A DNA stretch of 64,000 nt from an uncultured Chloroflexia bacterium (GTDB lineage Bacteria > Chloroflexota > Limnocylindria > Limnocylindrales > CSP1-4): NCBI GenBank assembly GCA_963763775.1, contig CAVXPZ010000001.1, forward strand, positions 448,001-512,000, given 5' to 3'. How positions within the stretch are numbered: position 1 is the first letter of the stretch; each line of letters begins with the position of its first letter. Below are positions 1 to 64,000 of the stretch, piece after piece. A program made the position numbers and the translations under genes. Below the pieces are notes generated by a model, which saw only the letters and a list, made by a program, of their open reading frames with translations, did not search any database and had not been told where the DNA came from.

Positions 1-21
1 GGCCAAGGAGGAACAGCTCCC

Positions 22-2604
22 TTGTCTCAGACATTCGAGACGCAGATCGGTGGTCGCACGCTGACCATCGAGACCGGCCGGCTTGCACGCCTGGCCGGCG
101 GGTCCGTCACCGTCCGCTACGGTGACACCCTGGTCCTCGGGACCGCCAACCGGTCCGATCCGCGACCGGGCCTCGACTTCTTCCCGCTCACCGTCGAGTT
201 CGAGGAGCGCATGTACGCCGCGGGCAAGATCCCCGGCGGCTTCATCAAGCGCGAAGCCCGTGCGTCGGAGGCCGCCACCCTGGCCGCCCGCCTGACCGAC
301 CGGCCGATCCGCCCGCTCTTCCCCGAGGGCTACAAGGACGATATCCAGCTCGTCATCACGGTCCTCTCGACCGACCAGGAGAACGAGCCCGACGTGCTCG
401 GCACGACGGCCGCCTCGGCCGCGCTGAGCATCAGCGAGATCCCGTTCGGCGGCCCGGTGGGCGCCGTGCGCATCGGTCGCATCGGCGGCGAGTTCGTCGT
501 CAACCCGACCTACAGCGAGCTCGCGGAGTCCGAGCTCGACCTCATCGTCTCGGGCACCCGGGACGCGATCATGATGGTCGAGGCCGGCGCCAAGCTGCTG
601 CCCGAGGCCGTCATGGCCGAGGCGATCCTGTTCGGCCATCGCGCCCTGCAGCCGCTGATCGACATCCAGGAGGAGCTTCGCAAGGCCGTCGGCAAGGCGA
701 AGATCACCCCGTTCCTGGAGGCCGGCACGGGCACCGTGCTCGACTTCGCCAAGCAGGCGGAGGCCGGTGGCGAGTTCGTGATCGTCGACGTCGAGACCAC
801 GGGCACGGACCCGAAGATGGCCGACCTCGTCGAGATCGCCGCGGTCCGCGTCAAGGGCAACAAGATCGTCGACCGCTGGTCGACGCTCGTGAACCCGGGT
901 CGTCCGATCATCGGCAACCAGATGCACGGCATCACGGACGCGGACGTCAAGAAGGCCCCCAAGCCGGCCGACGCCGCCAAGGACGCCCTCAAGTTCATCG
1001 GTGACGCCCCGGTCGTGGGCCACAGCGTCGGCTTCGACCTCGGCTTCCTGGAGGCCGCGCTCGGTGACGGCACCCGCTTCGAGCAGGGCCGCTATCTCGA
1101 CACGCTGACGATCGCCCGAGAGGGGTACCCGGACCTCGAGAACTACAAGCTCGCGACCCTGTCGAACTTCTTCGGCATCGAGCTCGCGCAGTCGCACCGT
1201 GCCGGACCGGACGCCGAGGCGACCGCGAACCTGCTCATCTGGTTCGCGAACGACCTCCCGGGGCGCATCAAGACGCTTCGCGAGTCCATCGCGGACGCGG
1301 TCCGGGCCAATCGGACGGGCGGCGACTCCAAGGGCCTGCTCGAGGCCGCTCGCCGCGAGGCGCGCGTCTCGAAGGGCCTGTACAACCTGATCCACAAGAA
1401 GACGTGCCGCGCCCTGGCCCTCGACGAGGGCATCCGGATGGACGGTCGCGGGACCACGGAGCTTCGGCCGATCTCGGTCGAGGTCGGGTTCCTGCCGCGA
1501 GCCCACGGCTCGGGCATCTTCACCCGCGGCGAGACGCAGGTGCTCACGATCGCGACCCTCGGCTCGTCCTCGGACGTGCAGCGGATCGACACGATCAGCC
1601 CGAAGACCGAGAAGCGCTACATCCACCACTACAACTTCCCGCCCTACTCCACGGGCGAGAACAAGCCGATGCGCGGACCCAGCCGCCGCGACATCGGGCA
1701 CGGCAACCTCGCCGAGCGGGCGCTGATCCCGGTCCTCCCCGACCATGACGAGTTCCCGTACGTCATCCGGCTCGTGTCGGAGTGCATGTCGTCCAATGGC
1801 TCGACGTCGATGGCGTCGACCTGCGGCTCGACCCTGGCGCTCATGGACGCCGGCGTGCCGATCAAGGCGCCGGTCGCCGGTGCGGCCATGGGCCTCATCA
1901 GCGAGCCGGACGGCCGGTTCGTCGTCCTCACCGACATCCTCGGCAAGGAGGACTCGGTCGGCGACATGGACTTCAAGGTGACCGGTACGCGGGACGGGAT
2001 CACCGCCCTGCAGATGGACATCAAGGTCAAGGGCATCAACGAGGCCATCATCCGGAACGGGCTCGAGCAGGCGCTCGCCGCCCGCCTGGAGATCCTCGAC
2101 AAGATGACCGAGGTCCTGCCGGACGCCCGCTCCGAGATGAGCGACTTCGCGCCGCGCATCATCACGATCAAGATCAACCCCGAGAAGATCCGCGAGATCA
2201 TCGGCAAGGGCGGATCGATGATCCGCAAGATCCAGGAAGAGACCAGCACCGAGATCAACGTCGAGGACGACGGCACCGTGGAGATCGCGGCCGTCTCCGG
2301 CGAGAACTCGCGCAAGGCCATCCAGTGGATCGAGAGCCTCACCCGCGAGGTCGAGGTCGGCGCCCTCTACATGGGCAAGGTCACCCGGATCATGGGCTTC
2401 GGCGCCTTCGTCGAGATCCTGCCGGGCAAGGAAGGCCTGGTCCGTATCGGCGAGCTCGCCGACTACCACGTCCCGACCGTCGAGGACGTCGTGTCCGTCG
2501 GCGACGAGATCATGGTGGTCGTGATCGAGGTCGACCGTCAGGGTCGCGTCAACCTCTCGCGCAAGGCCGCCATGCAGCGGCATCTGGCCAAGGATCCCGC
2601 GTAG
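22..2604 (+). CDS. pnp: Polyribonucleotide nucleotidyltransferase (PNPase) with an internal DEDDh (DnaQ-like) 3'-5' exonuclease domain
   Basis: RNase PH1 ([33 protein letters not shown]), RNase PH2 ([26 protein letters not shown]), KH (IIGKGG) and S1 domains. Insert at aa ~250-413 carries DVETTG / GHSVGFD / HRAGPD. AAGGAGG RBS precedes a TTG start. Confidence 0.96.
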
Positions 2605-2633
2605 CGGCGCGTCCGCGCACCGCTTCCGCGAGA

Positions 2634-2662
2634 GGCGCCCCGCCGGGCCACCGGTGGGGCGC
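2634..2662 (+). terminator. GC-rich hairpin after pnp (possible terminator or processing stem)
   Basis: gcgccccgccgg-gcca-ccggtggggcgc inverted repeat with no clear U-tract, followed by a TATACT -10-like hexamer upstream of asd. Confidence 0.4.
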
Positions 2663-2710
2663 TGCTATACTCGGTCGGTGCCCTGACCTGATGACCGACC
2701 GAGTGGAGCC

Positions 2711-3820
2711 ATGCCCCGGATGAACCGAGCACCTCTCACCGTGGCCGTCGTGGGCGCCACCGGCGTCGTGGGGCGGACCATGATCGCCGTCCTGCACGAA
2801 CGCGGATTCCCCATGGCGGAGCTTCGGCTTCTTGCGTCGGGCCGGTCCGCGGGTCGGACCGTGTCGGTCGAGGGACGGACGCTCGAGATCGGCGAGGCGA
2901 CGCCCGAGGCGTTCGACGGCGTCGACATCGCGCTGTTCTCGGCCGGCGCGGAGATCTCCACGCGGCTCGCGCCCGAGGCGGCGAAACGCGGCGCGACGGT
3001 CATCGACAACTCCTCGGCGTGGCGCATGGATCCGCACGTGCCGCTGGTGGTCTCGCAGGTCAATCCGGACGACCTCGAGGGCCACGAGGGCATCATCGCC
3101 AACCCGAACTGCTCGACGATGCAGATGGCCCCCGTGCTGATGGCCCTGCGCGACAGCGTCGGCCTGGAGCGGGTCGTCGTCGACACGTACCAATCGGTGT
3201 CCGGCACCGGGGCCGACGCCCTCGCGGAGCTCGAGGGCCAGATCCGCGCGCACGTGGCCGGCGAGCCGAAACGGGCCGAGGTCTACCCGCACCCCATCGC
3301 GTTCAACGCGCTCCCGGAGATCGACGTGTTCCTCCCCAACGGGTACACGAAGGAGGAGTGGAAGGTCGTCACCGAGAACCGCAAGATCCTCGGTCTGCCC
3401 GAGCTGCGCATCTCGTGTACCGCGGTCCGCGTCCCGGTCTTCGTCAGCCATTCCGAGGCGATCCACGTCGAGACCCGCGAGCCCATCACGCCGGAGCGCG
3501 CCCGACGCCTGTTCACGAGCGTGCCCGGCGTCGTCGTCCAGGACGACCCCGAGACGCACGACTACCCGCTGGCCACCGATGCCGCGGGCCATGACGAGAT
3601 CTACGTCGGCCGCGTCCGGCAGGACATCTCGATGGCCGGCGACCGTGGCCTCGCGTTCTGGGTCGTCTCGGACAACCTGCGCAAGGGCGCAGCGACCAAC
3701 GCCGTCGAGCTCGCGGAGATCCTCCTCGAGCGACGCTGGGTGGAGCACGCCTCGGCCCGCGGCGCCCAGCCGTACCGGGCCCTCGGCAGCGAGGTGACGG
3801 CCGGCGGGGGAACGGCGTGA
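2711..3820 (+). CDS. asd: Aspartate-semialdehyde dehydrogenase
   Basis: [25 protein letters not shown] and [16 protein letters not shown] motifs. The start may be 2720. Confidence 0.95.
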
Positions 3821-4566
3821 CCGACGCCGAGCGCCGCGCGGCGCTCGAGGTGATCGCGGCGGAGGTCCGGGACTGCACGCGATGCCGCCTCCATACCGGC
3901 CGTACCCGCGCCGTCCCTGGTGAGGGGAACCCGTCGACCGAGGTCGTGTTCGTCGGCGAAGGCCCCGGGTTCAACGAGGACAAGCAGGGCCGGCCGTTCG
4001 TCGGCCGCGCGGGCGACCTCCTCGTCAAGCTCCTCGGATCGATCGGGTGGCGTCGCGAGGACGTGTTCATCACGAACGTCGTGAAGTGCCGGCCGCCCGA
4101 CAACCGCGACCCGGAGCCCGACGAGATCGCGGCCTGCGCGCCCTACCTGACCCGACAGCTCGAGGTCCTCGACCCGGCGGTCGTCGTGACCCTCGGCCGG
4201 TTCTCGATGGCGCGGTTCATGCCCGGCGTCCGCATCTCCCAGGCGCACGGCACCGTGCGGCCGGCCGACCCGGCGACGGGCGCCCGCGACGCCCTCGTGC
4301 TGGCCATGTACCACCCCGCGGCGGCGTTGCGGACCCCCGCCATCGAGCGCGAGAGCTTCGCCGACGCCGCCACCATCCCGAGTGTCCTGCTGGACGCGCG
4401 AGCCCGCCGGGCGGACCATTCGTCTCGACCGGTCCCGGCGACCGCCGCGACGAAGACGCCGCAGACGGCCGACGAGACCACCATCGACCGCCCTGCCCCA
4501 TCCGCGCCGCCCGTCCTCGAGCCCGTGGCGGCGCCCTCCGACACCGACCAACTCACCCTCTTCTAG
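3817..4566 (+). CDS. Family-4 uracil-DNA glycosylase (4Fe-4S) with low-complexity tail ending QLTLF
   Basis: [29 protein letters not shown] and YHPAAALR motifs. GTGA overlap with the asd stop. Confidence 0.92.
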
Positions 4567-4573
4567 GACCCAT

Positions 4574-6247
4574 ATGCCCACACCCAGTCCCGATCAGCCG
4601 CTCCGCATCATCCCGCTCGGCGGGGTGGGGGAGATCGGCAAGAACATGTACGTCTTCGAGTACCGCGACGAGATCGTCGTCATCGACTGCGGCCTCATGT
4701 TCCCGGACGAGGAGATGTTCGGCATCGACCTCGTCATCCCCGATGTCACCTATCTCAAGGAGAACCGGGCGAAGGTCAAGGCCTTCCTCATCACCCACGC
4801 CCACGAGGACCACGTCGGCGGCCTGCCGTACGTGCTGCCCGAGTTCCCCGGCGTCCCGGTCTATGCCTCGACGCTGGCCCGCGGGCTGCTCGGCAACAAG
4901 ATCAAGGAGCACAAGCTCCACAACAACCCGGTCCTGCCCCTCGACCCGGGCGACGAGCTCCAGATCGGCTCGTTCACGGTCATCCCGTTCCGCGTCGGCC
5001 ACTCGATCCCCGACGCGATGGGGATCGCCCTTCGGACGCCGGTCGGGACCATCGTCCACACGGGCGACTTCAAGTTCGACCACACCCCGGTCGACGGCAA
5101 GCTGTCGGACTTCGCGATCCTCGCGAAGCTCGGCGCCGAGGGCGTCCTGTGCCTGCTGTCGGACTCGACCAATGCCGAGAAGCCCGGGTACACGCCGTCC
5201 GAGCGGACCGTCGGCGAGGCCTTCCGCGAGATCATGGAGCCCCTCGAGGGCCGGGTGATCGTCGCGACCTTCGCGAGCAACATCGCCCGCATCCAGCAGG
5301 TCCTCGACGCCGCCGGCGACATGGGCCGGAGCGTGGCGGTCATCGGCCGCTCGATGGAGCAGAACTTCCGGATCGCGACGGACCTCGGGTACCTCAAGTA
5401 CGACGCGTCGATGATCGTCGCGAAGGACAAGATCAAGGACCACCCGGACGCCAAGCTCGTCATCGCGACGACGGGCGCGCAGGGCGAGCCGATGGCGGGG
5501 CTCGCGCGGATGGCCAACCGCGACCATCGCTTCGTCGAGATCCAGCCCGGCGACACGGTCATCGTCAGCGCGAGCCCGATCCCCGGCAACGAGGAGTACG
5601 TCTCGCGCACGATCGACAACCTGTTCAAGGCCGGGGCGAACGTCTACTACCACACCGTCAAGCGGGCGCACGTGTCGGGCCACGCCAGCCAGGAAGAGCT
5701 CAAGCTGATGCTCGGCCTGACCCGGCCGACCCACTTCATCCCGATGCACGGCGAGTTCCGCATGCAGGTGCAGCACGGCCGTCTCGCCATCGAGACCGGC
5801 GTGGCGCCCGAGAACGTCTTCATCATCGAGAACGGCACGCCGATCGAGCTGTATGCCGATGGATCCGCACGGCGGGGGAGCCCGGTCACCGCCGGGTATG
5901 TCTTCGTCGACGGGCTCTCGGTCGGCGAGGTCGGCGAGGTCGTCCTGCGCGACCGCCGGTCGCTGGCGAACGACGGGATGTTCATGATCGTGGTCACCGT
6001 GGACAAGCAGACGGGCCAGATCATCGGCCGCCCGGAGATCGTCACGCGCGGCTTCGTCCACCTCAACGAGCGCGACCCGATCATGGAGGAGGCCGTGGAC
6101 CGCGTCCTCGCGGCCATCTCGACCCCGGGCGACCACATCAGCGAAGTCGGGCTGCTGAAGCAGCAGATCAAGGACGGGGTCTCGCGGTACCTGTACGAGC
6201 AGACGAAGCGACGGCCGATGGTCTTCCCGGTCGTGGTGGAGGTCTAG
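4574..6247 (+). CDS. rnj: Ribonuclease J
   Basis: PLGGVGEIGKN, THAHEDHVG, HTGDFKFD, HVSGHA and C-terminal TKRRPMVFPVVVEV. Start reset to ATG 4574. Confidence 0.95.
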   Translation: MPTPSPDQPLRIIPLGGVGEIGKNMYVFEYRDEIVVIDCGLMFPDEEMFGIDLVIPDVTYLKENRAKVKAFLITHAHEDHVGGLPYVLPEFPGVPVYASTLARGLLGNKIKEHKLHNNPVLPLDPGDELQIGSFTVIPFRVGHSIPDAMGIALRTPVGTIVHTGDFKFDHTPVDGKLSDFAILAKLGAEGVLCLLSDSTNAEKPGYTPSERTVGEAFREIMEPLEGRVIVATFASNIARIQQVLDAAGDMGRSVAVIGRSMEQNFRIATDLGYLKYDASMIVAKDKIKDHPDAKLVIATTGAQGEPMAGLARMANRDHRFVEIQPGDTVIVSASPIPGNEEYVSRTIDNLFKAGANVYYHTVKRAHVSGHASQEELKLMLGLTRPTHFIPMHGEFRMQVQHGRLAIETGVAPENVFIIENGTPIELYADGSARRGSPVTAGYVFVDGLSVGEVGEVVLRDRRSLANDGMFMIVVTVDKQTGQIIGRPEIVTRGFVHLNERDPIMEEAVDRVLAAISTPGDHISEVGLLKQQIKDGVSRYLYEQTKRRPMVFPVVVEV

Positions 6248-6250
6248 CCG

Positions 6251-8581
6251 ATGGCGACCCGCCGACGCGCTCCGAGCACGCGCGCCGCCACGACCCGCCG
6301 GACGCGCCGTCGCGCGTCCCCGGGCTGGGCGTCGCGGATCACCCCCGAGGTGGTGCGGTCGGTCGTCGGGTACATCCTCCTCGTGCTCGGCGCGATGACG
6401 CTGATCGCGCTGGTCCTGCCCGGCCGGGGGAGCCTGACCAGCTGGTGGACCGGCGTCTTCGCCCCGTGGTTCGGGGCCATGCGCTGGCTCCTGCCGTTCG
6501 TCCTGCTCCTCGCGGGCTGGTACCTCGAGTGGCGCAAGCCGAAGGCCTGGGGCTACACCCTGCTCGGCCTCGGGATCGCCTACGCGGGCTTCCTGGGGGC
6601 CGCCGAGGTCCTGGGCGCGAACGGCGGCCGAGTCGGTCGGTTCCTGCAGGGCCTGCTCGAGCCGCTCCTGACGGTCCCAGGCGCCTTCATCGTGCTCATC
6701 GCCATGATCGCCGGCGGGTTGATGCTCGCCTTCGACCTTCGCCTGGCGCAGTTGACGGCCCCCTTCACCGCGTTCCTGGCGTGGTTGCGCGTCACGGGGG
6801 CATCGGCGCTCGAGCGTGAGCCCGCCGGTCCTGGCACGCCCGTCGGGCCGGGCAAGGCCACGGCGGTCAACGGTGCCTCGAAGGCGGCGGCCAACGGTGC
6901 CGGGACACGGACGACCACCGACGTCGTCGTCCAGTCGGGCACGATCCTCGACCAGCCGGCCACGCGGACGAGCGCCGCGCCGGTCAGCCAGACCGTCGTG
7001 ACGCCCGAAGCGGGTGGCACGCTGCCGGCCAGGCGGGCGGCGGGCGCCGCCGGCGCCGTCGCGGTCGCGACCGAGGAGCCGCCCACGGCTCTCGCCGCGC
7101 TCCAGGCGATCGACTGGACGCTGCCGGCGGTCACGCTCCTCGAGGAGCGGCCGGCGGCGCGCGTCGGCTCGATGCTGGACCACGCCGCGAACGTCCGGCG
7201 GATCGAGGAGAAGCTCCTCAGCTTCGCCATCCCGGCGAAGGTCGTCGCGACGAACAGCGGCCCGGTCGTGACCCAGTACGAGGTCCGACCCGAACACCAC
7301 GTGAAGGTCTCGCGCATCGAGGCGCTGGCCGACGACCTGGCCATGGCCCTCGCGGCGCGCTCCATCCGCATCGAGGCGCCGATCCCCGGCAAGGACGTGG
7401 TCGGCATCGAGATCCCCAACGATGTGAGCGAGGTGGTCGGCTTCCGCGCGATCGTCGAGGAGCGCAACCTCCCCGCCGCCGCGAGCCCGCTCACGTTCGC
7501 CCTCGGCCGTGACGTCTCGGGCGAGCCGTACGCCGTGGACCTCGCGAAGATGCCACACCTGCTGGTCGCCGGGGCGACCGGCTCCGGCAAGAGCGTCTGC
7601 GTCAACGCGCTCATCACGAGCATCCTCATGCGCGCCCGGCCCGACGAGGTCCGGATGATCCTCGTGGACCTCAAGCGCGTCGAGCTGGCGCCGTACAACG
7701 GCCTGCCCCACCTGTTGCAGCACGTGATCGTCGAGCCGGGCGAGGCGAAGGCGGTGCTGAACTGGGCGGTGACCGAGATGGAGACCCGCTACAAGCAGCT
7801 CGCGGCGCACACGGTCCGCAACATCGCCGCCTTCAACGCGCGTCCCGATCTCGAGGACAGCGAGCGGATGCCGTACATCGTGCTGATCATCGACGAGCTC
7901 GCCGACCTGATCATGCGCGAGGGCCGCAAGGTCGAGGACCCGATCGTCAAGATCGCCCAGAAGGCCCGAGCCGTCGGGATCCACCTGGTCCTCGCGACCC
8001 AGCGGCCGTCCGTGAACGTGGTCACGGGCCTCATCAAGGCCAACGTGCCATCGCGGATCGCCTTCGCGATGGCGTCGATGGTGGACTCACGGACCGTGCT
8101 GGACTCGCCCGGCGCCGAGGACCTGATCGGGCGAGGGGATATGCTCTACCAGCCGGTCGACCTGCCGCGGCCGGTGCGGATGCAGGGCGTCTTCGTCAGC
8201 GACCGCGAGGTCGCCGCCGTGACCCAGCACTGGCTGGACCAGACCGGCGACCGGACCTTCTACGACGAGGAGATCCTCGCGTTCGCCGACAGCGACGGAG
8301 AGGGCGGCGAGAGCGGCCAGTTCGCCTGGATGGTCAAGTACGGGGTCGACTCGATGACGCCGGCGGCGGCGGAGCTCGTCACCACGTCGGGCAAGGCCAG
8401 CACGTCGTTCCTGCAGACGAAGCTCAAGCTCGGATTCGCGAGGGCCAGCCGAGTGATGGACGAACTCGAACGCTACGGGATCATCAGCCCGTCGGATCCG
8501 CGCAACCCTGCCGCGGTGCGACAGGTCTACGGCCGCGAGAACTGGTTCATGTCGACCGACGACGTGGATGCCGACGACTGA
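6251..8581 (+). CDS. ftsK: DNA translocase FtsK/SpoIIIE
   Basis: N-terminal TM helices, Walker A GATGSGKS, IIDELADL, LATQRPS and a C-terminal gamma domain. Confidence 0.95.
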   Translation: MATRRRAPSTRAATTRRTRRRASPGWASRITPEVVRSVVGYILLVLGAMTLIALVLPGRGSLTSWWTGVFAPWFGAMRWLLPFVLLLAGWYLEWRKPKAWGYTLLGLGIAYAGFLGAAEVLGANGGRVGRFLQGLLEPLLTVPGAFIVLIAMIAGGLMLAFDLRLAQLTAPFTAFLAWLRVTGASALEREPAGPGTPVGPGKATAVNGASKAAANGAGTRTTTDVVVQSGTILDQPATRTSAAPVSQTVVTPEAGGTLPARRAAGAAGAVAVATEEPPTALAALQAIDWTLPAVTLLEERPAARVGSMLDHAANVRRIEEKLLSFAIPAKVVATNSGPVVTQYEVRPEHHVKVSRIEALADDLAMALAARSIRIEAPIPGKDVVGIEIPNDVSEVVGFRAIVEERNLPAAASPLTFALGRDVSGEPYAVDLAKMPHLLVAGATGSGKSVCVNALITSILMRARPDEVRMILVDLKRVELAPYNGLPHLLQHVIVEPGEAKAVLNWAVTEMETRYKQLAAHTVRNIAAFNARPDLEDSERMPYIVLIIDELADLIMREGRKVEDPIVKIAQKARAVGIHLVLATQRPSVNVVTGLIKANVPSRIAFAMASMVDSRTVLDSPGAEDLIGRGDMLYQPVDLPRPVRMQGVFVSDREVAAVTQHWLDQTGDRTFYDEEILAFADSDGEGGESGQFAWMVKYGVDSMTPAAAELVTTSGKASTSFLQTKLKLGFARASRVMDELERYGIISPSDPRNPAAVRQVYGRENWFMSTDDVDADD

Positions 8582-8584
8582 GCG

Positions 8585-9946
8585 ATGACCACCAGAGACC
8601 AGCTCCGACGCGCCGTCCGGGGTGACCGCCCCGAGCCGCCGCCGCCATCGGCCGAGCCGGTCCTGTCGCTGCCCGAACGCCTGTATGCCGCCCGCGAGCG
8701 AAAGGGCGTGGACCTGTACCGCGCCGAGCGCGACACGAAGATCCGGGCGAAGTACCTGGGCGCCCTCGAGCGAGGCGACTGGAAGGAGCTCCCGGGCGAC
8801 GTCTATACGAAGGGGTTCCTGCGCAACTACGCGCTCTACCTCGGCCTTGATCCCGACGAAGTCCTGACCCAGTGGCGTCGCGAGAAGGGCGGCGGCCGCG
8901 AGGCGGCGCCCACGATCACGGTCCCTCGGCCCATCGCCACGCCGCGCAAGGGCCTCACGTTCTCGCCGTTCCTCGTCGTCCTCGCGCTCATGACGATCGG
9001 CGTGCTCATCTTCGTCGCCTATCTCGGAGTCCAGCTGCTGCGCTTCTCGAAGCCGCCGACGATCGCCGTCACGGACCCGGCGACGGCGGTCCTCGACGTC
9101 GACGATGCGGCGACCACGTACACGCTTCGCGGGATCACGCTGCCCGGCGCCACGGTGAGCGTCGCCACGCCCGGCCGCGACCCGTACGCGGTGACCGCCG
9201 ACTCGAGCGGTGAGTGGTCCGTGCCGGTCGATCTGCGCCGCGGACGGAACCAGTTCGACGTGAGCGCGCTCGACCCGGACACGGGCAAGAAGTCCGAGGA
9301 CACGAAGCGCCTGTACATCACGGTGCCGTTCCTCGTGACCGAGTCGCCGACCCTGACGCTCGACCAGCCGGCCGAGGGCGCCACGTTCCAGAACGGGGCG
9401 ATCCCCGTCCAGGGCAAGACCACGAACGCCTCGTCGGTCGTCGTCAGCGCCGCGTATACCGGCTCGGCGGACCCGAAGGCCGACCCGGGGTCGTCCAAGA
9501 CGCCGCCAGCCGCCCCGAAGCCCGTCACGGTCAAGGTGGGCGACGACGGGGCGTTCAGCACGCCCCTGGAGCTGACGGCCGGCAAGTGGGCGGTGACCGT
9601 CACCGCGACGAGTGCCGACGGCAAGTCCACGTCGCTGACGCGGAACGTGACCGTGGCGTTCAAGGGCGTGAACGTCGTCGTCACGATCAAGGGCGGCCGG
9701 GCCTGGCTCAAGGTCTGGGTCGACGGCCAGGTGTCCGACCAGACGACCGCGGCCGGCCGCGTCTACGGGCCGGGCAAGGTCCTGACCTTCACCGCGAAGG
9801 ACTCGGTGGAGGTCCGGACCGGCAAGTCGAGCGCCACGTACTTCACGGTCAACGGGATCGACCTGGGGCACATGAACGCGCTCGGCAATCCGGAGACCTG
9901 GCTGTTCGCGCCGCCCGCCGCGCCGGTGCAGACCGGTCGACGCTGA
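8585..9946 (+). CDS. RodZ-like protein (HTH_25, TM, two Ig-like repeats, DUF4115-like C-terminus)
   Basis: KIRAKYLGALERGDWKELPGDVYTKGFLRNYALYLGLD, a single TM and AWLKVWVDG. Conserved position after ftsK. Confidence 0.85.
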   Translation: MTTRDQLRRAVRGDRPEPPPPSAEPVLSLPERLYAARERKGVDLYRAERDTKIRAKYLGALERGDWKELPGDVYTKGFLRNYALYLGLDPDEVLTQWRREKGGGREAAPTITVPRPIATPRKGLTFSPFLVVLALMTIGVLIFVAYLGVQLLRFSKPPTIAVTDPATAVLDVDDAATTYTLRGITLPGATVSVATPGRDPYAVTADSSGEWSVPVDLRRGRNQFDVSALDPDTGKKSEDTKRLYITVPFLVTESPTLTLDQPAEGATFQNGAIPVQGKTTNASSVVVSAAYTGSADPKADPGSSKTPPAAPKPVTVKVGDDGAFSTPLELTAGKWAVTVTATSADGKSTSLTRNVTVAFKGVNVVVTIKGGRAWLKVWVDGQVSDQTTAAGRVYGPGKVLTFTAKDSVEVRTGKSSATYFTVNGIDLGHMNALGNPETWLFAPPAAPVQTGRR

Positions 9947-9952
9947 CCGTCG

Positions 9953-10495
9953 ATGGACGCGCCATCCCCGTCGCTCGCCGAACTCGCCCAGCGACTCCAG
10001 TCCCGTTGCCTCTCCGCTGGCCTGACCGTCACGACCGCGGAGTCCTGCACGGGCGGCCTCGTCGCGCACGCGATCACCGGGCAGCCGGGGTCGTCCGGCT
10101 ACTTCCTCGGCGGGGTGGTCAGCTACTCGAACGCGGTGAAGTCCGAGGTGCTCGGCGTCCCCGCCGACCTCATCGCCGTGCATGGCGCGGTGAGCGCCCA
10201 GGTGGCGGTCGCGATGGCCACCGGGGTCCGGACGCGCCTCGCCTCGGACTTGGCCGTCGGGGTCACCGGCGTCGCGGGTCCGGACGGCGGCTCTGACGAC
10301 AAGCCGGTCGGACTCGTCTACGTCGCGGTCAGCGACGGCCTCGGCGCCGACGTCCGGCGATACCACTGGAGCGGCGACCGCGCATCGAACAATACGGCCA
10401 GCGCCGCGGCCGCCCTGGCGCTCCTGCTCGAACGCGCGGCCACCGCCGCCGAGTCCGTTCCGACCAGCGCCGCACCGAACCCGGCGGCGACGTGA
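9953..10495 (+). CDS. CinA C-terminal domain protein (NMN deamidase PncC-like)
   Basis: TAESCTGG, PGSSGYF, HGAVS and TGVAGPDGG motifs. Confidence 0.9.
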   Translation: MDAPSPSLAELAQRLQSRCLSAGLTVTTAESCTGGLVAHAITGQPGSSGYFLGGVVSYSNAVKSEVLGVPADLIAVHGAVSAQVAVAMATGVRTRLASDLAVGVTGVAGPDGGSDDKPVGLVYVAVSDGLGADVRRYHWSGDRASNNTASAAAALALLLERAATAAESVPTSAAPNPAAT

Positions 10496-12049
10496 CGCGG
10501 ACCTCGGCTGATATCTCGCGCGGCCTCGCCGACGCGCGTCCGGCGCTCCCGATCGCGCCCGGCACCCGGATCCACGTCCTGGGCGTGGGCGGCGCGGCGT
10601 CGTCCGGGGCGGCCCTCCACGCGGCCGCGGTCGGCGCGACGGTCACGGCCTGCGATGCGGGTGGCGCCGACCCACTGACCGGGGCCGTGCTCGCCGCCGG
10701 CATCGAGATCGACTGGCACAACGACCCCGCCCATGTCCGCGACGCCGACGGGCGCCCGATCGTCGACCGCCTCGCCGTGACGAAGGCCGTCACCTCGGTC
10801 CAGCCCGATCATCCCGAGATCCTCGCCGCACGTGACGCCGGGATCTCGCCGGAGAGCGTCCAGCAGGTCATCGCGGACGCCGCCGAGACCGGCGGCCGAC
10901 GCCTCATCGGGGTCACCGGGACGCATGGCAAGTCCACGACGTCCGGCTGGATCCTCCATATCCTCACGTCGGCCGGGCACGACCCGTCGGGGTTCGTGGG
11001 GGCCGCCCTGCCGGCGTCGATCGCCGGGGCGTCGCGGGGAGTCGCGCGGATCGGGGCCGGCCGCGATTTCGTGGTCGAGGCGGACGAGTACGCCGGGAAC
11101 TTCGACCCGTACCGCCCGGCCATCGCCGTGCTCGTCTCCGCCGAGTGGGACCACCCCGACGTGTTCGCCTCCGAAGCGGCCGTGGTGGCCGCGTTCGGGA
11201 CGTGGATCGCCCGGCTGGAGCCTGGCCGTCCACGGCGTGCCGACGCTCGTCGCGAATGCCGGTGACGCGGGCGTGGACCGGGTCCTCGATGCCCTCGACG
11301 GCTGGACGGGCCGGCGGATCCTCGTGCGGCTCGAAGCAGCGCCGTCCGACCAGGCGAGACCCGTCGGCGACGCGACGCTCGTCGGGCGGGTCGTCGGCGA
11401 GGATCGCGACGGGACCGACCTCGAGATCACCGGCCTTCGCGGTCCCGACGCGGCCCCGGACCGGGTGCGCATCGGCCTGATCGGGCGGCACATGGCCATC
11501 GATGCGCTGATGGCGGCCGGCGGCGCCCTCGCGGCGGGCGTCGACACCGAGGCGATCCTCGCCGGGCTCGCGTCCTACGAGGGCGTCGGCCGCCGGTTCG
11601 AGCTCAAGGGCGAGGTCGGCGGCGTCACGGTCCTCGACGACTATGCGCACCATCCGACGGCGATGCACCTGACGTTCGGGGCCGCGCGGCAGCGCTATCC
11701 GGGCCGGCGGCTCTGGGCGGTGTACGAGCCGCTGACATACCACCGCACGGCCGCCATGCTCGATCGATTCGCGGACGTCCTGGCCGAGGCGGACCGTGTC
11801 GCGATCATCGACATCTGGGCGGTCCGCGACCCGGACACCACGATCACGTCGGCGCAGGCCCTCGCGGACGCCACGAGCGCCGTCAGCCGCGTCCCTGCGG
11901 TCGCCACGGGCAGTCCGGAGGCCAGCGCGGCGTGGCTCGCCGACCACGTCGAGGCGGGCGACGTGGTGCTCGTGATGGGCGGCGGGCGCTCGTACGTGGC
12001 CGCGGAGCAGCTCGTCGAGCGCCTGCTCGCTCGACAGTCCTCGGTCTAG
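10492..12049 (+). CDS. MurC/Mpl-like Mur ligase, split by a +1 frameshift near 11225
   Basis: IHVLGVGG, GTHGKSTT, VEADEY and DHPD in frame 10492. GVGRRFE, DDYAHHPT and VMGGG in frame 10832. Confidence 0.8.
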
Positions 12050-13632
12050 CTCGCGGTCGCGGCGGTCGTCTCGCCTGCCTGGTCCGTCGAGCCGTCCTCG
12101 ACCGCGCCGCCCGACCCGATCGGGCGGGCGTACAACTGGTGGCCATCGGACGTGATGCAGGCGCCCGTCGCCATCTCCCATTGCCAGCCGTGCAGGGCAC
12201 AGGTCATCACGCCGTCCTCGACGGACGCGAACCGCGTCAGGTCGGCCTTCATGTGCGGGCAGCGGCGCTGGACGTCGTACCCGGCGAGCTCGAACGTGCC
12301 CTGCGTCGGGCCGTGCTCCGCGTAGAAGCCCTCTGCGTACTGGAGACGCTCGACGTTGAGGCACTTGAACCACGTGTAGACGTAGTCGTTGTACGGGCCC
12401 CGGCGATGCGCCCGGAACCGCATCGACAGGAACAGCTCGTTGACCCAGTCCTCGACGTGCTCGCGGACCAGGTGGTCGACCAGCTCGCGCTCGATGAGGA
12501 ACTGGTAGCGCGGGTTCTCGTCGGGCAGCGGACGACGGACGCGTCGCTCGACGAAGTCGATGATGAGCTGCTCGTCGCCGATATCGAGCAGGACCGGCTG
12601 GTTGACGCCGGCGCAGATCATGTCGGCCTGCTCCAGGAGCGGATCCCACCAGACGGCGAGCTCCGTGAACACGTCGACCCGTGGTCCCTTCCATGACGCC
12701 CGCTCGGCGGCGATGACCGGCCGCTTGCGCGCCTGGTAGGCCTCGAGGTAGGCCCGCTTGTCGTCGAAGATCGTGGCCGGCTCCACCGGGTGGCGCACCT
12801 CGAACCGGCCGGGCGACACGTCGGCGACCGAGCCTGGGAGCATGAGCCGGCCGCCGTCGCGCCCGCGCTCACGGATGTACTCGAGGAAGGTCGGCTGGTC
12901 CGGGAACGTGTTCCACTCGTTGCCGTGGAGGTCGTTGTAGCCGAACAGGTCGTCGTCGAGGAAGCACGGCGGCCCCGCGGACGGCACGACGAACGCGGGA
13001 TCGAGGACCTCGATGTAGCGGAAGGCCCGGGCGAGCTGCGCGACGCGCTTCTTGTGCCCCAGCACCTCCTGGGCGTTGTCCGGGTAGTCGTAGACCATCG
13101 GGTACCAGATCGCCCCGGAGAACTGGAGGAACGCGGCATCGAGCGGGCCGTGCTCGAGCAGCCGGTCCGGCTCCGGCGGCCGCGAGTCGTTCATGTTCAG
13201 GACGCGGACCTCGCCGTCGTCGATGAGCAGCGCCGAATCGCCGATCGGGCCATCCGTGGGAGCGACCAGCGCGTGGATCGTCAGCGTGAGCGGGCCGGCC
13301 TGGAACGGCACGAGGTCCACGCTCTCGATGAACCGGTGGAACCCGAGCGCGTGCAGCTCCTTCTGGAGGTCCTCGATCGGGTACGCGGGCAGCAGCACCG
13401 TCGCGTCCTTGTCGACGTGGTCGCGCAGGTAGCGCGGGTCGAAGTGGTCGTGGTGGAGGTGCGAGACGTACAGGTACGTGGGATGGCCGATGCGTTCGGG
13501 GTCGATGCCGTCGTTCGCCGGGAACGGGTACCACGAGCCGAAGAACGCGGGGTTGAACCACGGGTCGCACAGGATGCTGACCCCGCGGGTCTCGACGTAG
13601 AGCCCCGCCTGGCCGAGGAACGTGATCTGCAC
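12046..13632 (-). CDS. Metallo-beta-lactamase-fold protein with C-terminal Rieske [2Fe-2S] domain (Rv3818-like)
   Basis: ITFLGQAG, CDPWF, SHLHHDHFD and C-terminal CPHMKADL...CALHGW. True start is GTG 13632 inside the 942-aa ORF. Confidence 0.85.
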   Translation of the reverse strand: MQITFLGQAGLYVETRGVSILCDPWFNPAFFGSWYPFPANDGIDPERIGHPTYLYVSHLHHDHFDPRYLRDHVDKDATVLLPAYPIEDLQKELHALGFHRFIESVDLVPFQAGPLTLTIHALVAPTDGPIGDSALLIDDGEVRVLNMNDSRPPEPDRLLEHGPLDAAFLQFSGAIWYPMVYDYPDNAQEVLGHKKRVAQLARAFRYIEVLDPAFVVPSAGPPCFLDDDLFGYNDLHGNEWNTFPDQPTFLEYIRERGRDGGRLMLPGSVADVSPGRFEVRHPVEPATIFDDKRAYLEAYQARKRPVIAAERASWKGPRVDVFTELAVWWDPLLEQADMICAGVNQPVLLDIGDEQLIIDFVERRVRRPLPDENPRYQFLIERELVDHLVREHVEDWVNELFLSMRFRAHRRGPYNDYVYTWFKCLNVERLQYAEGFYAEHGPTQGTFELAGYDVQRRCPHMKADLTRFASVEDGVMTCALHGWQWEMATGACITSDGHQLYARPIGSGGAVEDGSTDQAGETTAATAS

Positions 13633-13731
13633 GACGCAAGGATACCGGCCGACCCCCGACCGCTGCCGAAGGACGACCGACGGGTCGGTGCCATACCATG
13701 GCGGTCCACCACACGAGGAGACCGATCGGTC

Positions 13732-14124
13732 ATGGCCGTCGACTACGCCACCGCGGGCGAGCTCCTCGAGACGTTCGGTCGCGCCTGGCAGACGTTCGAC
13801 GGCGACCTCATCGTCTCGATGTTCACCGACGACGCCGAATACCACGCCGACGCGTTCGCGCCGCCGATGGTCGGGCACAATGCCGTTCGCGCCTACTGGC
13901 TCGATGGGTCGAGGACGACCGAGCAGGTCGAGTTCACGGTCGAGCGCCACTGGGTGTCGGCCGACACCGTGCTCGCGGCCTGGCATGCCAGCTTCGTCGA
14001 ACGCGGGACCGGCGAGCGCGTCCGGCTGGCCGGGTTCATGACCTGGGAGATGGCGCCGGACGGCCGCATCGCGCGACTCCGCGAGTGGACGGTGACCGCA
14101 CCGACGCCCGGGTCGACCGGGTAG
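13732..14124 (+). CDS. SnoaL/NTF2-like protein
   Basis: GAGGAG RBS. AWQTFDGDLIVSMFTDDAEY...IARLREW pattern. Confidence 0.8.
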   Translation: MAVDYATAGELLETFGRAWQTFDGDLIVSMFTDDAEYHADAFAPPMVGHNAVRAYWLDGSRTTEQVEFTVERHWVSADTVLAAWHASFVERGTGERVRLAGFMTWEMAPDGRIARLREWTVTAPTPGSTG

Positions 14125-14136
14125 GGAGGAGGATCG

Positions 14137-14628
14137 ATGGCGGGAGATATCTCGTTCGACGTCGTCAGTGACTTCGACGAGCAGGAGCTGCGCAACGCGC
14201 TCGACCAGGTGCGACGCGAGGCCGGGCAGCGCTACGACTTCAAGGGCGTCACGGTCGACCTGACCCAGGCCAAGGACGAGCTCACGCTCGTGACCGACGA
14301 CGAGTACCGCGCGACCGCGCTCAAGGACCTCATCGAATCGAAGGCGATCCGGCGCAACCTCTCGTTGAAGATCTTCGACTGGGGGAAGGTCGAGCCGGCC
14401 GGCGGCAACCACGTCCGCCAGGTCATCAAGCTGCGCCGCGGCCTGCCCGAGGACGTCGCCAAGCGGATCACGAAGCTGATCCGCGAGGAGTTCCCGAAGG
14501 TCAAGTCGCAGATCCAGGGCGACGCCGTCCGCGTGTCGGGGAAGAGCCGCGACGAGCTCCAGAAGGTCATCGTCCGGCTTCGCGAGCTCGACGAGCCGGT
14601 GCCGTTCCAGTTCGAGAACTACCGGTAG
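14137..14628 (+). CDS. yajQ: YajQ family nucleotide-binding protein
   Basis: SFDVVS, QRYDFKG and QIQGDAVRVSGKSRDELQ...FENYR. Confidence 0.93.
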   Translation: MAGDISFDVVSDFDEQELRNALDQVRREAGQRYDFKGVTVDLTQAKDELTLVTDDEYRATALKDLIESKAIRRNLSLKIFDWGKVEPAGGNHVRQVIKLRRGLPEDVAKRITKLIREEFPKVKSQIQGDAVRVSGKSRDELQKVIVRLRELDEPVPFQFENYR

Positions 14629-14637
14629 GATCGATCG

Positions 14638-14739
14638 ATGCCAGGTTCCCGCATCTCCAGGGTCATCATGGTCGTCGTGACGGCCATCATCGTGCTCGGG
14701 CTCGTGCTGACCACGGCCGCATTCCCGACGTCCCACTGA
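14638..14739 (+). CDS. Small 33-aa single-pass membrane protein (MPGSRISRVIMVVVTAIIVLGLVLTTAAFPTSH)
   Basis: Fills the yajQ-ThDP enzyme gap exactly. AGGA RBS overlaps the yajQ stop, codons are GC3-biased and there is one hydrophobic helix. Confidence 0.6.
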   Translation: MPGSRISRVIMVVVTAIIVLGLVLTTAAFPTSH

Positions 14740-14740
14740 C

Positions 14741-16621
14741 GTGACCGATCCGCGACCCGGTCCGGACGACGGCCTGGATGGGCTGGGCGCGGCCGAGACC
14801 GCCGAGGCGCCCGATGCCGCCGAGGAGATCGACGGCGACGACATGGGCGCTCCGGCGCCCGACGGCGATGCCACCGATGGGGCCGACGATCACGACGGCG
14901 CCGATCGTCCCGCGGGCGCCGAGTCGTCCGACGGTCCCGCCGAGGACCCGGCCCCGAGCGAGCCCGCCGGTCCGGTCACCGTCGGCCGATATGTGGCCGC
15001 GACGCTGCGGGCCGCCGGGGTGCGCTACGCCTTCACGGTCCCGGGCAAATCCTTCCTCGGCCTCCTCGACGCGCTCGGGGACGTGGGGATCCGGGTCGTG
15101 GCGACACGTCACGAGGGCGCCGCGGCGTTCATGGCCGAGGCGCACGGTCAGTTGACGGGCCGTCCCGCCGCGTGTCTCGCGACGCGAGCGGTGGGTGGGG
15201 CCAATCTGGCGATCGGCATCCACACGGCCCGGCAGGACTCGAGTCCGATGTTCGCGGTCGTCGGCCAGGTGGCTCGGCGGAACCTCGGCCGCGAGGCGTT
15301 CCAGGAGATCGACCAGGTCGCCACCATCGGCGGGCTCGCGAAGTGGTCGGGCCAACCGGAGACCGCGGAACAGGTCCCGGTCGTCATGGGCGAGGCCGTC
15401 CGCGAGGCGCTCGGGGGCCGTCCCGGGCCGGTCCTCATCTCGATCCCGGAGGACCTCCTCGACGAGGTCGTCGAACTCCCACCGGCCGATGTCCACCGCC
15501 CGCCGGCGGCGCGCGCCACGCCCGAGGAGATCCGGGCCGTCATCGATCTGCTGGCGTCGGCCGAGCGCCCGGTCATCCTGGCCGGCGGCGGCGTCCTGCG
15601 CGCCCGCACCTCGACCGAGCTGTTGCGGTTCGCCGAGCTGCTGCACGTGCCGGTCATCGCGGGCTGGCGCCGCGGCGACGTCATCTCGAACGATCACCCG
15701 TCGTACCTCGGCATGGCCGGCCTAGGAGCGCCGGCCACGGTCAAGGCGCGCCTCGATGCCGCCGACGCCCTGCTGGTCATCGGGTGCCGGCTCAATGAGG
15801 CCACGTCGTACGACTACGCGGTGCCGGGACCGAACGTCCGATGGGCGCATGTCGACGTGGCGCCGGTGCGGGGCGCGGGCCTGGCACCGGCCGACATCGT
15901 CGTGGAAGCCGATGCGCGGACGTTCCTTCGCGCCGCGAACGAGCGCCTCCTGGGCGGTGCCGTCCTCGACGCCGAGCGCGTGGCCACCCGCGACCAGCAC
16001 AACGCGGCCGATCGGACGGCCTGGGAGGCGGCCACGGTCGTCGACGGCTTGCCGTGGGAAGGCCCGGGCGTCCATCCCGGCCGGACGATCACGACCCTGC
16101 GGCGCGTACTCCCGGACGAGGCGATCATCACGACGGACGCCGGCAACTTCGGCGGCTGGGTCGCTCGCGGCTTCCGGTTCCGCCGGCCCGGCACGTTCCT
16201 TGGACCGACATCCGGCGCGATGGGCTATGGCTTGCCGGCCGCGATCACGGCCGCCCTGATCCACCGCGACCGGCCGGTCGTGGCCATCGTCGGCGACGGC
16301 GGCCTGGCGATGACCATGGCCGAGCTCGAGACCGCGGTCCGCGAGCATGCGCGGGTCATCGTGCTCGTCTTCGACAACGAGCGATACGGGACGATCCGCA
16401 TGTGGCAGGACCGCCGTGGCACCGGCCAGGGCGTGGCCACCGAGCTCGGACCCGTCGACTTCACGGCGATCGCCAGGGCCTGCGGGGCCCGCGGGACGCG
16501 TGTCGAACGCGACGCGGACGTCGAGCCGGCGCTGCGCGCCGCCCTCGCGGCGGACCGACCGACGGTCATCCAGGTCGTGCTCGATCGCGGGTGGGTCTCG
16601 GTCGACCAGCCGGCAACGTGA
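14741..16621 (+). CDS. Thiamine-diphosphate-dependent enzyme (acetolactate synthase-like) with acidic N-terminal extension
   Basis: TRHEGAAAFMAEA, REAFQEID, SGAMGYGLPAA and GDGG...N ThDP motif. Confidence 0.88.
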   Translation: MTDPRPGPDDGLDGLGAAETAEAPDAAEEIDGDDMGAPAPDGDATDGADDHDGADRPAGAESSDGPAEDPAPSEPAGPVTVGRYVAATLRAAGVRYAFTVPGKSFLGLLDALGDVGIRVVATRHEGAAAFMAEAHGQLTGRPAACLATRAVGGANLAIGIHTARQDSSPMFAVVGQVARRNLGREAFQEIDQVATIGGLAKWSGQPETAEQVPVVMGEAVREALGGRPGPVLISIPEDLLDEVVELPPADVHRPPAARATPEEIRAVIDLLASAERPVILAGGGVLRARTSTELLRFAELLHVPVIAGWRRGDVISNDHPSYLGMAGLGAPATVKARLDAADALLVIGCRLNEATSYDYAVPGPNVRWAHVDVAPVRGAGLAPADIVVEADARTFLRAANERLLGGAVLDAERVATRDQHNAADRTAWEAATVVDGLPWEGPGVHPGRTITTLRRVLPDEAIITTDAGNFGGWVARGFRFRRPGTFLGPTSGAMGYGLPAAITAALIHRDRPVVAIVGDGGLAMTMAELETAVREHARVIVLVFDNERYGTIRMWQDRRGTGQGVATELGPVDFTAIARACGARGTRVERDADVEPALRAALAADRPTVIQVVLDRGWVSVDQPAT

Positions 16622-16960
16622 CGCGGACGACGTTCCACATCGTCCCGGCCGAGGTCTGGGATCGATCGGACCCGACACAGCCGTACGCCGCCGCGTCACT
16701 CGTGTCGGAGGGCTTCATCCATTGCACCGATGGCGAGGCCGCGCTGTACGCGACCGCTGACCGCCATTTCGGCGACGATCCGCGCGAGTTGCTCGTCCTG
16801 ACGGTGGACCTGGCGGCGACCGGATCGCCCTGGCGCATCGACGATCCGGCGGGGATCTTCCCGCACGTCTTCGGCGCCGATCGACCGGGCGGCGGTCCTC
16901 CGGGTGCAGCGGCTCCTGCGCGACGAGGACGGCCACTCCCGGAGCCTGATCGCGGTCTAG
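16618..16960 (+). CDS. DUF952 family protein, +1 frameshift near 16876
   Basis: TFHIVPAEVW, SEGFIHCT and FPHVFG, then a shifted IDRAAVLRV...; TAG at 16958. Confidence 0.75.
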
Positions 16961-17334
16961 CGCGGCCGGTCGTCGTCCCGGAGCACCGGGAGGTCGGACC
17001 GCTCCCGGAGGTGGAACGCCACGCCGTAGATCTCGCCGTTCTCCGGATCCTTCCGGGGCGCGGCGGTCAGGCGCCACTCCTCGTCGCCACGTCGGATCCA
17101 CCGGGCGAGTGGCCGGCCGCCCTGGTAGACCGCATCGAGGAGCGTGAACGCCTCGGACGGCAGTCCCAGGATCCCCTCACGAGCCGGCAGGCCCACGGAG
17201 ACGTCGCCGAAGGCCGCCCGCAGGGCCGGGTTGCCGTACACGATCATGTGCGCCGGCCCGGCGCACAGGCCGGCCGGACGCTCGCGGGGCACGTCAGCGG
17301 GACCGCCGTGTCGCACGGTCCCCGACTCGGTCAT
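16957..17334 (-). CDS. Small stand-alone PAS-like protein
   Basis: GPAHMIVYGNPALRAAFG...GLPARE...LLDAVYQGG...APRKD..GEIYGV resembles the PAS_4 fold. ATGA-coupled to the upstream gene. Confidence 0.55.
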   Translation of the reverse strand: MTESGTVRHGGPADVPRERPAGLCAGPAHMIVYGNPALRAAFGDVSVGLPAREGILGLPSEAFTLLDAVYQGGRPLARWIRRGDEEWRLTAAPRKDPENGEIYGVAFHLRERSDLPVLRDDDRPR

Positions 17335-18137
17335 CGACGGTCGCCGGCCCTCGGGCGTCGGGACAGCAGGAGGCCCGCACCCGTGATGGCCGCCAGCAGC
17401 ACGAAGATGGCGGCCGCGGGCGCGCCCGGGTCGCGAGGGGTGGTCGACAGGATGGTGTCGGTCGGGGGCGGGGTGACGTGGGTCGTCGGGCCGGGTCCGG
17501 TGCTGGGCTGGGCCGGGATCGTGACCGTGAACGCGACCGCGTCCAGCAGGTTCCCGACCGAATCGTTGCCGGAGGCCGTGCTCACCGCGCGGAAGGCGAA
17601 CCGCGTGCACGTCTGCCCGGCGGGGACCACGTAGTCGGCGCCGTGGGCGCCCCAATCGGTGGTGCCGTCGGTCATGTCCGGCGAGGTGTAGTCCCAGCCG
17701 GTGGCGCCGTTGACGTCCGCGACGGACGCGTCGCCGATCAGGACCTGCATCGTGTCGTCGCCTTCGCGCCCACGGTGCAGGAGCGTCCAGCTCATGGTCG
17801 CACCCGGCGTGCTGATGACGTCCTGGTAGAGCGTGCCGGCGGTGTTCGCATTGAGCTCCGCGAAGGCGTTGCCCTGCCCGGCGGGGACGCCGAGGAACCC
17901 ATCGCCCCAGATCTCGATCTCGCCGAGGCCGTCCGTCGTCTGCCAGGGCGGCACGGAGGCGGCCGGGAACAGGGTGAACGTGTCCGGCGTGACGGCCGGG
18001 GTCTCGAAGCCGCCGTTCATGAGCTGGTCGCTGGAGCCGTCGCACGGGGCTGCCAGGACGGGACCGGCGACCGCCAGCGAGCCGATGGCCAGCATCGGGA
18101 CGGTGAGCAGCAACAGACCAGGATGACGCGCGCGCAT
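17331..18137 (-). CDS. Secreted beta-sandwich protein with C-terminal PPTDT-TM-basic tail (sorting-signal-like)
   Basis: AAGGAG RBS, signal peptide, NGGFETP, FAELNA and GNLLDAV, ending PPTDT...hydrophobic helix...RRPR. Confidence 0.7.
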   Translation of the reverse strand: MRARHPGLLLLTVPMLAIGSLAVAGPVLAAPCDGSSDQLMNGGFETPAVTPDTFTLFPAASVPPWQTTDGLGEIEIWGDGFLGVPAGQGNAFAELNANTAGTLYQDVISTPGATMSWTLLHRGREGDDTMQVLIGDASVADVNGATGWDYTSPDMTDGTTDWGAHGADYVVPAGQTCTRFAFRAVSTASGNDSVGNLLDAVAFTVTIPAQPSTGPGPTTHVTPPPTDTILSTTPRDPGAPAAAIFVLLAAITGAGLLLSRRPRAGDRR

Positions 18138-18310
18138 GGATGCTCCTTTCGCGGGGCACAGCGAGGAAGAGCGGGGGTTCGGTCTATGGTGCCACCCGGG
18201 CGTCGTCCCCGTCACTGTCCTGGAGCAGCGCGCGAGACGCGATCGCGATCCCGGGCTCGATCGCGCGCCGGTCGCCGGGCGCGCATCGGGCCGGTGCTAT
18301 CGTCGCGACC

Positions 18311-19546
18311 ATGAGCATCGATGTCCGAACGGTTCGCGACGACGAACTGACCGCGTTCATCGACACGCTGACGACCGGCTTCATCGAGCGGCCGTCCGAC
18401 CCCGCGCGCATCGCGGACGAGGTCCGGCCGTTCTGGGACCTGTCGCGCCTCTGGGCCGCGTTCGACGATGGGCGGCCGTGCGGCACGTTCCGATCCTGGG
18501 CGACGGAACTCACCGTTCCCGGTGGGGCCCGGCTGCCGGGGTCCGCCATCGCCGCGGTCAGCGTCCTGCCGTCGCACCGGCGGCGAGGCATCCTGCGCGC
18601 GATGACCGCCGCCGAGCACGGGGCCATCCGGGATCGTGGCGAGGTCGTCGGGCTCCTCCACGCGGCCGAGTGGCCCATCTACGGCCGCTTCGGGTACGGG
18701 CCGGCCACGCAGGAGGCCACATGGCAGCTCGACACTCGGCAGGCGACCGTGCGCGGCGAGCCGACGGGACGCGTCGACATCATCGCGGCGGACGCGGCCG
18801 CGCGTGACCGGGCCATGTCGGTCTTCGAGGCGTGGCGGCTCCGCGAGACCGGATCCCTCCGTCGCCGGGCCGTCAGCTGGGAGTACGACTTCGGGCTCGT
18901 CACGACCGCCTGGGGCGAGGACTGGAAGGGGTTCGTGGCGGTCCACGAAGACTCCTCGGGCGAGACCGACGGCTACCTGCGCTACAGCCGGGCGGAGGAC
19001 CGCTGGGAGCGCCACCAGCCGCAGTACGTCCTGCGGATCGACGAGCTGCTCGCCCTGACCGACACGGCGTACGACGATCTCTGGCGGTTCGCGGCCGGGA
19101 TGGACTGGGTGGCCACGGTGAAGGCCGAGCGTCGGCTCCCGACCGAGCGGCTGCCGTGGATCCTCTCCAACGCCCGCGCCGCCAGCGTCTCCGACGTGGG
19201 CGACGACCTGTGGGTCCGGATCTTCGACGCCCAGCGGGCGCTCGAGGCGCGCACGTACGACCGCGTGGGGCAGGTCGTCCTCGAGATCGTCGACCGTGAG
19301 GCCAGTGGTGGCCGGACGCGCCTGCTCCTCGACGCCGGCCCGGATGGGGCCCGGTGCCAGCCGACGGATCGCTCGCCGGACCTCACGATCGACGTCTCGG
19401 CGCTGGGCGCCGCCTATCTCGGCGGGACGCGCCTCCGTGATGCCGTCACGGGCTCCGGCGCCGACGAGCACCGTGCCGGCGCGCTGCTCAGGACGGAACA
19501 CCTCCTGCGGACCCTCGACGTGCCATGGTGCACGACGTTCTTCTGA
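18311..19546 (+). CDS. Eis-like GNAT acetyltransferase with C-terminal SCP2-like domain
   Basis: VSVLPSHRRRGIL, IYGRFGYG, LWVRIFD..RALEARTY and LGAAYLGG. Confidence 0.88.
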   Translation: MSIDVRTVRDDELTAFIDTLTTGFIERPSDPARIADEVRPFWDLSRLWAAFDDGRPCGTFRSWATELTVPGGARLPGSAIAAVSVLPSHRRRGILRAMTAAEHGAIRDRGEVVGLLHAAEWPIYGRFGYGPATQEATWQLDTRQATVRGEPTGRVDIIAADAAARDRAMSVFEAWRLRETGSLRRRAVSWEYDFGLVTTAWGEDWKGFVAVHEDSSGETDGYLRYSRAEDRWERHQPQYVLRIDELLALTDTAYDDLWRFAAGMDWVATVKAERRLPTERLPWILSNARAASVSDVGDDLWVRIFDAQRALEARTYDRVGQVVLEIVDREASGGRTRLLLDAGPDGARCQPTDRSPDLTIDVSALGAAYLGGTRLRDAVTGSGADEHRAGALLRTEHLLRTLDVPWCTTFF

Positions 19547-20417
19547 TCAGGGACGGACCGGAGCCCGCGCCACCACCGAGAACGAGAGGGGGACCCGGCC
19601 GCGATCCTCGGGTCGGACGTCCGTGTGCCCGCCCCACCAGTCCACGGGGTGCTCGGCCACGCGATCGAGCCGCAGGCCGGCGCCGAGCAGGGCGGTGATG
19701 ACCTCGCCGAGCGTCCACGCCCGCGCGAACTTCCAGCTCTGGTCGTCGTCGCCGACCGAGAGATGGTCGATGTACTCGGGCGCCCAGCCCTTCGACGCCT
19801 CCGGGCCGCCGAAGTAGTCGTAGTCCGTGGCGACCCACCGGCCGTCCTCGTCGGCGTCGAACAGCCACTCGGCCGGGTGGCCCTCGAACAGCACGAACCG
19901 CCCTTCCGGTGCGAGGAGGCGTGCGACGACCGCCGCCCAGGCTTCGAGATCCTGCAGCCAGATGAGCGAGCCCCGGCCGGTGTAGACGAGATCGCCGGTC
20001 CCGTCCAGCTCGTGCGGGGTGTCCAGGACGTCGGCGAGGACCCATCGGGCCGGCGCGCCGGTCGCGGCGGTGAGGCGCTCGGCGAGCGCGAGCATGCGCG
20101 GGCTGAAGTCGACCCCGACCACCTCCGACGCCCCGAGATTCCAGAGTGAGAGCGTGTCGCGCCCGCCTCGCGCACTGGAGGTGGATCGCCCGGGGGCACC
20201 GTCCGCGGAGGTCGCCGATGAGCTCGACCTCGACGCCGAAGAGGTTCGTCCCGCCACGCCGGATCAGCTCGACCGCTTCGTCGAACCAGCCCTCGTAACG
20301 CTCGGCGGCCTCGTCCCAGGCCGCGCGGTTCGCGGCGTGCATCGCGCGCACGTCGGCGCGTTCCAGGTCCGTCGCGGGTCGGACGTGGTCGGGATGGCCC
20401 GGATCGACGGGTGTCAC
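19547..20417 (-). CDS. Class I SAM-dependent methyltransferase, +1 frameshift near 20168
   Basis: NRAAWDEAA and IHLQC in one frame. GRDTLSL, VGVDFS, VYTGRGSLIWL and EGHP in the next. Confidence 0.8.
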
Positions 20418-20451
20418 GCCGACCAGTATGCGTGGCGTCCCGGCGCCGGGG

Positions 20452-21201
20452 TCAGCGCCCGAGGTACGCCCGGATCCCCGCCACGACACCGTCCGCGTAG
20501 GTGGACTGCCCGCGGAGCGTCGTCATCCGATGGGCATCGGCCGTGTTCTTCATGTTCCCGAACTCGATCATCACGGCGGGCACGTCGGACATGTTGAGGG
20601 TGCCGAGGTCGGTCCGCGTCTTCAGGCCGTTCGTGCCGTAGTAGTTCGCGATCGTGAGGCCGACCCCTCGAAGGCCGCCGCGGATCGCCTTCGCGAGGGT
20701 CAGGGACGACGACAGGATGTCGTCCGTATAGCCGCGAACGAGTCCCGGGCGCATGACGACGAACCCGTGGTCCGCCCGGGCCGCGCCGTCCGCATGGAGG
20801 CTCACGAGGATGGCGGCATGGACCTTCGCGCCGAACCGCCCGCGCACGTCGACGCAGGGGCCGACGCCGGTGTCCGTCGAACGGGTCATGGCCACGGTGG
20901 CTCCGAGCGCCTCGAGTCGCGTCCGGACCCGGTTCGCGAGGGCGAAGGTGAAGCGATGCTCGGCGTACCCGCCGCGGGTCGACGTCCCCGCGGTGTTGCA
21001 GGCCTTCCAGCCGTTCCCGACGAAGACCTGGCGATGGATCGCGGCCGGGTGCGACGCGTTGCCCCCATCGTGACCAGGGTCGAGCGCGATCGTCATCCCG
21101 GCGAGGGGGAGGGGAGGCGGATCGGCGGCGACGGCCAGGGACCCGTTCGCGACGAAGGCGACCAGGACGGTCATGACGGCCGCGAGTCGACGAACCTGCA
21201 T
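20452..21201 (-). CDS. N-acetylmuramoyl-L-alanine amidase (Amidase_3), secreted
   Basis: Signal peptide, IALDPGHDG, AEH, VSLHADG and VMIEFGNM. Confidence 0.88.
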   Translation of the reverse strand: MQVRRLAAVMTVLVAFVANGSLAVAADPPPLPLAGMTIALDPGHDGGNASHPAAIHRQVFVGNGWKACNTAGTSTRGGYAEHRFTFALANRVRTRLEALGATVAMTRSTDTGVGPCVDVRGRFGAKVHAAILVSLHADGAARADHGFVVMRPGLVRGYTDDILSSSLTLAKAIRGGLRGVGLTIANYYGTNGLKTRTDLGTLNMSDVPAVMIEFGNMKNTADAHRMTTLRGQSTYADGVVAGIRAYLGR

Positions 21202-21306
21202 CGCCCGATGGTAGGCGCTCGACCACGCGGTGCAACCGGTACCGTAGGGCCGGACCGGGCAGCCATCCGCCGCCAGCGGCGCCGCAGAAGGGAGCGCACC
21301 TCGCCG

Positions 21307-22692
21307 ATGGAGATCCATCTCGCGTCGACGACCGAGCTCGCGGACGCCATCCGGTCGAGGCGGCTGTCGTCCGTCGAGGCCGTCGAGGCCCTGCTGCGGC
21401 GCATCGAGCTCGTGAACCCTCGCCTGAATGCCGTGGTGACCTTGGCCGACCGCGCGATGGATGACGCGCGCGCTGCCGACGCCGCGCTCGCCGACGGCCG
21501 GCTTGCCGGTCCGTTGCACGGCGTGCCGTTCACGATCAAGGACTCGCTCGACACGGCGGATGTTCGGACGACGGCGGGGACCGTCGGCTGGGCCGCACGG
21601 GTCCCGGAGCGGGACGCGACCGTGGTGGCTCGGCTCAGGGGCGCCGGCGGCATCCTGCTCGGCAAGACCAACACCCCGGAGTTCACCTGGGCGAACGAGG
21701 CCGACAACCTCGTCTTCGGCCGCACGTCGAACCCGTACGACCTCGAGCGGTCGTCCGGCGGCAGCAGCGGCGGCTCCGCGGCGATCGTCGCGGCCGGTGG
21801 CGCCCCGTTCGACATCGGGAGCGACACCGGCGACAGCATCCGGCAACCCTCGCACGTGTGCGGCGTCGCCGGCCTCAAGCCGACGAGCGGCCGTGTCCCG
21901 CGGACAGGCCACCATCCGTCGTACCGCGGACCGCTCGAGTCGTTCACCCAGCTTGGGCCGATCGCGCGGCGGGTCGACGACCTGGCCCTCCTGCTGCCGA
22001 TCATCGCCGGTCCCGACGGCGAAGACCCCCATGTCGTCCCCGTCGCGCTCGGCTCGCCGGACGACGTCGACGTGGCCGGCCTCCGGATCGCCTGGTTCGA
22101 TGACAGCGGCGTGGAGACACCCACCCCCGAGACGATGCGCACGGTCCGAGCCGCCGCCGACGCGCTCCGCGACGCCGGCGCGGTCGTCGAGGCCCGCCGA
22201 CCTCCCGACCAGGCCCTCGCCGCGGACCTCTGGGACCAGATGATCGCCGCGGACGGCCATGCCTGGCTGTGGCGCCTCATCGCGGAGGCCGGGACCGCCG
22301 GCCTCGGGTCCTACGAGGGCAAGGCGGCGTGGGTCACCGAGCGCCGGATCCTGCCCGGCGACGAACTCACGCGGGTGATCGAGGCGGTGGACGACGTCCG
22401 CGCCAGCATGCTCCGCTGGATGCACGGCACCGACCTGATCGTGAGCCCGGTCCTGCCGCAGCCGGCCCTCCGGCATGGTCAGGGGTTCACGTCGGCCTTC
22501 GCCGACACCTACAGCGAGGTCCACAACCTGACCGGCTGGCCTGCCGCCGTCGTGCGCGGCGGGACCTCCCCCGAGGGGCTCCCCATCGGCGTGCAGCTCA
22601 TCGGGGCGCCGTGGCGTGAGGACGTGGTCCTGGCCGCGGCTCGGGTGGTCGAGGCGGCCCTGGGCGGCTGGCAGCCGTCGCCGTTGTTCTGA
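21307..22692 (+). CDS. Amidase-signature family enzyme
   Basis: GPLHGVPFTIKD, GKTNTPEF, GGSSGGS and GSDTGDSIR. Confidence 0.9.
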   Translation: MEIHLASTTELADAIRSRRLSSVEAVEALLRRIELVNPRLNAVVTLADRAMDDARAADAALADGRLAGPLHGVPFTIKDSLDTADVRTTAGTVGWAARVPERDATVVARLRGAGGILLGKTNTPEFTWANEADNLVFGRTSNPYDLERSSGGSSGGSAAIVAAGGAPFDIGSDTGDSIRQPSHVCGVAGLKPTSGRVPRTGHHPSYRGPLESFTQLGPIARRVDDLALLLPIIAGPDGEDPHVVPVALGSPDDVDVAGLRIAWFDDSGVETPTPETMRTVRAAADALRDAGAVVEARRPPDQALAADLWDQMIAADGHAWLWRLIAEAGTAGLGSYEGKAAWVTERRILPGDELTRVIEAVDDVRASMLRWMHGTDLIVSPVLPQPALRHGQGFTSAFADTYSEVHNLTGWPAAVVRGGTSPEGLPIGVQLIGAPWREDVVLAAARVVEAALGGWQPSPLF

Positions 22693-22768
22693 GCATGCCG
22701 CCGCGAGGGCGGAGAGGACGGCGACGGCGGCGAGCCGGCGCGGGGACCCGCCGGGTAGCATCGGACCG

Positions 22769-23998
22769 GTGACCGCCGTGCCGTTGCCGTCCCGCCCGAT
22801 CGTCGCCGGCGCCCTCGGTTGCGTCGCGTTCGTCCTCATCGGCTGGGGCGGGCTGCTCGTCCCCTCGCTGATCCGGTCGATCAAGGACGCCTATGACCAG
22901 TCCGATGCCGGGATCGGTGTGTACTACTTCGTGTACGCGGTGGCGTACGCGACCGGCTCGTTAGGCGGCGGGCTCGTCACGGAACGGCTCGGACGCCGAA
23001 CGGTGCTGTCGGTGGCCGCGGCGCTCTACGGGCTGGGGATGATCGCCCTCGGCGGCGCCCCGATCGTGGGCGATCCTGCTCGCGGCCGGGATCCCGGCCG
23101 GGCTCGGCGGCGGAGCGATCGACGGCGGGGTCAACGGCCTGATCCTCGACCTCTACCCGACCGGCCGAGGGCGAGCGCTCAACCTGCTGCACCTGTTCTT
23201 CAGCCTCGGGGCGCTCGCGGCACCGCTGGCGGTCGGTCGCCTCGTGGAGTCCGGGGTCGCGTGGGGGTCGATCCTCGTCGCGTCCGGCGTCGTCGCGCTG
23301 GTCGTGGCGGGGGCGTTCGTCACGATCCGCATGCCATCGGGACGGCGGGCGCCAGGCGACGCGGACACCGCGACGGCGACCGGGGACGGTGCGCCTGCGT
23401 CGATCTGGGTCGGCCGACGGCTCGCGACGCCGCTCCTACTGCTCGGCATCGCGATCGCCTGCTACGTCGCGTCAGAGGTCGGCGTCTCGAACTGGCTCGT
23501 CCTGTTCCTCGAGCCCGCGCCCCTGACGACCGCGACGACCGCGCTGTCGCTCTTTTGGGCGGGCCTCACGCTCGGACGACTCGTCTCCGCGAGGATCGCG
23601 GACCGGTTCGACCACGTCACGTTCGCGACCGTCGCAGCGCTCGCCACGGCGCTCGCGCTGGTGGCGGCCGTGCTGGCGCCCTCGCTCCCGCTTTCGGTCG
23701 CGCTGTTCGCGCTGGCCGGATTCGCGACCGGCCCCGTGTTCCCGATGATCGTGGCGATCGGCGGCGACCGCTATCCGGACCGCGCCGCCGCGGTGAGCGG
23801 GTTCCTGACCGGGGCGGCGGTGACCGGCTCGATCGTCTATCCGCCGATCATGGGCTTCCTGTCCGTGACGGTCGGACTGACCGTCGCGATGCTGGGCAGC
23901 GCCCTGCTGGCGGCGCTGTGTGCCGCCGCCCTGTGGGCGGTCGGCCCGTCGACACGAGGCGGCGGTCGTCGAGGCCGGACGCGACGACCTCCGCCTGA
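22769..23998 (+). CDS. MFS transporter, frameshift near 23063; 3' end uncertain
   Basis: Multiple TM helices. Motif A-like GGLVTERLGRR and GRLVSARIADRF lie in two frames. Confidence 0.72.
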   Translation: MTAVPLPSRPIVAGALGCVAFVLIGWGGLLVPSLIRSIKDAYDQSDAGIGVYYFVYAVAYATGSLGGGLVTERLGRRTVLSVAAALYGLGMIALGGAPIVGDPARGRDPGRARRRSDRRRGQRPDPRPLPDRPRASAQPAAPVLQPRGARGTAGGRSPRGVRGRVGVDPRRVRRRRAGRGGGVRHDPHAIGTAGARRRGHRDGDRGRCACVDLGRPTARDAAPTARHRDRLLRRVRGRRLELARPVPRARAPDDRDDRAVALLGGPHARTTRLREDRGPVRPRHVRDRRSARHGARAGGGRAGALAPAFGRAVRAGRIRDRPRVPDDRGDRRRPLSGPRRRGERVPDRGGGDRLDRLSADHGLPVRDGRTDRRDAGQRPAGGAVCRRPVGGRPVDTRRRSSRPDATTSA

Positions 23999-24002
23999 CG
24001 CC

Positions 24003-24863
24003 TCAGCCGTTCACCGGCACCGTGAGCGCCACGGTCATCCCGCTCGCGACGTCGCCGGTCACGGTGCCCAGCTGTCGGACCCCGCCGTCGTCGCCGAAGA
24101 CGTTGTCCGTGGCCAGCGAGACCTGCGCCAGGTTCGGGACGCTCTGCTCGTATCCGGCGGTGGCATAGACGAGCTGCGAGACGTCCTCCGGCATCGCGAC
24201 CTGCGATGTCGCGATCCGGTTGTTCTCGTCCGTGGCCAGGTCGACGCTCGGGTAGACCTCGAAGTGGATGTGCGGCCACCGGCCCGAGTAGCACCCGGGA
24301 TAGATGCTCTGGAACGTCACCACGCCGTTCGCGTCGGCCTCCTGGACACCTCGCAGGAAGTTCTCGTCGGCGACCGCGGGCGAATACAGGGAGTAGTCGC
24401 CGTCGCGGGTGCAGTGCCAGAGATAGACGGCGGCACCTTCGAGCGGCGCGCAGTCGGTCCCGTCCTCGATCGTCAGCTGGATCGTGAGCGGGACGCCCTC
24501 GGCCGTGGTCGTCGATGTGCCGAAACTCGACCGGATGTCGCTCCGCACGACGCCGCTCTGGTTCAGGACGTCCGGGCCGTTCGAGCCGTCGCCGGGGAAC
24601 GGGCCGGCGGTCTCTTCCGGGATGATGACGCAGCTCGCCCCGTCGGCCGCGCTGGCGCCGGCGGTGGACCCCGCGGCCACGGAGGCGGAGCCGGCGGCCC
24701 CGGGCGCGCATCCGGCGATGACGAACATGCTCGCGCTGATCCCGCCGAACCCCAGGAGCTTGAGCATGCGGCGTCGGTCGAGCGTCCCGATGTCGAAGAC
24801 GAGGCCCCGGTCGTGGTCCTCGAGCTCCTCGTGGTCGTGATGGGGGGCCGGTGCGTGCGTCAT
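24003..24863 (-). CDS. Intradiol ring-cleavage dioxygenase-like protein with Tat-like signal
   Basis: RRRMLKL, PEETAGPFPGDGSN, VYLWHC, LRGVQ and YPGCYSGRWPHIHFEV. Confidence 0.85.
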   Translation of the reverse strand: MTHAPAPHHDHEELEDHDRGLVFDIGTLDRRRMLKLLGFGGISASMFVIAGCAPGAAGSASVAAGSTAGASAADGASCVIIPEETAGPFPGDGSNGPDVLNQSGVVRSDIRSSFGTSTTTAEGVPLTIQLTIEDGTDCAPLEGAAVYLWHCTRDGDYSLYSPAVADENFLRGVQEADANGVVTFQSIYPGCYSGRWPHIHFEVYPSVDLATDENNRIATSQVAMPEDVSQLVYATAGYEQSVPNLAQVSLATDNVFGDDGGVRQLGTVTGDVASGMTVALTVPVNG

Positions 24864-24944
24864 GGGTCGTGCCTCATGGGTCGTGTGGTGGGACCCACCG
24901 TAGGCGACGGATCCTTCGAGTCGCATGAGAGCCGGGTGAGACCG

Positions 24945-25876
24945 TCATCGCAGGATCTCGACCGTGTCGCCGTCGACGACCTCGTGGGCCCGGCCGACCC
25001 GTTGCCCGTCGAAGCGGGCGGACGGCCCCCAGACCCGGGCGCCGCTGAAGGTCGCGGCGAGGTCGTGATGGACCGAGTCGGCGACGTCCGTGACCGTCGC
25101 CCCGGGTTCGAGGGCGATCGGCTCGGGGTCGACCGACCCGTTCGTCCGCAGTCGGATGCGGATCAGCCCGGTGAGGTCCCAGACGACGTCCCGGAACCGC
25201 TCCAGCGACGCTTCGTCGATGACCGAGACGGCGACGACCGGCAGGGTCGGGAAGGCCGCTTCGAGCGCGGCGACGGCCGCCGGCCCGGCTTCGTCGGCAC
25301 GCGTGGCGGCGAGGATCGCCGGCTTCTCGATCCCGGCCGCGGCCACCTCGGCGAGGACGGTCGCGAGCGTCGTGGGGGTCGGCCTCGGTGCGGCTGCAAT
25401 ACACGATGGCATCGACCGTGCGGAGGACCCCGAGGAGTGCGCGGCCGCCGCCTCGATCGTCCGCGGCCCCGCCGATGAGTCCCGGGGATCTCGACGAGTT
25501 GCACCAGCACGCCGCCGATGCGCGTCAGGGCCGGGACCGGTCGCAGCGTGGTGAACGGGTAGTCGCCGGTCTTGATCTGGATCTCCGAGAGCGCCTGGAG
25601 CAGCGAGGACTTGCCCACGTTGGGCGGGCCGACGAGGGCGACCTGGGCGACGCCCTCGCGGCGCACCGAGATCGAGTCGCGATGGACCGCACCCGAGCGG
25701 ACCCTGGTGTCCTCGATCTCGGCGAGGAGCGCCTTGCGCAGGTCCGCATACGGTCCGTTCCTGTAGTCGGGCAGCTCGGCGAGGAGGTCACGCACCTCGC
25801 GGATCCGTTCCTTGCCTTCTTTCCCGATCAGTCGACGCTTCGCCACCTGGGCGAACGTGCGATGCGGCATCGGCAT
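24945..25876 (-). CDS. OBG/DRG-like GTPase with C-terminal TGS domain, two +1 frameshifts (~25481, ~25375)
   Basis: GPPNVGKS, DYPFTT, LVEIPG and TGS GATVTDVADSVH...WGPSARFDGQRVG..H.V.DGD. Confidence 0.8.
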
Positions 25877-25948
25877 CGCGGTCTCCTTCCGTCACGGGCG
25901 GGACGGCGCGCGGCGCGCCGCCATACGGCGGCGACGGCACAGCGCGTC

Positions 25949-25991
25949 GATCCTGCCCCTTCCTCCGACGCTGGACTGGAAGGGGCGGATC
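25949..25991 (-). promoter_or_regulatory. Stem-loop in GTPase leader (candidate attenuator)
   Basis: gatcctgccccttcc ... ggaaggggcggatc inverted repeat overlapping the stop of a short uORF. Confidence 0.45.
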
Positions 25992-26058
25992 AGCCGTTCT
26001 TGTTGGAGATCCGGGTGAGCCAGGCGTCCTCGGGACGCCGGCCGATCAGGGCTCGCAT
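25990..26058 (-). CDS. Candidate 22-aa leader peptide MRALIGRRPEDAWLTRISNKNG
   Basis: ATG lies 9 nt after a TTCGGA-N17-TACGCT promoter-like element. The stop overlaps the hairpin. Confidence 0.4.
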   Translation of the reverse strand: MRALIGRRPEDAWLTRISNKNG

Positions 26059-26203
26059 GACGGACGAAGCGTACCGCAGGCCCGTCTGTATCCGAAAGGA
26101 CCAACCCGTCCCGACCGAAGGTCATCCGCGCCGCCCTAACGAGCGCCATTCCCGCCCGTTGTCAGGTGTAGCGATCGATCCTGGTCCCGCAACGAGGTAC
26201 GAC

Positions 26204-26711
26204 ATGCACTTCCGACCCCGAAGCATCGCGTTCGCGATCGCCGCCCTGGCGCTCTCGGCTGGGAGCGTGTTCGCGTTCTCGTCCATGCCCACCGCCGCCA
26301 CCCATGGGCTACAGCGTGCCGCGGCGATGGCGGGCAAGGTCGTCCCGGTGCGCGCCGCGGCGACGCACGAGGACCCTCGGGCGGACGAGGGCGATCGGAA
26401 CGATCCCGCCGCCGACCAGCAGGGTTCTGGCGCCGCCGACGCGACCGCGGACGCTCCCGACGCGGTCGACGGTCCGAATGATTGCCGACAGCCCGACGAC
26501 TGACGCCACGACCCCGAACCACGGCAGCGTGGTGTCGGCCGTGGCAAAGGCCCCCGATACGACGCCCGACACGAACCACGGCGCCGATGTCTCCGCCGTC
26601 GCGCGGGATAATCATGGTCACGCGACCCCCAAGAAGCCCCATCCGAGCAAGCCCGACCACACCGGCAAGCCCGACCAGCCCGGTAAGCCCGACCACACCG
26701 GCAAGCCGTAG
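26204..26711 (+). CDS. Secreted low-complexity protein with NHG..VSAVA and GKPDH repeats, +1 frameshift near 26480
   Basis: GAGG RBS, signal peptide MHFRPRSIAFAIAALALSAGSVFA and a repeat-rich C-terminus in the shifted frame. Confidence 0.65.
26647..26707 (+). repeat. 18-bp tandem repeat (~3.4 copies) encoding (G/S)KPD(H/Q)(T/P)
   Basis: gcaagcccgaccacaccg / gcaagcccgaccagcccg / gtaagcccgaccacaccg / gcaagcc. Confidence 0.85.
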
Positions 26712-26732
26712 CCCATCGCGTCCTTCTGGAGG

Positions 26733-26768
26733 CCCCGCCCGCCACCTCCGGCAGGCGGGGTCTCTTCT
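26733..26768 (+). terminator. Probable intrinsic terminator
   Basis: ccccgcccgcc-acctcc-ggcaggcgggg hairpin followed by tctcttct. Confidence 0.5.
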
Positions 26769-26823
26769 CGTCCGGATCCGTGAGGACGGACGAGCGCCCA
26801 GGGCCCTGTGGCACGATGCCCGC

Positions 26824-27330
26824 ATGGTCGACCAGCCAGTCGAGGTGCCACGCCTTCGACGCGCGGGGGACGGTGACGCGAGTGCGATCGCCGAACTCGT
26901 CCGGGCGGCATACGTGGGGTACACGCCGCTCCTCGGCCGCACGCCGTTCCCGATGCTGGCTGACTACGCCGCGGTGGTCCGTGAGCACGAGACCTGGGTC
27001 CTGGACGGCGGCCCGGCCACCGGGGTCGTCGGGGTGATCGAGCTCGTCCCGCACGCTGACCACCTCTGGATCGAGAACGTGGCGATCGCACCGGACCAGC
27101 AGGGCAGCGGCTACGGCCGCCGGCTCCTCGAGCACGCGGAAGCACGCGCCCGGGAGATGGGCCGACCAGCCCTCGGGCTGCTGACGAACGAGCGCTACCT
27201 AACCAACATCGCGATGTACGAGCGATACGGCTACCGCGAGACCCATCGCGAGCCGTACCTCGGCACGGACCTCATCCACTTCCGCAAGCCCCTCGCCGTT
27301 GCGGGACGTGCAAGGTCGGTCGGATCGTGA
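26824..27330 (+). CDS. GNAT N-acetyltransferase
   Basis: NVAIAPDQQGSGYGRRLL and NIAMYERYGY. Confidence 0.88.
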   Translation: MVDQPVEVPRLRRAGDGDASAIAELVRAAYVGYTPLLGRTPFPMLADYAAVVREHETWVLDGGPATGVVGVIELVPHADHLWIENVAIAPDQQGSGYGRRLLEHAEARAREMGRPALGLLTNERYLTNIAMYERYGYRETHREPYLGTDLIHFRKPLAVAGRARSVGS

Positions 27331-27391
27331 GATCGTTGCAGGTGCAACGACGCATCGACCGGCCCGCTCGGGCCGACAGGAGACCGACCCG

Positions 27392-27829
27392 ATGACGACC
27401 GGCGAGTACACGTCCTTCGAGGACGCATTGATCGAGGACATGCGCGCCCATGACGGGCAGGTCACGAGCGGCCCGCTGGCCGGACACCCGTTGTTGGTCA
27501 TGTGGTCGACCGGGGCCAAGAGCGGGGAGCGGCGACGCTCGATCCTGACGTACTCGCGCGAGGGTGACGCGTACGTGGTCGCGGGGACGGCGGGCGGGTC
27601 GACGAAGGACCCGGCCTGGATCGCCAACCTGACCGCCGATCCGAACGTGACGCTCGAGATCGCCAACCGGACGTTCGAGGCGACGGCCGAGGTCATCGTG
27701 AACGGCGCCGATCGGGACCGGCTCTGGGACGCCCATGTCGAGGCGCTGCCGAACTTCGCCGCCTACCCGGAGCAGTCCGGACGGCTGATCCCGATGGTCC
27801 GCCTGGCGCCGGTGGTCGACCCGGCCTAG
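27392..27829 (+). CDS. Deazaflavin (F420H2)-dependent nitroreductase family protein (Ddn-like)
   Basis: TGAKSGERR, GGSTKDPAWIANLTADPNV and R.IPMVRL. AGGAG RBS. Confidence 0.87.
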   Translation: MTTGEYTSFEDALIEDMRAHDGQVTSGPLAGHPLLVMWSTGAKSGERRRSILTYSREGDAYVVAGTAGGSTKDPAWIANLTADPNVTLEIANRTFEATAEVIVNGADRDRLWDAHVEALPNFAAYPEQSGRLIPMVRLAPVVDPA

Positions 27830-27894
27830 CGACACCCGACAAGCCGGCGATCTCTCCGAGTCGGACGCGCGTCCGACGCCGGGCCGCGCTATCG

Positions 27895-27915
27895 ATAGAC
27901 CGACGGTCGGTCTAT
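27895..27915. promoter_or_regulatory. Perfect palindromic TetR-type operator
   Basis: ATAGACCGAC-G-GTCGGTCTAT directly upstream of the TetR gene. Confidence 0.8.
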
Positions 27916-27928
27916 GAATGGAGCAGCG

Positions 27929-28614
27929 ATGGCCCGGACCCTGGATCGCGAGGCGCATGCCCTTCGACGGGACGAGTTCATCGACGCCGCGCAGCGCCTG
28001 ATCGCGTCCAAGGGCTACGAGCAGATGAGCGTCCAGGAGATCCTGGACGAGCTCGGTGCGTCCAAGGGCGCCTTCTATCACTACTTCGATTCGAAGGAGG
28101 CGCTCCTCAGCGCGGTCGTCGAGCGGCTGACGGACGCGGGCGTCGAGGCGACGCGCCCGGTCGCCGAGGACCCGACGCTGACCGCCGTCGAGAAGATGGA
28201 TCGCCTGTTCTCGACGGTCGCGGCCTACAAGGCGGCGCGCAAGGACTTCCTGATCGCCCTCCTCGACGTGTGGTTCTCGGACGCGAACGTGATGGTCCGC
28301 GACCGCTTTCGTCGCGGCATGGTCGACCGCCTGACGCCCCTCTTCGCCGGGATCATCCGGCAGGGCCAGGCCGAGGGGACCTTCGTCGAGGGCGACCCCA
28401 CCGACGTCGCCCGCGTCCTGGTGTCGTTCATGCAGGGGGTCAATGAGACAGGCCAGCGACCTGTTCCTCGCCCGGCAGGCCGGTCGGATCACCTTCGACG
28501 AGGCCGAGCGGGCGCTCGCCACGACCGCCGGGGCGTTCGAGCGGATCCTCGGCCTGCCGGGCGACACGCTCACGATGCTCGACCGCGAGACGCTGATCAC
28601 TCTGGTACGGCTGA
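27929..28614 (+). CDS. TetR/AcrR family regulator, +1 frameshifts near 28450 and probably 28599
   Basis: HTH SVQEILDELGASKGAFYHYFDSKEALL. The C-terminus continues in shifted frames to ...WYG-TGA. Confidence 0.82.
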
Positions 28615-28635
28615 CCCGAACCGCGAAGGAGCGAC

Positions 28636-29538
28636 ATGGCCGCGATCATCGAGACCGAGAAGCTGACGAAGACCTACGGATCGCACCGGGGGATCATCGA
28701 CGTCGACCTCGCGGTGGATGAAGGCGAGGCGTTCGGGTTCCTCGGCCCGAACGGCGCCGGCAAGACCACGACCATCCGCACGCTCCTCGACCACCTCCGG
28801 CCCACGAGCGGACGCGCCCGCATCTTCGGGATCGACACGACCGTGGACCCGGTCGGCATCCACCGACGCGTGGGATACCTTCCCGGCGAGTTCGTCCTCT
28901 ACGACAAGCTGACGGGCGGCCAGACCATCGAGTACTTCGCCAACCTGCGCGGCGGCGTGGACCCGGTGTACCAACAAGCCCTCGTCGAGCGCCTCGAGAT
29001 CGATCCCTCGCGCCGCTTCCGCGAGTACTCCAAGGGGAACAAGCAGAAGATCGGCCTGGTCATCGCCCTCCAGCACCGACCGGACCTGTTGATCCTCGAC
29101 GAGCCCACGTCCGGGCTCGACCCGCTGGTCCAGCAGACGTTCTACGAGGTCATCCGCGAGGCCAAGGGCGAGGGCCGAACGGTCTTCCTCTCGAGCCACA
29201 TCCTCTCGGAGGTCGAGAAGACCTGCGACCGCGTCGCGATCATCCGCGACGGGCGCATCGCCCGCGTGGACCGCGTGGAGGCGCTCCGCGACCTCGCCCA
29301 CCACCAGGTGGAGCTCGTCTTCGCCGGGCCGGTGCCTCGGGCCGAGTTCGAGGCGCTGCCCGGGGTGAGCGAGTTCGTCGCCGAGGACCACACGCTGCGG
29401 ATGCGCGTCTCCGGAGGGATCGCGCCCGTCGTGCGGGCCGCCGCCAAGTACGAGCTCGTCGACTTCGTCAGCCGCGAACCCAGCCTGGAGGAGACGTTCC
29501 TCGCCGAGTACGGTCGCGAGACGGCCGAGGTGTCGTGA
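28636..29538 (+). CDS. ABC transporter ATP-binding protein
   Basis: GPNGAGKTT, YSKGNKQK and LILDEPTSGLD. Confidence 0.93.
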   Translation: MAAIIETEKLTKTYGSHRGIIDVDLAVDEGEAFGFLGPNGAGKTTTIRTLLDHLRPTSGRARIFGIDTTVDPVGIHRRVGYLPGEFVLYDKLTGGQTIEYFANLRGGVDPVYQQALVERLEIDPSRRFREYSKGNKQKIGLVIALQHRPDLLILDEPTSGLDPLVQQTFYEVIREAKGEGRTVFLSSHILSEVEKTCDRVAIIRDGRIARVDRVEALRDLAHHQVELVFAGPVPRAEFEALPGVSEFVAEDHTLRMRVSGGIAPVVRAAAKYELVDFVSREPSLEETFLAEYGRETAEVS

Positions 29539-29539
29539 G

Positions 29540-31228
29540 ATGACCGCCGACGCGGGCACGACGCCAGCCCATGCGTTCCCCTCGATCCCGCTCCGTCGCC
29601 GGCTCTTCGGGCTCGGGAGCGTCTTCGGCAAGACCATGCGCGACTCGCGCCGCGCGATCGTCGTCGTCGGGCTGATCCTCGGACTGGTGCTCATCGCCGT
29701 GGCCGAAGCGATCGTCTCGGAGTTCTCGACCGTCGCGTCGCGCCAGGAGATGGCCGACCTGGTCCGCGCCGTCCCGCCCATCATGCAGGGGCTCGCCGGC
29801 AAGCCCGTCCACGTCGAGACCCTCGGCGGGTACATCTCGTACAAGTACGGGACGTTCTTCCCGCTGGTGGTGAGCCTCTGGTCGATCCTCGCCCTGTCCG
29901 GGACCCTCGCGAGCGAGGCGCGCCGCGGGAGCCTCGAGTTCGTGGCCGCGACGCCCCTGGCCCGAGCGCGGATCGCCCTCGAGAAGCTGTTCGGGCACAT
30001 CGTCGGCCTCACGATCGCGATGATCCTGATCTTCGCCTCGATCGCGATCGCGGGCAGTGTCATCGCCACCCTCCCGGGCGACGACATCTCCGTCGGTGCG
30101 GCGGCCGCGTACGCGGTGTGGCTCGGCCTGCTGGCCCTGGCCGCCGGCTCGGTGGCCTTCGCGCTCGCGCCGTTCCTCGGCCGTGGCGCGGCCGCGGGCA
30201 TCGCCGGCGCGATCCTGTTCGGTGGCTTCATCCTCAACGGCTACCAGAGCGCCATCCCCGAACTGGCGCCGTTCGCGAACCTCACCTGGTTCGGCTGGAC
30301 GGCCGACCACATCCCGCTCGCGGGGGAGTTCGACTGGGCGTCGGTGGGGCTCGTGGCGGTGGTCGCCGTGGTCCTGTGCGCGGTCGGCGTGGTGGCCTTC
30401 GTGCGACGGGACCTCGGGGCGACCAGCGCCGTCCCCACGCCCAGCCTGCCGCGCGCCCTGGTGGGTCTGCGCGGGCCGGTCGGGCGTGCCGCGGGGGAGA
30501 ACCTCGCGAATGCGCTCGCGTGGGGGATCGGCCTCGGCCTGTACGGGCTGGTGATCGCGGGCTCCGGCCGGTCGTTCGTGGAGCAGCTCGGGAACTCGCC
30601 CGACTTCCAGCACCTGCTCGGGAGCGTGTTCCCGGGCATCGACATCGCGACCGTCGGTGGCTTCCTCCAGCTGCTCTACGTCGAGTTCGGTCTCATCCTC
30701 GCCGGCCTCGCCTCGGCCACCCTGGTGGCGAACTGGGCGTCGGACGAGACGTCCGGGCGGCTCGAGCTGCTGCTCGCGTCCCCGCTCGCCCGCGCCCGCT
30801 GGGTCGTCGCCGGAGGGGTCGGGATCCTGATCTCGATCGCGGTGATCATCGGGCTGGCCGCCCTGGGGATCGCCATCGGGGCGGTGATCACGGGCGGCGA
30901 CATCGTCACGCCGGTGCTCGGGACGGTCGTCCTGGGGCTGTACGCGGTCGCGCTCGCCGGCATCGGGATCGCCGTCGGCGGCCTGTTCGGCACCGCGGCC
31001 GCCGGCGCGACCGTCGCGATCCTGACCATCCTGATCTGGTTCGTCGACATCATCGTGCCGGCACTCGGGCTGCCCGGGATCGTCCACGACCTGGCGTTGA
31101 CCGCGCACTACGGCCTGCCGATGCTCGGCCAGTGGGACGCGGTGGGCGTCGTCGCGTCACTCCTGCTCGGCGTGGGCGGTGTCGCCATCGGCGCCTGGGG
31201 CTTCACGCGTCGCGACCTGAGCGGATAG
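29540..31228 (+). CDS. ABC-2 type exporter permease with internally duplicated halves
   Basis: Two ~6-TM halves, each with an E..G.LE...P..R motif and ending F.RRDL. Confidence 0.85.
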   Translation: MTADAGTTPAHAFPSIPLRRRLFGLGSVFGKTMRDSRRAIVVVGLILGLVLIAVAEAIVSEFSTVASRQEMADLVRAVPPIMQGLAGKPVHVETLGGYISYKYGTFFPLVVSLWSILALSGTLASEARRGSLEFVAATPLARARIALEKLFGHIVGLTIAMILIFASIAIAGSVIATLPGDDISVGAAAAYAVWLGLLALAAGSVAFALAPFLGRGAAAGIAGAILFGGFILNGYQSAIPELAPFANLTWFGWTADHIPLAGEFDWASVGLVAVVAVVLCAVGVVAFVRRDLGATSAVPTPSLPRALVGLRGPVGRAAGENLANALAWGIGLGLYGLVIAGSGRSFVEQLGNSPDFQHLLGSVFPGIDIATVGGFLQLLYVEFGLILAGLASATLVANWASDETSGRLELLLASPLARARWVVAGGVGILISIAVIIGLAALGIAIGAVITGGDIVTPVLGTVVLGLYAVALAGIGIAVGGLFGTAAAGATVAILTILIWFVDIIVPALGLPGIVHDLALTAHYGLPMLGQWDAVGVVASLLLGVGGVAIGAWGFTRRDLSG

Positions 31229-31293
31229 GCGAGAGGTCGAGCGCCGCCGAGCGCCACCGTCGCTGGGCGCGTCGGATGGCACAATGCCGCCTG

Positions 31294-31930
31294 ATGCGTT
31301 CCGTGCCCGACCTCCCGACCCGCATCGCCGGCATCCCGGTGCCGCAGGACGACATCTCGTCCGCGACGTGGCGGTGGGCGCACCGGTCGTTGCCGGACTA
31401 CCTGCTCACCCATTCGGTCCGCGCCTACTGCTGGGGGGCGACGCTGGCCGCCGGCGAGGGATGGTCGTACGACGCCGCGCTCCTCTGGGCCGCGTCGCTG
31501 CTGCATGACCTGGGGCTCACGCGGATCCGGAAGAACACGATGTGCTTCGAGGTCGAGGGTGCCGAGATCGCGCGCCGGTTCCTGGAGGGCGAAGGCATGG
31601 CGCCCGAGACGGCGGAACGGGTCGCCGTCGCGATCATCCTGCACATGCAGCCGTCCGTGACGCTCGAGGACGGCGTCGAGAGCGTCCTGCTCGACCGCGC
31701 GACCAGCATCGACGTGCGCGGCGCCGACTACGCGCCTGATCGCGGCGACCAGGTCGGGCGTCATGGCGGACTTCCCGCGCCGGGCGTTCGACCGGCACTT
31801 CCTCGCCGCCATCCGGCGGGAGGCGGCGATCCGGCCGACGTGCCAGAGCGCGCGGCTGCTGCACGAGACGGACCTGGCCGGATGGATGGCGCGCTCGCCC
31901 TGGGCCACGGAGCCGAGGGGGCCCCGATGA
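31294..31930 (+). CDS. HD-domain protein (cyanamide hydratase-like), +1 frameshift near 31736
   Basis: HSVRAYCWG, SLLHDLGL, FEVEGA and IILHM. Confidence 0.78.
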
Positions 31931-32943
31931 GCGATGAGGCGACCGGAGCCAGTGGAGCCGCCGGGGCGACAGCACCTCCCGAGGCGGAACCCTATCCGCC
32001 GATCGAGCCGTACGACGCGGGGATGCTGGACGTCGGCGATGGCCAGGTCATCTACTGGGAGACGTCCGGGAACCCGGCCGGCAAGCCGGCCATCGCCTTG
32101 CATGGCGGCCCGGGCAGCGGGAGCACGCCGGGTCGGCGTCGCTGGTTCGACCCTGACCGGTACCGGATCGTGCAATTCGACCAGCGCGGCTGCGGCCGAA
32201 GCACCCCGCACGTGGGCGACCTCTCCGTCGAGCTCACGGACAACACGACCCATCACCTGATCGCCGACATCGAGCGGCTGCGTGAGCACCTCGGGATCGA
32301 GCGATGGCTGGTCTGGGGCGCGTCCTGGGGCGTGACCCTCGCGCTGGCGTATGCCGAACGGTTCCCGGCACGCGTCACGGAGATGGTCCTGCTCTCCATC
32401 ACGATGACGCGGCGGTCCGACGTGCGCTGGTTCGCGCACGACACCGGCCGGTTCTTCCCGGAGGAGTGGGGACGGTTCCGGGCCGGCGTGCCCGAAGCGG
32501 AGCGTGACGGCGATCTCGTCGCCGCCTACGACCGCCTGATCAACGGTGACGCGGACCCAGCCGTCCGTCTCCAGGCCGTGCGCGACTGGGTGGCCTGGGA
32601 GGACGCGATCCTCTCCCTCGAGGATGGCTACGTGTCGCCCCACCCGCGCTGGTCCGACGAGCGGTACATGATCGCGTTCGCGCGGCTCGTGACGCACTAC
32701 TTCTCGCATGGGGCGTGGCTCGAGGAGGGTGAGATCCTGGCGAAGGCCGCCCGGCTCGCCGGGATCCCGGCGCTCCTCGTGCACGGGCGCCTGGACCTTG
32801 CCGGCCCGCCGGATGTCGCCTGGGCGCTCGCCCAGGCCTGGCCGGACGCGGACCTGCACTTCATCGCCGGTGGACACACGGGTGACGCCGAGATGGACCG
32901 CCTGCTGCTCGAGGCCACGGACCGGTTCGCCGCCAGGTCCTGA
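31927..32943 (+). CDS. pip: Proline iminopeptidase (alpha/beta hydrolase)
   Basis: LHGGPGSG, FDQRGCGRS, NTTHHLIADIE, WGASWG and HGRLD. Confidence 0.87.
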   Translation: MSDEATGASGAAGATAPPEAEPYPPIEPYDAGMLDVGDGQVIYWETSGNPAGKPAIALHGGPGSGSTPGRRRWFDPDRYRIVQFDQRGCGRSTPHVGDLSVELTDNTTHHLIADIERLREHLGIERWLVWGASWGVTLALAYAERFPARVTEMVLLSITMTRRSDVRWFAHDTGRFFPEEWGRFRAGVPEAERDGDLVAAYDRLINGDADPAVRLQAVRDWVAWEDAILSLEDGYVSPHPRWSDERYMIAFARLVTHYFSHGAWLEEGEILAKAARLAGIPALLVHGRLDLAGPPDVAWALAQAWPDADLHFIAGGHTGDAEMDRLLLEATDRFAARS

Positions 32944-32976
32944 GGTGCCCGCCCTTCGAAGGCCGGCTCGCCCGGG

Positions 32977-33894
32977 CTAGCTCGTCGCCTCCGGACCCGC
33001 GACGCCGCCCCCGGCCAACGCGTCGATCACGGGGCCGACCTGCGGCGGCAGGTGCCCGGCCGCCAGGAATCGTCGCAGGTGCTCCGCACTCCGTGGCTCG
33101 GCCGCCCGCGCCTCCGCGAAGAGGCCTCGAGCCTCGTCGACGCGGCCGGCCCCGGCGACCATGACAGCGGTCCACAGCGTGATCTGGTCGTCGTCGGGGG
33201 CGAGCGCGTGGGCCTCCTCCATCGCCGCGGCGGCCGTGGCGAGGTCGCCGGCCCTCGCGGGCGCCTCCGACCGGTCGAACGCCTCGTAGGCGCGCGCCAG
33301 GCGGAGCAGGCGGGCCAGCTCGTCGAGCGGGACGCGATGGTCCTCGACCCGAAGGTCGTACGTCGTCGCCCAGGCGGGTCCGGACGCCGGCACGACGAGC
33401 AGGGCCGCCGACTGCCGCCCGCGGACGTCGCCGCCTTCGGCTTCCGCGGCCCGCAGGGCCGCCATCAACCGGTCCGCGAGGTGGCCGGAGGTGGACCGAA
33501 ACGCCGCCTCCATGGCCGGCCACACGCTGGCGCGTTCCATCATGTTGGCCTGGATCGCCAGGCCGTCGGCGATGACGTGACCGGCCTGGGCGACGCACCG
33601 GGCGCCGGTGAACGACGCCGACCGACCCATCGCGTCGACGATGCCGACCTGGCGGACCTCGCGGTCGTAGTCATCCGCGAGCAGGTCGTCGAGGACAGCC
33701 GGCGCCGCCTCGCCCGTGCGCATCCGCGCCAGGCCCAGCGGGCCATAGCTCTTGAGCGAGAACGACTGCGTGGCGACCGCGCCGATGCCCGGCTCGGCCC
33801 ACGGGACGGTCTCGCCGACATTGGGCCACCGCGTCTGGACCGCCACACCGAGTTCCCCGGTCACCGGGTCGCGGGCCACGATCGAGTACGTCAT
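32977..33894 (-). CDS. DUF1028 family Ntn-hydrolase-like protein with C-terminal TPR-like helices
   Basis: MTYSIVARD..TGELGVAVQ, GAVATQ, RQVGIVD and GGDVRGRQSAAL. Confidence 0.87.
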   Translation of the reverse strand: MTYSIVARDPVTGELGVAVQTRWPNVGETVPWAEPGIGAVATQSFSLKSYGPLGLARMRTGEAAPAVLDDLLADDYDREVRQVGIVDAMGRSASFTGARCVAQAGHVIADGLAIQANMMERASVWPAMEAAFRSTSGHLADRLMAALRAAEAEGGDVRGRQSAALLVVPASGPAWATTYDLRVEDHRVPLDELARLLRLARAYEAFDRSEAPARAGDLATAAAAMEEAHALAPDDDQITLWTAVMVAGAGRVDEARGLFAEARAAEPRSAEHLRRFLAAGHLPPQVGPVIDALAGGGVAGPEATS

Positions 33895-33909
33895 CGGGCG
33901 CTCCTTGGT

Positions 33910-34351
33910 CTACGCCGGGATCGGCTCGAGGACGAAGACGGGGATCTGCCGCGTGGTCCGGGTCTGGTACTTCGCGTAGTCCGGCCAGGCGGCCACGGCG
34001 CGCTCCCACCAGATCGACCGCTCGGGCCCGACCGCCTCCCGGGCGAGGTAGTCGCCCTTGGCCGCCCCGTCCTGCAGCTCGACGTGGGGGTTCGCCACGA
34101 GGTTGTGATACCAGACCGGGTGCTTCTCGGCGCCGCCATCAGAGGCGACGACCGCGTACGTCCCCTCGTGCTCGACTCGCATCAGGGCGGTCTTGCGCAG
34201 CTTGCCGGTCCGGGCCCCGACGGATCGTCAGGACGATGATCGGCCGTCCGCGCAGCTCCGCCGACTGCCGGCCGTCGGTGGCCTCGTAGCGCTCGGCCTG
34301 CTTCCGTGCCCACGCGGCGGTGCTCGGTGCGTAGTCTCCCTCGAGCGGCAT
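33910..34351 (-). CDS. Deazaflavin-dependent nitroreductase family protein, +1 frameshift near 34223
   Basis: [13 protein letters not shown], then [20 protein letters not shown] and [10 protein letters not shown]. Confidence 0.83.
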
Positions 34352-34358
34352 CGGCGAA

Positions 34359-35043
34359 TCATCGCACCCGCGGACCTCCCGCGCCGCCGCTCATCGGCCG
34401 GAGCGTGTACACGCGCGCCCGTCGATGGGCGAGGTCCTCGAGCTCGGATGTCGTCCGGACGTCGTAGGCGGCGACCTCGACGAGGTCGGCGACCGGGAGG
34501 AACCGCCGTCCCGGATCCCCGACGAGGATGTCGATGCCGCGATCCTCGGCGCGGCGGAGCCACGGGAGCACGCGCGCCGCGAACGTCGCCTCGTACCACG
34601 CGTCACCCACGATGACCACGTCGACATCCGGCGGGTCGTCGTCCAGGACGTCGCGCGCGCAGCGCCCCGACGCGCACGCGGTTGGCACGAGCGTTCAGGG
34701 GGATCGCCGCGATGGCATAGGGGTCGATGTCCACGCCGGTCGCCGCGGCCGCGCCGGCGCGCATCGCCGCGATCGCGCACAGCCCGGAACCGGACGCGAG
34801 GTCGAAGACGCGTCGACCCGCCACCGCCTCTGGGTGATCGGCGAGATACCGGGCGAGGGCGAGACCACCGCCCCAGGCGACCGCCCAGTAGGGGAGGGGC
34901 GCGTCGGGATCGCCCGATGCCTGCTGGAGGGCATGCCAGACGGGCAGCACGTCGTCGGCGAGGTGCAGTCGGATCGCCGGCACGTCCGGGACGGGCCGGA
35001 GCGTGGTGTGGCGAAGCACGAAGGCTCGGGCGGACGTGGCCAT
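34359..35043 (-). CDS. SAM-dependent (lysine/PrmA-like) methyltransferase, +1 frameshift near 34665
   Basis: PYWAVAWGGG.ALAR, DLASGSGL and GDAWYE...GDPGR. Confidence 0.8.
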
Positions 35044-35120
35044 CGTCCGACTCTACGCCACGGCGAGGGACGGATCGGCGTGCGATGATCGGCGCGCCCC
35101 ACGATCCGAGGAGAAGTCCC

Positions 35121-35489
35121 ATGGCCGGCCCCACCACCGTCGACGAGTACATCGCCGCGCTCCCGAAGGAGCGGCGTGCGACCGTGGTGCAGTTGCGGCG
35201 GACCGTGACGGTCGCGGCCCCCGGTGCCACCGAGACGATCGCCTACCAGATGCCGGCCCTCCGGAGTCACGGCGACCAGTTCCTGATGTCCTACGCCGCG
35301 TACAAGCACCACTACAGCCTCTTCCCCGCGAGCGGCGCCGTCATCGAGGCGCTGGGCGACGCGCTGACCCCGTACCTCGCCGGGAAGGGGACCATCCGGT
35401 TCCCGGCGGACCAGCCGCTCCCGGTCGATCTCGTGACCAGGGTCGTCCAGGTCCGGGTCGCCGAGAACGCCGCGAAGGCGAAGGGCTGA
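35121..35489 (+). CDS. DUF1801/YdhG-like protein
   Basis: TVDEYIAALP, ETIAYQMP and KGTIRFP..PLP. GAGGAG RBS. Confidence 0.85.
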   Translation: MAGPTTVDEYIAALPKERRATVVQLRRTVTVAAPGATETIAYQMPALRSHGDQFLMSYAAYKHHYSLFPASGAVIEALGDALTPYLAGKGTIRFPADQPLPVDLVTRVVQVRVAENAAKAKG

Positions 35490-35526
35490 GGGCGCATCCG
35501 CGCTGATCCGAGGAGGGACTCCGGCG

Positions 35527-36225
35527 TTGTCGACCGAAACCGTCACCGGGCTGCTGCTGATCCTCGTCCCGATCGCCTTCAATCTCGCGTTCTTCGAGCT
35601 CGGCCGCGCGTTCGACTACCCGGACATCCTTCGCAAGGAGCCCGACGAGATCCTCCGACGGTTCGCCGCGGGCGGCGCGGGGCTGATCCTGCGCTGGGAA
35701 GCCCTGCTCCTCAGCGCGTTCCTGATGCTCCCGCTCGCGGCGCTCGTGGCCGTGGTCCTGGGTGCGGCGCCCGCGCTCACGGCCCTCTCGATCGTGATCG
35801 GTGCGGCGGCGGCCCTCGTGCAGTCGCTGGGCCTCGTCCGGTGGCCGTTCGCCGTGCCCGAGCTGGCCCGGCGGTACGTCGCGGCGCCGGACGGTCCGGA
35901 CGGTGACGCGACCCGTCGCACGGTGGAAGTCGTCTTCGCCACGCTCCATCGGCTCCTCGGGGTCGGGATCGGCGAGCATCTCGGGTATCTCTGCACCGGC
36001 CTGTGGACACTGCTCGTGGCGGCGTCGATGCTCACGACGGATGTCGTCCCGTCGTGGCTGGGCGTCATCGGTGTCCCAATCGGCCTGGCGCTCCTCGTCG
36101 GCACCCTCGAATTCGTCGGGCCGAACGAGCCGGACGGCTGGCCGCTCGCCGGGATGATCGTGCCGATCGCGTACATCGCCTGGTCGGTCTGGCTCATCGC
36201 GTTCGGCGTCCTCCTCCTGGTCTGA
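35527..36225 (+). CDS. DUF4386-like integral membrane protein
   Basis: FDYPDILR, GLVRWPFAVP, GVGIGEHLGY and ~6 TM helices. GGAGG RBS before a TTG start. Confidence 0.75.
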   Translation: MSTETVTGLLLILVPIAFNLAFFELGRAFDYPDILRKEPDEILRRFAAGGAGLILRWEALLLSAFLMLPLAALVAVVLGAAPALTALSIVIGAAAALVQSLGLVRWPFAVPELARRYVAAPDGPDGDATRRTVEVVFATLHRLLGVGIGEHLGYLCTGLWTLLVAASMLTTDVVPSWLGVIGVPIGLALLVGTLEFVGPNEPDGWPLAGMIVPIAYIAWSVWLIAFGVLLLV

Positions 36226-36374
36226 CGGGCGATCGCCGAGGGCGGGCCGGACCTCGCGCCGCCGTCGAAGCTGTCTAGTGGCGGGCCTTTCGGCCTATTG
36301 GCGCTTCCGCGACGCGGTGGTTGCCTCGAATCACGGCCGCGAGTCCACGACGGCCGATCGAGGAGGTCACGCCG

Positions 36375-37549
36375 ATGCCGATCGTGCGCGCGGGTCCGAA
36401 CCAGTACCTGTTGGTGGGGCGCGGGGGAGGGCTCGAGAACCGGGGTTCGGCCGTCCAGGCGATCCTTCGCCCGGGCACCATCTACGTCCTCGATCCCGAG
36501 CACGAAGCAGGAGGCCGCGTTCGAGTTCACGCAGGAGACGAAGGACGGCATCCCGCTCCGGTTCAAGGGCACGGTCATCTACCGGATCACGGACCCGGGC
36601 GCCGCCGCCCGACTCTTCGACTTCAGCGGTGGGGACGGCGTCGGGCAGATCACCACGCTCCTCACCCATGTCTGCCTCGGTGAGCTGCGCCACGCCGTCT
36701 CGCACATGACGATGGTCGAGTGCATCGAGCAGCGCAAGACCACGCTCAGCGGCGTCGTCGAGACGGCGATGCAGGCGACCATCCGCGACGGCGACGAGCA
36801 GGGGCGTGCCTGGGGGATCGACGTCGAGGTCGCCCAGGTCGCCCAGGTCTTCATCGTCGACGCGGCCCTCCGGCAGCAGCTGGAGGCCGAAGTCCGCAAC
36901 GACATCAAGCTCAAGAGCGATCAGTCGGACATCCGGTCGAAGCAGGAGATCCGGCTGGCCGAGCTGGCTGCCGAGGGCCGCGTCCAGGAGCAGAAGCTCG
37001 CCAGTGACCGGGACGTGCTGCGACGCGAGGAAGCGCTGGAGATGGCGACGATCGAGCGGGAGCGGCGCCGGCAGACCGAGGCCCTCGCCACCGAACAGCA
37101 GGCCCTGGAGCTCGCCCGAGAGCGATCCCACGGGCAGCTGGCGGCCGACCTGGACCGCGTGGACTCCGGAGACGCCCGTTCGGCTGCACGAGATCGAGCG
37201 GCAGGGCGCGGTCCTCCGCGAGACGCTGGAACTCCGCCGGCTCCAGCACCAGGTCCAGGCGCTCGAAGTCGAGCGCGACCTGCTGCTCGCCCGTGCCCAG
37301 CAGGACATGCGTCGCGAAATGCTCCCGCTCGAACAGGCACCTCGGATCGTGGAGGCGGCCTCGGGCGTCCTCCGCGGCACGAACCTGTCGATCTACGGCG
37401 AGGACGGCCAGCTGCTCGGGCAGCTCGCGCCGATCTTCGACCTGCTGACCCGTGCTGTGGGCCAGGCAACGCAAGGCGTCGCGCCGGCCGTCCCGCCGGT
37501 TGCGGAGCCGGTGGCTGCCGACGCGGGTGCCGGAGCGGACGCTCGCTGA
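36375..37549 (+). CDS. SPFH/flotillin-like protein with coiled-coil tail, +1 frameshifts near 36491 and 37165
   Basis: AGGAGG RBS. AGPNQYL, TKDGIPLRFKG.VIYRI, WGIDVE and an E/R/Q-rich coiled coil across three frames. Confidence 0.75.
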
Positions 37550-37580
37550 AGCGGGCCGCCGTGGCGGGTACCCTAGGCCG

Positions 37581-38288
37581 ATGGAGCCACGGATCCTCGG
37601 CATCGTGGGCGGCGTCGGTCCGGAGTCGACGATCGACTACTACCGGTCGATCGTCTCGGGCTGGCGCCGGCGCCGGCCCGACGGCACGTTCCCGCGGGTC
37701 ACCATCGCGAGCGTGGACGGCGGGACGGTCATCGCGCAGCTCGGTGCCGGCGAGTTCGAGGCCGTCGGACGGGCGTTCGGGGCGGCGGTCTCGGAACTCG
37801 CCGCCGCCGGGTGCGGGCGAGCCCTGATCGCGTCCAACGCCGGCCATCTCGCGTTCGAGCACCTTGCGCCCTCGCCGGCGATCGGGCTCATCCACATCGT
37901 CGATGCCGCGCGTGACGCGGCGCTCGCCGCGGGCCACCGACGGCTCGGGATCATCGGGACGACGTTCGTCATGCGGTCGAGCCTGTTCACGGACCGCATG
38001 GTCCCGGCCGGCATCGAGGTGATCGTGCCGTCGCCCGAGGAACAGGACATCGTGCACGGGATCTACCTCGGCGAGCTCGTGGAAGGCGTGTTCCGCGACG
38101 AGAGCCGGGACCGCGTGGTCGCGGTGATCGCCGCGATGCGAGACCGCGACGGGATCGACGGGGTCATCCTCGGCGGGACGGAGTTGGCGTTGATCCTGAC
38201 CGAGCCGACCTACGCCGCCGTGCCGATCCTCAACACGGCACGGATCCACATCGAGGCGGCCGTCGACTGGCTGCTCGGCCAGGCGTAG
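37581..38288 (+). CDS. Aspartate/glutamate racemase family protein lacking both canonical Cys
   Basis: GIVGGVGPESTIDYY. ASNAGH and ILGGTEL at the two catalytic positions. Confidence 0.85.
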   Translation: MEPRILGIVGGVGPESTIDYYRSIVSGWRRRRPDGTFPRVTIASVDGGTVIAQLGAGEFEAVGRAFGAAVSELAAAGCGRALIASNAGHLAFEHLAPSPAIGLIHIVDAARDAALAAGHRRLGIIGTTFVMRSSLFTDRMVPAGIEVIVPSPEEQDIVHGIYLGELVEGVFRDESRDRVVAVIAAMRDRDGIDGVILGGTELALILTEPTYAAVPILNTARIHIEAAVDWLLGQA

Positions 38289-38324
38289 CGACCGCGGATG
38301 GCGGTGCGCGCGTCGGGCCGGAGC

Positions 38325-40106
38325 TCAGGCCTCCCGGCTCAGGATGACGACGCCGTAGGGACCGACCGAGACGCGGCCGCTCTGGTCGAACCCGTCCGCC
38401 GGCGGGCCGTCCGCCTCGAGGTCGAAGACGTCGTGGCTGCCGAACTCCGGGTCGTAGGTGGACGCATCGGCGTTGAACCGGACGTTCCAGCGGCCCGGCG
38501 CGGGCAAGCCCAGCGGGAGGTCGTCGACGGTCCGATCGGCGAAGTTCGCGATCACGACCGTGTCGTCGTGCGGCCCGCCGTCCATCCACCGGTGCATGGC
38601 GAGCAGTTTGGCGTCGTCATCGGCACGGATGATGGCGACATTGGAACCCCGCAGGCCGCGGGTGACGCCGTCGCGATCGCGGCGAAGGGCGATGAGGTCG
38701 CGGTGCAGGCGAAGGATCCCGCGGTTCGTGCTCGCCTTCTCCCAGTCGAGGGCCACCGTGTCGTCGAACCACCGGTCCTCAAGCAGTTCCTGTCCCTGGA
38801 ACAGCATCGGCATGCCAGGAGAGGTGAGGACGAGGGCCGATCCGAGGACGGACCGCTTCTTCGCCCACCAGTCGTCAGCGGTTCCCGGCGAGATCTCCTC
38901 GGGGACGCGGGTCCGTCCATTGGCGACCTCGTCGTGCGATTCGGTGTAGATGACCCGCTGGAGCGCCGCGCCGCGGCCTTCGCCGAGGATCGCGGTCACG
39001 ACGTCGTCGATGTCGCGGTCCGCATCGTCGGAGGCGACCAACGCCGGACGGACCCGATAGATGAACCCGGCGTCCCACTGCGCGTCGAACCCCGCGCCGC
39101 CCTCGTCGGTGGGCGTCGTCAGGGCAGGGTCGTCCCGCATGTCCTCGGCGATGCTGATCTTCCAGGGCTGGCGGCCTCGGATCTCGTCGGTCAGCCACGC
39201 CAGGAAGGACCAGCCGTCCGGGAGCGCTGACGCCGGGTCGCCCGGGTCGCCATCCACGGTCCGGATGTTCACGGTCGCGTCGAAGCGGAGGCCGTCGCAA
39301 CGGAACTCCTCGAGCCACGTCAGGGCGCTGTCCCGCAGGAACGTGCGCACCTCGCCGCGGCCGTAGTCGGGACGAGTGTCGCCCCACGGCGTGACGGCAC
39401 GGTCGTCGTTGTAGACGTAGATCCCGCCGCCGTCGTCCTCGTGCCAGCCGTCGAACCGCCAGAGGTCGAGATCGGACGGCCCGAGATGGTTGTAGACGAC
39501 GTCGACGATCACCGCGATCCCATGGGTGTGTGCGTCGCGGACGAATCGCTTGAACGCATCCGGGCCGCCGTAGCCGGATTCGATCGCGAACAGGTGCGCC
39601 GGGTTGTACCCCCACGAGACATCACCGGCGAATTCGAACGGGGGCATCACCTGGACGGCGGAGACGCCGAGTCGCTCGAGGTAGGGGAGGCGCCGGCGGG
39701 CCGCGTCGAACGTTCCGCGCCGGTCTTCGGTGGCGGCGAACGTCCCGATGTGCATCTCGTAGATGACCAGGTCGTCCCATGAGGGCGTGCTGAACGCGTC
39801 GTCGCCCCAGTCGAAGGCCGCCGGGTCGTAGACGATGCTGTTCCCGACCGAGTTGGTGACGTGGCGGGCGTACGGATCCATGCGCGACAGGTCGCCGTCG
39901 TTCGTCCGGATCGTGAAGCGATACTCCGCACCGGCCTCGACCCCGTCCACGTCCGTGGACCACACGCCGCTCGAGCCGTCACCGTCAAGGCGCAAGGCGG
40001 TCCGGTCCTGCGCCCAGTCGTCGAACGAGCCGGTCACGAACACCGCGCTCGCGTGGGGCGCCCACACGCGGAACGTGGTCCCGCCGGCGTACGGGATCGC
40101 GCCCAT
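38325..40106 (-). CDS. GH13 glycoside hydrolase with CBM48 (branching enzyme / trehalohydrolase-like)
   Basis: FRVWAPHA, YEMHIGTF, WGYNP, DVVYNH, DGLRFDA, IAED and SHDE. Confidence 0.88.
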   Translation of the reverse strand: MGAIPYAGGTTFRVWAPHASAVFVTGSFDDWAQDRTALRLDGDGSSGVWSTDVDGVEAGAEYRFTIRTNDGDLSRMDPYARHVTNSVGNSIVYDPAAFDWGDDAFSTPSWDDLVIYEMHIGTFAATEDRRGTFDAARRRLPYLERLGVSAVQVMPPFEFAGDVSWGYNPAHLFAIESGYGGPDAFKRFVRDAHTHGIAVIVDVVYNHLGPSDLDLWRFDGWHEDDGGGIYVYNDDRAVTPWGDTRPDYGRGEVRTFLRDSALTWLEEFRCDGLRFDATVNIRTVDGDPGDPASALPDGWSFLAWLTDEIRGRQPWKISIAEDMRDDPALTTPTDEGGAGFDAQWDAGFIYRVRPALVASDDADRDIDDVVTAILGEGRGAALQRVIYTESHDEVANGRTRVPEEISPGTADDWWAKKRSVLGSALVLTSPGMPMLFQGQELLEDRWFDDTVALDWEKASTNRGILRLHRDLIALRRDRDGVTRGLRGSNVAIIRADDDAKLLAMHRWMDGGPHDDTVVIANFADRTVDDLPLGLPAPGRWNVRFNADASTYDPEFGSHDVFDLEADGPPADGFDQSGRVSVGPYGVVILSREA

Positions 40107-40129
40107 GCCCGGGCGACTCGATGGAGCCT

Positions 40130-40975
40130 TCAGGCGGACGGTTCCTCCGGGATCACCGCGCGCAGGAACTCGTCCAGCCCCTCGCCGGAGCCGATGAGCC
40201 GCAGGGCTCGGGCCGCGGTGGTGTCGAGGCTGCGGTCGTAGTCCTCGCCGTACGTGACGGCGGCGATGCTCAGATGGGCTCGCAGCGCCGCGCGCGCCGC
40301 ATCGGCGTCACGTGCCTCGATCGCGTCGTAGGCGACCCGGTGGTACGGCGCACTCTGGCGGATGACCTCGCGGTCGCCGGCGCTGCGGACCATCAGCTCC
40401 ACGGTCAACCCCCGGATCGAGGCGAACATCGTCTCGATCATCGGGTTGTGCGACGCGGCGACGAGCGCGGTGTGGAAGGCCAGGTCGTTCCGGACCCGGT
40501 CGAGCGGTGTCGCGCTGTTCTCGAGGCGTTCCAGCGCCACGCCGAGGGCGGCGAGGTCGTCGGCGTCGGCATGCTGTGTCGCGAGCGCGGCGGCCTCGGT
40601 CTCGAGCATGAGCCGGGCCTCGGACAGCTGGCGAGCGGTGGTGCCGCGGCGCCGGTACTCGAGGTCCAGGGGCTGGAACCGGCGCGGTGCCGTGCCGCTC
40701 AGCACGAAGGCCCCTCGGCCAGCCTCCACCTCGATGAGTCCGCGTTCGATGAGCGAGCGGAGCGCCTCCCGGACCATCGGCCGGCTGGCCCCGAACTCGA
40801 CCGCGAGGTGGCGCTCGGACGGAAGCCGGTCGCCCGCCGCGAGCTCGCCGGAGAGGATCCGCTCCGCCAACGCGCCCGCGATCGCGTCACCCGAATTCCT
40901 CGATGCGTCCGCGAAGGCCGCGCCGCGGCGAGGCGACGGCTCCACGCGGACCGGTCGTGACTCGGTGTCGCTCAA
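40130..40975 (-). CDS. FadR/GntR family transcriptional regulator
   Basis: GDRLPSERHLAVEFGASRPMVREAL and an FCD domain (DLAFH...SHNP). AGGAG RBS. Confidence 0.9.
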   Translation of the reverse strand: MSDTESRPVRVEPSPRRGAAFADASRNSGDAIAGALAERILSGELAAGDRLPSERHLAVEFGASRPMVREALRSLIERGLIEVEAGRGAFVLSGTAPRRFQPLDLEYRRRGTTARQLSEARLMLETEAAALATQHADADDLAALGVALERLENSATPLDRVRNDLAFHTALVAASHNPMIETMFASIRGLTVELMVRSAGDREVIRQSAPYHRVAYDAIEARDADAARAALRAHLSIAAVTYGEDYDRSLDTTAARALRLIGSGEGLDEFLRAVIPEEPSA

Positions 40976-41041
40976 GGACTCCTGGACCTCCTGAGAGTGG
41001 TGATTGACGCCAGATTAGCCGCCGTGGCACCATCATGCGAC

Positions 41042-41061
41042 TGGTATGACCGGTATGACCA
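41042..41061. promoter_or_regulatory. Tandem FadR-type operator
   Basis: TGGTATGACCGGTATGACCA (GGTATGACC x2) in the divergent FadR/kinase gap, matching the TxGT-N-ACxA GntR/FadR pattern. Confidence 0.7.
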
Positions 41062-41095
41062 CTTGACGCGAGGCAAGATGGGTGGCAAGGGATCG

Positions 41096-42589
41096 ATGAC
41101 CGAACCCGGGGCGATCAGCCCGGAGCGTGCCGAGCGGCCGCTGGTGCTCGCCGTGGACATCGGGTCGTCGTCGGTGCGCGCCGCGATCCACGACCGCCGG
41201 GGACGGACCGTTCGCGGATGCGTCGCACGGGTCCGGTACACCTGGGAGGCCGGCCCGGACGGCGCGGTCCGGCTGCCCCTTCCGACGGCATTGGATCTGG
41301 TGGGGGAGGCCCTGGACCGGATCGCGGTCATCGCGGGAGCCCTGGCTGGTGAGGTGGTCGCCGGCGGCATCTCGTGCTTCTTCCACAGCATCGTCGGCCT
41401 CGACGGGTCCGGCCATGCGGTGACGCCGGTGCTGTCGTGGTCCGACACGACGAGCGCCCGCGATGCGGCCGTCCTCCGCGGACAGGTCGACGCGGCCGCG
41501 GTCCATGCCTGTACCGGGGCGCCGATCCATGCGAGCTACTGGCCGGCGAGGGTCCGTCGCCTGCGACGGGAGCGGCCGACGATCCGCCGCTGGGCGGGCC
41601 TTCCGGACCTGCTCGTGGGCTCGATGACGGGGCGAGCTGTCGTCAGCCGATCGATGGCTTCCGGGACGGGGCTCCTCGACCGCGCCCGAGGTTCGTGGGC
41701 AGAGGGGCTGCTGGAGCAGATCGGAGTCGCACCGAGCCAGCTGCCGGCGATCGTCGGCGACGACGAGCCCGTCGGGCCGCTGGCGGGCGCGGCCGCGGAT
41801 CGGTGGCCGTCGTTCGCGAAGGCGTCGTGGTTCCCGGCCTGGGGCGACGGCGCCTGTGGCAATGTCGGCCTCGGAGCGGTCCGTCCGGGGTCGGCGGCGC
41901 TCATGGTGGGCACCTCTGGCGCGCTGCGAACCGTCGTGCCGGTGCCGGCCCCGGCGGTCGGCCCAGGGTTGTTCGCCTATCGCCTCGGCGACGGCACGCT
42001 ACTCGGCGGTCAGCTGAGCGAGGGCGGTGGGGTGCTCGCATGGGCGAGCCAGCTGCTCCGTCGGTCGCCCGCCGAGCTCGACCGGGCCGCCGAGAGGCTG
42101 GATGCCGACGCCCACGGGCTGACAGTCCTGCCCTATACCGTCGGTGAGCGCGGCATCGGCTACCACGACGACGCCCGTGGTGCCTTCGTCGGATTGACGG
42201 CCGGGACGGACGCCGCCGCCATCCATCGCGCGCTCCTCGAATCCATCGCCTACGGCTTTGTCGCGATCGACGAGCGCCTCTCCGAGACGTCGCCATCGCC
42301 GCTCGCCGTCACCGCGTCGGGCGGCGCCTTGACGCACTCCCCGCTCCTCGCACAGATCCTGGCCGACGTGCTCGGCCGGGACATCGCCCTGGCGCGCGGC
42401 GCGGAGGCATCCCGGCGCGGCGCGGCACTCCTGGCGCTGCAGGGGGCCGGGGTGGTGGACTCGCTCGAGTCGGTGCCGGGTCCGGTGACCCAAGACGTAC
42501 GCTTCGATCCCGACCGGTCCGCGCGCTACCGGGCCGCACGCGCGCGGCAGGAGCGTTTGTACGACTTGGTGCTGGGGCGGCCGTCATGA
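41096..42589 (+). CDS. FGGY family carbohydrate kinase (gluconokinase-like)
   Basis: AVDIGSSSVRA, SMASGTGL, GDGACGNVG, GTSGALR and GER. Confidence 0.87.
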   Translation: MTEPGAISPERAERPLVLAVDIGSSSVRAAIHDRRGRTVRGCVARVRYTWEAGPDGAVRLPLPTALDLVGEALDRIAVIAGALAGEVVAGGISCFFHSIVGLDGSGHAVTPVLSWSDTTSARDAAVLRGQVDAAAVHACTGAPIHASYWPARVRRLRRERPTIRRWAGLPDLLVGSMTGRAVVSRSMASGTGLLDRARGSWAEGLLEQIGVAPSQLPAIVGDDEPVGPLAGAAADRWPSFAKASWFPAWGDGACGNVGLGAVRPGSAALMVGTSGALRTVVPVPAPAVGPGLFAYRLGDGTLLGGQLSEGGGVLAWASQLLRRSPAELDRAAERLDADAHGLTVLPYTVGERGIGYHDDARGAFVGLTAGTDAAAIHRALLESIAYGFVAIDERLSETSPSPLAVTASGGALTHSPLLAQILADVLGRDIALARGAEASRRGAALLALQGAGVVDSLESVPGPVTQDVRFDPDRSARYRAARARQERLYDLVLGRPS

Positions 42590-43488
42590 AGGCCGGGGTC
42601 ATCGTGCCGCAGGGCTGGACGGGCGAGTACGACGGCTGGGACTCGCGGGCCGCCTGGCAGCGGACGGTCGAGGTGGCGCGCCAGGCCGAGGCCCTGGGCT
42701 TCGAATCGATCTGGCTCTTCGACCACTTCCAGACGTTCCCCGAGCCCACCGACGAGATCACGTTCGAGTCGTTCACGTCGCTGGCCGTCCTGGCCGCCAG
42801 GACATCCCGTGTCCGTCTCGGGCACATGGTCGTGTGCGCCGGGTTCCGCAACCCGGCGCTCGTTGCGAAGATGGTGGCGACCATGGACGTCCTGAGCGAC
42901 GGGCGCATGGAGCTCGGGATCGGGTCAGGCTGGAAGCGCGACGAGTACGTCGCGTACGGCTTCGACTTCGCGAACCGGCCGGAGCGGCTGGCGCGGCTCC
43001 GCGACAGCCTGGAAGTCATCACGAGGATGCTGGCCCCCGGGGCCACCGTCCGGGCGTCCTATCGCGGCGAGCATGCCAGCGTCGAGGATGCGATCAACGT
43101 CCCGAAGCCGCTTCAGGCGCATCTGCCGGTCGTGGTCGGCGGGAACGGTCCCGAGGTCACGTGGCGCCTCGCGGCACGGTTCGCGGACGAGATCAATCTC
43201 GACAAGATGCTGCCCGACGCGGTCGCCGAGGCGCTGCCCGTGATCCGTTCGCGATGCGAGGAGATCGGGCGCGACCCGGCGACGCTCCGCGTGTCAGTCC
43301 ACATCTCGCGCCACGACAAGGTGACGCCGGGCGCAGAACGCGTGGATCGACTCGCCAGGTACCGCGAACTCGGCGTGTCGCGGACGATCGAGTTCCTGCC
43401 GGCCTCCGCGCGCGACGATGACGCACTCGAGGCCTACGCCGAGGACGTCGTGGCCGCCGGCGTGGACCAGGCGGAGTCCCACCGATGA
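42586..43488 (+). CDS. LLM-class probable F420-dependent oxidoreductase
   Basis: GVIVPQGW, WLFDHF, RNPALVAKM.AT.DVLSDGR.ELGIGSGW and VGGNG. Confidence 0.85.
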   Translation: MKAGVIVPQGWTGEYDGWDSRAAWQRTVEVARQAEALGFESIWLFDHFQTFPEPTDEITFESFTSLAVLAARTSRVRLGHMVVCAGFRNPALVAKMVATMDVLSDGRMELGIGSGWKRDEYVAYGFDFANRPERLARLRDSLEVITRMLAPGATVRASYRGEHASVEDAINVPKPLQAHLPVVVGGNGPEVTWRLAARFADEINLDKMLPDAVAEALPVIRSRCEEIGRDPATLRVSVHISRHDKVTPGAERVDRLARYRELGVSRTIEFLPASARDDDALEAYAEDVVAAGVDQAESHR

Positions 43489-43677
43489 ACCGGACGGGCT
43501 GTCGACCGGCCGAGCCCACGGAACGGGCCGGGCGACCACGGAAAGGAGGGTCGGACGACCAGGGACCATGACCCGGACCGCGACGCAGATCCGATCGAGC
43601 CGTCCAGGCGCCACTCGCCCGGACGTGCGGGGGTGAGGACGAGAACGAAGAACCCGACGGAGGAGGAGAGCACGATC

Positions 43678-44805
43678 ATGTCGATCCGACGAATGGCCGC
43701 GATCTTGTCGATCGCTGCCATGGCATTCGCCGCGTGTAGCAGCGGGAGCGCCAGCAGCGCACCGAGCGCGGCGGCCAGCACCGCTCCCACGACGGCCGCG
43801 AGCACGGCCGCCAGCGTGGCGCCGAGCGCCGCTTCCGCCTGCAAGGTCGGCGTGTCCTGGTTCACGTTCCAGGAAGAGCGCTATGGGCTTCGAGACCAGC
43901 CAGCCCTCAAGGCGGCGGTCGAGGCGGGCGGCGGCGAGTACATCGCCAACGACGCCAAGAACTCGGCCGAGACGCAGACCACCAATGTCGAGACCCTGAT
44001 CGCCCAGGGCGCGAACGTCCTCGTGATCGACGCGTTCGATTCCGAGGCGATCCTGCCCTCGGTCGCCGCGGCGAAGGCGGCAGGCATCCCGGTCATCGCG
44101 TACGACCGGCTCATCGAGGACCCGAGCGTGCTGTACCTGACCCACGACAACGTCGAGGTCGGGCGGATGATGGCTCGCGAGATGATCAAGGCCCTGCCGA
44201 AGGGCAACTACGCGATCATCAAGGGTGACAAGGCCAATCCCAATTCCCTGTTCCTCGATGACGGGTTCAAGGAGATCATCGGCGACGCCGTGAAGGCCGG
44301 TGACATCAAGCTCGCGGCCGAGCAGTTCACCGACAACTGGGACCCGAAAGGCGCCCAGACCGAGATGGAGCAGATCCTGACGTCCGCGGGCAACAAGATC
44401 GACGGCGTGCTCTCCGAGAACGACGGGATGGCCGGCGGCGTGGTCGCCGCTCTCGCCGCCCAGGGCCTCGAGGGCAAGGTCCTGGTCACCGGGCAGGACG
44501 GCGACGCCGCGGCGCTCAACCGCGTGGCGCTGGGGACCCAGCTTGTCGACATCTGGAAGGACAGCAGCGAGCTCGGCACGGCCGCCGGGAACGCGGCGGT
44601 CCAGCTGTGCAAGGACAAGGACGTCACGAAGGTCGCCGGCACGTCCCCCTACACCACGCCGGGCGGGAAGACCGTGTCCTCGATCCTCCTCAAGCCGATC
44701 CCGATCCTGAAGGACAACCTCAACGTCCTGCTCGACGCCAAGTGGATCGACGCGGCCACCCTCTGCAAGGGCGTGACCCCGGGCTCCATCCCGGCCTGCC
44801 CATAG
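43678..44805 (+). CDS. XylF-like sugar ABC substrate-binding lipoprotein
   Basis: Lipobox AFAAC, Ala/Ser linker, IAYDRLI, ENDGMAGG, VTGQDGD and DIWKD. GGAGGAG RBS. Confidence 0.87.
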   Translation: MSIRRMAAILSIAAMAFAACSSGSASSAPSAAASTAPTTAASTAASVAPSAASACKVGVSWFTFQEERYGLRDQPALKAAVEAGGGEYIANDAKNSAETQTTNVETLIAQGANVLVIDAFDSEAILPSVAAAKAAGIPVIAYDRLIEDPSVLYLTHDNVEVGRMMAREMIKALPKGNYAIIKGDKANPNSLFLDDGFKEIIGDAVKAGDIKLAAEQFTDNWDPKGAQTEMEQILTSAGNKIDGVLSENDGMAGGVVAALAAQGLEGKVLVTGQDGDAAALNRVALGTQLVDIWKDSSELGTAAGNAAVQLCKDKDVTKVAGTSPYTTPGGKTVSSILLKPIPILKDNLNVLLDAKWIDAATLCKGVTPGSIPACP

Positions 44806-44830
44806 GCTGACGACCCGCGAGAGCGATCTG

Positions 44831-44865
44831 CGCCCCGCGCTGCGGCATCGCCGCGACGCGGGGCG
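44831..44865. terminator. Hairpin between convergent genes
   Basis: cgccccgcg...cgcggggcg inverted repeat. Confidence 0.45.
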
Positions 44866-44874
44866 TCACCGTGT

Positions 44875-45645
44875 CTAGCTCCTCGTGAGATGCAGCAGGC
44901 CGAAGATCCCGCCCTGCGGATCCTCGATCATCGACATCCTCCCGCCCGGGAAGTCCATCGGGGCCAGCATCGCGTGACCGCCGGCCGTAACGGCCTTTGC
45001 GGTCGACGCATCCACGTCGTCGACGCCGAAGTAGACGAGCCAGTAGTTCGGCATCGAGGCGGGCGCCAGCTCGCTCAGCTCGGTCGCGCCGGCGATGCTC
45101 GTGCCGTCGATCTGGAACTCCGTGTAGGGCATCTCCGGACTGTCGCTGGTGTGGAGCTGCCATCCGAAGACGTCGTGGTAGAACGGGAGCCACGTGCCGA
45201 CGGTGCGGGCGTTGAGTTCGGCCCACTCGAACGCGCTCGTCCCCTGCGTCTGGAACCCGCCCATCTCGATGGGCTGCCAGGCCGAGATGACGGCGCCGCC
45301 CGGATCGGCGAAGACCGCCATCCGGCCCTGGTCGCCGACATCGAAGGCGGGCATGACCACCTGGCCGCCGGCGGCGACGACCTTCGCGGACAGCGCGTCC
45401 GCGTCGTCGGTGCCGATGTAGACCGCCCAGGCTGTCGGCTGCTCCGGCGACATCGTCGGGCCGATCCCGGCGACGTCCTTGCCGTCGAGCAGCGCACGTC
45501 CATAGCCGCCGTACTGCGGGTCCGGACTCACATGGATGTCCCAGCCGAAGACCTCGGCGTAGAACGCACGGGCACCTGGAGCGTCTGTCGTCCCGAGGTC
45601 CACCCAGGCTGGCTTGTTCGCGATCGCGGTCGCAGCGTTCGTCAT
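44875..45645 (-). CDS. VOC/glyoxalase family two-domain protein
   Basis: PAWVDL.T.D, FYAEVFGW, GRMAVFADPGG, WLVYFGVDDVD and DPQGG. Confidence 0.88.
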   Translation of the reverse strand: MTNAATAIANKPAWVDLGTTDAPGARAFYAEVFGWDIHVSPDPQYGGYGRALLDGKDVAGIGPTMSPEQPTAWAVYIGTDDADALSAKVVAAGGQVVMPAFDVGDQGRMAVFADPGGAVISAWQPIEMGGFQTQGTSAFEWAELNARTVGTWLPFYHDVFGWQLHTSDSPEMPYTEFQIDGTSIAGATELSELAPASMPNYWLVYFGVDDVDASTAKAVTAGGHAMLAPMDFPGGRMSMIEDPQGGIFGLLHLTRS

Positions 45646-45757
45646 GACGGCACCTCCACGTGCTGACGTCGCGCTATCCCGGTCCGGGGTAGGGAAGCGC
45701 CATTGTCCTCCTGTTCCGGCGTCCTGACCTTTCCGCTCCGTTAACGGTCCGCGCCGG

Positions 45758-47218
45758 CTAGGGGCTCCAGAACCCGATCTCGCCGTCGAGGCTGACCGGC
45801 GGTCCGCCATCGGGGAAGAACCCGTCGACGTGGGTCACCCCATCCGCGTCCATCTGGGGGAGCAGGAAGGACGTGCCGTCCGGTGCCCAGAGCCGGTGAC
45901 TCAGCGCGTACTGGTCGAAGTAGGTCAGGAGCTGGTCGACGTACTGCTGGCCCGGGACGACCCGGCGCTGGGACCGGACCTGACCGGTGGCGACGTCGAC
46001 GAAGACCAGCTGGATCGTGTTCTGGCCGTCGGGTGCCGGGGACGCCGCCCCGATGGTCGACACGTTCGAGCCGCCGGCCGCCGGCAGGAGCTTGATCGCG
46101 GCGATCGTGGCGCCGTCCGGCGACCAGGCGAAGCTCACCACGGCGCCGTCGAGGAGCGTCCGTGTCGCCCCGTCCGTGGCGTCGACGAGCCGCAGCGGCC
46201 CGATCGGGATGCCGAGCGGCGTCGCCAGCGGCGCGGTCGCGCCGATCGCCGCGAGGGTGTCCCCGCCGGGGTCGAAGTCCAGAGCCGCGGGGCCGAAGAC
46301 CGGCATCGAGTGCTCGGACGACCCGTCGCGGGCGGCGACGACGACCGCATCCTGACCGGCATCGCCCGCTCGCACGTAGCCCGCGAACGCGCCGTCGGCG
46401 CTCACATCCGGGGACCGGAAGGTGCCGGGCGCCTTGATGGCCGGGGCGGACGCCTTCCCGTCCAACCCGATCTCGCCCAGGAACGCCTGGGCGCCGTCGC
46501 CGACATGGGCCAGCAGATGGCTCGAGTCGATCCAGTCGTAGTAGAAGGGCGATCCCGTCCGGATCACGGCGTCCGAGCCGCTGCCGTCCACCGGCGCACT
46601 CCCGTCGGCGGGCGCGATCCGCAGGGAGATGTCGTTCGCCTCCGCGGCCAGGAACGAGACAGAGGCACCGTCCGGCGTCCACGACAGGTAGAACGGCGCC
46701 GCGGTCGCGTTCTGGAAGATCACGTGGGGTTTGACGAGCGAGGGATCGGTCCCGGCCCCCCCGACGTCGATGACGACGATCGCCGTCTCCGTTGCGCCGG
46801 TTCGGACGGCGGCGACCTTCGAACCGTCAGGCGACCAGGTCGGGAAGCCGTAGGTGCCGTCCTGCGCGTCCGCGAGGAGCTGGGCGTGCCCGCCGGGATC
46901 CGCGATCCACATCGATCCGTCCTGGTGGACCAGTGCGACCGAGCCCGACGCGGCGAGCGCGCGAGGGGCCGCCGCCGACGAGGCGGGGGTCGGCAGCGGC
47001 GTCGGGTTCGCCGCCGCGCTGGAGGTGGATGTGGGTTCGGATGTGGCAGAAGGAGCGCCACTCGCGACCGCGGAGCCCCCTGCGGTGGGGACCGGCGGCG
47101 TCGGTGCACAGGCCACGCCGACGACGGCGAGGATGATGCAGACGGCCGCCAGACGGCCGTCGGCTCGGATCGGCGCACGACGGCGACCGAATCCCACTCC
47201 GATCCCTCGTGCGTCCAT
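45758..47218 (-). CDS. TolB-like beta-propeller lipoprotein
   Basis: Lipobox VGVAC, Ser/Pro linker and repeated WSPDG/WTPDG/WAPDG. Confidence 0.78.
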   Translation of the reverse strand: MDARGIGVGFGRRRAPIRADGRLAAVCIILAVVGVACAPTPPVPTAGGSAVASGAPSATSEPTSTSSAAANPTPLPTPASSAAAPRALAASGSVALVHQDGSMWIADPGGHAQLLADAQDGTYGFPTWSPDGSKVAAVRTGATETAIVVIDVGGAGTDPSLVKPHVIFQNATAAPFYLSWTPDGASVSFLAAEANDISLRIAPADGSAPVDGSGSDAVIRTGSPFYYDWIDSSHLLAHVGDGAQAFLGEIGLDGKASAPAIKAPGTFRSPDVSADGAFAGYVRAGDAGQDAVVVAARDGSSEHSMPVFGPAALDFDPGGDTLAAIGATAPLATPLGIPIGPLRLVDATDGATRTLLDGAVVSFAWSPDGATIAAIKLLPAAGGSNVSTIGAASPAPDGQNTIQLVFVDVATGQVRSQRRVVPGQQYVDQLLTYFDQYALSHRLWAPDGTSFLLPQMDADGVTHVDGFFPDGGPPVSLDGEIGFWSP

Positions 47219-47256
47219 CAACCGACGATACGCGCGAACGGCCACGACGGATGCGC

Positions 47257-47700
47257 CTACGCGTGGATCGCGTCGACGGTGATCCTCCGTGCGTGGATGC
47301 GGCAGATGACCCGGGTCTCCCGATCGGCCTGCGCGGCCGGGTAGATGCCGCCGTAGTAGTGCTGATGTCGCGTGTACTTCCTGGTGAGCACGTCGAGATG
47401 CTCGCGGCCCCCATCCATGACGAGCTCGGCCTCGCCGCGGATCTGGATGAACCGCGCGGTGTCGTCCGGGTCGACGACGAGCAAGCTCACGGCGCGATCG
47501 CCGAGCAGGTTTCGACCCTTCTGTCGTTCAAGCGTCGTGTTCACGCGGACGCATCCGTCACGCATGTCGATCCACACCAGGCTCGACTGCGGCTGCCCAT
47601 CGCGCCCCATCGTCGTGAAGACCGCGACGATGGGACGGCGCACAAGGTCCAGGTGGTCGGCGGGGATGGCGGCTGCGACGGCCGGAGGCGTGCTCGTCAT
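47257..47700 (-). CDS. PPOX-class probable F420-dependent oxidoreductase
   Basis: TTMGRDGQPQSSLVW, RQKGRNL and IQIRG. Confidence 0.85.
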   Translation of the reverse strand: MTSTPPAVAAAIPADHLDLVRRPIVAVFTTMGRDGQPQSSLVWIDMRDGCVRVNTTLERQKGRNLLGDRAVSLLVVDPDDTARFIQIRGEAELVMDGGREHLDVLTRKYTRHQHYYGGIYPAAQADRETRVICRIHARRITVDAIHA

Positions 47701-48170
47701 CGTGGTGGCGCCACGGGCGTCGCATCCAGGGCGACCACGTGTGTCGGCCGGATCAGGCACAGGATCGGCACTTCGGTCGTCGCGAACCGCGCCGGGATCG
47801 CATCGCCGAAATAGCTGAGCGATCGCCCGCCGTACTTCGAGGCGATCTCGTCCAGGTGCCGCGCGGCGCCGTCCTCGGTCATCGCGACGACCGTGCCGCG
47901 GATCTCCAGGTATCGGAGCGGTCGTCGGGGGTCGTAGCAGAGCAACGTGACCCGCGGGTTCCGACGCATGTTCCGTTCCTTCTGGAAGCCACGCATCGTA
48001 TTCACGCGGACGAACCCGTCGGCGGTGTCGCACCAGACCACCGAGGTCTGCGGCGAACCGTCGGGCATGACGGTCGTCAGGGCGGCGACCGGCGGGCACT
48101 CGACCAGGTCTCGGTGCGAGGCCGGGATCTCGTTCGGCGCATGCCCACGGAGAAGACCGATCGACGACAT
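47697..48170 (-). CDS. PPOX-class probable F420-dependent oxidoreductase
   Basis: TTVMPDGSPQTSVVW, QKERNMRRNPRV and LEIRG. Confidence 0.85.
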   Translation of the reverse strand: MSSIGLLRGHAPNEIPASHRDLVECPPVAALTTVMPDGSPQTSVVWCDTADGFVRVNTMRGFQKERNMRRNPRVTLLCYDPRRPLRYLEIRGTVVAMTEDGAARHLDEIASKYGGRSLSYFGDAIPARFATTEVPILCLIRPTHVVALDATPVAPPR

Positions 48171-48278
48171 CGCCTCATCACCTTGGCAGGACCGCACCGA
48201 ATCATCCCCGATGAGCTGCCCGACTACGAGTGCCGAAGCGACCGAACGGCACGATCAAGACGACCCTGCGGACAGGGC

Positions 48279-48315
48279 TTGCGTCCGCTGTAGATATACG
48301 TATACTCCTACGTAT
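48279..48315 (+). promoter_or_regulatory. Sigma70-type promoter with overlapping palindrome upstream of the EXLDI gene
   Basis: TTGCGT-N16-TATACT, TATACGTATA palindrome at 48295-48304 and a second TACGTA repeat; an AT-rich island. Confidence 0.6.
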
Positions 48316-48349
48316 GTCCACCGACGCAGCCGGGAGTTACGATGTCCAC

Positions 48350-48868
48350 GTGCCGAACAAGACCATCTACGTCTCCCAGGGAGACCTCCCCCTCTTCGAC
48401 CGCGCGCAGGAGCTCGCCGGCGACAATCTCTCGGCCGCGATCTCCGCGGCGCTCCGTCGCTATGTCGACATCGAAGAGGGCAAGCGAGAAGGGTTCGACG
48501 AGATCATCGTCCGGGTCGGGATCGGCAAGGGCCGCAAGGTCCGGTTCACCGGCCACCTCATCGGGGAGTGGGTCGACACCTCGTACAGCCGCGTGGACCA
48601 GTACCGGGTCTACCGCGGACGCCGCGGGAAGTTCGTCCTGCACATCGAGCGCAGCGCGGCCTTCACCATGGTCGACGGGGAAGGGAAGCCGGCCGGCTGG
48701 CGCGGCTACCTCGGGATCGGGAACATCAGCTACGGCTCGACGCCCGAGGAGTCCACGCTCGACGTCATCGACTCGCTCGAGGAGTTGCGCGGCCGCGTCC
48801 CGCAACAGCTCTTCGACATGGTCGCGAAGGCGCCCATGGTCCCGGAGCTGGAAGAGCTCGACGTCTAG
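48350..48868 (+). CDS. EXLDI-family protein (probable ribbon-helix-helix regulator)
   Basis: (M)PNKTIYVS..DLPLF.RAQEL.G.NLSAAI and C-terminal EELDV. Confidence 0.8.
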   Translation: MPNKTIYVSQGDLPLFDRAQELAGDNLSAAISAALRRYVDIEEGKREGFDEIIVRVGIGKGRKVRFTGHLIGEWVDTSYSRVDQYRVYRGRRGKFVLHIERSAAFTMVDGEGKPAGWRGYLGIGNISYGSTPEESTLDVIDSLEELRGRVPQQLFDMVAKAPMVPELEELDV

Positions 48869-48898
48869 CGCTGGCGCCGTCGCTCGAGGCGCGGCGTG

Positions 48899-49867
48899 AT
48901 GGCCACAGGAACGACGCACCCGGCGATCCGGGCGGTCGGACTCCGCAAGTCGTACGGCACGCAGGTCGTCCTCGACGGCATCGACCTGGAGATCGCGGCC
49001 GGGACCGTCTTCGCGCTGCTCGGTCCGAACGGTGCCGGCAAGACCACGACCGTCCACATCCTCTCGACACTCATCGCGGGCGATGCCGGTGACGTCCGCG
49101 TTGCCGGCCACGATGTCGCCCGTGACCCCGATGCGGTCCGCGAGGTCATCGGCCTCACCGGGCAGTTCTCCGCCGTGGACGCCCTGTTCACCGGTGAGGA
49201 GAACCTCCAGCTGATGGCGGATCTCCGCCACCTCGGCAAGGCCGAGGGGCGGCGACGGGTCGCTGCGGCCCTCGAGCGATTCGGCCTGGTCGAGGCTGCG
49301 AAGAAGCCCGCGTCCTCGTACTCGGGCGGGATGCGACGGCGTCTGGACCTCGCCATGACGCTCATCGGCGACCCGCGGATCATCTTCCTCGACGAACCGA
49401 CAGCCGGGCTGGATCCGCGGAGCCGCCGCGTCATGTGGGAGATCATCCGCGAGCTGGTGGCTGACGGCGTGACCATCTTCCTGACGACGCAGTACCTCGA
49501 CGAGGCCGACCGGCTGGCTGACCGGATCGCCATCCTCGACCACGGCCGGATCGTGGCCGAAGGGACGCCAAGCGAGCTCAAGCGGCTCGCGCCGGCTGGA
49601 TCCATCGAGCTCACCTTCGACGACGCCGAAGCACTCGCGCATGCCGCGGCGGTCCTTGGGGACGGTTCGCCGAACGAGGAGACCCTGACCCTGGAGGTGC
49701 CGGGTGACGCCGGCACCGGGTCGCTGCGGACCCTGCTCGACCGACTCGACGCGGCGGCGATCGAGGTCGGCTCACTCGCGATCCGAACCCCCGATCTCGA
49801 CGACGTGTTCCTGTCGCTCACGGCCGATCCGGCTGATCCGGCTACCCAGGAGGCCAGCGTCCGATGA
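48899..49867 (+). CDS. DrrA-type ABC exporter ATP-binding protein
   Basis: GPNGAGKTT, YSGGMRRRLDLA, FLDEPTAGLD and TTQYLDEAD. Confidence 0.92.
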   Translation: MATGTTHPAIRAVGLRKSYGTQVVLDGIDLEIAAGTVFALLGPNGAGKTTTVHILSTLIAGDAGDVRVAGHDVARDPDAVREVIGLTGQFSAVDALFTGEENLQLMADLRHLGKAEGRRRVAAALERFGLVEAAKKPASSYSGGMRRRLDLAMTLIGDPRIIFLDEPTAGLDPRSRRVMWEIIRELVADGVTIFLTTQYLDEADRLADRIAILDHGRIVAEGTPSELKRLAPAGSIELTFDDAEALAHAAAVLGDGSPNEETLTLEVPGDAGTGSLRTLLDRLDAAAIEVGSLAIRTPDLDDVFLSLTADPADPATQEASVR

Positions 49868-50658
49868 CCAGCTACCCGCTCCTCGTCGCCGACTCCGCGA
49901 CGATGCTCCGTCGAAACCTGCGCCGGATGCGCCGGTACCCCTCGTTGACGTTCTTCATCGCCGGGTTCCCGGTCGTCTTCCTGCTCCTGTTCGTGTTCGT
50001 CTTCGGCGGCACGCTCGGGGCTGGGCTCGGCGGCGTGTCCGGTGGTCGGGCGGAGTACACGGCCTACGTCCTGCCCGGCATCCTCCTGATCACCGTGGCC
50101 GGCGCCGCGCAGGGGACGACGCTCGCGGTCGCCATGGACATGTCCGGCGGCATCATCGCCCGATTCCGCACCATGGCGGTCGCGCGCACGTCGGTCCTGA
50201 CCGGACACATCGTGGGCAGCGTGATCCAGACGATGCTTGCCTTGGCCGTGGTCGTCGTGGTATCGCTGCTGATCGGGTTCCGACCGACGACGGGACCGAT
50301 CGAGTGGATCGAGACGGCGGGCATCCTCGCGCTCGCCGCCCTCGCGATCAGCTGCCTCTCGGTCGCGCTCGGCATGGTCACGGACAACGTCGAAACCGCC
50401 AGCAACCTGCCGATGTTCCTCATCATCCTGCCGTTCCTGAGCAGCGGCTTCGTCCCGACGGACTCGATGCCCGACGGCCTGGGCTGGTTCGCCCAGAACC
50501 AGCCGTTCACCCCGGTGATCGAGACGGTGCGGAGCCTCCTCCTGGGGACCCCGATGGGGGACAGCGGACGGCTCGCGGTGGCCTGGTGCCTCGTCCTGTC
50601 GGTGGGCGGCTATCTCTGGGCCACGCGGTTGTACGAGCGCGTCCGCGCGAGCTCGTAG
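49864..50658 (+). CDS. ABC-2 (DrrB-type) permease
   Basis: 6 TM helices, DMSGGIIARFRTM and SSGFVP..SMP..L.WFA..QP. Confidence 0.9.
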   Translation: MTSYPLLVADSATMLRRNLRRMRRYPSLTFFIAGFPVVFLLLFVFVFGGTLGAGLGGVSGGRAEYTAYVLPGILLITVAGAAQGTTLAVAMDMSGGIIARFRTMAVARTSVLTGHIVGSVIQTMLALAVVVVVSLLIGFRPTTGPIEWIETAGILALAALAISCLSVALGMVTDNVETASNLPMFLIILPFLSSGFVPTDSMPDGLGWFAQNQPFTPVIETVRSLLLGTPMGDSGRLAVAWCLVLSVGGYLWATRLYERVRASS

Positions 50659-50690
50659 GGATTGCCGCCCCGCGCAGCGAGACGTCAGGG

Positions 50691-50720
50691 TTGACTTATA
50701 TAAGCCGCGCCTTCTAGACT
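50691..50720 (+). promoter_or_regulatory. Promoter with overlapping ArsR operator palindrome
   Basis: TTGACT-N18-TAGACT and CTTATATAAG palindrome at 50695-50704. ATG 4-7 nt downstream, probably leaderless. Confidence 0.7.
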
Positions 50721-50724
50721 ACCC

Positions 50725-51090
50725 ATGATGCACGCGTTCGATGTCCTCGGCGACCCGGTCCGGCGACGGATCCTTGTGCTCCTCGCCGGCGGGGAGCATG
50801 CCTCGGGAGATATCGCGGCCATCGTGCAGCACGAGTTCGGGATCTCGCAGCCGGCGGTCTCGCAGCATCTCAAGGTGCTGCGGGAGAGCGGGTTCGCGAC
50901 GGTCCGGCCCGACGGCGCCCGGCGGCTCTATGCGGTCGATCCGGCGCCACTCCACGCGGTCGACGACTGGCTCGACCCGTTCCGGCACTTCTGGACACAG
51001 CGCCTCGACTCTCTGGCCACCGAGCTGGCACGCGGCAGTCGAAGCCGTCGCGCGGCGACGGACACACTCAAGGAGGGACCTATCCGATGA
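50725..51090 (+). CDS. ArsR/SmtB family regulator
   Basis: LGDPVRRRIL, ISQPAVSQHLKVLRESG and RRLY. Confidence 0.9.
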   Translation: MMHAFDVLGDPVRRRILVLLAGGEHASGDIAAIVQHEFGISQPAVSQHLKVLRESGFATVRPDGARRLYAVDPAPLHAVDDWLDPFRHFWTQRLDSLATELARGSRSRRAATDTLKEGPIR

Positions 51091-51737
51091 TCGATATCGT
51101 CCGCGAGATCGAGGCCGTCCAGCGCGAGGTCGGCAGCGGCCGGATCGCGGCCGGCGAGGGCCGGACCGTCCGCCTCCGCCGGACCTACGACGCGCCGATC
51201 GACGACGTCTGGGATGCCGTGACGACCGCGGAGCGGATCACCCGATGGTTCCTGCCGATCAGCGGTGACCTGCATGTGGGCGGGCGCTACCAGCTCGAAG
51301 GCAATGCCGGGGGCGAGGTCCTGGTCTGCGAGCCACCGCACCGGTTCCGCGTGACCTGGGCATATGGCGAGGTCACGAGCCCGTCCGACCTCTCCGAGCT
51401 CGAGGTGCGACTCACCTCGCCGGGGGAGGGGATGACCACGCTGGAACTCGAGCACACGGCGATCGTCCCCGAGGATGCCTGGGCCATGTTCGGCCCCGGT
51501 GCCGTCGGCGTCGGCTGGGACGGGGGCCTGCTCGGACTGTCGCTCCATCTTCAGGGCCTGTCCGGCGGCGATCCCGTCGCGTGGCAGCTGTCCGAGGAGG
51601 GTCGCGCGTTCAACACTCGATGCAGCGTGGCCTGGGGCCTCGCGAACGAGGCGGCCGGCGCGGACCACGACGCGGCGGCGAGCGCCGTCGCGAACACCAC
51701 GGCGTTCTATGCGCCGGAGCCCGGCGCCTCATCCTGA
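51087..51737 (+). CDS. SRPBCC/AHSA1 family protein
   Basis: YDAPIDDVWDAVT..ERITRWF and GPGAVGVGWD. Confidence 0.87.
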   Translation: MIDIVREIEAVQREVGSGRIAAGEGRTVRLRRTYDAPIDDVWDAVTTAERITRWFLPISGDLHVGGRYQLEGNAGGEVLVCEPPHRFRVTWAYGEVTSPSDLSELEVRLTSPGEGMTTLELEHTAIVPEDAWAMFGPGAVGVGWDGGLLGLSLHLQGLSGGDPVAWQLSEEGRAFNTRCSVAWGLANEAAGADHDAAASAVANTTAFYAPEPGASS

Positions 51738-51753
51738 CCGTCCCGGGCGTCGC

Positions 51754-52347
51754 CTAGGGCCGGCTGTCGAGGAAGGCCGTGTCCTCCGGTCCGAACGCGA
51801 GACCCGTCCGCTCCCACTCGGCGTAGCGCATGACCAGGCCGTCGTCGTCGACGGTCAGCTCGGCGGCGAAGTCACCGCTCGAGTAGCGGTACGTGTCCGC
51901 ATCGAGGCGCGCGTACGTCTGGGCCGCCATGACGACGTCGAACGCCGGGAAGCGGACCCAGGCGGCCTTGATCGTCGACGAGGCACCGACCACGAGCCGC
52001 AGCCGGCGGATCGGCAGGGTGTTGGTCGAGGGGCTGCAGCCGAGGTCGATGTCCGTACAGCCCTTGAGCGCCTTCGAGGGCGCGCCGTCGACGCTCCACT
52101 CGCCCTTGGCCGTCCGCTCGACGCGCAGCGACCGCTGGTCGAATCCGCGCGTGTCGCGAACGTGGACCGCGGTCGTCAGGCCGGCGGCGTCGGCGAGGAC
52201 CTGGTATTCGATGCGGACGGGCACGCCGCCATCCGATCCGAGCACGGTCCCGATGAGCGACAGCCCGCTGGCCCGCACGGTGAACGTGCAGTGCTCGTCG
52301 GCGAGGATCTCGTCCGTCCGTCGCCAGGCGATCCGTCTCGTCGTCAC
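51754..52347 (-). CDS. Putative glycolipid-binding domain protein (DUF1089-like)
   Basis: GCTDIDLGCSPSTNTLPIRRL, QTYARL and VDDDGLV..Y. Confidence 0.8.
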   Translation of the reverse strand: MTTRRIAWRRTDEILADEHCTFTVRASGLSLIGTVLGSDGGVPVRIEYQVLADAAGLTTAVHVRDTRGFDQRSLRVERTAKGEWSVDGAPSKALKGCTDIDLGCSPSTNTLPIRRLRLVVGASSTIKAAWVRFPAFDVVMAAQTYARLDADTYRYSSGDFAAELTVDDDGLVMRYAEWERTGLAFGPEDTAFLDSRP

Positions 52348-52400
52348 GCCACCAGTCTAGGCGCGCCTCGTCGCCGCCGATGCGGACGCCATGACCGTGG

Positions 52401-53283
52401 TCAGGCCCCGGTGAGGACCACGCGCAGCCTCGCGGCGAACGCCTCCGGCTCGCCGGGCTGGCCGTACTCGTCGCCAAGGAAGCCGCCGTGGCCGCTCGGG
52501 AAGACGACGGGCTCCGCGCCCAGGCGCTCGGCGAGGGCGAACGCGGCCCGGTAGGCCAGCTGCCCCTCGGACTCGGTCCCGGCCGCGAGGACGATCACCG
52601 TCGAGGCGGCCCGCAAGGCGTCGATGTCCGGCTCGTACGCCGTGGACGTGACGATGTTCTGCCCCATCAGGGCGTCCGTACGCGCGCCGTCGTCCTGCGT
52701 CGGGAGCCCGAACATCGCCGGGTCCGGCGCGGGCTGCTTGGCGTACTCGGGGCCGAACGGCCCCTTGTGGCTGACGGCCGCGATGAACAGCGCCATCCCG
52801 GCGCCGAACCCGCGGGCCTCGTAGGCGTCGTGGACGGCGCGACAGGCCGCCAACGCGCCGTCACGGTCGGGCAGGATCGAGGCCAGGGGCGGCTCATGCG
52901 CGACGACCATCCGAACCTGTTCCGGGTGCTTCGCCACCAGGGCGAGGGCGTTCACCGCACCGCCGCTGCTCGCGAACAGGTCCACGGGGCCGGCGCCGAG
53001 CGCCTCGATGATCCGGTGCAGGTCATCGGCGTGCTGCTCCGGCGTGGACTCGGACGCTGGATCCGTCTTCGTGCTGCGCTCGACGCCGCGCGGGTCGTAG
53101 GTCACGACGGTGCGGTCGGTGAAATGCCCCGCCAGCGTGCCGAAGCCGCTCGCGCCCATCGGCGAGCCGACGAGGAGGAGGACCGGGTCGTCGGACGGGA
53201 CCGTCCGATGGCCGGATGTCGTAGGTCAGGACGGCGCCGGGCGAGTCCATCGTTCGTGTCGTCAGCTCGGTCAGGGTCGTCAT
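52401..53283 (-). CDS. Alpha/beta hydrolase, +1 frameshift near 53190
   Basis: GAVLTYDIR, then TYDPRG, FASSGGA, VAHEPP and GHGGF. Confidence 0.8.
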
Positions 53284-53311
53284 CGGATCCTCCGGTCGGT
53301 GCTCAGGGTCG

Positions 53312-53776
53312 TCATCGTGGTGGCGAGGCGGGCGAACGTCGAACGTAGAGGAGTGGGAAGTCGAGCTCCCACACGTCAGGCCCGTCGCCCGTTCGACGCT
53401 CCCATCGGCCGTCGATCGTGCGTCCGTCCGCCGAGATCTCGCCGATGAACCGCTGGTCGAAGCCCGGGCCGTCCGGACCATCCCAGTCCTCTCCCGGAGC
53501 TCGCCAGATCGTCCAGGTCGAGCCCTCGACGGCTGTCATGAACAAGCGCTTGACCCCGCGGGCGTCGAAGTAGTGCATCGGCTGCGGTTCGTCGTCTGGC
53601 GCACCTCCGACGATCGAGAGGCTGTCGGGGATCCCTGCCGGCTCGCCCACCGAGCGCATCACGATGAAGGCGCCGAGGCGCTCGATCGTGGCCTGGACGG
53701 TGAGCCGCATCGGCGGCTCGATCGGGAGCTCGCCCGTTCCGTCCCACTCGCCGATCAACGGCTCGAACATGGGCAT
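53312..53776 (-). CDS. Hypothetical beta-barrel (DUF1579-like) protein
   Basis: LIGEWDG, MHYFDARGV.R, F.QRF.G.IS.DG.TI.G.WE and WELDF.L.Y.R. Confidence 0.65.
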   Translation of the reverse strand: MPMFEPLIGEWDGTGELPIEPPMRLTVQATIERLGAFIVMRSVGEPAGIPDSLSIVGGAPDDEPQPMHYFDARGVKRLFMTAVEGSTWTIWRAPGEDWDGPDGPGFDQRFIGEISADGRTIDGRWERRTGDGPDVWELDFPLLYVRRSPASPPR

Positions 53777-53787
53777 CGCCAGCCCTT

Positions 53788-54295
53788 TCAGGCCGAGGGG
53801 ACCCGGTCCCCGGCCAGGATCGCGTCGATCTGGCCGACGGCCTGCGTCAAGCCTTCCTCCATGCCCATGCCCAGGACCTGTTCCATCGCCTCGGCGCTCG
53901 GGGAAGTGGCTCTCGATCGACATCCGCGTGTGGTCCGCGTCGATCGGCTCGATGGTCACACGGCCCTCGTTGCGGGGGAAGTCGTCGTTCGGGGTCCCGT
54001 CGTTCCCCGCGAAGCCGTCGACGAAGACGATCCGGCGCGGCGGCTCCACTTCGACGAGGTCCCAGTAGCCGTGGGCCTCCTCGCCGGTCGGGCCGGTCAT
54101 GTGGTATTCGACGTGGGCGCCGGGCGCGAGGTCGTGCGCCGTGAACGTCGCGGGCCACATCGGCGGCCCCCACCAGCGCTCGAGCTGGCGCGGGTCGGCC
54201 CACAGCTGCCACACGCGCTCTGGCGAGGCCGCGAACTCGGCGGTGAGGGTCAGGGTCAGGGCCTCGGGGTCCTTCCGGACGGCAGTGACGGTCAT
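53788..54295 (-). CDS. SRPBCC/AHSA1 family protein, +1 frameshift near 53900
   Basis: ERVWQLWADPRQLERWWGP, with shifted C-terminus EQVLGMGMEEGL..AVGQID. Confidence 0.8.
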
Positions 54296-54627
54296 GCGAT
54301 GGTCTCCTCCGTGCTCGCGATGAGATCGGTCATGCGCTCGATGCGGCCGCGCCACAGCGCCTCGTACTGGTCGAGCAGGCCGCGCGCGACGCGGAGCCCC
54401 TCGATATCGGTGCGGACGACCTTGCGGCGCCCATCCCGCTGCTTGGTGACCAGGCCGGCCCGCTCGAGGACCGCGACGTGCTTCTGCACGGCCGCGAAGC
54501 TCATGGGGTAGTGCCCGGCCAGCTCGGCGACGCCCTCGTTGCCACCGAGCGCGCGCAACACGATGTCGCGGCGAGTCGCGTCGGCGAGGGCGGCGAAGAC
54601 GTGATCGGCGTTGAAGGTCGTCGTCAT
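54292..54627 (-). CDS. ArsR/SmtB family regulator
   Basis: FAALADATRRDI and MSFAAVQKHVAVLERAGLV. Confidence 0.88.
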   Translation of the reverse strand: MTTTFNADHVFAALADATRRDIVLRALGGNEGVAELAGHYPMSFAAVQKHVAVLERAGLVTKQRDGRRKVVRTDIEGLRVARGLLDQYEALWRGRIERMTDLIASTEETIA

Positions 54628-54630
54628 TGG

Positions 54631-54648
54631 TACAACCATACGGTTGTA
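54631..54648. promoter_or_regulatory. ArsR-type operator palindrome
   Basis: TACAACC-ATAC-GGTTGTA immediately upstream of the ArsR start. Confidence 0.75.
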
Positions 54649-54710
54649 TGACAACATCGTCAAGTCGTTCGGCTTAGCATCGTGCACCGACCGACCGTGG
54701 ACGACCGGGC

Positions 54711-55205
54711 ATGACCGGGGAGGACGACCGCATGACGCTGCCGAGCGATGGACCGAACACCGATGCCGTGCTGACGGCGGTGGCCGACATCCCGACCCTG
54801 ATGGTCGGCGCGACGACCGCCAGCCTGGTCGCGACCGGGACCCAGACCGACGGCCGGTACGGCCTGTTCCGCTGGGACATGACGGCTGCGTCGGGGGCCG
54901 CGACGCCGCACTACCACCGGACGCACTCCGAGGCGTTCTACGTGCTCGACGGTCGGATCGGGCTCTTCGACGGCAAGGACTGGCGCGAGGGGAGGGCCGG
55001 GGACTTCCTCTACATCCCGCCGAGCGGCATCCACGCCTTCCGCAACGAGAGCGGCGGACCGGTCTCGATGCTCATCGTCTTCGCGCCGGCCCCGCCTCGT
55101 GAGGCGTACTTCCGGGAGCTGGGCGAGCGCATCGCCTCGGGTCGCACGTACACCGATGCGGAACGGGCCGAGTTCATGGCCAGGCACGACCAGTTCGAGG
55201 TCTGA
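54711..55205 (+). CDS. Cupin domain protein
   Basis: PHYHRTHSEAFYVLDG and G..HAFRN. Confidence 0.87.
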   Translation: MTGEDDRMTLPSDGPNTDAVLTAVADIPTLMVGATTASLVATGTQTDGRYGLFRWDMTAASGAATPHYHRTHSEAFYVLDGRIGLFDGKDWREGRAGDFLYIPPSGIHAFRNESGGPVSMLIVFAPAPPREAYFRELGERIASGRTYTDAERAEFMARHDQFEV

Positions 55206-55218
55206 CCCGAGACAGGCC

Positions 55219-56433
55219 TCAGCGCCCCGGGCTGAGCCAGATCGTGGGGACGTAGGAGTCGGGGGCGCCGAACGAGCCCACGGCGATCGCGCCCGGGCCG
55301 CCCGGGGTGATCGCATAGAACTCGCCCTGCTCCTGGACCGGGGCCGAGCGCGCCTGCGTCCAGTGGAGACCGTCGCCGGAGACCCACGAGATCGCCGTCC
55401 CGCGTTGGAGGCCCTGGTAGTCGCCGACACCGATGAGCTCGTCGCCGATCGCCGTGACGTCCGTCATCCAGGCGAACCCGCCGGAATGCTCGCGAGACGG
55501 CTCGTTCGGCGCACGGGTCCACGTCCGCCCGTCGGGCGAGATCCAGGCGGCAGCCTCGTGCCGGGCGACATCGGACCCGACGGCGACAAGGCCGCCGAAC
55601 GGCGCCGGCACGACGGCCACGGCGATGCCGTCGACGAACGCGGGGTCGTCGACCCGTGACCAACTCGACCCGTCTGGCGACGTCCAGGCCACGGCGCCGG
55701 TGGGCTTCTGCACGGTCCCGACCACCCCGACCGCCACGAACCCGTCGCCGAGACGCGTGATCGCGCGGACCTCGGCGTCCGCGAACGCCGCGGGATCGTC
55801 CGGTACCGGCTGCCACGCGACGCCATCCGCCGAGGTCCAGAACCGCGCGTGTCGTTCGAAGAGCTCTGGTCCCACCGAGCCGCCCGCCAGGTAGCCTTGC
55901 GGGCTGGCCACGACCGACGTCATCCGCTCGGCGACGCCGCTCGCATCGAGCGTCGGGACGGCGTGCTCGGCCCAGGTGGCACCGTCCGTACTCGTCCAGG
56001 CCACCGGCAGCTTCCCGGACCGGCCGACCGCCACGGCGGTCCCGTCCGATCCGGTCGTGACGGCCACGGGGAACGTGAAGCCGGTCGTGCCGATCGGGTG
56101 GAACGCCCAATCCTGCCCATCGGGCGATGTCCATGCCGCCGGCGTCCAGTCCGGCGGCACATAGCCGACCGCCGCGAACCCGCCGGCCGGCAGCGGCGTG
56201 ACATCCGCGATCATCGCTTGTCCGGGGATCCGGAGGATCGGGTGCACGCCGGTGTACGCCGATGCCGAGGGATCGACCTCGTAGTTCGTGGGTCGTTCGA
56301 CCGAGGGCGCCCGCGCCCAGTCGATCCCGAGGACCGGCGGTCCCGACGGCGACGCCGTCGTCGAGGTCGACCCACAGCCGGCGACGGCGAGGAGCCCGGC
56401 GCTCAGCGAGAGCGCGGCCAGCGCCGTTCGCAT
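55219..56433 (-). CDS. Lipoprotein with Asp-box-like W-x-S-x-D-G-x-x-W repeats (beta-propeller)
   Basis: Lipobox VAGC and about six repeats such as AWTSPDGQDW, AWTSTDGATW and FWTSADGVAW. Confidence 0.75.
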   Translation of the reverse strand: MRTALAALSLSAGLLAVAGCGSTSTTASPSGPPVLGIDWARAPSVERPTNYEVDPSASAYTGVHPILRIPGQAMIADVTPLPAGGFAAVGYVPPDWTPAAWTSPDGQDWAFHPIGTTGFTFPVAVTTGSDGTAVAVGRSGKLPVAWTSTDGATWAEHAVPTLDASGVAERMTSVVASPQGYLAGGSVGPELFERHARFWTSADGVAWQPVPDDPAAFADAEVRAITRLGDGFVAVGVVGTVQKPTGAVAWTSPDGSSWSRVDDPAFVDGIAVAVVPAPFGGLVAVGSDVARHEAAAWISPDGRTWTRAPNEPSREHSGGFAWMTDVTAIGDELIGVGDYQGLQRGTAISWVSGDGLHWTQARSAPVQEQGEFYAITPGGPGAIAVGSFGAPDSYVPTIWLSPGR

Positions 56434-56657
56434 GGCGGCGTCGGCTGCTCGCATCGTGCGAACGCATCGACTCCTCCGGGCCGGGCGTCCACCATGGTCG
56501 CCCTCGTCGCGCAGACTGTATCGGGATGCGGGCTCCAGCGAGGCGGACGACCGACCGCTCGAGCCGACCATGACGGGCGCTGTCATGTTTCGTCACGATG
56601 ATCGACCCGGGCGCTGGAGCCCGACCGACGGCTGGCGCGATCGCTCGAAGGAGGCAG

Positions 56658-57588
56658 ATGACCGTCATCGACTGGCTGCTCGACGCTGATCCCGCGATCC
56701 GCTGGCAGGTGCTGCGCGACCTGACCCGCCAGCCGGCCGACGTCGTGGTCGCCGAACGTTCACGGGTCGCGACGGAGGGCTGGGGCGCCCGGTTGCTCGC
56801 CCTCCAGGCGACGGACGGCCAGTGGGGAGGCCGGCCGTGGTCCCACGACTGGACCGACACGTTCCACGTGCTCGAGCTGCTGCGACGATTCGGGATCGAC
56901 CCCCGGAGTCAGCCTGCCGAGCGGGCGGTCCGCCTCGTCCGCGAGCAGGTCACCTGGCGGGATCCCGACTTCGAGACCCCTTGGTCGGACCATCGGTTCT
57001 TCGAGGGCGAGGTGGAGCCGTGCATCAACGGCAACGTCGTGGCGACCGGCTCGTACTTCGGGGTGGACATGACACCACTGGTCGAGCGGCTGCTCGGCGA
57101 GCAGCTGCCGGATGGCGGGTGGAACTGCGAGGTCGAGAACGGCGCGACGGTGTCGTCGTTCGAGACGACGATCAACGTCCTCGAGGGACTTGTCGAGCAC
57201 GAGCGATCGATCGGCGGTTCCGCGAGGGTCGGGGAGGCGCGTCACCGTGGCGAGTCGTACCTCCTCGATCGCCGTCTCTTCCGTCGGAAGTCGACCGGCG
57301 ACGTCGTCGACCAGTCCTGGCTCCGCTTCTCGTTCCCGACCTGGTACCACTACGACGTCCTGCGCGCGCTGGACTACCTGCGCGATGCCGAGGTCGTGCC
57401 CGACGAGCGGCATCGTCGAGGCGATCGGGGTCGTCGAGGGCAACCGCGCGGCCGATGGCCGCTGGCCGCTCCAGAACGTCCACCGTGGCGTCGCCGCCAT
57501 CGAGATGGAGGACGGCGAGGGCACGCCGAGTCGATGGAACACGTTGCGTGCCCTGCGTGTCCTCGAGTGGGCCGAGCGCAGCGGGTAG
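56658..57588 (+). CDS. Prenyltransferase/squalene-cyclase-repeat (alpha/alpha barrel) protein, +1 frameshift near 57410
   Basis: AAGGAGG RBS, WLLDADPAIRWQV, QLPDGGWNCE, YDVLRALDY and SRWNTLRALRVL. Confidence 0.75.
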
Positions 57589-57607
57589 GGCGCTCTAGAG
57601 TGGCGGC

Positions 57608-58384
57608 ATGCTGATCATCCTGCCGCCGTCGGAGTCGAAGCGGCCGCCGCCCGAACACGGCCAGCCGCTCGCGCTCGGCAGCCTGTCCTTCCCGGTGCTG
57701 ACCGGCCCGCGGGAGCAGGTCCTCGATGCCCTTGTCGTGACGAGTGGCGGCGCCGACGCGACCAGGCGGCTGCTCGTCCGCCCGTCGCTGGCCGCCGACG
57801 TCGCCCGAAACATCCGCGTGCGCGAGTCGCCGGCGATACCCGTGCTCGACCTCTACGCCGGGTCGCTGTACGACGGGCTGGACGCCGCGTCCCTCTCCTC
57901 GGCCGCGACGGAGCGTGCCGCCAACGGCCTCGTCGTCACGTCCGCGCTGTGGGGCCTCCTCCGGCCGACGGACCGGATCCCGAACTATCGCCTGAACGTC
58001 TGCGCGCATCTGGTCGGGATCGAACGCCTCGAGCCGTTCTGGCGGGCCGTTCTGGGCGACACGCTCGCCGAGGCCGCCGGCCCCGACGGGATCGTGCTGG
58101 ACCTCCGGTCGCCGGGCTATCAGGCGATGGGGATGCCGACGGGCCGAGGCGATCGGACCGTGACGCTGCGCGTGGAGCGGGCCGACGTCGCGGGCCGACC
58201 GATCGGTGCTGTCGTCGCGAAACGAGTCCGCGGGCAGGCGGCTCGAGCGCTCCTCGCGTCGGGGGCGGAACCGAGCGAGCCGGCCGATGTCGCGGAGCTC
58301 CTCGCCGAGCAGTGGCCGGTCCGACTCGAGGCCCCGGCCAGGCCGGGGCGGTCGTGGGTCCTGACGCTCACGTCGAGCGAGTGA
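57608..58384 (+). CDS. yaaA: YaaA-family peroxide stress protein
   Basis: MLIILPPSESK, LY.G.LYD.L, SALWGLLRP.D.IP.YRL and AK..RG. Confidence 0.83.
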   Translation: MLIILPPSESKRPPPEHGQPLALGSLSFPVLTGPREQVLDALVVTSGGADATRRLLVRPSLAADVARNIRVRESPAIPVLDLYAGSLYDGLDAASLSSAATERAANGLVVTSALWGLLRPTDRIPNYRLNVCAHLVGIERLEPFWRAVLGDTLAEAAGPDGIVLDLRSPGYQAMGMPTGRGDRTVTLRVERADVAGRPIGAVVAKRVRGQAARALLASGAEPSEPADVAELLAEQWPVRLEAPARPGRSWVLTLTSSE

Positions 58385-58488
58385 GCGGACAGGAGCGCAG
58401 CATCGCCTACTACGCCGACCGGCTCGCCGAGCACGAGCGCGAGCACGTGCTCCATCTGGAGCGGGTCATGGCGGCGCGACGGGCCTAG
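58381..58488 (+). pseudogene. 35-aa ORF resembling a DinB-family C-terminal fragment
   Basis: GTGA overlap with the yaaA stop. Sequence is SGQERSIAYYADRLAEHEREHVLHLERVMAARRA, with an HxxxH helix. Confidence 0.4.
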
Positions 58489-58505
58489 ACGGCTCGCGCG
58501 GTCGC

Positions 58506-59133
58506 CTAGCGGTTGAGGAGGTCCTCGAAGGGGACCGGGTCGGCGAAGTCGTCGCGCGCTGCGGACGGTGGCTGCGCGGCCATCGCCGCGGCGAGCTCCG
58601 TCGCCGCGCGCTCGATGCGTTCGACCAGGCTGCCGTCCGTCGCCGCCCCGCCCTGGCCCCAGTCCTCGGTCGCGGCGTAGACACCGGTCGGCACCACGGC
58701 CGCGCGAAGGTAGGCGAACAGCGGCCGGATGGCGTGCTCCACGGCCAGCGAGTGCCGCGGCGTGCCCCCGGTGGCCGCGATCAGCACGGGCTTGGCCCGA
58801 AACCCGTCGCGGTCCAGGCTGTCGAAGAAGAGCTTGAAGAGCCCGTTGTACGAGCCGCTGAAGATCGGCGAGACCGCGATGACGCCGTCCGCCGCCAGCA
58901 CCGCGTCCTGCGCCGACTGGAGCGACGGGGAAGGGAAGCCGGTCAGCATCTGGTTGGCGAGGTCGACCGCGTGGTCGCGCAGTTCGATGACCTCGGGGCG
59001 CGGGTCGACGCCCGCCTCCCGGAGGTGGCGCTCCGTGGCCGCCGCCAGTCGATCGCCCAACAGCCGGCTCGACGACGGCTCGGCCAGGCCCGCCGTCACG
59101 ACCACCAGCGACCGGGTCGCCGGGACCGGTCAT
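58506..59133 (-). CDS. NAD(P)H-dependent FMN reductase (CE1759-like), +1 frameshift just after start
   Basis: VVTAGL..PSSSRLL, SPIFSGSYNGLFK.FFD and ATGGTPRHSL. ATGA-coupled to the LLM gene. Confidence 0.83.
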
Positions 59134-60275
59134 GCCGGGGTCTCGGCCAGCACGGGCTCGGCGACCGTGGGCTGGGACGCTGGCGACGGCTCCCGCTCCT
59201 CGACCTGGACCCCGGTGACGCGCGGGTGGAGCGGCGGGCCGGACGGCACGTCCGCGGGGCGCATCGCCTCGAACTCCCGGCGGAGGACCGGGACGACCTC
59301 GGCGCCCAGGATGTCCATCTGCTCGAGCACGGTCTTGAGCGGGAGGCCGCCGTGGTCGGCGATGAACAGCTGTCGCTGGTAGTCGCCGACGAACTCGCGG
59401 AAGCCCAGCGTCCGGTCGATGACCTGCTGCGGGCTGCCGATCGTCATCGGGGTCTGCGCCATGTAGTCCTCGAGCGACATCGCGCCGCCGTAGACCGGCG
59501 CGTGGTCGAAGTACGGCCGGAACTCGCGGATCGCGTCCTGGCTGTTCGGGCGCATGAAGACGTGGCCGCCCAGGCCGACGATCGCCTGGTTCGCGGGGCC
59601 GTGGCCGTAATGCTCGAAGCGGCGACGATAGAGCTCGACCATCCGCTGGACGTGGCTGCTCGGCCAGAAGATGTTGTTGTGGAAGAAGCCGTCGCCGTAG
59701 TACGCGGCCTGCTCGGCGATCTCCGGGCTCCGGATCGACCCGTGCCACACGAACGGCGGGACGCCGTCGAGCGGGCGCGGCGTGGCGGTGAACCCGGTCA
59801 GCGGCGTCCGGAACCGGCCCTCCCAGTCCACGACGTCCTCGCGCCAGAGGCGGCGCAGCAGGTCGTAGTTCTCGACCGCGAGCGGGATCGCGTTGCGCAG
59901 GTCCTGGCCGAACCACGGATAGACCGGACCCATGTTGCCGCGCCCGAGCATGAGGTCCACCCGGCCGTCGGCCAGGTGTTGGAGCATCGCGTAGTCCTCG
60001 GCGATCTTGACCGGGTCGTTGGTCGTGATCAGGGTCGTGGCGGTCGAGAGCTGCAGGCGCTCGGTCTTGCCGGCGATGTAGCCGAGCAGCGTGGTCGGGG
60101 AGGAGGGGACGAACGGCACGTTGTGGTGTTCGCCGGTCGCGAACACGTCGAGGCCGATCTCCTCGGCCTTGCGCGCGACCGTGACCATGATCTGGATGCG
60201 CTCGGCCTCGCTGACCGTCTGATTGGTCGTCGGGTCGGGCGTGACGTCGCCGACCGTGAAGACGCCGAATTGCAT
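59130..60275 (-). CDS. LLM-class flavin-dependent monooxygenase (CE1758-like)
   Basis: MQFGVFTVGDVT.DP, ATGEHH, TTNDPVKIAED and PFVWHGSIRS. Confidence 0.88.
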   Translation of the reverse strand: MQFGVFTVGDVTPDPTTNQTVSEAERIQIMVTVARKAEEIGLDVFATGEHHNVPFVPSSPTTLLGYIAGKTERLQLSTATTLITTNDPVKIAEDYAMLQHLADGRVDLMLGRGNMGPVYPWFGQDLRNAIPLAVENYDLLRRLWREDVVDWEGRFRTPLTGFTATPRPLDGVPPFVWHGSIRSPEIAEQAAYYGDGFFHNNIFWPSSHVQRMVELYRRRFEHYGHGPANQAIVGLGGHVFMRPNSQDAIREFRPYFDHAPVYGGAMSLEDYMAQTPMTIGSPQQVIDRTLGFREFVGDYQRQLFIADHGGLPLKTVLEQMDILGAEVVPVLRREFEAMRPADVPSGPPLHPRVTGVQVEEREPSPASQPTVAEPVLAETPA

Positions 60276-60359
60276 GATCTGTCCTGTCCCTTGACGGCTA
60301 CCCGTCGCTGCGTCGACCACCGATGTCGGTCGAACTCCCGTCAGCATACCCGATAGGTC

Positions 60360-60373
60360 GTTGCGTACGCAAC
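60360..60373. promoter_or_regulatory. Perfect 14-bp palindrome, probable MarR-type operator
   Basis: GTTGCGTACGCAAC ~85 nt upstream of the LLM monooxygenase start. Confidence 0.55.
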
Positions 60374-60385
60374 TACTGCGGATGA

Positions 60386-61354
60386 TCAGGTCGCTGGCCG
60401 GACCAGGCGCAGGAGTTCGCCGACCGTGGCGATCTGCTCGGGGGTCCGATAGATCGCGTTGTTGAACGTGAAGCCTGTGAACCCTGCGTCGATGTAGGTC
60501 GCGAGGACGTCGACGACCTGGTCGGGCGTGCCGGCGGTGACATGCGGGCGGCGCTCAGGCGGCAGGGAGTCGATGAACTGTCGGGCCTCCGCTTCGGTCG
60601 ACATCACGATCACGGGGGCCCCGATGGTCCGCTCGACGGTGTCTGGGTCCCGGCCGATCTCCTCGCAATAGCGGACGAGCAACTCGTCCTTGTGGCGGAG
60701 TGTCTCGAGCCCGAGCGCGAACCAATGCGTCATGTCGGCATAGCGGGCCGCGATGCGCAGGGTCCGCTGTTCGCCGCCGCCACCCACGAGAATCCGCGGG
60801 CCGCCGGCCTGGATCGGACGCGGACGGTTCAGCGCCTCATGGATCCGGTAGTGACGGCCGTCGAAGGTCGGGCGGTCCTCGGTGAACAGGAGCTTCGCGA
60901 TGGTGAGCGCCTCCTCGAGGCGATCCATCCGCTCCTTCAGCGGCGGGAAGTCGATCCCGTAGCCGATGTGCTCCTCCTCGTTCCACGCCGCACCGAGGCC
61001 GAAGATCGCTCGGCCGCCGGACAAGACGTCCAGCGTCGTGACCTGCTTGGCCAGCATCGCCGGGTTCCGATACGTAACACCGGTCACGAGCGTGCCCAGG
61101 CGGACCGTCGAGGTCTCTCGGGCGAGCGCGGCCAGGACCGACCAGCCCTCGAGCATCGGCTCCGTGACCGGGCCGACGCCCTGGATCTGGTAGAGGTGGT
61201 CCATCACGGTCACAAGCTCGAACCCGACCGCCTCGGCCGCTCGCGCCTGCTCGACGACAAGGTCGAATAGGCGCTCCGGCGGTACGTCCGGGTGGCTGTA
61301 GCTGGGGAGATGGAGACCAAACCAGGGGTGGCGGTTGGCCGTTGCATTCGTCAT
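60386..61354 (-). CDS. LLM-class probable F420-dependent oxidoreductase
   Basis: VMDHLYQI, VTGVTYRNPAMLAK..TTLDVLSGGR..GLGAAW and GGGGEQRTL. Confidence 0.88.
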   Translation of the reverse strand: MTNATANRHPWFGLHLPSYSHPDVPPERLFDLVVEQARAAEAVGFELVTVMDHLYQIQGVGPVTEPMLEGWSVLAALARETSTVRLGTLVTGVTYRNPAMLAKQVTTLDVLSGGRAIFGLGAAWNEEEHIGYGIDFPPLKERMDRLEEALTIAKLLFTEDRPTFDGRHYRIHEALNRPRPIQAGGPRILVGGGGEQRTLRIAARYADMTHWFALGLETLRHKDELLVRYCEEIGRDPDTVERTIGAPVIVMSTEAEARQFIDSLPPERRPHVTAGTPDQVVDVLATYIDAGFTGFTFNNAIYRTPEQIATVGELLRLVRPAT

Positions 61355-61495
61355 GCGTCCAGGATGCGCTTGCGATGCGATGGGTGCGCGCGATCATCGC
61401 TGCGTTGGCCGGGGTCTGGCTCCAGTCGCTCTGGCCAACGAGGACGGATACGCTGTGCTGGATCCGGCTGTCGCCGAAATGGGGAGGTAGCCCTC

Positions 61496-61912
61496 GTGAA
61501 GCCAGAGAGCGATGTCCCAGCGTCCCATCCGGGAAACGTCCCATTGCGAGTCCGATCGGCTGAACTGGAACCGGTCGCGTTCAGAGAACACACGTTCCGG
61601 TTCTTGATCGACGAACACCAGTCCGGCGGGACCTATTCGGCGATGGAGATCTCATCCCCACCTGGCACCGGACCCGAACCGCACGTGCACGATCGCGCGG
61701 AGGAAGGGTTCTATGTCCTTGATGGCGGGGCGACCTTCTTCATCTCAGGCGACGCGATCGACGCTCGACCGGGCGATTGGATCCACGTCCCGAGGGGCGT
61801 CGTGCACGCATTCCGGACGACCGCGAATGGCGCCCGGTATCTCGCGATCTACGCCCCGGGTAGTGAGGAGCAAGGATTCCGCGAGGCCGCCGCGGGCCGA
61901 CCGCCGGAATGA
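61496..61912 (+). CDS. Cupin domain protein
   Basis: GGAGG RBS, PHVHDRAEEGFYVLDG and PRGVVHAF. Confidence 0.8.
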   Translation: MKPESDVPASHPGNVPLRVRSAELEPVAFREHTFRFLIDEHQSGGTYSAMEISSPPGTGPEPHVHDRAEEGFYVLDGGATFFISGDAIDARPGDWIHVPRGVVHAFRTTANGARYLAIYAPGSEEQGFREAAAGRPPE

Positions 61913-61976
61913 TCAGCTGAGGCACGCAGGGTCGGACCGGACTTGCGCGCCGTCTCGAACCCCCCGGGACACCGCT

Positions 61977-62616
61977 TCAACCCGACCGTGGACGGAGCAG
62001 GCCCCGCTCGTAGGCGACCGCCACGGCAGCCGCGCGGTCGCCGACGTCGAGCTTCGCGTAGATGTGGAGGAGGTGCGTCTTGACGGTCGCCTCCGAGATG
62101 AACAGGCGGGTGGCTGCGCCACGATTGGTCTCGCCCTGGGCGATGAGCGACAGGACCTCCAGTTCGCGGTCGCTGAGCTGGTCGTGGGCAGGGGACGCGC
62201 AGGTCCGCGACGAGGCGGGTGGCCACCGATGGCGCGAGGACCGCCTCGCCGCGAGCCGCGGCACGGATCGCCCGCAGGAGCTCGGGCCGCGGTGCGTCCT
62301 TGAGCAGGTAGCCCGTCGCCCCGGCCCCGAGCGCGGGGAGGACGTCCCGGTCGCTGTCGTAGGTGGTCAGCACGAGCACCCGGGCCGCGGACCGGCGTTC
62401 GGCCAGGGTCTGGATGGCCTCGAGGCCACCGACACCGGGCATCCGCAGGTCCATGAGGACGACATCAGGCGCCAGCGCATCCACGAGCGTCAGGGCTTCC
62501 GAGCCGTCACCGGCCTCGCCGACGACCTCGAAGTCCGGCTCGGCCGCCAGCATGCCTCGGAGGCCGTCGCGCACGATGGGGTGGTCGTCGACGATCAGCA
62601 CCCGGATCGGGGTCAT
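61977..62616 (-). CDS. NarL/LuxR-type response regulator, +1 frameshift near 62192
   Basis: IVDDHPIVR, VLMDLRMP and YLLKD, then LSDRELEVL...SEATVKTHL..IYAKL. Confidence 0.87.
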
Positions 62617-63855
62617 GGCCTCGCCGCCGACGGATCGGCCGCGATGGCCGGGACGCGCGCTGAGATCGCCGTCCCGCGGCCGGGCTCCGATTCGATCGCG
62701 AGCGAGCCAGCCACACGCGCCACGCGCTGTCGCATACCGTGCAGCCCGAACCCGGCGCCCGTGGCGTCGGCCGGCCGCCCGACGTCGAATCCGACCCCGT
62801 CGTCGTGCACGTCCAGGGCCACCTCGTCGCCCATGTACGAGAGCGTGATGCGCGCCCGACCCGCCTGGGCGTGCTTGGCGACGTTGGCCAGCGCCTCCTG
62901 GGCCGTCCGCAGGAGCGTGACCTCGATCTCGGGCTCCAGCGTGACGGGGTCGCCGGTGACGGTGACCTCGGCCGGGACGGTCGTCCGCTCGGACCATTCG
63001 CGCGCGATCTCGCGCAGGGCGTCGGGGAGTGTCGCGGCCTCGAGTGGCGCGGGCAGGGCCCCTTCCACGGACCGTCGGGCCTCGCTGAGGCTCTCGCGGG
63101 CCAGGCGCTCCGCGTTCGCGAGGTGTCGGTCGTGCGCCTCGGGCCGGTCGTGGGCGTGGCGGGCTGCCTCGAGTTGGGTGATGACGCCCGTGAGCCCTTG
63201 CGCGATGGTGTCGTGGATCTCCGCCGCCATGCGCTGACGCTCCTCCAGGACGCCCGCCTCCCGAGCCTGCGCCAGCAGTTGCGCGTGGAGTCCCGTGTTC
63301 TCGGCGAGCGCCTGCTCGAGTCGCACGACCGTCTCCCGACGGGCCTCGTTCTGCTCGGCGACGCGCTCCCCGAAGTACGTGCCGGCGCTGATGACCACCG
63401 TCTGGACGACGATGATCACGATCCAGAACGTCCAACCGGTCGCGGTCTGCGGCAACCCGGCGATCAGCGAGTTCACGAGGACCGAGGTCACCCCGATCGC
63501 CGCGACGGTCACCGCGAACGGGCGCAGCACGGTGGCGTAGAAGAAGCCGGCGATCATGAAGATGAAGAACAGCGGCTGCTGGAGCATCAGGGCCGACGCG
63601 AAGGCGACGATGCCGACCCAGAAGACGAACAGTCGCGCCTGATGCTCGCGGCGCGGCTCGGGCATCCGGGTGTAGCCGACGTAGATCCAGACGCGCCGCC
63701 GCGATCGCGATGGCCAGCGTGGTCAGCCGCCAGGCGGGATCCGGGTCGCCCAGGAGGATCGCGAGGATGGTCCCGGTGGCCAGGAGCGCGTACCCGCCGA
63801 TGCTGAGCATCGCGTCGGAGAAGCCGTCCCAGGATCGGTCCGCAAACGGTCGCAT
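62613..63855 (-). CDS. HisKA_3 sensor histidine kinase, +1 frameshift near 63690
   Basis: TM sensor region, ERQRMAAEIHDTIAQG, QEALANVAKHA, DDGVGF and GFGLHGMRQR. Confidence 0.87.
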
Positions 63856-63924
63856 CGCTCGCACGCTACTCCAAGCCGACCGGTTTCGGCACCTGATCCC
63901 GCTCTCGCCCACGCATCTGCCCGG

Positions 63925-64000
63925 TCACTCCCATCGGAACGCGCGCGCCGCGAGCACGCCGCCGACGACGGTGAGACCAGCCATGACGAGGAGCGGGAGG
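63925..64000 (-). CDS. 3' end of a membrane protein, probably an ABC-2 permease (partial)
   Basis: ...LPLLVMAGLTVVGGVLAARAFRWE-stop; FRWE is a typical ABC-2 permease ending. Confidence 0.6.
   Translation of the reverse strand, partial: LPLLVMAGLTVVGGVLAARAFRWE

Follow-up and report, generated by a model that had tools for sequence, protein, structure and literature searches.

The window analyzed here, a stretch of 64,000 nucleotides, begins with a pnp gene on the plus strand (positions 22 to 2604) that has a TTG start and encodes 860 amino acids (aa) plus a stop. As the original prediction had it, this is a single unbroken frame without an internal stop. The rpsO (S15) gene lies directly upstream, outside the window, as seen from the end of an S15-like open reading frame (ORF) in locus L001. 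A weak DHH-family ORF, which could be a separate nanoRNase, is located between rbfA and truB, ∼3.5 kb upstream of pnp. Neither the Rfam search nor the tRNA scan gave any match in the window.

Two RNase PH cores precede the KH and S1 domains of the protein, all encoded on the plus strand, and its fold matches to PNPase chains reach E values down to 3e-76. The first core (aa 1 to 220; positions 22 to 681) includes a Pfam RNase_PH_C match at aa 144 to 208 and aligns over aa 3 to 220 with residues 18 to 235 of the solved PNPase 5yjj. The second, catalytic core (aa 470 to 700; positions 1429 to 2121), with [16 protein letters not shown] and DSVGDMDFK, has a Pfam RNase_PH match at aa 480 to 613; Pfam then places KH_1 at aa 714 to 771 (positions 2161 to 2334) and S1 at aa 777 to 848 (positions 2350 to 2565). 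Pfam RNase_PH (E = 2e-54) and RNase_PH_C each match in two stretches, as does the NCBIfam PNPase model TIGR03591 (938.2 bits versus a cutoff of 525), whose second stretch pairs aa 441 to 849 with profile positions 280 to 688; a further NCBIfam model, NF008805, scores 932.5 bits versus a cutoff of 471. The PH2 residues R555, R556, S594, S596, D644, D648, D650, and K652 are invariant in all 54 rows of our alignment A1, and by analogy with Escherichia coli PNPase we take them (RR..GHG, S-T-S, D..D.K) to form the phosphate- and metal-binding site. Read from the translation, the PH2 phosphorolytic site and the KH and S1 domains are all intact. The original prediction had raised the question of a second pnp. 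None was found in the genome that carries the window (G000), in which the other matches were S1-domain frames and an RNase PH-like gene; this genome is only 87% complete, so a gene not found there is not thereby absent. The pnp of the window is the orthologous PNPase of the usual rpsO-pnp locus and the only copy found.

Canonical PNPases (5yjj, 7ogk, 3cdi, 4aim, and 1e3h; ∼40% identity by fold search) share with this protein the order of PH1, helical linker, PH2, KH, and S1, intact catalytic and phosphate-binding residues, and the rpsO-pnp context. The difference is a DEDDh exonuclease domain of 160 to 180 aa nested in the helical domain, which would give each chain two nuclease chemistries. 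The longest solved PNPase chains among the matches have 784 residues in the sequence search and 730 in the fold search; full-length homologues of the 860-aa protein have 859 to 863. The alignment to 5yjj resumes at aa 454 to 851 (chain residues 313 to 709), so the linker measures 233 aa here versus 77 aa, a net gain of ∼156 aa. Below, f1, f2, and f4 denote the families that bear the insert and f3 and f5 the sister families without it. Comparison of our AF2 monomer model (mean pLDDT, 85.2; pTM, 0.78) with that of a canonical f5 PNPase, which has three linker helices, delimits an N-terminal remnant of the helical domain (aa 221 to 250; positions 682 to 771; helices 210 to 223 and 237 to 247) and a C-terminal part (aa 412 to 469; positions 1255 to 1428). 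The latter starts within an unbroken helix, 394 to 431, that continues the ExoIII helix and is followed by helices 436 to 447 and 451 to 469.

Between these parts lies the DEDDh domain of the DnaQ/PolC/DinG type (aa 251 to 411; positions 772 to 1254), modeled with pLDDT values of 77 to 97 and recognized by Pfam, NCBIfam, and PDB searches. Pfam RNase_T (PF00929) matches aa 253 to 405 over its entire profile (1 to 164 of 164; E = 9.5e-26; 91.7 bits versus a cutoff of 24), and the dnaq-subfamily domain model TIGR00573 scores the insert at 77 to 81 bits versus a cutoff of 71.5. ExoI is D256-V-E258 within VDVETTG (positions 787 to 795), the ExoII aspartate is D339 within GHSVGFD (positions 1036 to 1038), and ExoIII is H392-RAGP-D397 (positions 1195 to 1212). 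All motifs quoted in the original prediction are present in the translation (VDVETTG, GHSVGFD, HRAGPD, and [38 protein letters not shown]), and its central claim, a PNPase with an intact DEDDh domain in the helical linker, is borne out by Pfam, NCBIfam, these motifs, and residue conservation. G+C content is 0.67 to 0.71 along pnp, and the insert shows no compositional break.

The fusion is almost certainly not an artifact, i.e., a chimeric contig or two genes taken as one. Nothing was found in favor of an artifact. The whole 1.1-kb stretch is spanned by no single contig in four public read runs; at most 0.29 of the sampled words occurred in any run, and only short contigs of relatives were recovered. 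Near-identical DNA contigs bridge the 3′ junction in two runs (X1 record 6 and X2 record 28), and no near-identical contig bridges the 5′ junction in the runs examined. The same unbroken frame recurs in >100 genomes and metagenome contigs that were assembled independently, some of them >1 Mb, and the phylogenies of core and insert are congruent. Both weaknesses that the original prediction had foreseen, a chimeric assembly and relatives without the insert, can be set aside: relatives in f1, f2, and f4 carry it, and its presence in >100 independent genomes and contigs thereby rules out a chimera. Pieces of the insert also occur in two RNA libraries at 85 to 90% likeness, which falls short of proving transcription.

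Among sampled genomes, all of them uncultured MAGs where the fusion occurs, it is found in 99 of 100 from three families of one Chloroflexota class (Limnocylindria/Limnocylindrales in the records). Full-coverage matches in frames of ∼830 to 1,050 aa were obtained in the class sample for 44/44 f1, 6/6 f2, and 49/50 f4 genomes, and in the phylum sample the insert matched in 23/23, 4/4, and 16/16, respectively; outside these families, none of the 61 matching genomes of the phylum sample had a match starting before query residue 10. The insert is retained in all 16 f2 genomes of 1.0 to 1.4 Mb. Two sister families, f3 and f5, have a canonical PNPase of ∼740 aa. Thus, the architecture is fixed nearly throughout f1, f2, and f4 but not across the class, which answers the original question of whether it is clade-fixed. 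The same architecture is present in each of the best 120 database proteins, with insert identities of 75 to 97%. In the 150 top-scoring of 28,317 representative hits, as in the 80 loci retained of 353, no fusion from other lineages was seen. Three records named outside the Chloroflexota (L124, "Verrucomicrobiia," 2.2 kb; L089, "Sulfomarinibacteraceae," 21.9 kb; and P0009, "Saccharimonadia") have insert identities of 82 to 86% and are presumably mis-binned. Three further proteins were considered as degenerate or independent fusions: P0165 and P0180 were rejected, their divergent look arising from frameshift-like low-complexity stretches, and P0190 has no Pfam match.

D256, E258, D339, H392, and D397 are kept in all 196 distinct inserts (from 225 full-length domains), as are the flanking motif residues T259, T260, H302, H334, and D360; the five catalytic residues are also present in 50/50 fusion rows of alignment A1. 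The insert evolves faster than the cores, with 41 to 46% identity between f1 and f4 versus ∼62% for the whole protein, and in 12 pairs its dN/dS is 0.03 to 0.46 versus 0.01 to 0.24 for the PH cores. Conserved residues and dN/dS of <1 are a sign of constraint on the insert, not evidence of a substrate. From the full set of catalytic residues together with purifying selection, we infer that the insert is an active, metal-dependent, phosphate-independent 3′-5′ exonuclease.

According to PMC2723993, the PNPase helical domain is on the face opposite S1/KH and forms the lining of a pore that leads to the active site, and it is thought to affect the access of NDP and phosphate. The DEDDh heads would therefore lie off the known RNA entry path, and the domain, its last helix being continuous with a linker helix, would be held rigidly. 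Combined with published PNPase structures, the monomer models imply that the trimer should display three DEDDh heads opposite KH/S1, beside the side pore to the PH2 site. Such a position, like the faster evolution of the insert, would also suit a noncatalytic module, i.e., a structural, regulatory, or binding element that might control the passage of NDP and phosphate through the side pore or serve as a docking site for a partner or for nucleic acid. We consider this improbable; five catalytic residues and their flanking residues preserved in 196/196 inserts despite divergence to ∼41 to 46% identity are unexpected of a pseudoenzyme.

The best matches of the insert are DEDD-exonuclease/GIY-YIG proteins, DinG, and PolC; the best solved match is the PolC exonuclease 2p1j (E = 3e-21), and DinG 8zef matches at 3e-18. 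In PolC, the proofreading DEDDh domain interrupts another domain of the polymerase. PolC (2p1j and 9qpc) thus resembles the fusion in having a DEDDh domain within a larger nucleotidyl-transfer enzyme, but host enzyme and insertion site are unrelated, and "proofreading" has no obvious meaning for the fusion because PNPase is template independent. The DnaQ-exo/DinG proteins (Staphylococcus aureus DinG, 8zef; Bacillus subtilis DinG, PMC12525004) belong to the same DEDDh subfamily as the insert. Chloroflexota DinG exonuclease domains are ∼40 to 48% identical to it, and the likeness includes the C-terminal helix: similarity reaches query residue 205 (∼aa 429), through the long helix. The DinG models TIGR01407 and NF005981 give 120 to 131 bits versus cutoffs of 548 to 789, matching the exonuclease part only, which does not make the protein a DnaQ-exo/DinG member. 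Unlike DinG, the fusion protein has no helicase domain, none was found in G000 either, and the host is an RNA phosphorylase. Orn, RNase T, and REXO2 share the DEDDh catalytic motif class but are stand-alone dimers; according to PMC6521605 and PMC7261184, they finish PNPase products in other organisms. The original prediction proposed, among other roles, such an Orn/RNase T-like finisher of nanoRNA. The type of the insert speaks against it: the best 25 of 30 NCBIfam matches include neither an Orn nor an RNase T model, and no solved chain of either matches at E ≤ 1e-5, so the analogy rests on the fold class only.

Phylogenetic analysis separated 23 insert-bearing PNPase cores as one clade (support, 99) from f3 plus f5 (99), with the outgroups outside. 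The inserts likewise formed one clade (99) with the same split of f4 from f1 plus f2. Together, the two trees indicate a single old insertion followed by vertical inheritance. We envision one ancient event that would have set a DnaQ/PolC/DinG-type DEDDh domain between helices 1 and 2 of the all-alpha linker and removed a length of the old linker equal to about one helix; thereafter, the fusion would have been passed down vertically in the three families.

What the DEDDh heads act on can be approached from the gene inventory. No RNB protein (RNase II/R) was detected in G000 or in any of the 101 class genomes (f3, 0/21; f5, 0/1), and G000 yielded no PF01612 match and no PF00929 match outside pnp. 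The presence of stand-alone nucleases had been left to be checked: neither orn nor rnt was found, but the upstream DHH ORF may encode a nanoRNase. These gaps would fit a role in bulk RNA turnover only, in which the heads finish the oligoribonucleotides left by PNPase or hydrolyze structured or tailed RNA independently of phosphate, in a lineage whose other 3′ exoribonucleases are all phosphorolytic. Apart from the separate RNase PH-like gene, the PNPase query found no other 3′ exoribonuclease. An RNase J gene lies two genes downstream of pnp, and the host, with its KH and S1 domains intact, is itself an enzyme of RNA metabolism; PMC12525004 also reports the S. aureus DinG exonuclease domain to be active on RNA. 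We consider this reading possible but less likely than not. Compensation for missing RNase II/R was considered and rejected: RNB is equally absent from the sister families without the insert, and its lack therefore does not explain the insert. Moreover, the insert is not of the Orn or RNase T type, the heads would face away from KH/S1 (PMC2723993), the DHH ORF offers another candidate, and according to PMC12525004 B. subtilis DinG leaves free ssRNA uncut with Mg2+.

The distribution of DinG points in another direction. In the class sample, the DinG helicase part is present in 47/49 f3 genomes and in the single f5 genome (1/1), and the fusion shows the reverse pattern: the helicase part is found in 1/44 f1 (a different 2,041-aa frame; E = 5e-19), 0/6 f2, and 1/50 f4 genomes (a 107-aa contig-end piece), and G000 has no PF13307 or DinG helicase match. 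The f3, f5, and other Chloroflexota proteins combine RNase_T, DEAD, and Helicase_C_2 domains. Four of five high-quality genomes have one PF00929 each; it belongs to DinG in the f3 and f5 genomes and to PNPase in f4. This complementarity suggests a DNA- or R-loop-linked role as an equally good alternative to nanoRNA finishing. According to published reports, the DEDD domain of B. subtilis DinG breaks down ssDNA as well as RNA strands in hybrids (PMC12525004), B. subtilis PNPase digests R-loop RNA (PMC13251995), and the two enzymes overlap on R-loops and 3′ tails.

Our preferred explanation has a more specific version, in which the insert is, by descent or function, the DinG exonuclease: on the stem of the insert clade, the domain would have come to lie in PNPase and the helicase would have been lost, and PNPase would have taken over the task of trimming the RNA of R-loops, the 3′ ends of ssDNA, and the ends at stalled forks. 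A FastTree phylogeny (134 rows) agrees, placing the inserts as sister to a DinG-type exonuclease clade (support, 93), as does the similarity that extends through the long helix. However, in an IQ-TREE analysis of 67 rows, which omits P0165 and 67 of the 134 rows (the more remote DEDDh proteins and, where domains occur in tandem, the second or third), the insert clade falls within a polytomy, and an AU test of the grouping of inserts with the class's own DinG exonucleases (delta lnL, 10.98; P = 0.221) neither favors nor rejects it. Those DinG exonucleases score 96 to 127 bits against the insert profile and many other DEDDh proteins score higher, up to ∼160 bits; VRR-NUC, GIY-YIG, and BRCT fusions are further close relatives. 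Gain and loss fall on one branch and are therefore a single coincidence among kin, not a replicated correlation, and many Chloroflexota without a matching DEDDh protein also lack the insert. The relocation is accordingly possible rather than probable, and we are more doubtful still that it rewired genome maintenance, with the DinG exonuclease transplanted into PNPase and the helicase discarded. If it did, removing the 3′ ends of RNA (and DNA) from R-loops and stalled forks would be the dedicated task of the PNPase trimer, one face of which would offer KH/S1 and phosphorolysis and the other hydrolysis, and RNA decay and the resolution of replication conflicts would be linked in one polypeptide.

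The explanation that we prefer (probability, roughly 0.6) is that the sole orthologous PNPase became a two-chemistry nuclease through one ancient, vertically inherited DEDDh insertion. The heads would hydrolyze 3′ ends that PNPase reaches but that phosphorolysis handles poorly, with short or structured RNA ends and RNA (or ssDNA) 3′ ends of RNA:DNA hybrids as candidate substrates. The searches of G000 detected no DEDDh nuclease besides the PNPase insert, and no RNase II/R or DinG.

Few RNA enzymes are as conserved or as well studied as PNPase, and the helical linker is its least understood domain. A clade-wide PNPase with a second, apparently hydrolytic nuclease in this linker was unexpected. 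Our literature searches found no paper describing the PNPase-DEDDh architecture, in keeping with the original view that it is uncharacterized. The fusion offers a natural experiment on the role of the helical linker and the side pore, and the complementary loss of DinG, together with recent findings that DinG and PNPase of B. subtilis both attack the RNA of R-loops (PMC12525004 and PMC13251995), provides a concrete, testable hypothesis. The carriers belong to a class that appears to lack RNase II/R altogether; they are abundant uncultured soil and freshwater bacteria, and the fused enzyme is likely a major nuclease of those communities.

The pnp ORF (window 22-2604, + strand) begins with TTG and encodes an uninterrupted protein of 860 aa. 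Pfam recognizes two RNase_PH and two RNase_PH_C domains, KH (aa 714-771), S1 (aa 777-848), and, in the helical linker between the first (PH1) and second (PH2) RNase PH cores, a DEDDh exonuclease domain (RNase_T, PF00929; aa 253-405) matching the full-length profile (1-164 of 164; E, 9.5e-26). Every PNPase and DEDDh motif quoted in the original prediction is present in the translation. The NCBIfam PNPase model TIGR03591 scores 938 bits against a curated cutoff of 525, with the match split in two and the second piece restarting at aa 441. Alignment to a solved PNPase, 5yjj, pairs aa 3-220 with chain residues 18-235 and aa 454-851 with residues 313-709; the linker has therefore grown from 77 aa to 233 aa. 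The G+C content is level across the whole gene, insert included, and the end of an S15-like ribosomal protein ORF lies directly upstream. The assembly (3.3 Mb; 87% complete) yielded no second pnp, a possibility raised with the original prediction. We conclude that the window gene is the orthologous pnp.

The fusion is widespread among relatives. A query of aa 225-445 gave 1,450 matches in 5.8 billion proteins; the best 120 were all PNPases with the same inserted domain (insert identity, 75 to 97%), and full-length homologues were 859 to 863 aa long, some of them on contigs of >1 Mb. Within the same genus, 23 of 24 genomes have the fusion, the missing one being only 65% complete, as do 16/16 genomes (1.0 to 1.4 Mb) of a second family. 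Among 151 genomes of the class Limnocylindria, full-coverage matches in ∼830- to 1,050-aa frames were present in three families: f1 (44/44), f2 (6/6), and f4 (49/50, or 46/47 without three unpublished genomes). In the sister families f3 and f5, the query matched only a DEDDh core in ∼890-aa frames, and the PNPase was canonical in all four genomes checked (737- to 749-aa frames; match split into ∼5-229 and ∼458-850). Across a phylum sample of 401 genomes, full-coverage matches were confined to f1 (23/23), f2 (4/4), and f4 (16/16); another 61 genomes had matches, all of them beginning at query residue 10 or later. Scanning 1.84 billion representatives without a profile yielded 66 matches below 1e-30, essentially pieces of the same fusion and multi-DEDDh proteins. 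The record titles of carriers name Candidatus Limnocylindrales, Limnocylindria, or Chloroflexota MAGs, and none is cultured. Because the fusion recurs across genomes, the two objections anticipated in the original prediction, a chimeric assembly and relatives without the insert, both fall; the clade-fixed status that it proposed to look for holds for f1, f2, and f4 and fails for the class as a whole.

In a tree built from PNPase core columns, linker and insert excluded, 23 insert-bearing sequences formed one clade (SH-aLRT, 99) separate from f3 and f5 (99); four outgroup Chloroflexota fell outside, the outgroup itself not being monophyletic. An insert-only tree also gave one clade (99) with the same split, f4 versus f1 plus f2. 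These sequence trees fit one gain followed by vertical descent. Full-length domains collected from proteins and loci numbered 225 and comprised 196 distinct inserts; the residues D256, E258, D339, H392, and D397 were kept in 196/196, as were T259, T260, H302, H334, and D360; the PNPase site residues were invariant in 54/54 aligned rows. Nei-Gojobori dN/dS was 0.03 to 0.46 for the insert (12 close pairs), 0.01 to 0.24 for the PH cores, and 0.04 to 0.57 for the helical flanks. The insert is thus under constraint, weaker than that on the PH cores. Its identity between families is 41 to 46%, versus ∼62% for the whole protein, and even the 1.0- to 1.4-Mb genomes of f2 still carry it.

An AlphaFold2 model based on a 54-row alignment had a mean pLDDT of 85.2 (77 to 97 over the insert) and a pTM of 0.78. 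A fold search with the whole model returned only solved PNPases, and no matching solved chain exceeded 784 residues (sequence search) or 730 residues (fold search). In the model, linker helices 210-223 and 237-247 precede the DEDDh fold, from which a single helix runs from ExoIII, the third DEDDh motif (aa 394), through aa 431, with helices 436-447 and 451-469 after it; in the model of the canonical f5 PNPase, the linker comprises three helices (238-256, 261-281, and 288-310). The first PH2 strand is displaced by 159 residues relative to the f5 model, versus ∼180 residues of DinG-like similarity reaching ∼aa 429. Together with the helix positions, these lengths suggest that the DEDDh domain entered between the first two linker helices, that roughly one helix of the old linker was lost, and that the join is probably rigid, helix to helix. 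The Escherichia coli helical domain is described as lying on the ring face opposite S1/KH and lining a pore through which the active site can be reached by a second path, one believed to carry NDP and phosphate rather than to admit RNA (PMC2723993). By analogy, the trimer would present three DEDDh heads on its far face, opposite KH/S1.

The best NCBIfam matches of the insert were NF005906 (DEDD-exonuclease/GIY-YIG; 141 bits), DinG (131), dinG_rel (125), and PolC (123), with no Orn or RNase T model among the best 25 of 30 matches. The best solved chains were PolC exonuclease 2p1j (3e-21), PolC 9qpc, DinG 8zef (3e-18), and Cas2-DEDDh. The nearest non-PNPase representatives, FAN1-HTH/VRR-NUC (50%), DinG-type (48%), GIY-YIG, and BRCT fusions, are all of DNA-metabolism architecture. 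Four library proteins ranking among the closer relatives (P0152, P0157, P0166, and P0172) carry DEDDh domains in tandem, two or three per protein, fused to GIY-YIG/UVR or BRCT modules. FastTree (134 rows) placed the inserts as sister to the DinG-type exonuclease clade (support, 93), and IQ-TREE (67 rows) left their position as a polytomy. Forcing them together with the class's own DinG exonuclease domains cost 10.98 lnL and was not rejected (p-AU, 0.221); those domains score below many other DEDDh proteins against the insert profile. A DinG-like role, on ssDNA and on 3' ends of hybrid-bound RNA, is one of two about equally likely readings of the insert. One source on DinG (PMC12525004) describes the DEDD domain of the Bacillus subtilis enzyme as degrading ssDNA and the RNA strand of hybrids and as cutting free ssRNA only with Mn2+, reports activity on RNA for the Staphylococcus aureus enzyme, and lists PNPase as a further 3' exonuclease that handles 3' tails. 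B. subtilis PNPase is itself reported to digest the RNA of R-loops (PMC13251995).

In f3, f5, and other Chloroflexota, the ∼890-aa proteins combine RNase_T, DEAD, and Helicase_C_2, i.e., they are DnaQ-exo/DinG helicases. Queried with the helicase part alone, the class yielded matches in 47/49 f3 genomes (43/45 without four unpublished ones), 1/1 in f5, and 0/6 in f2. The single f1 match (1/44) is weak and lies in a 2,041-aa frame and is therefore another protein. The single f4 match (1/50) comes from the end of a contig, where an open frame of 107 aa (G075:C69:6-320) shows 49% identity to the C terminus of the DinG helicase of f5. None of the 50 f4 genomes has any other DinG-like trace, and this one could represent a real gene, a relic, or a contaminating contig. 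In the window genome, the helicase part was not found, Helicase_C_2 had no match anywhere, and PF00929 occurs only in the PNPase insert. Of five genomes 92 to 99% complete, four have a single PF00929 domain (on DinG in f3 and f5, in PNPase in two f4 genomes), and the f2 genome has two, one in PNPase and one standing alone in a 206-aa frame (G025:C2:301392-301853; 58 bits; 1.2-Mb genome). The insert was thus gained in the same lineage in which DinG is lacking. This complementary distribution is newly noticed here; because both changes fall on one branch, it counts as one coincidence between related lineages rather than as a statistical association.

The other reading is an RNA-decay helper, as in the original prediction. 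RNB, the RNase II/R domain, was not found in the window genome or in any of 101 class genomes (f3, 0/21; f5, 0/1), of which 99 were ≥90% complete. RNase II/R, the usual processive exoribonuclease that hydrolyzes RNA from the 3' end, seems to be missing from the class; its absence characterizes the class and is independent of the insert. As a decay helper, the insert would be the sole hydrolytic 3' exoribonuclease found in a class otherwise with phosphorolytic ones only. In the window genome, PF01612 (RNase D-like) was not found, and DHH had two matches; an NrnA-kind nanoRNase may be among them. One match is a 631-aa frame. The other is in a stop-free frame that lies ∼3.5 kb before pnp (G000:C1 about 444175-446052, L061:1426-3303; + strand, about 2 to 4 kb upstream of the window) and directly follows rbfA and infB; this frame has the weak N-terminal DHH match (aa 26-126; 36 bits), which lies between rbfA and truB, then full TruB (aa 373-586), with no DHHA1 domain detected. 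Either DHH and TruB are fused here, or two genes share a frame in this high-G+C DNA. The same-strand genes that follow pnp are asd, for aspartate-semialdehyde dehydrogenase (window 2711-3820), a UDG-superfamily glycosylase gene (3817-4566; 4-nt overlap with asd), and the RNase J gene (to 6247, + strand); thus, PNPase and RNase J are two genes apart.

This protein joins an intact PNPase to an intact, constrained, well-folded DEDDh domain set rigidly in its helical domain, with a single origin. The insert is predicted to be an active, metal-dependent, phosphate-independent 3'-5' exonuclease. Databases already contain the fusion proteins, labeled PNPase or "DNA polymerase III epsilon subunit family exonuclease." As the original prediction anticipated, searches of open full-text articles found no account of an exonuclease inserted in PNPase. 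We regard the PNPase-DEDDh fusion as a genuine and conserved form of a known enzyme, apparently undescribed, with candidate roles predicted from sequence; it is directly testable and of high interest for specialists in RNA decay and genome maintenance.
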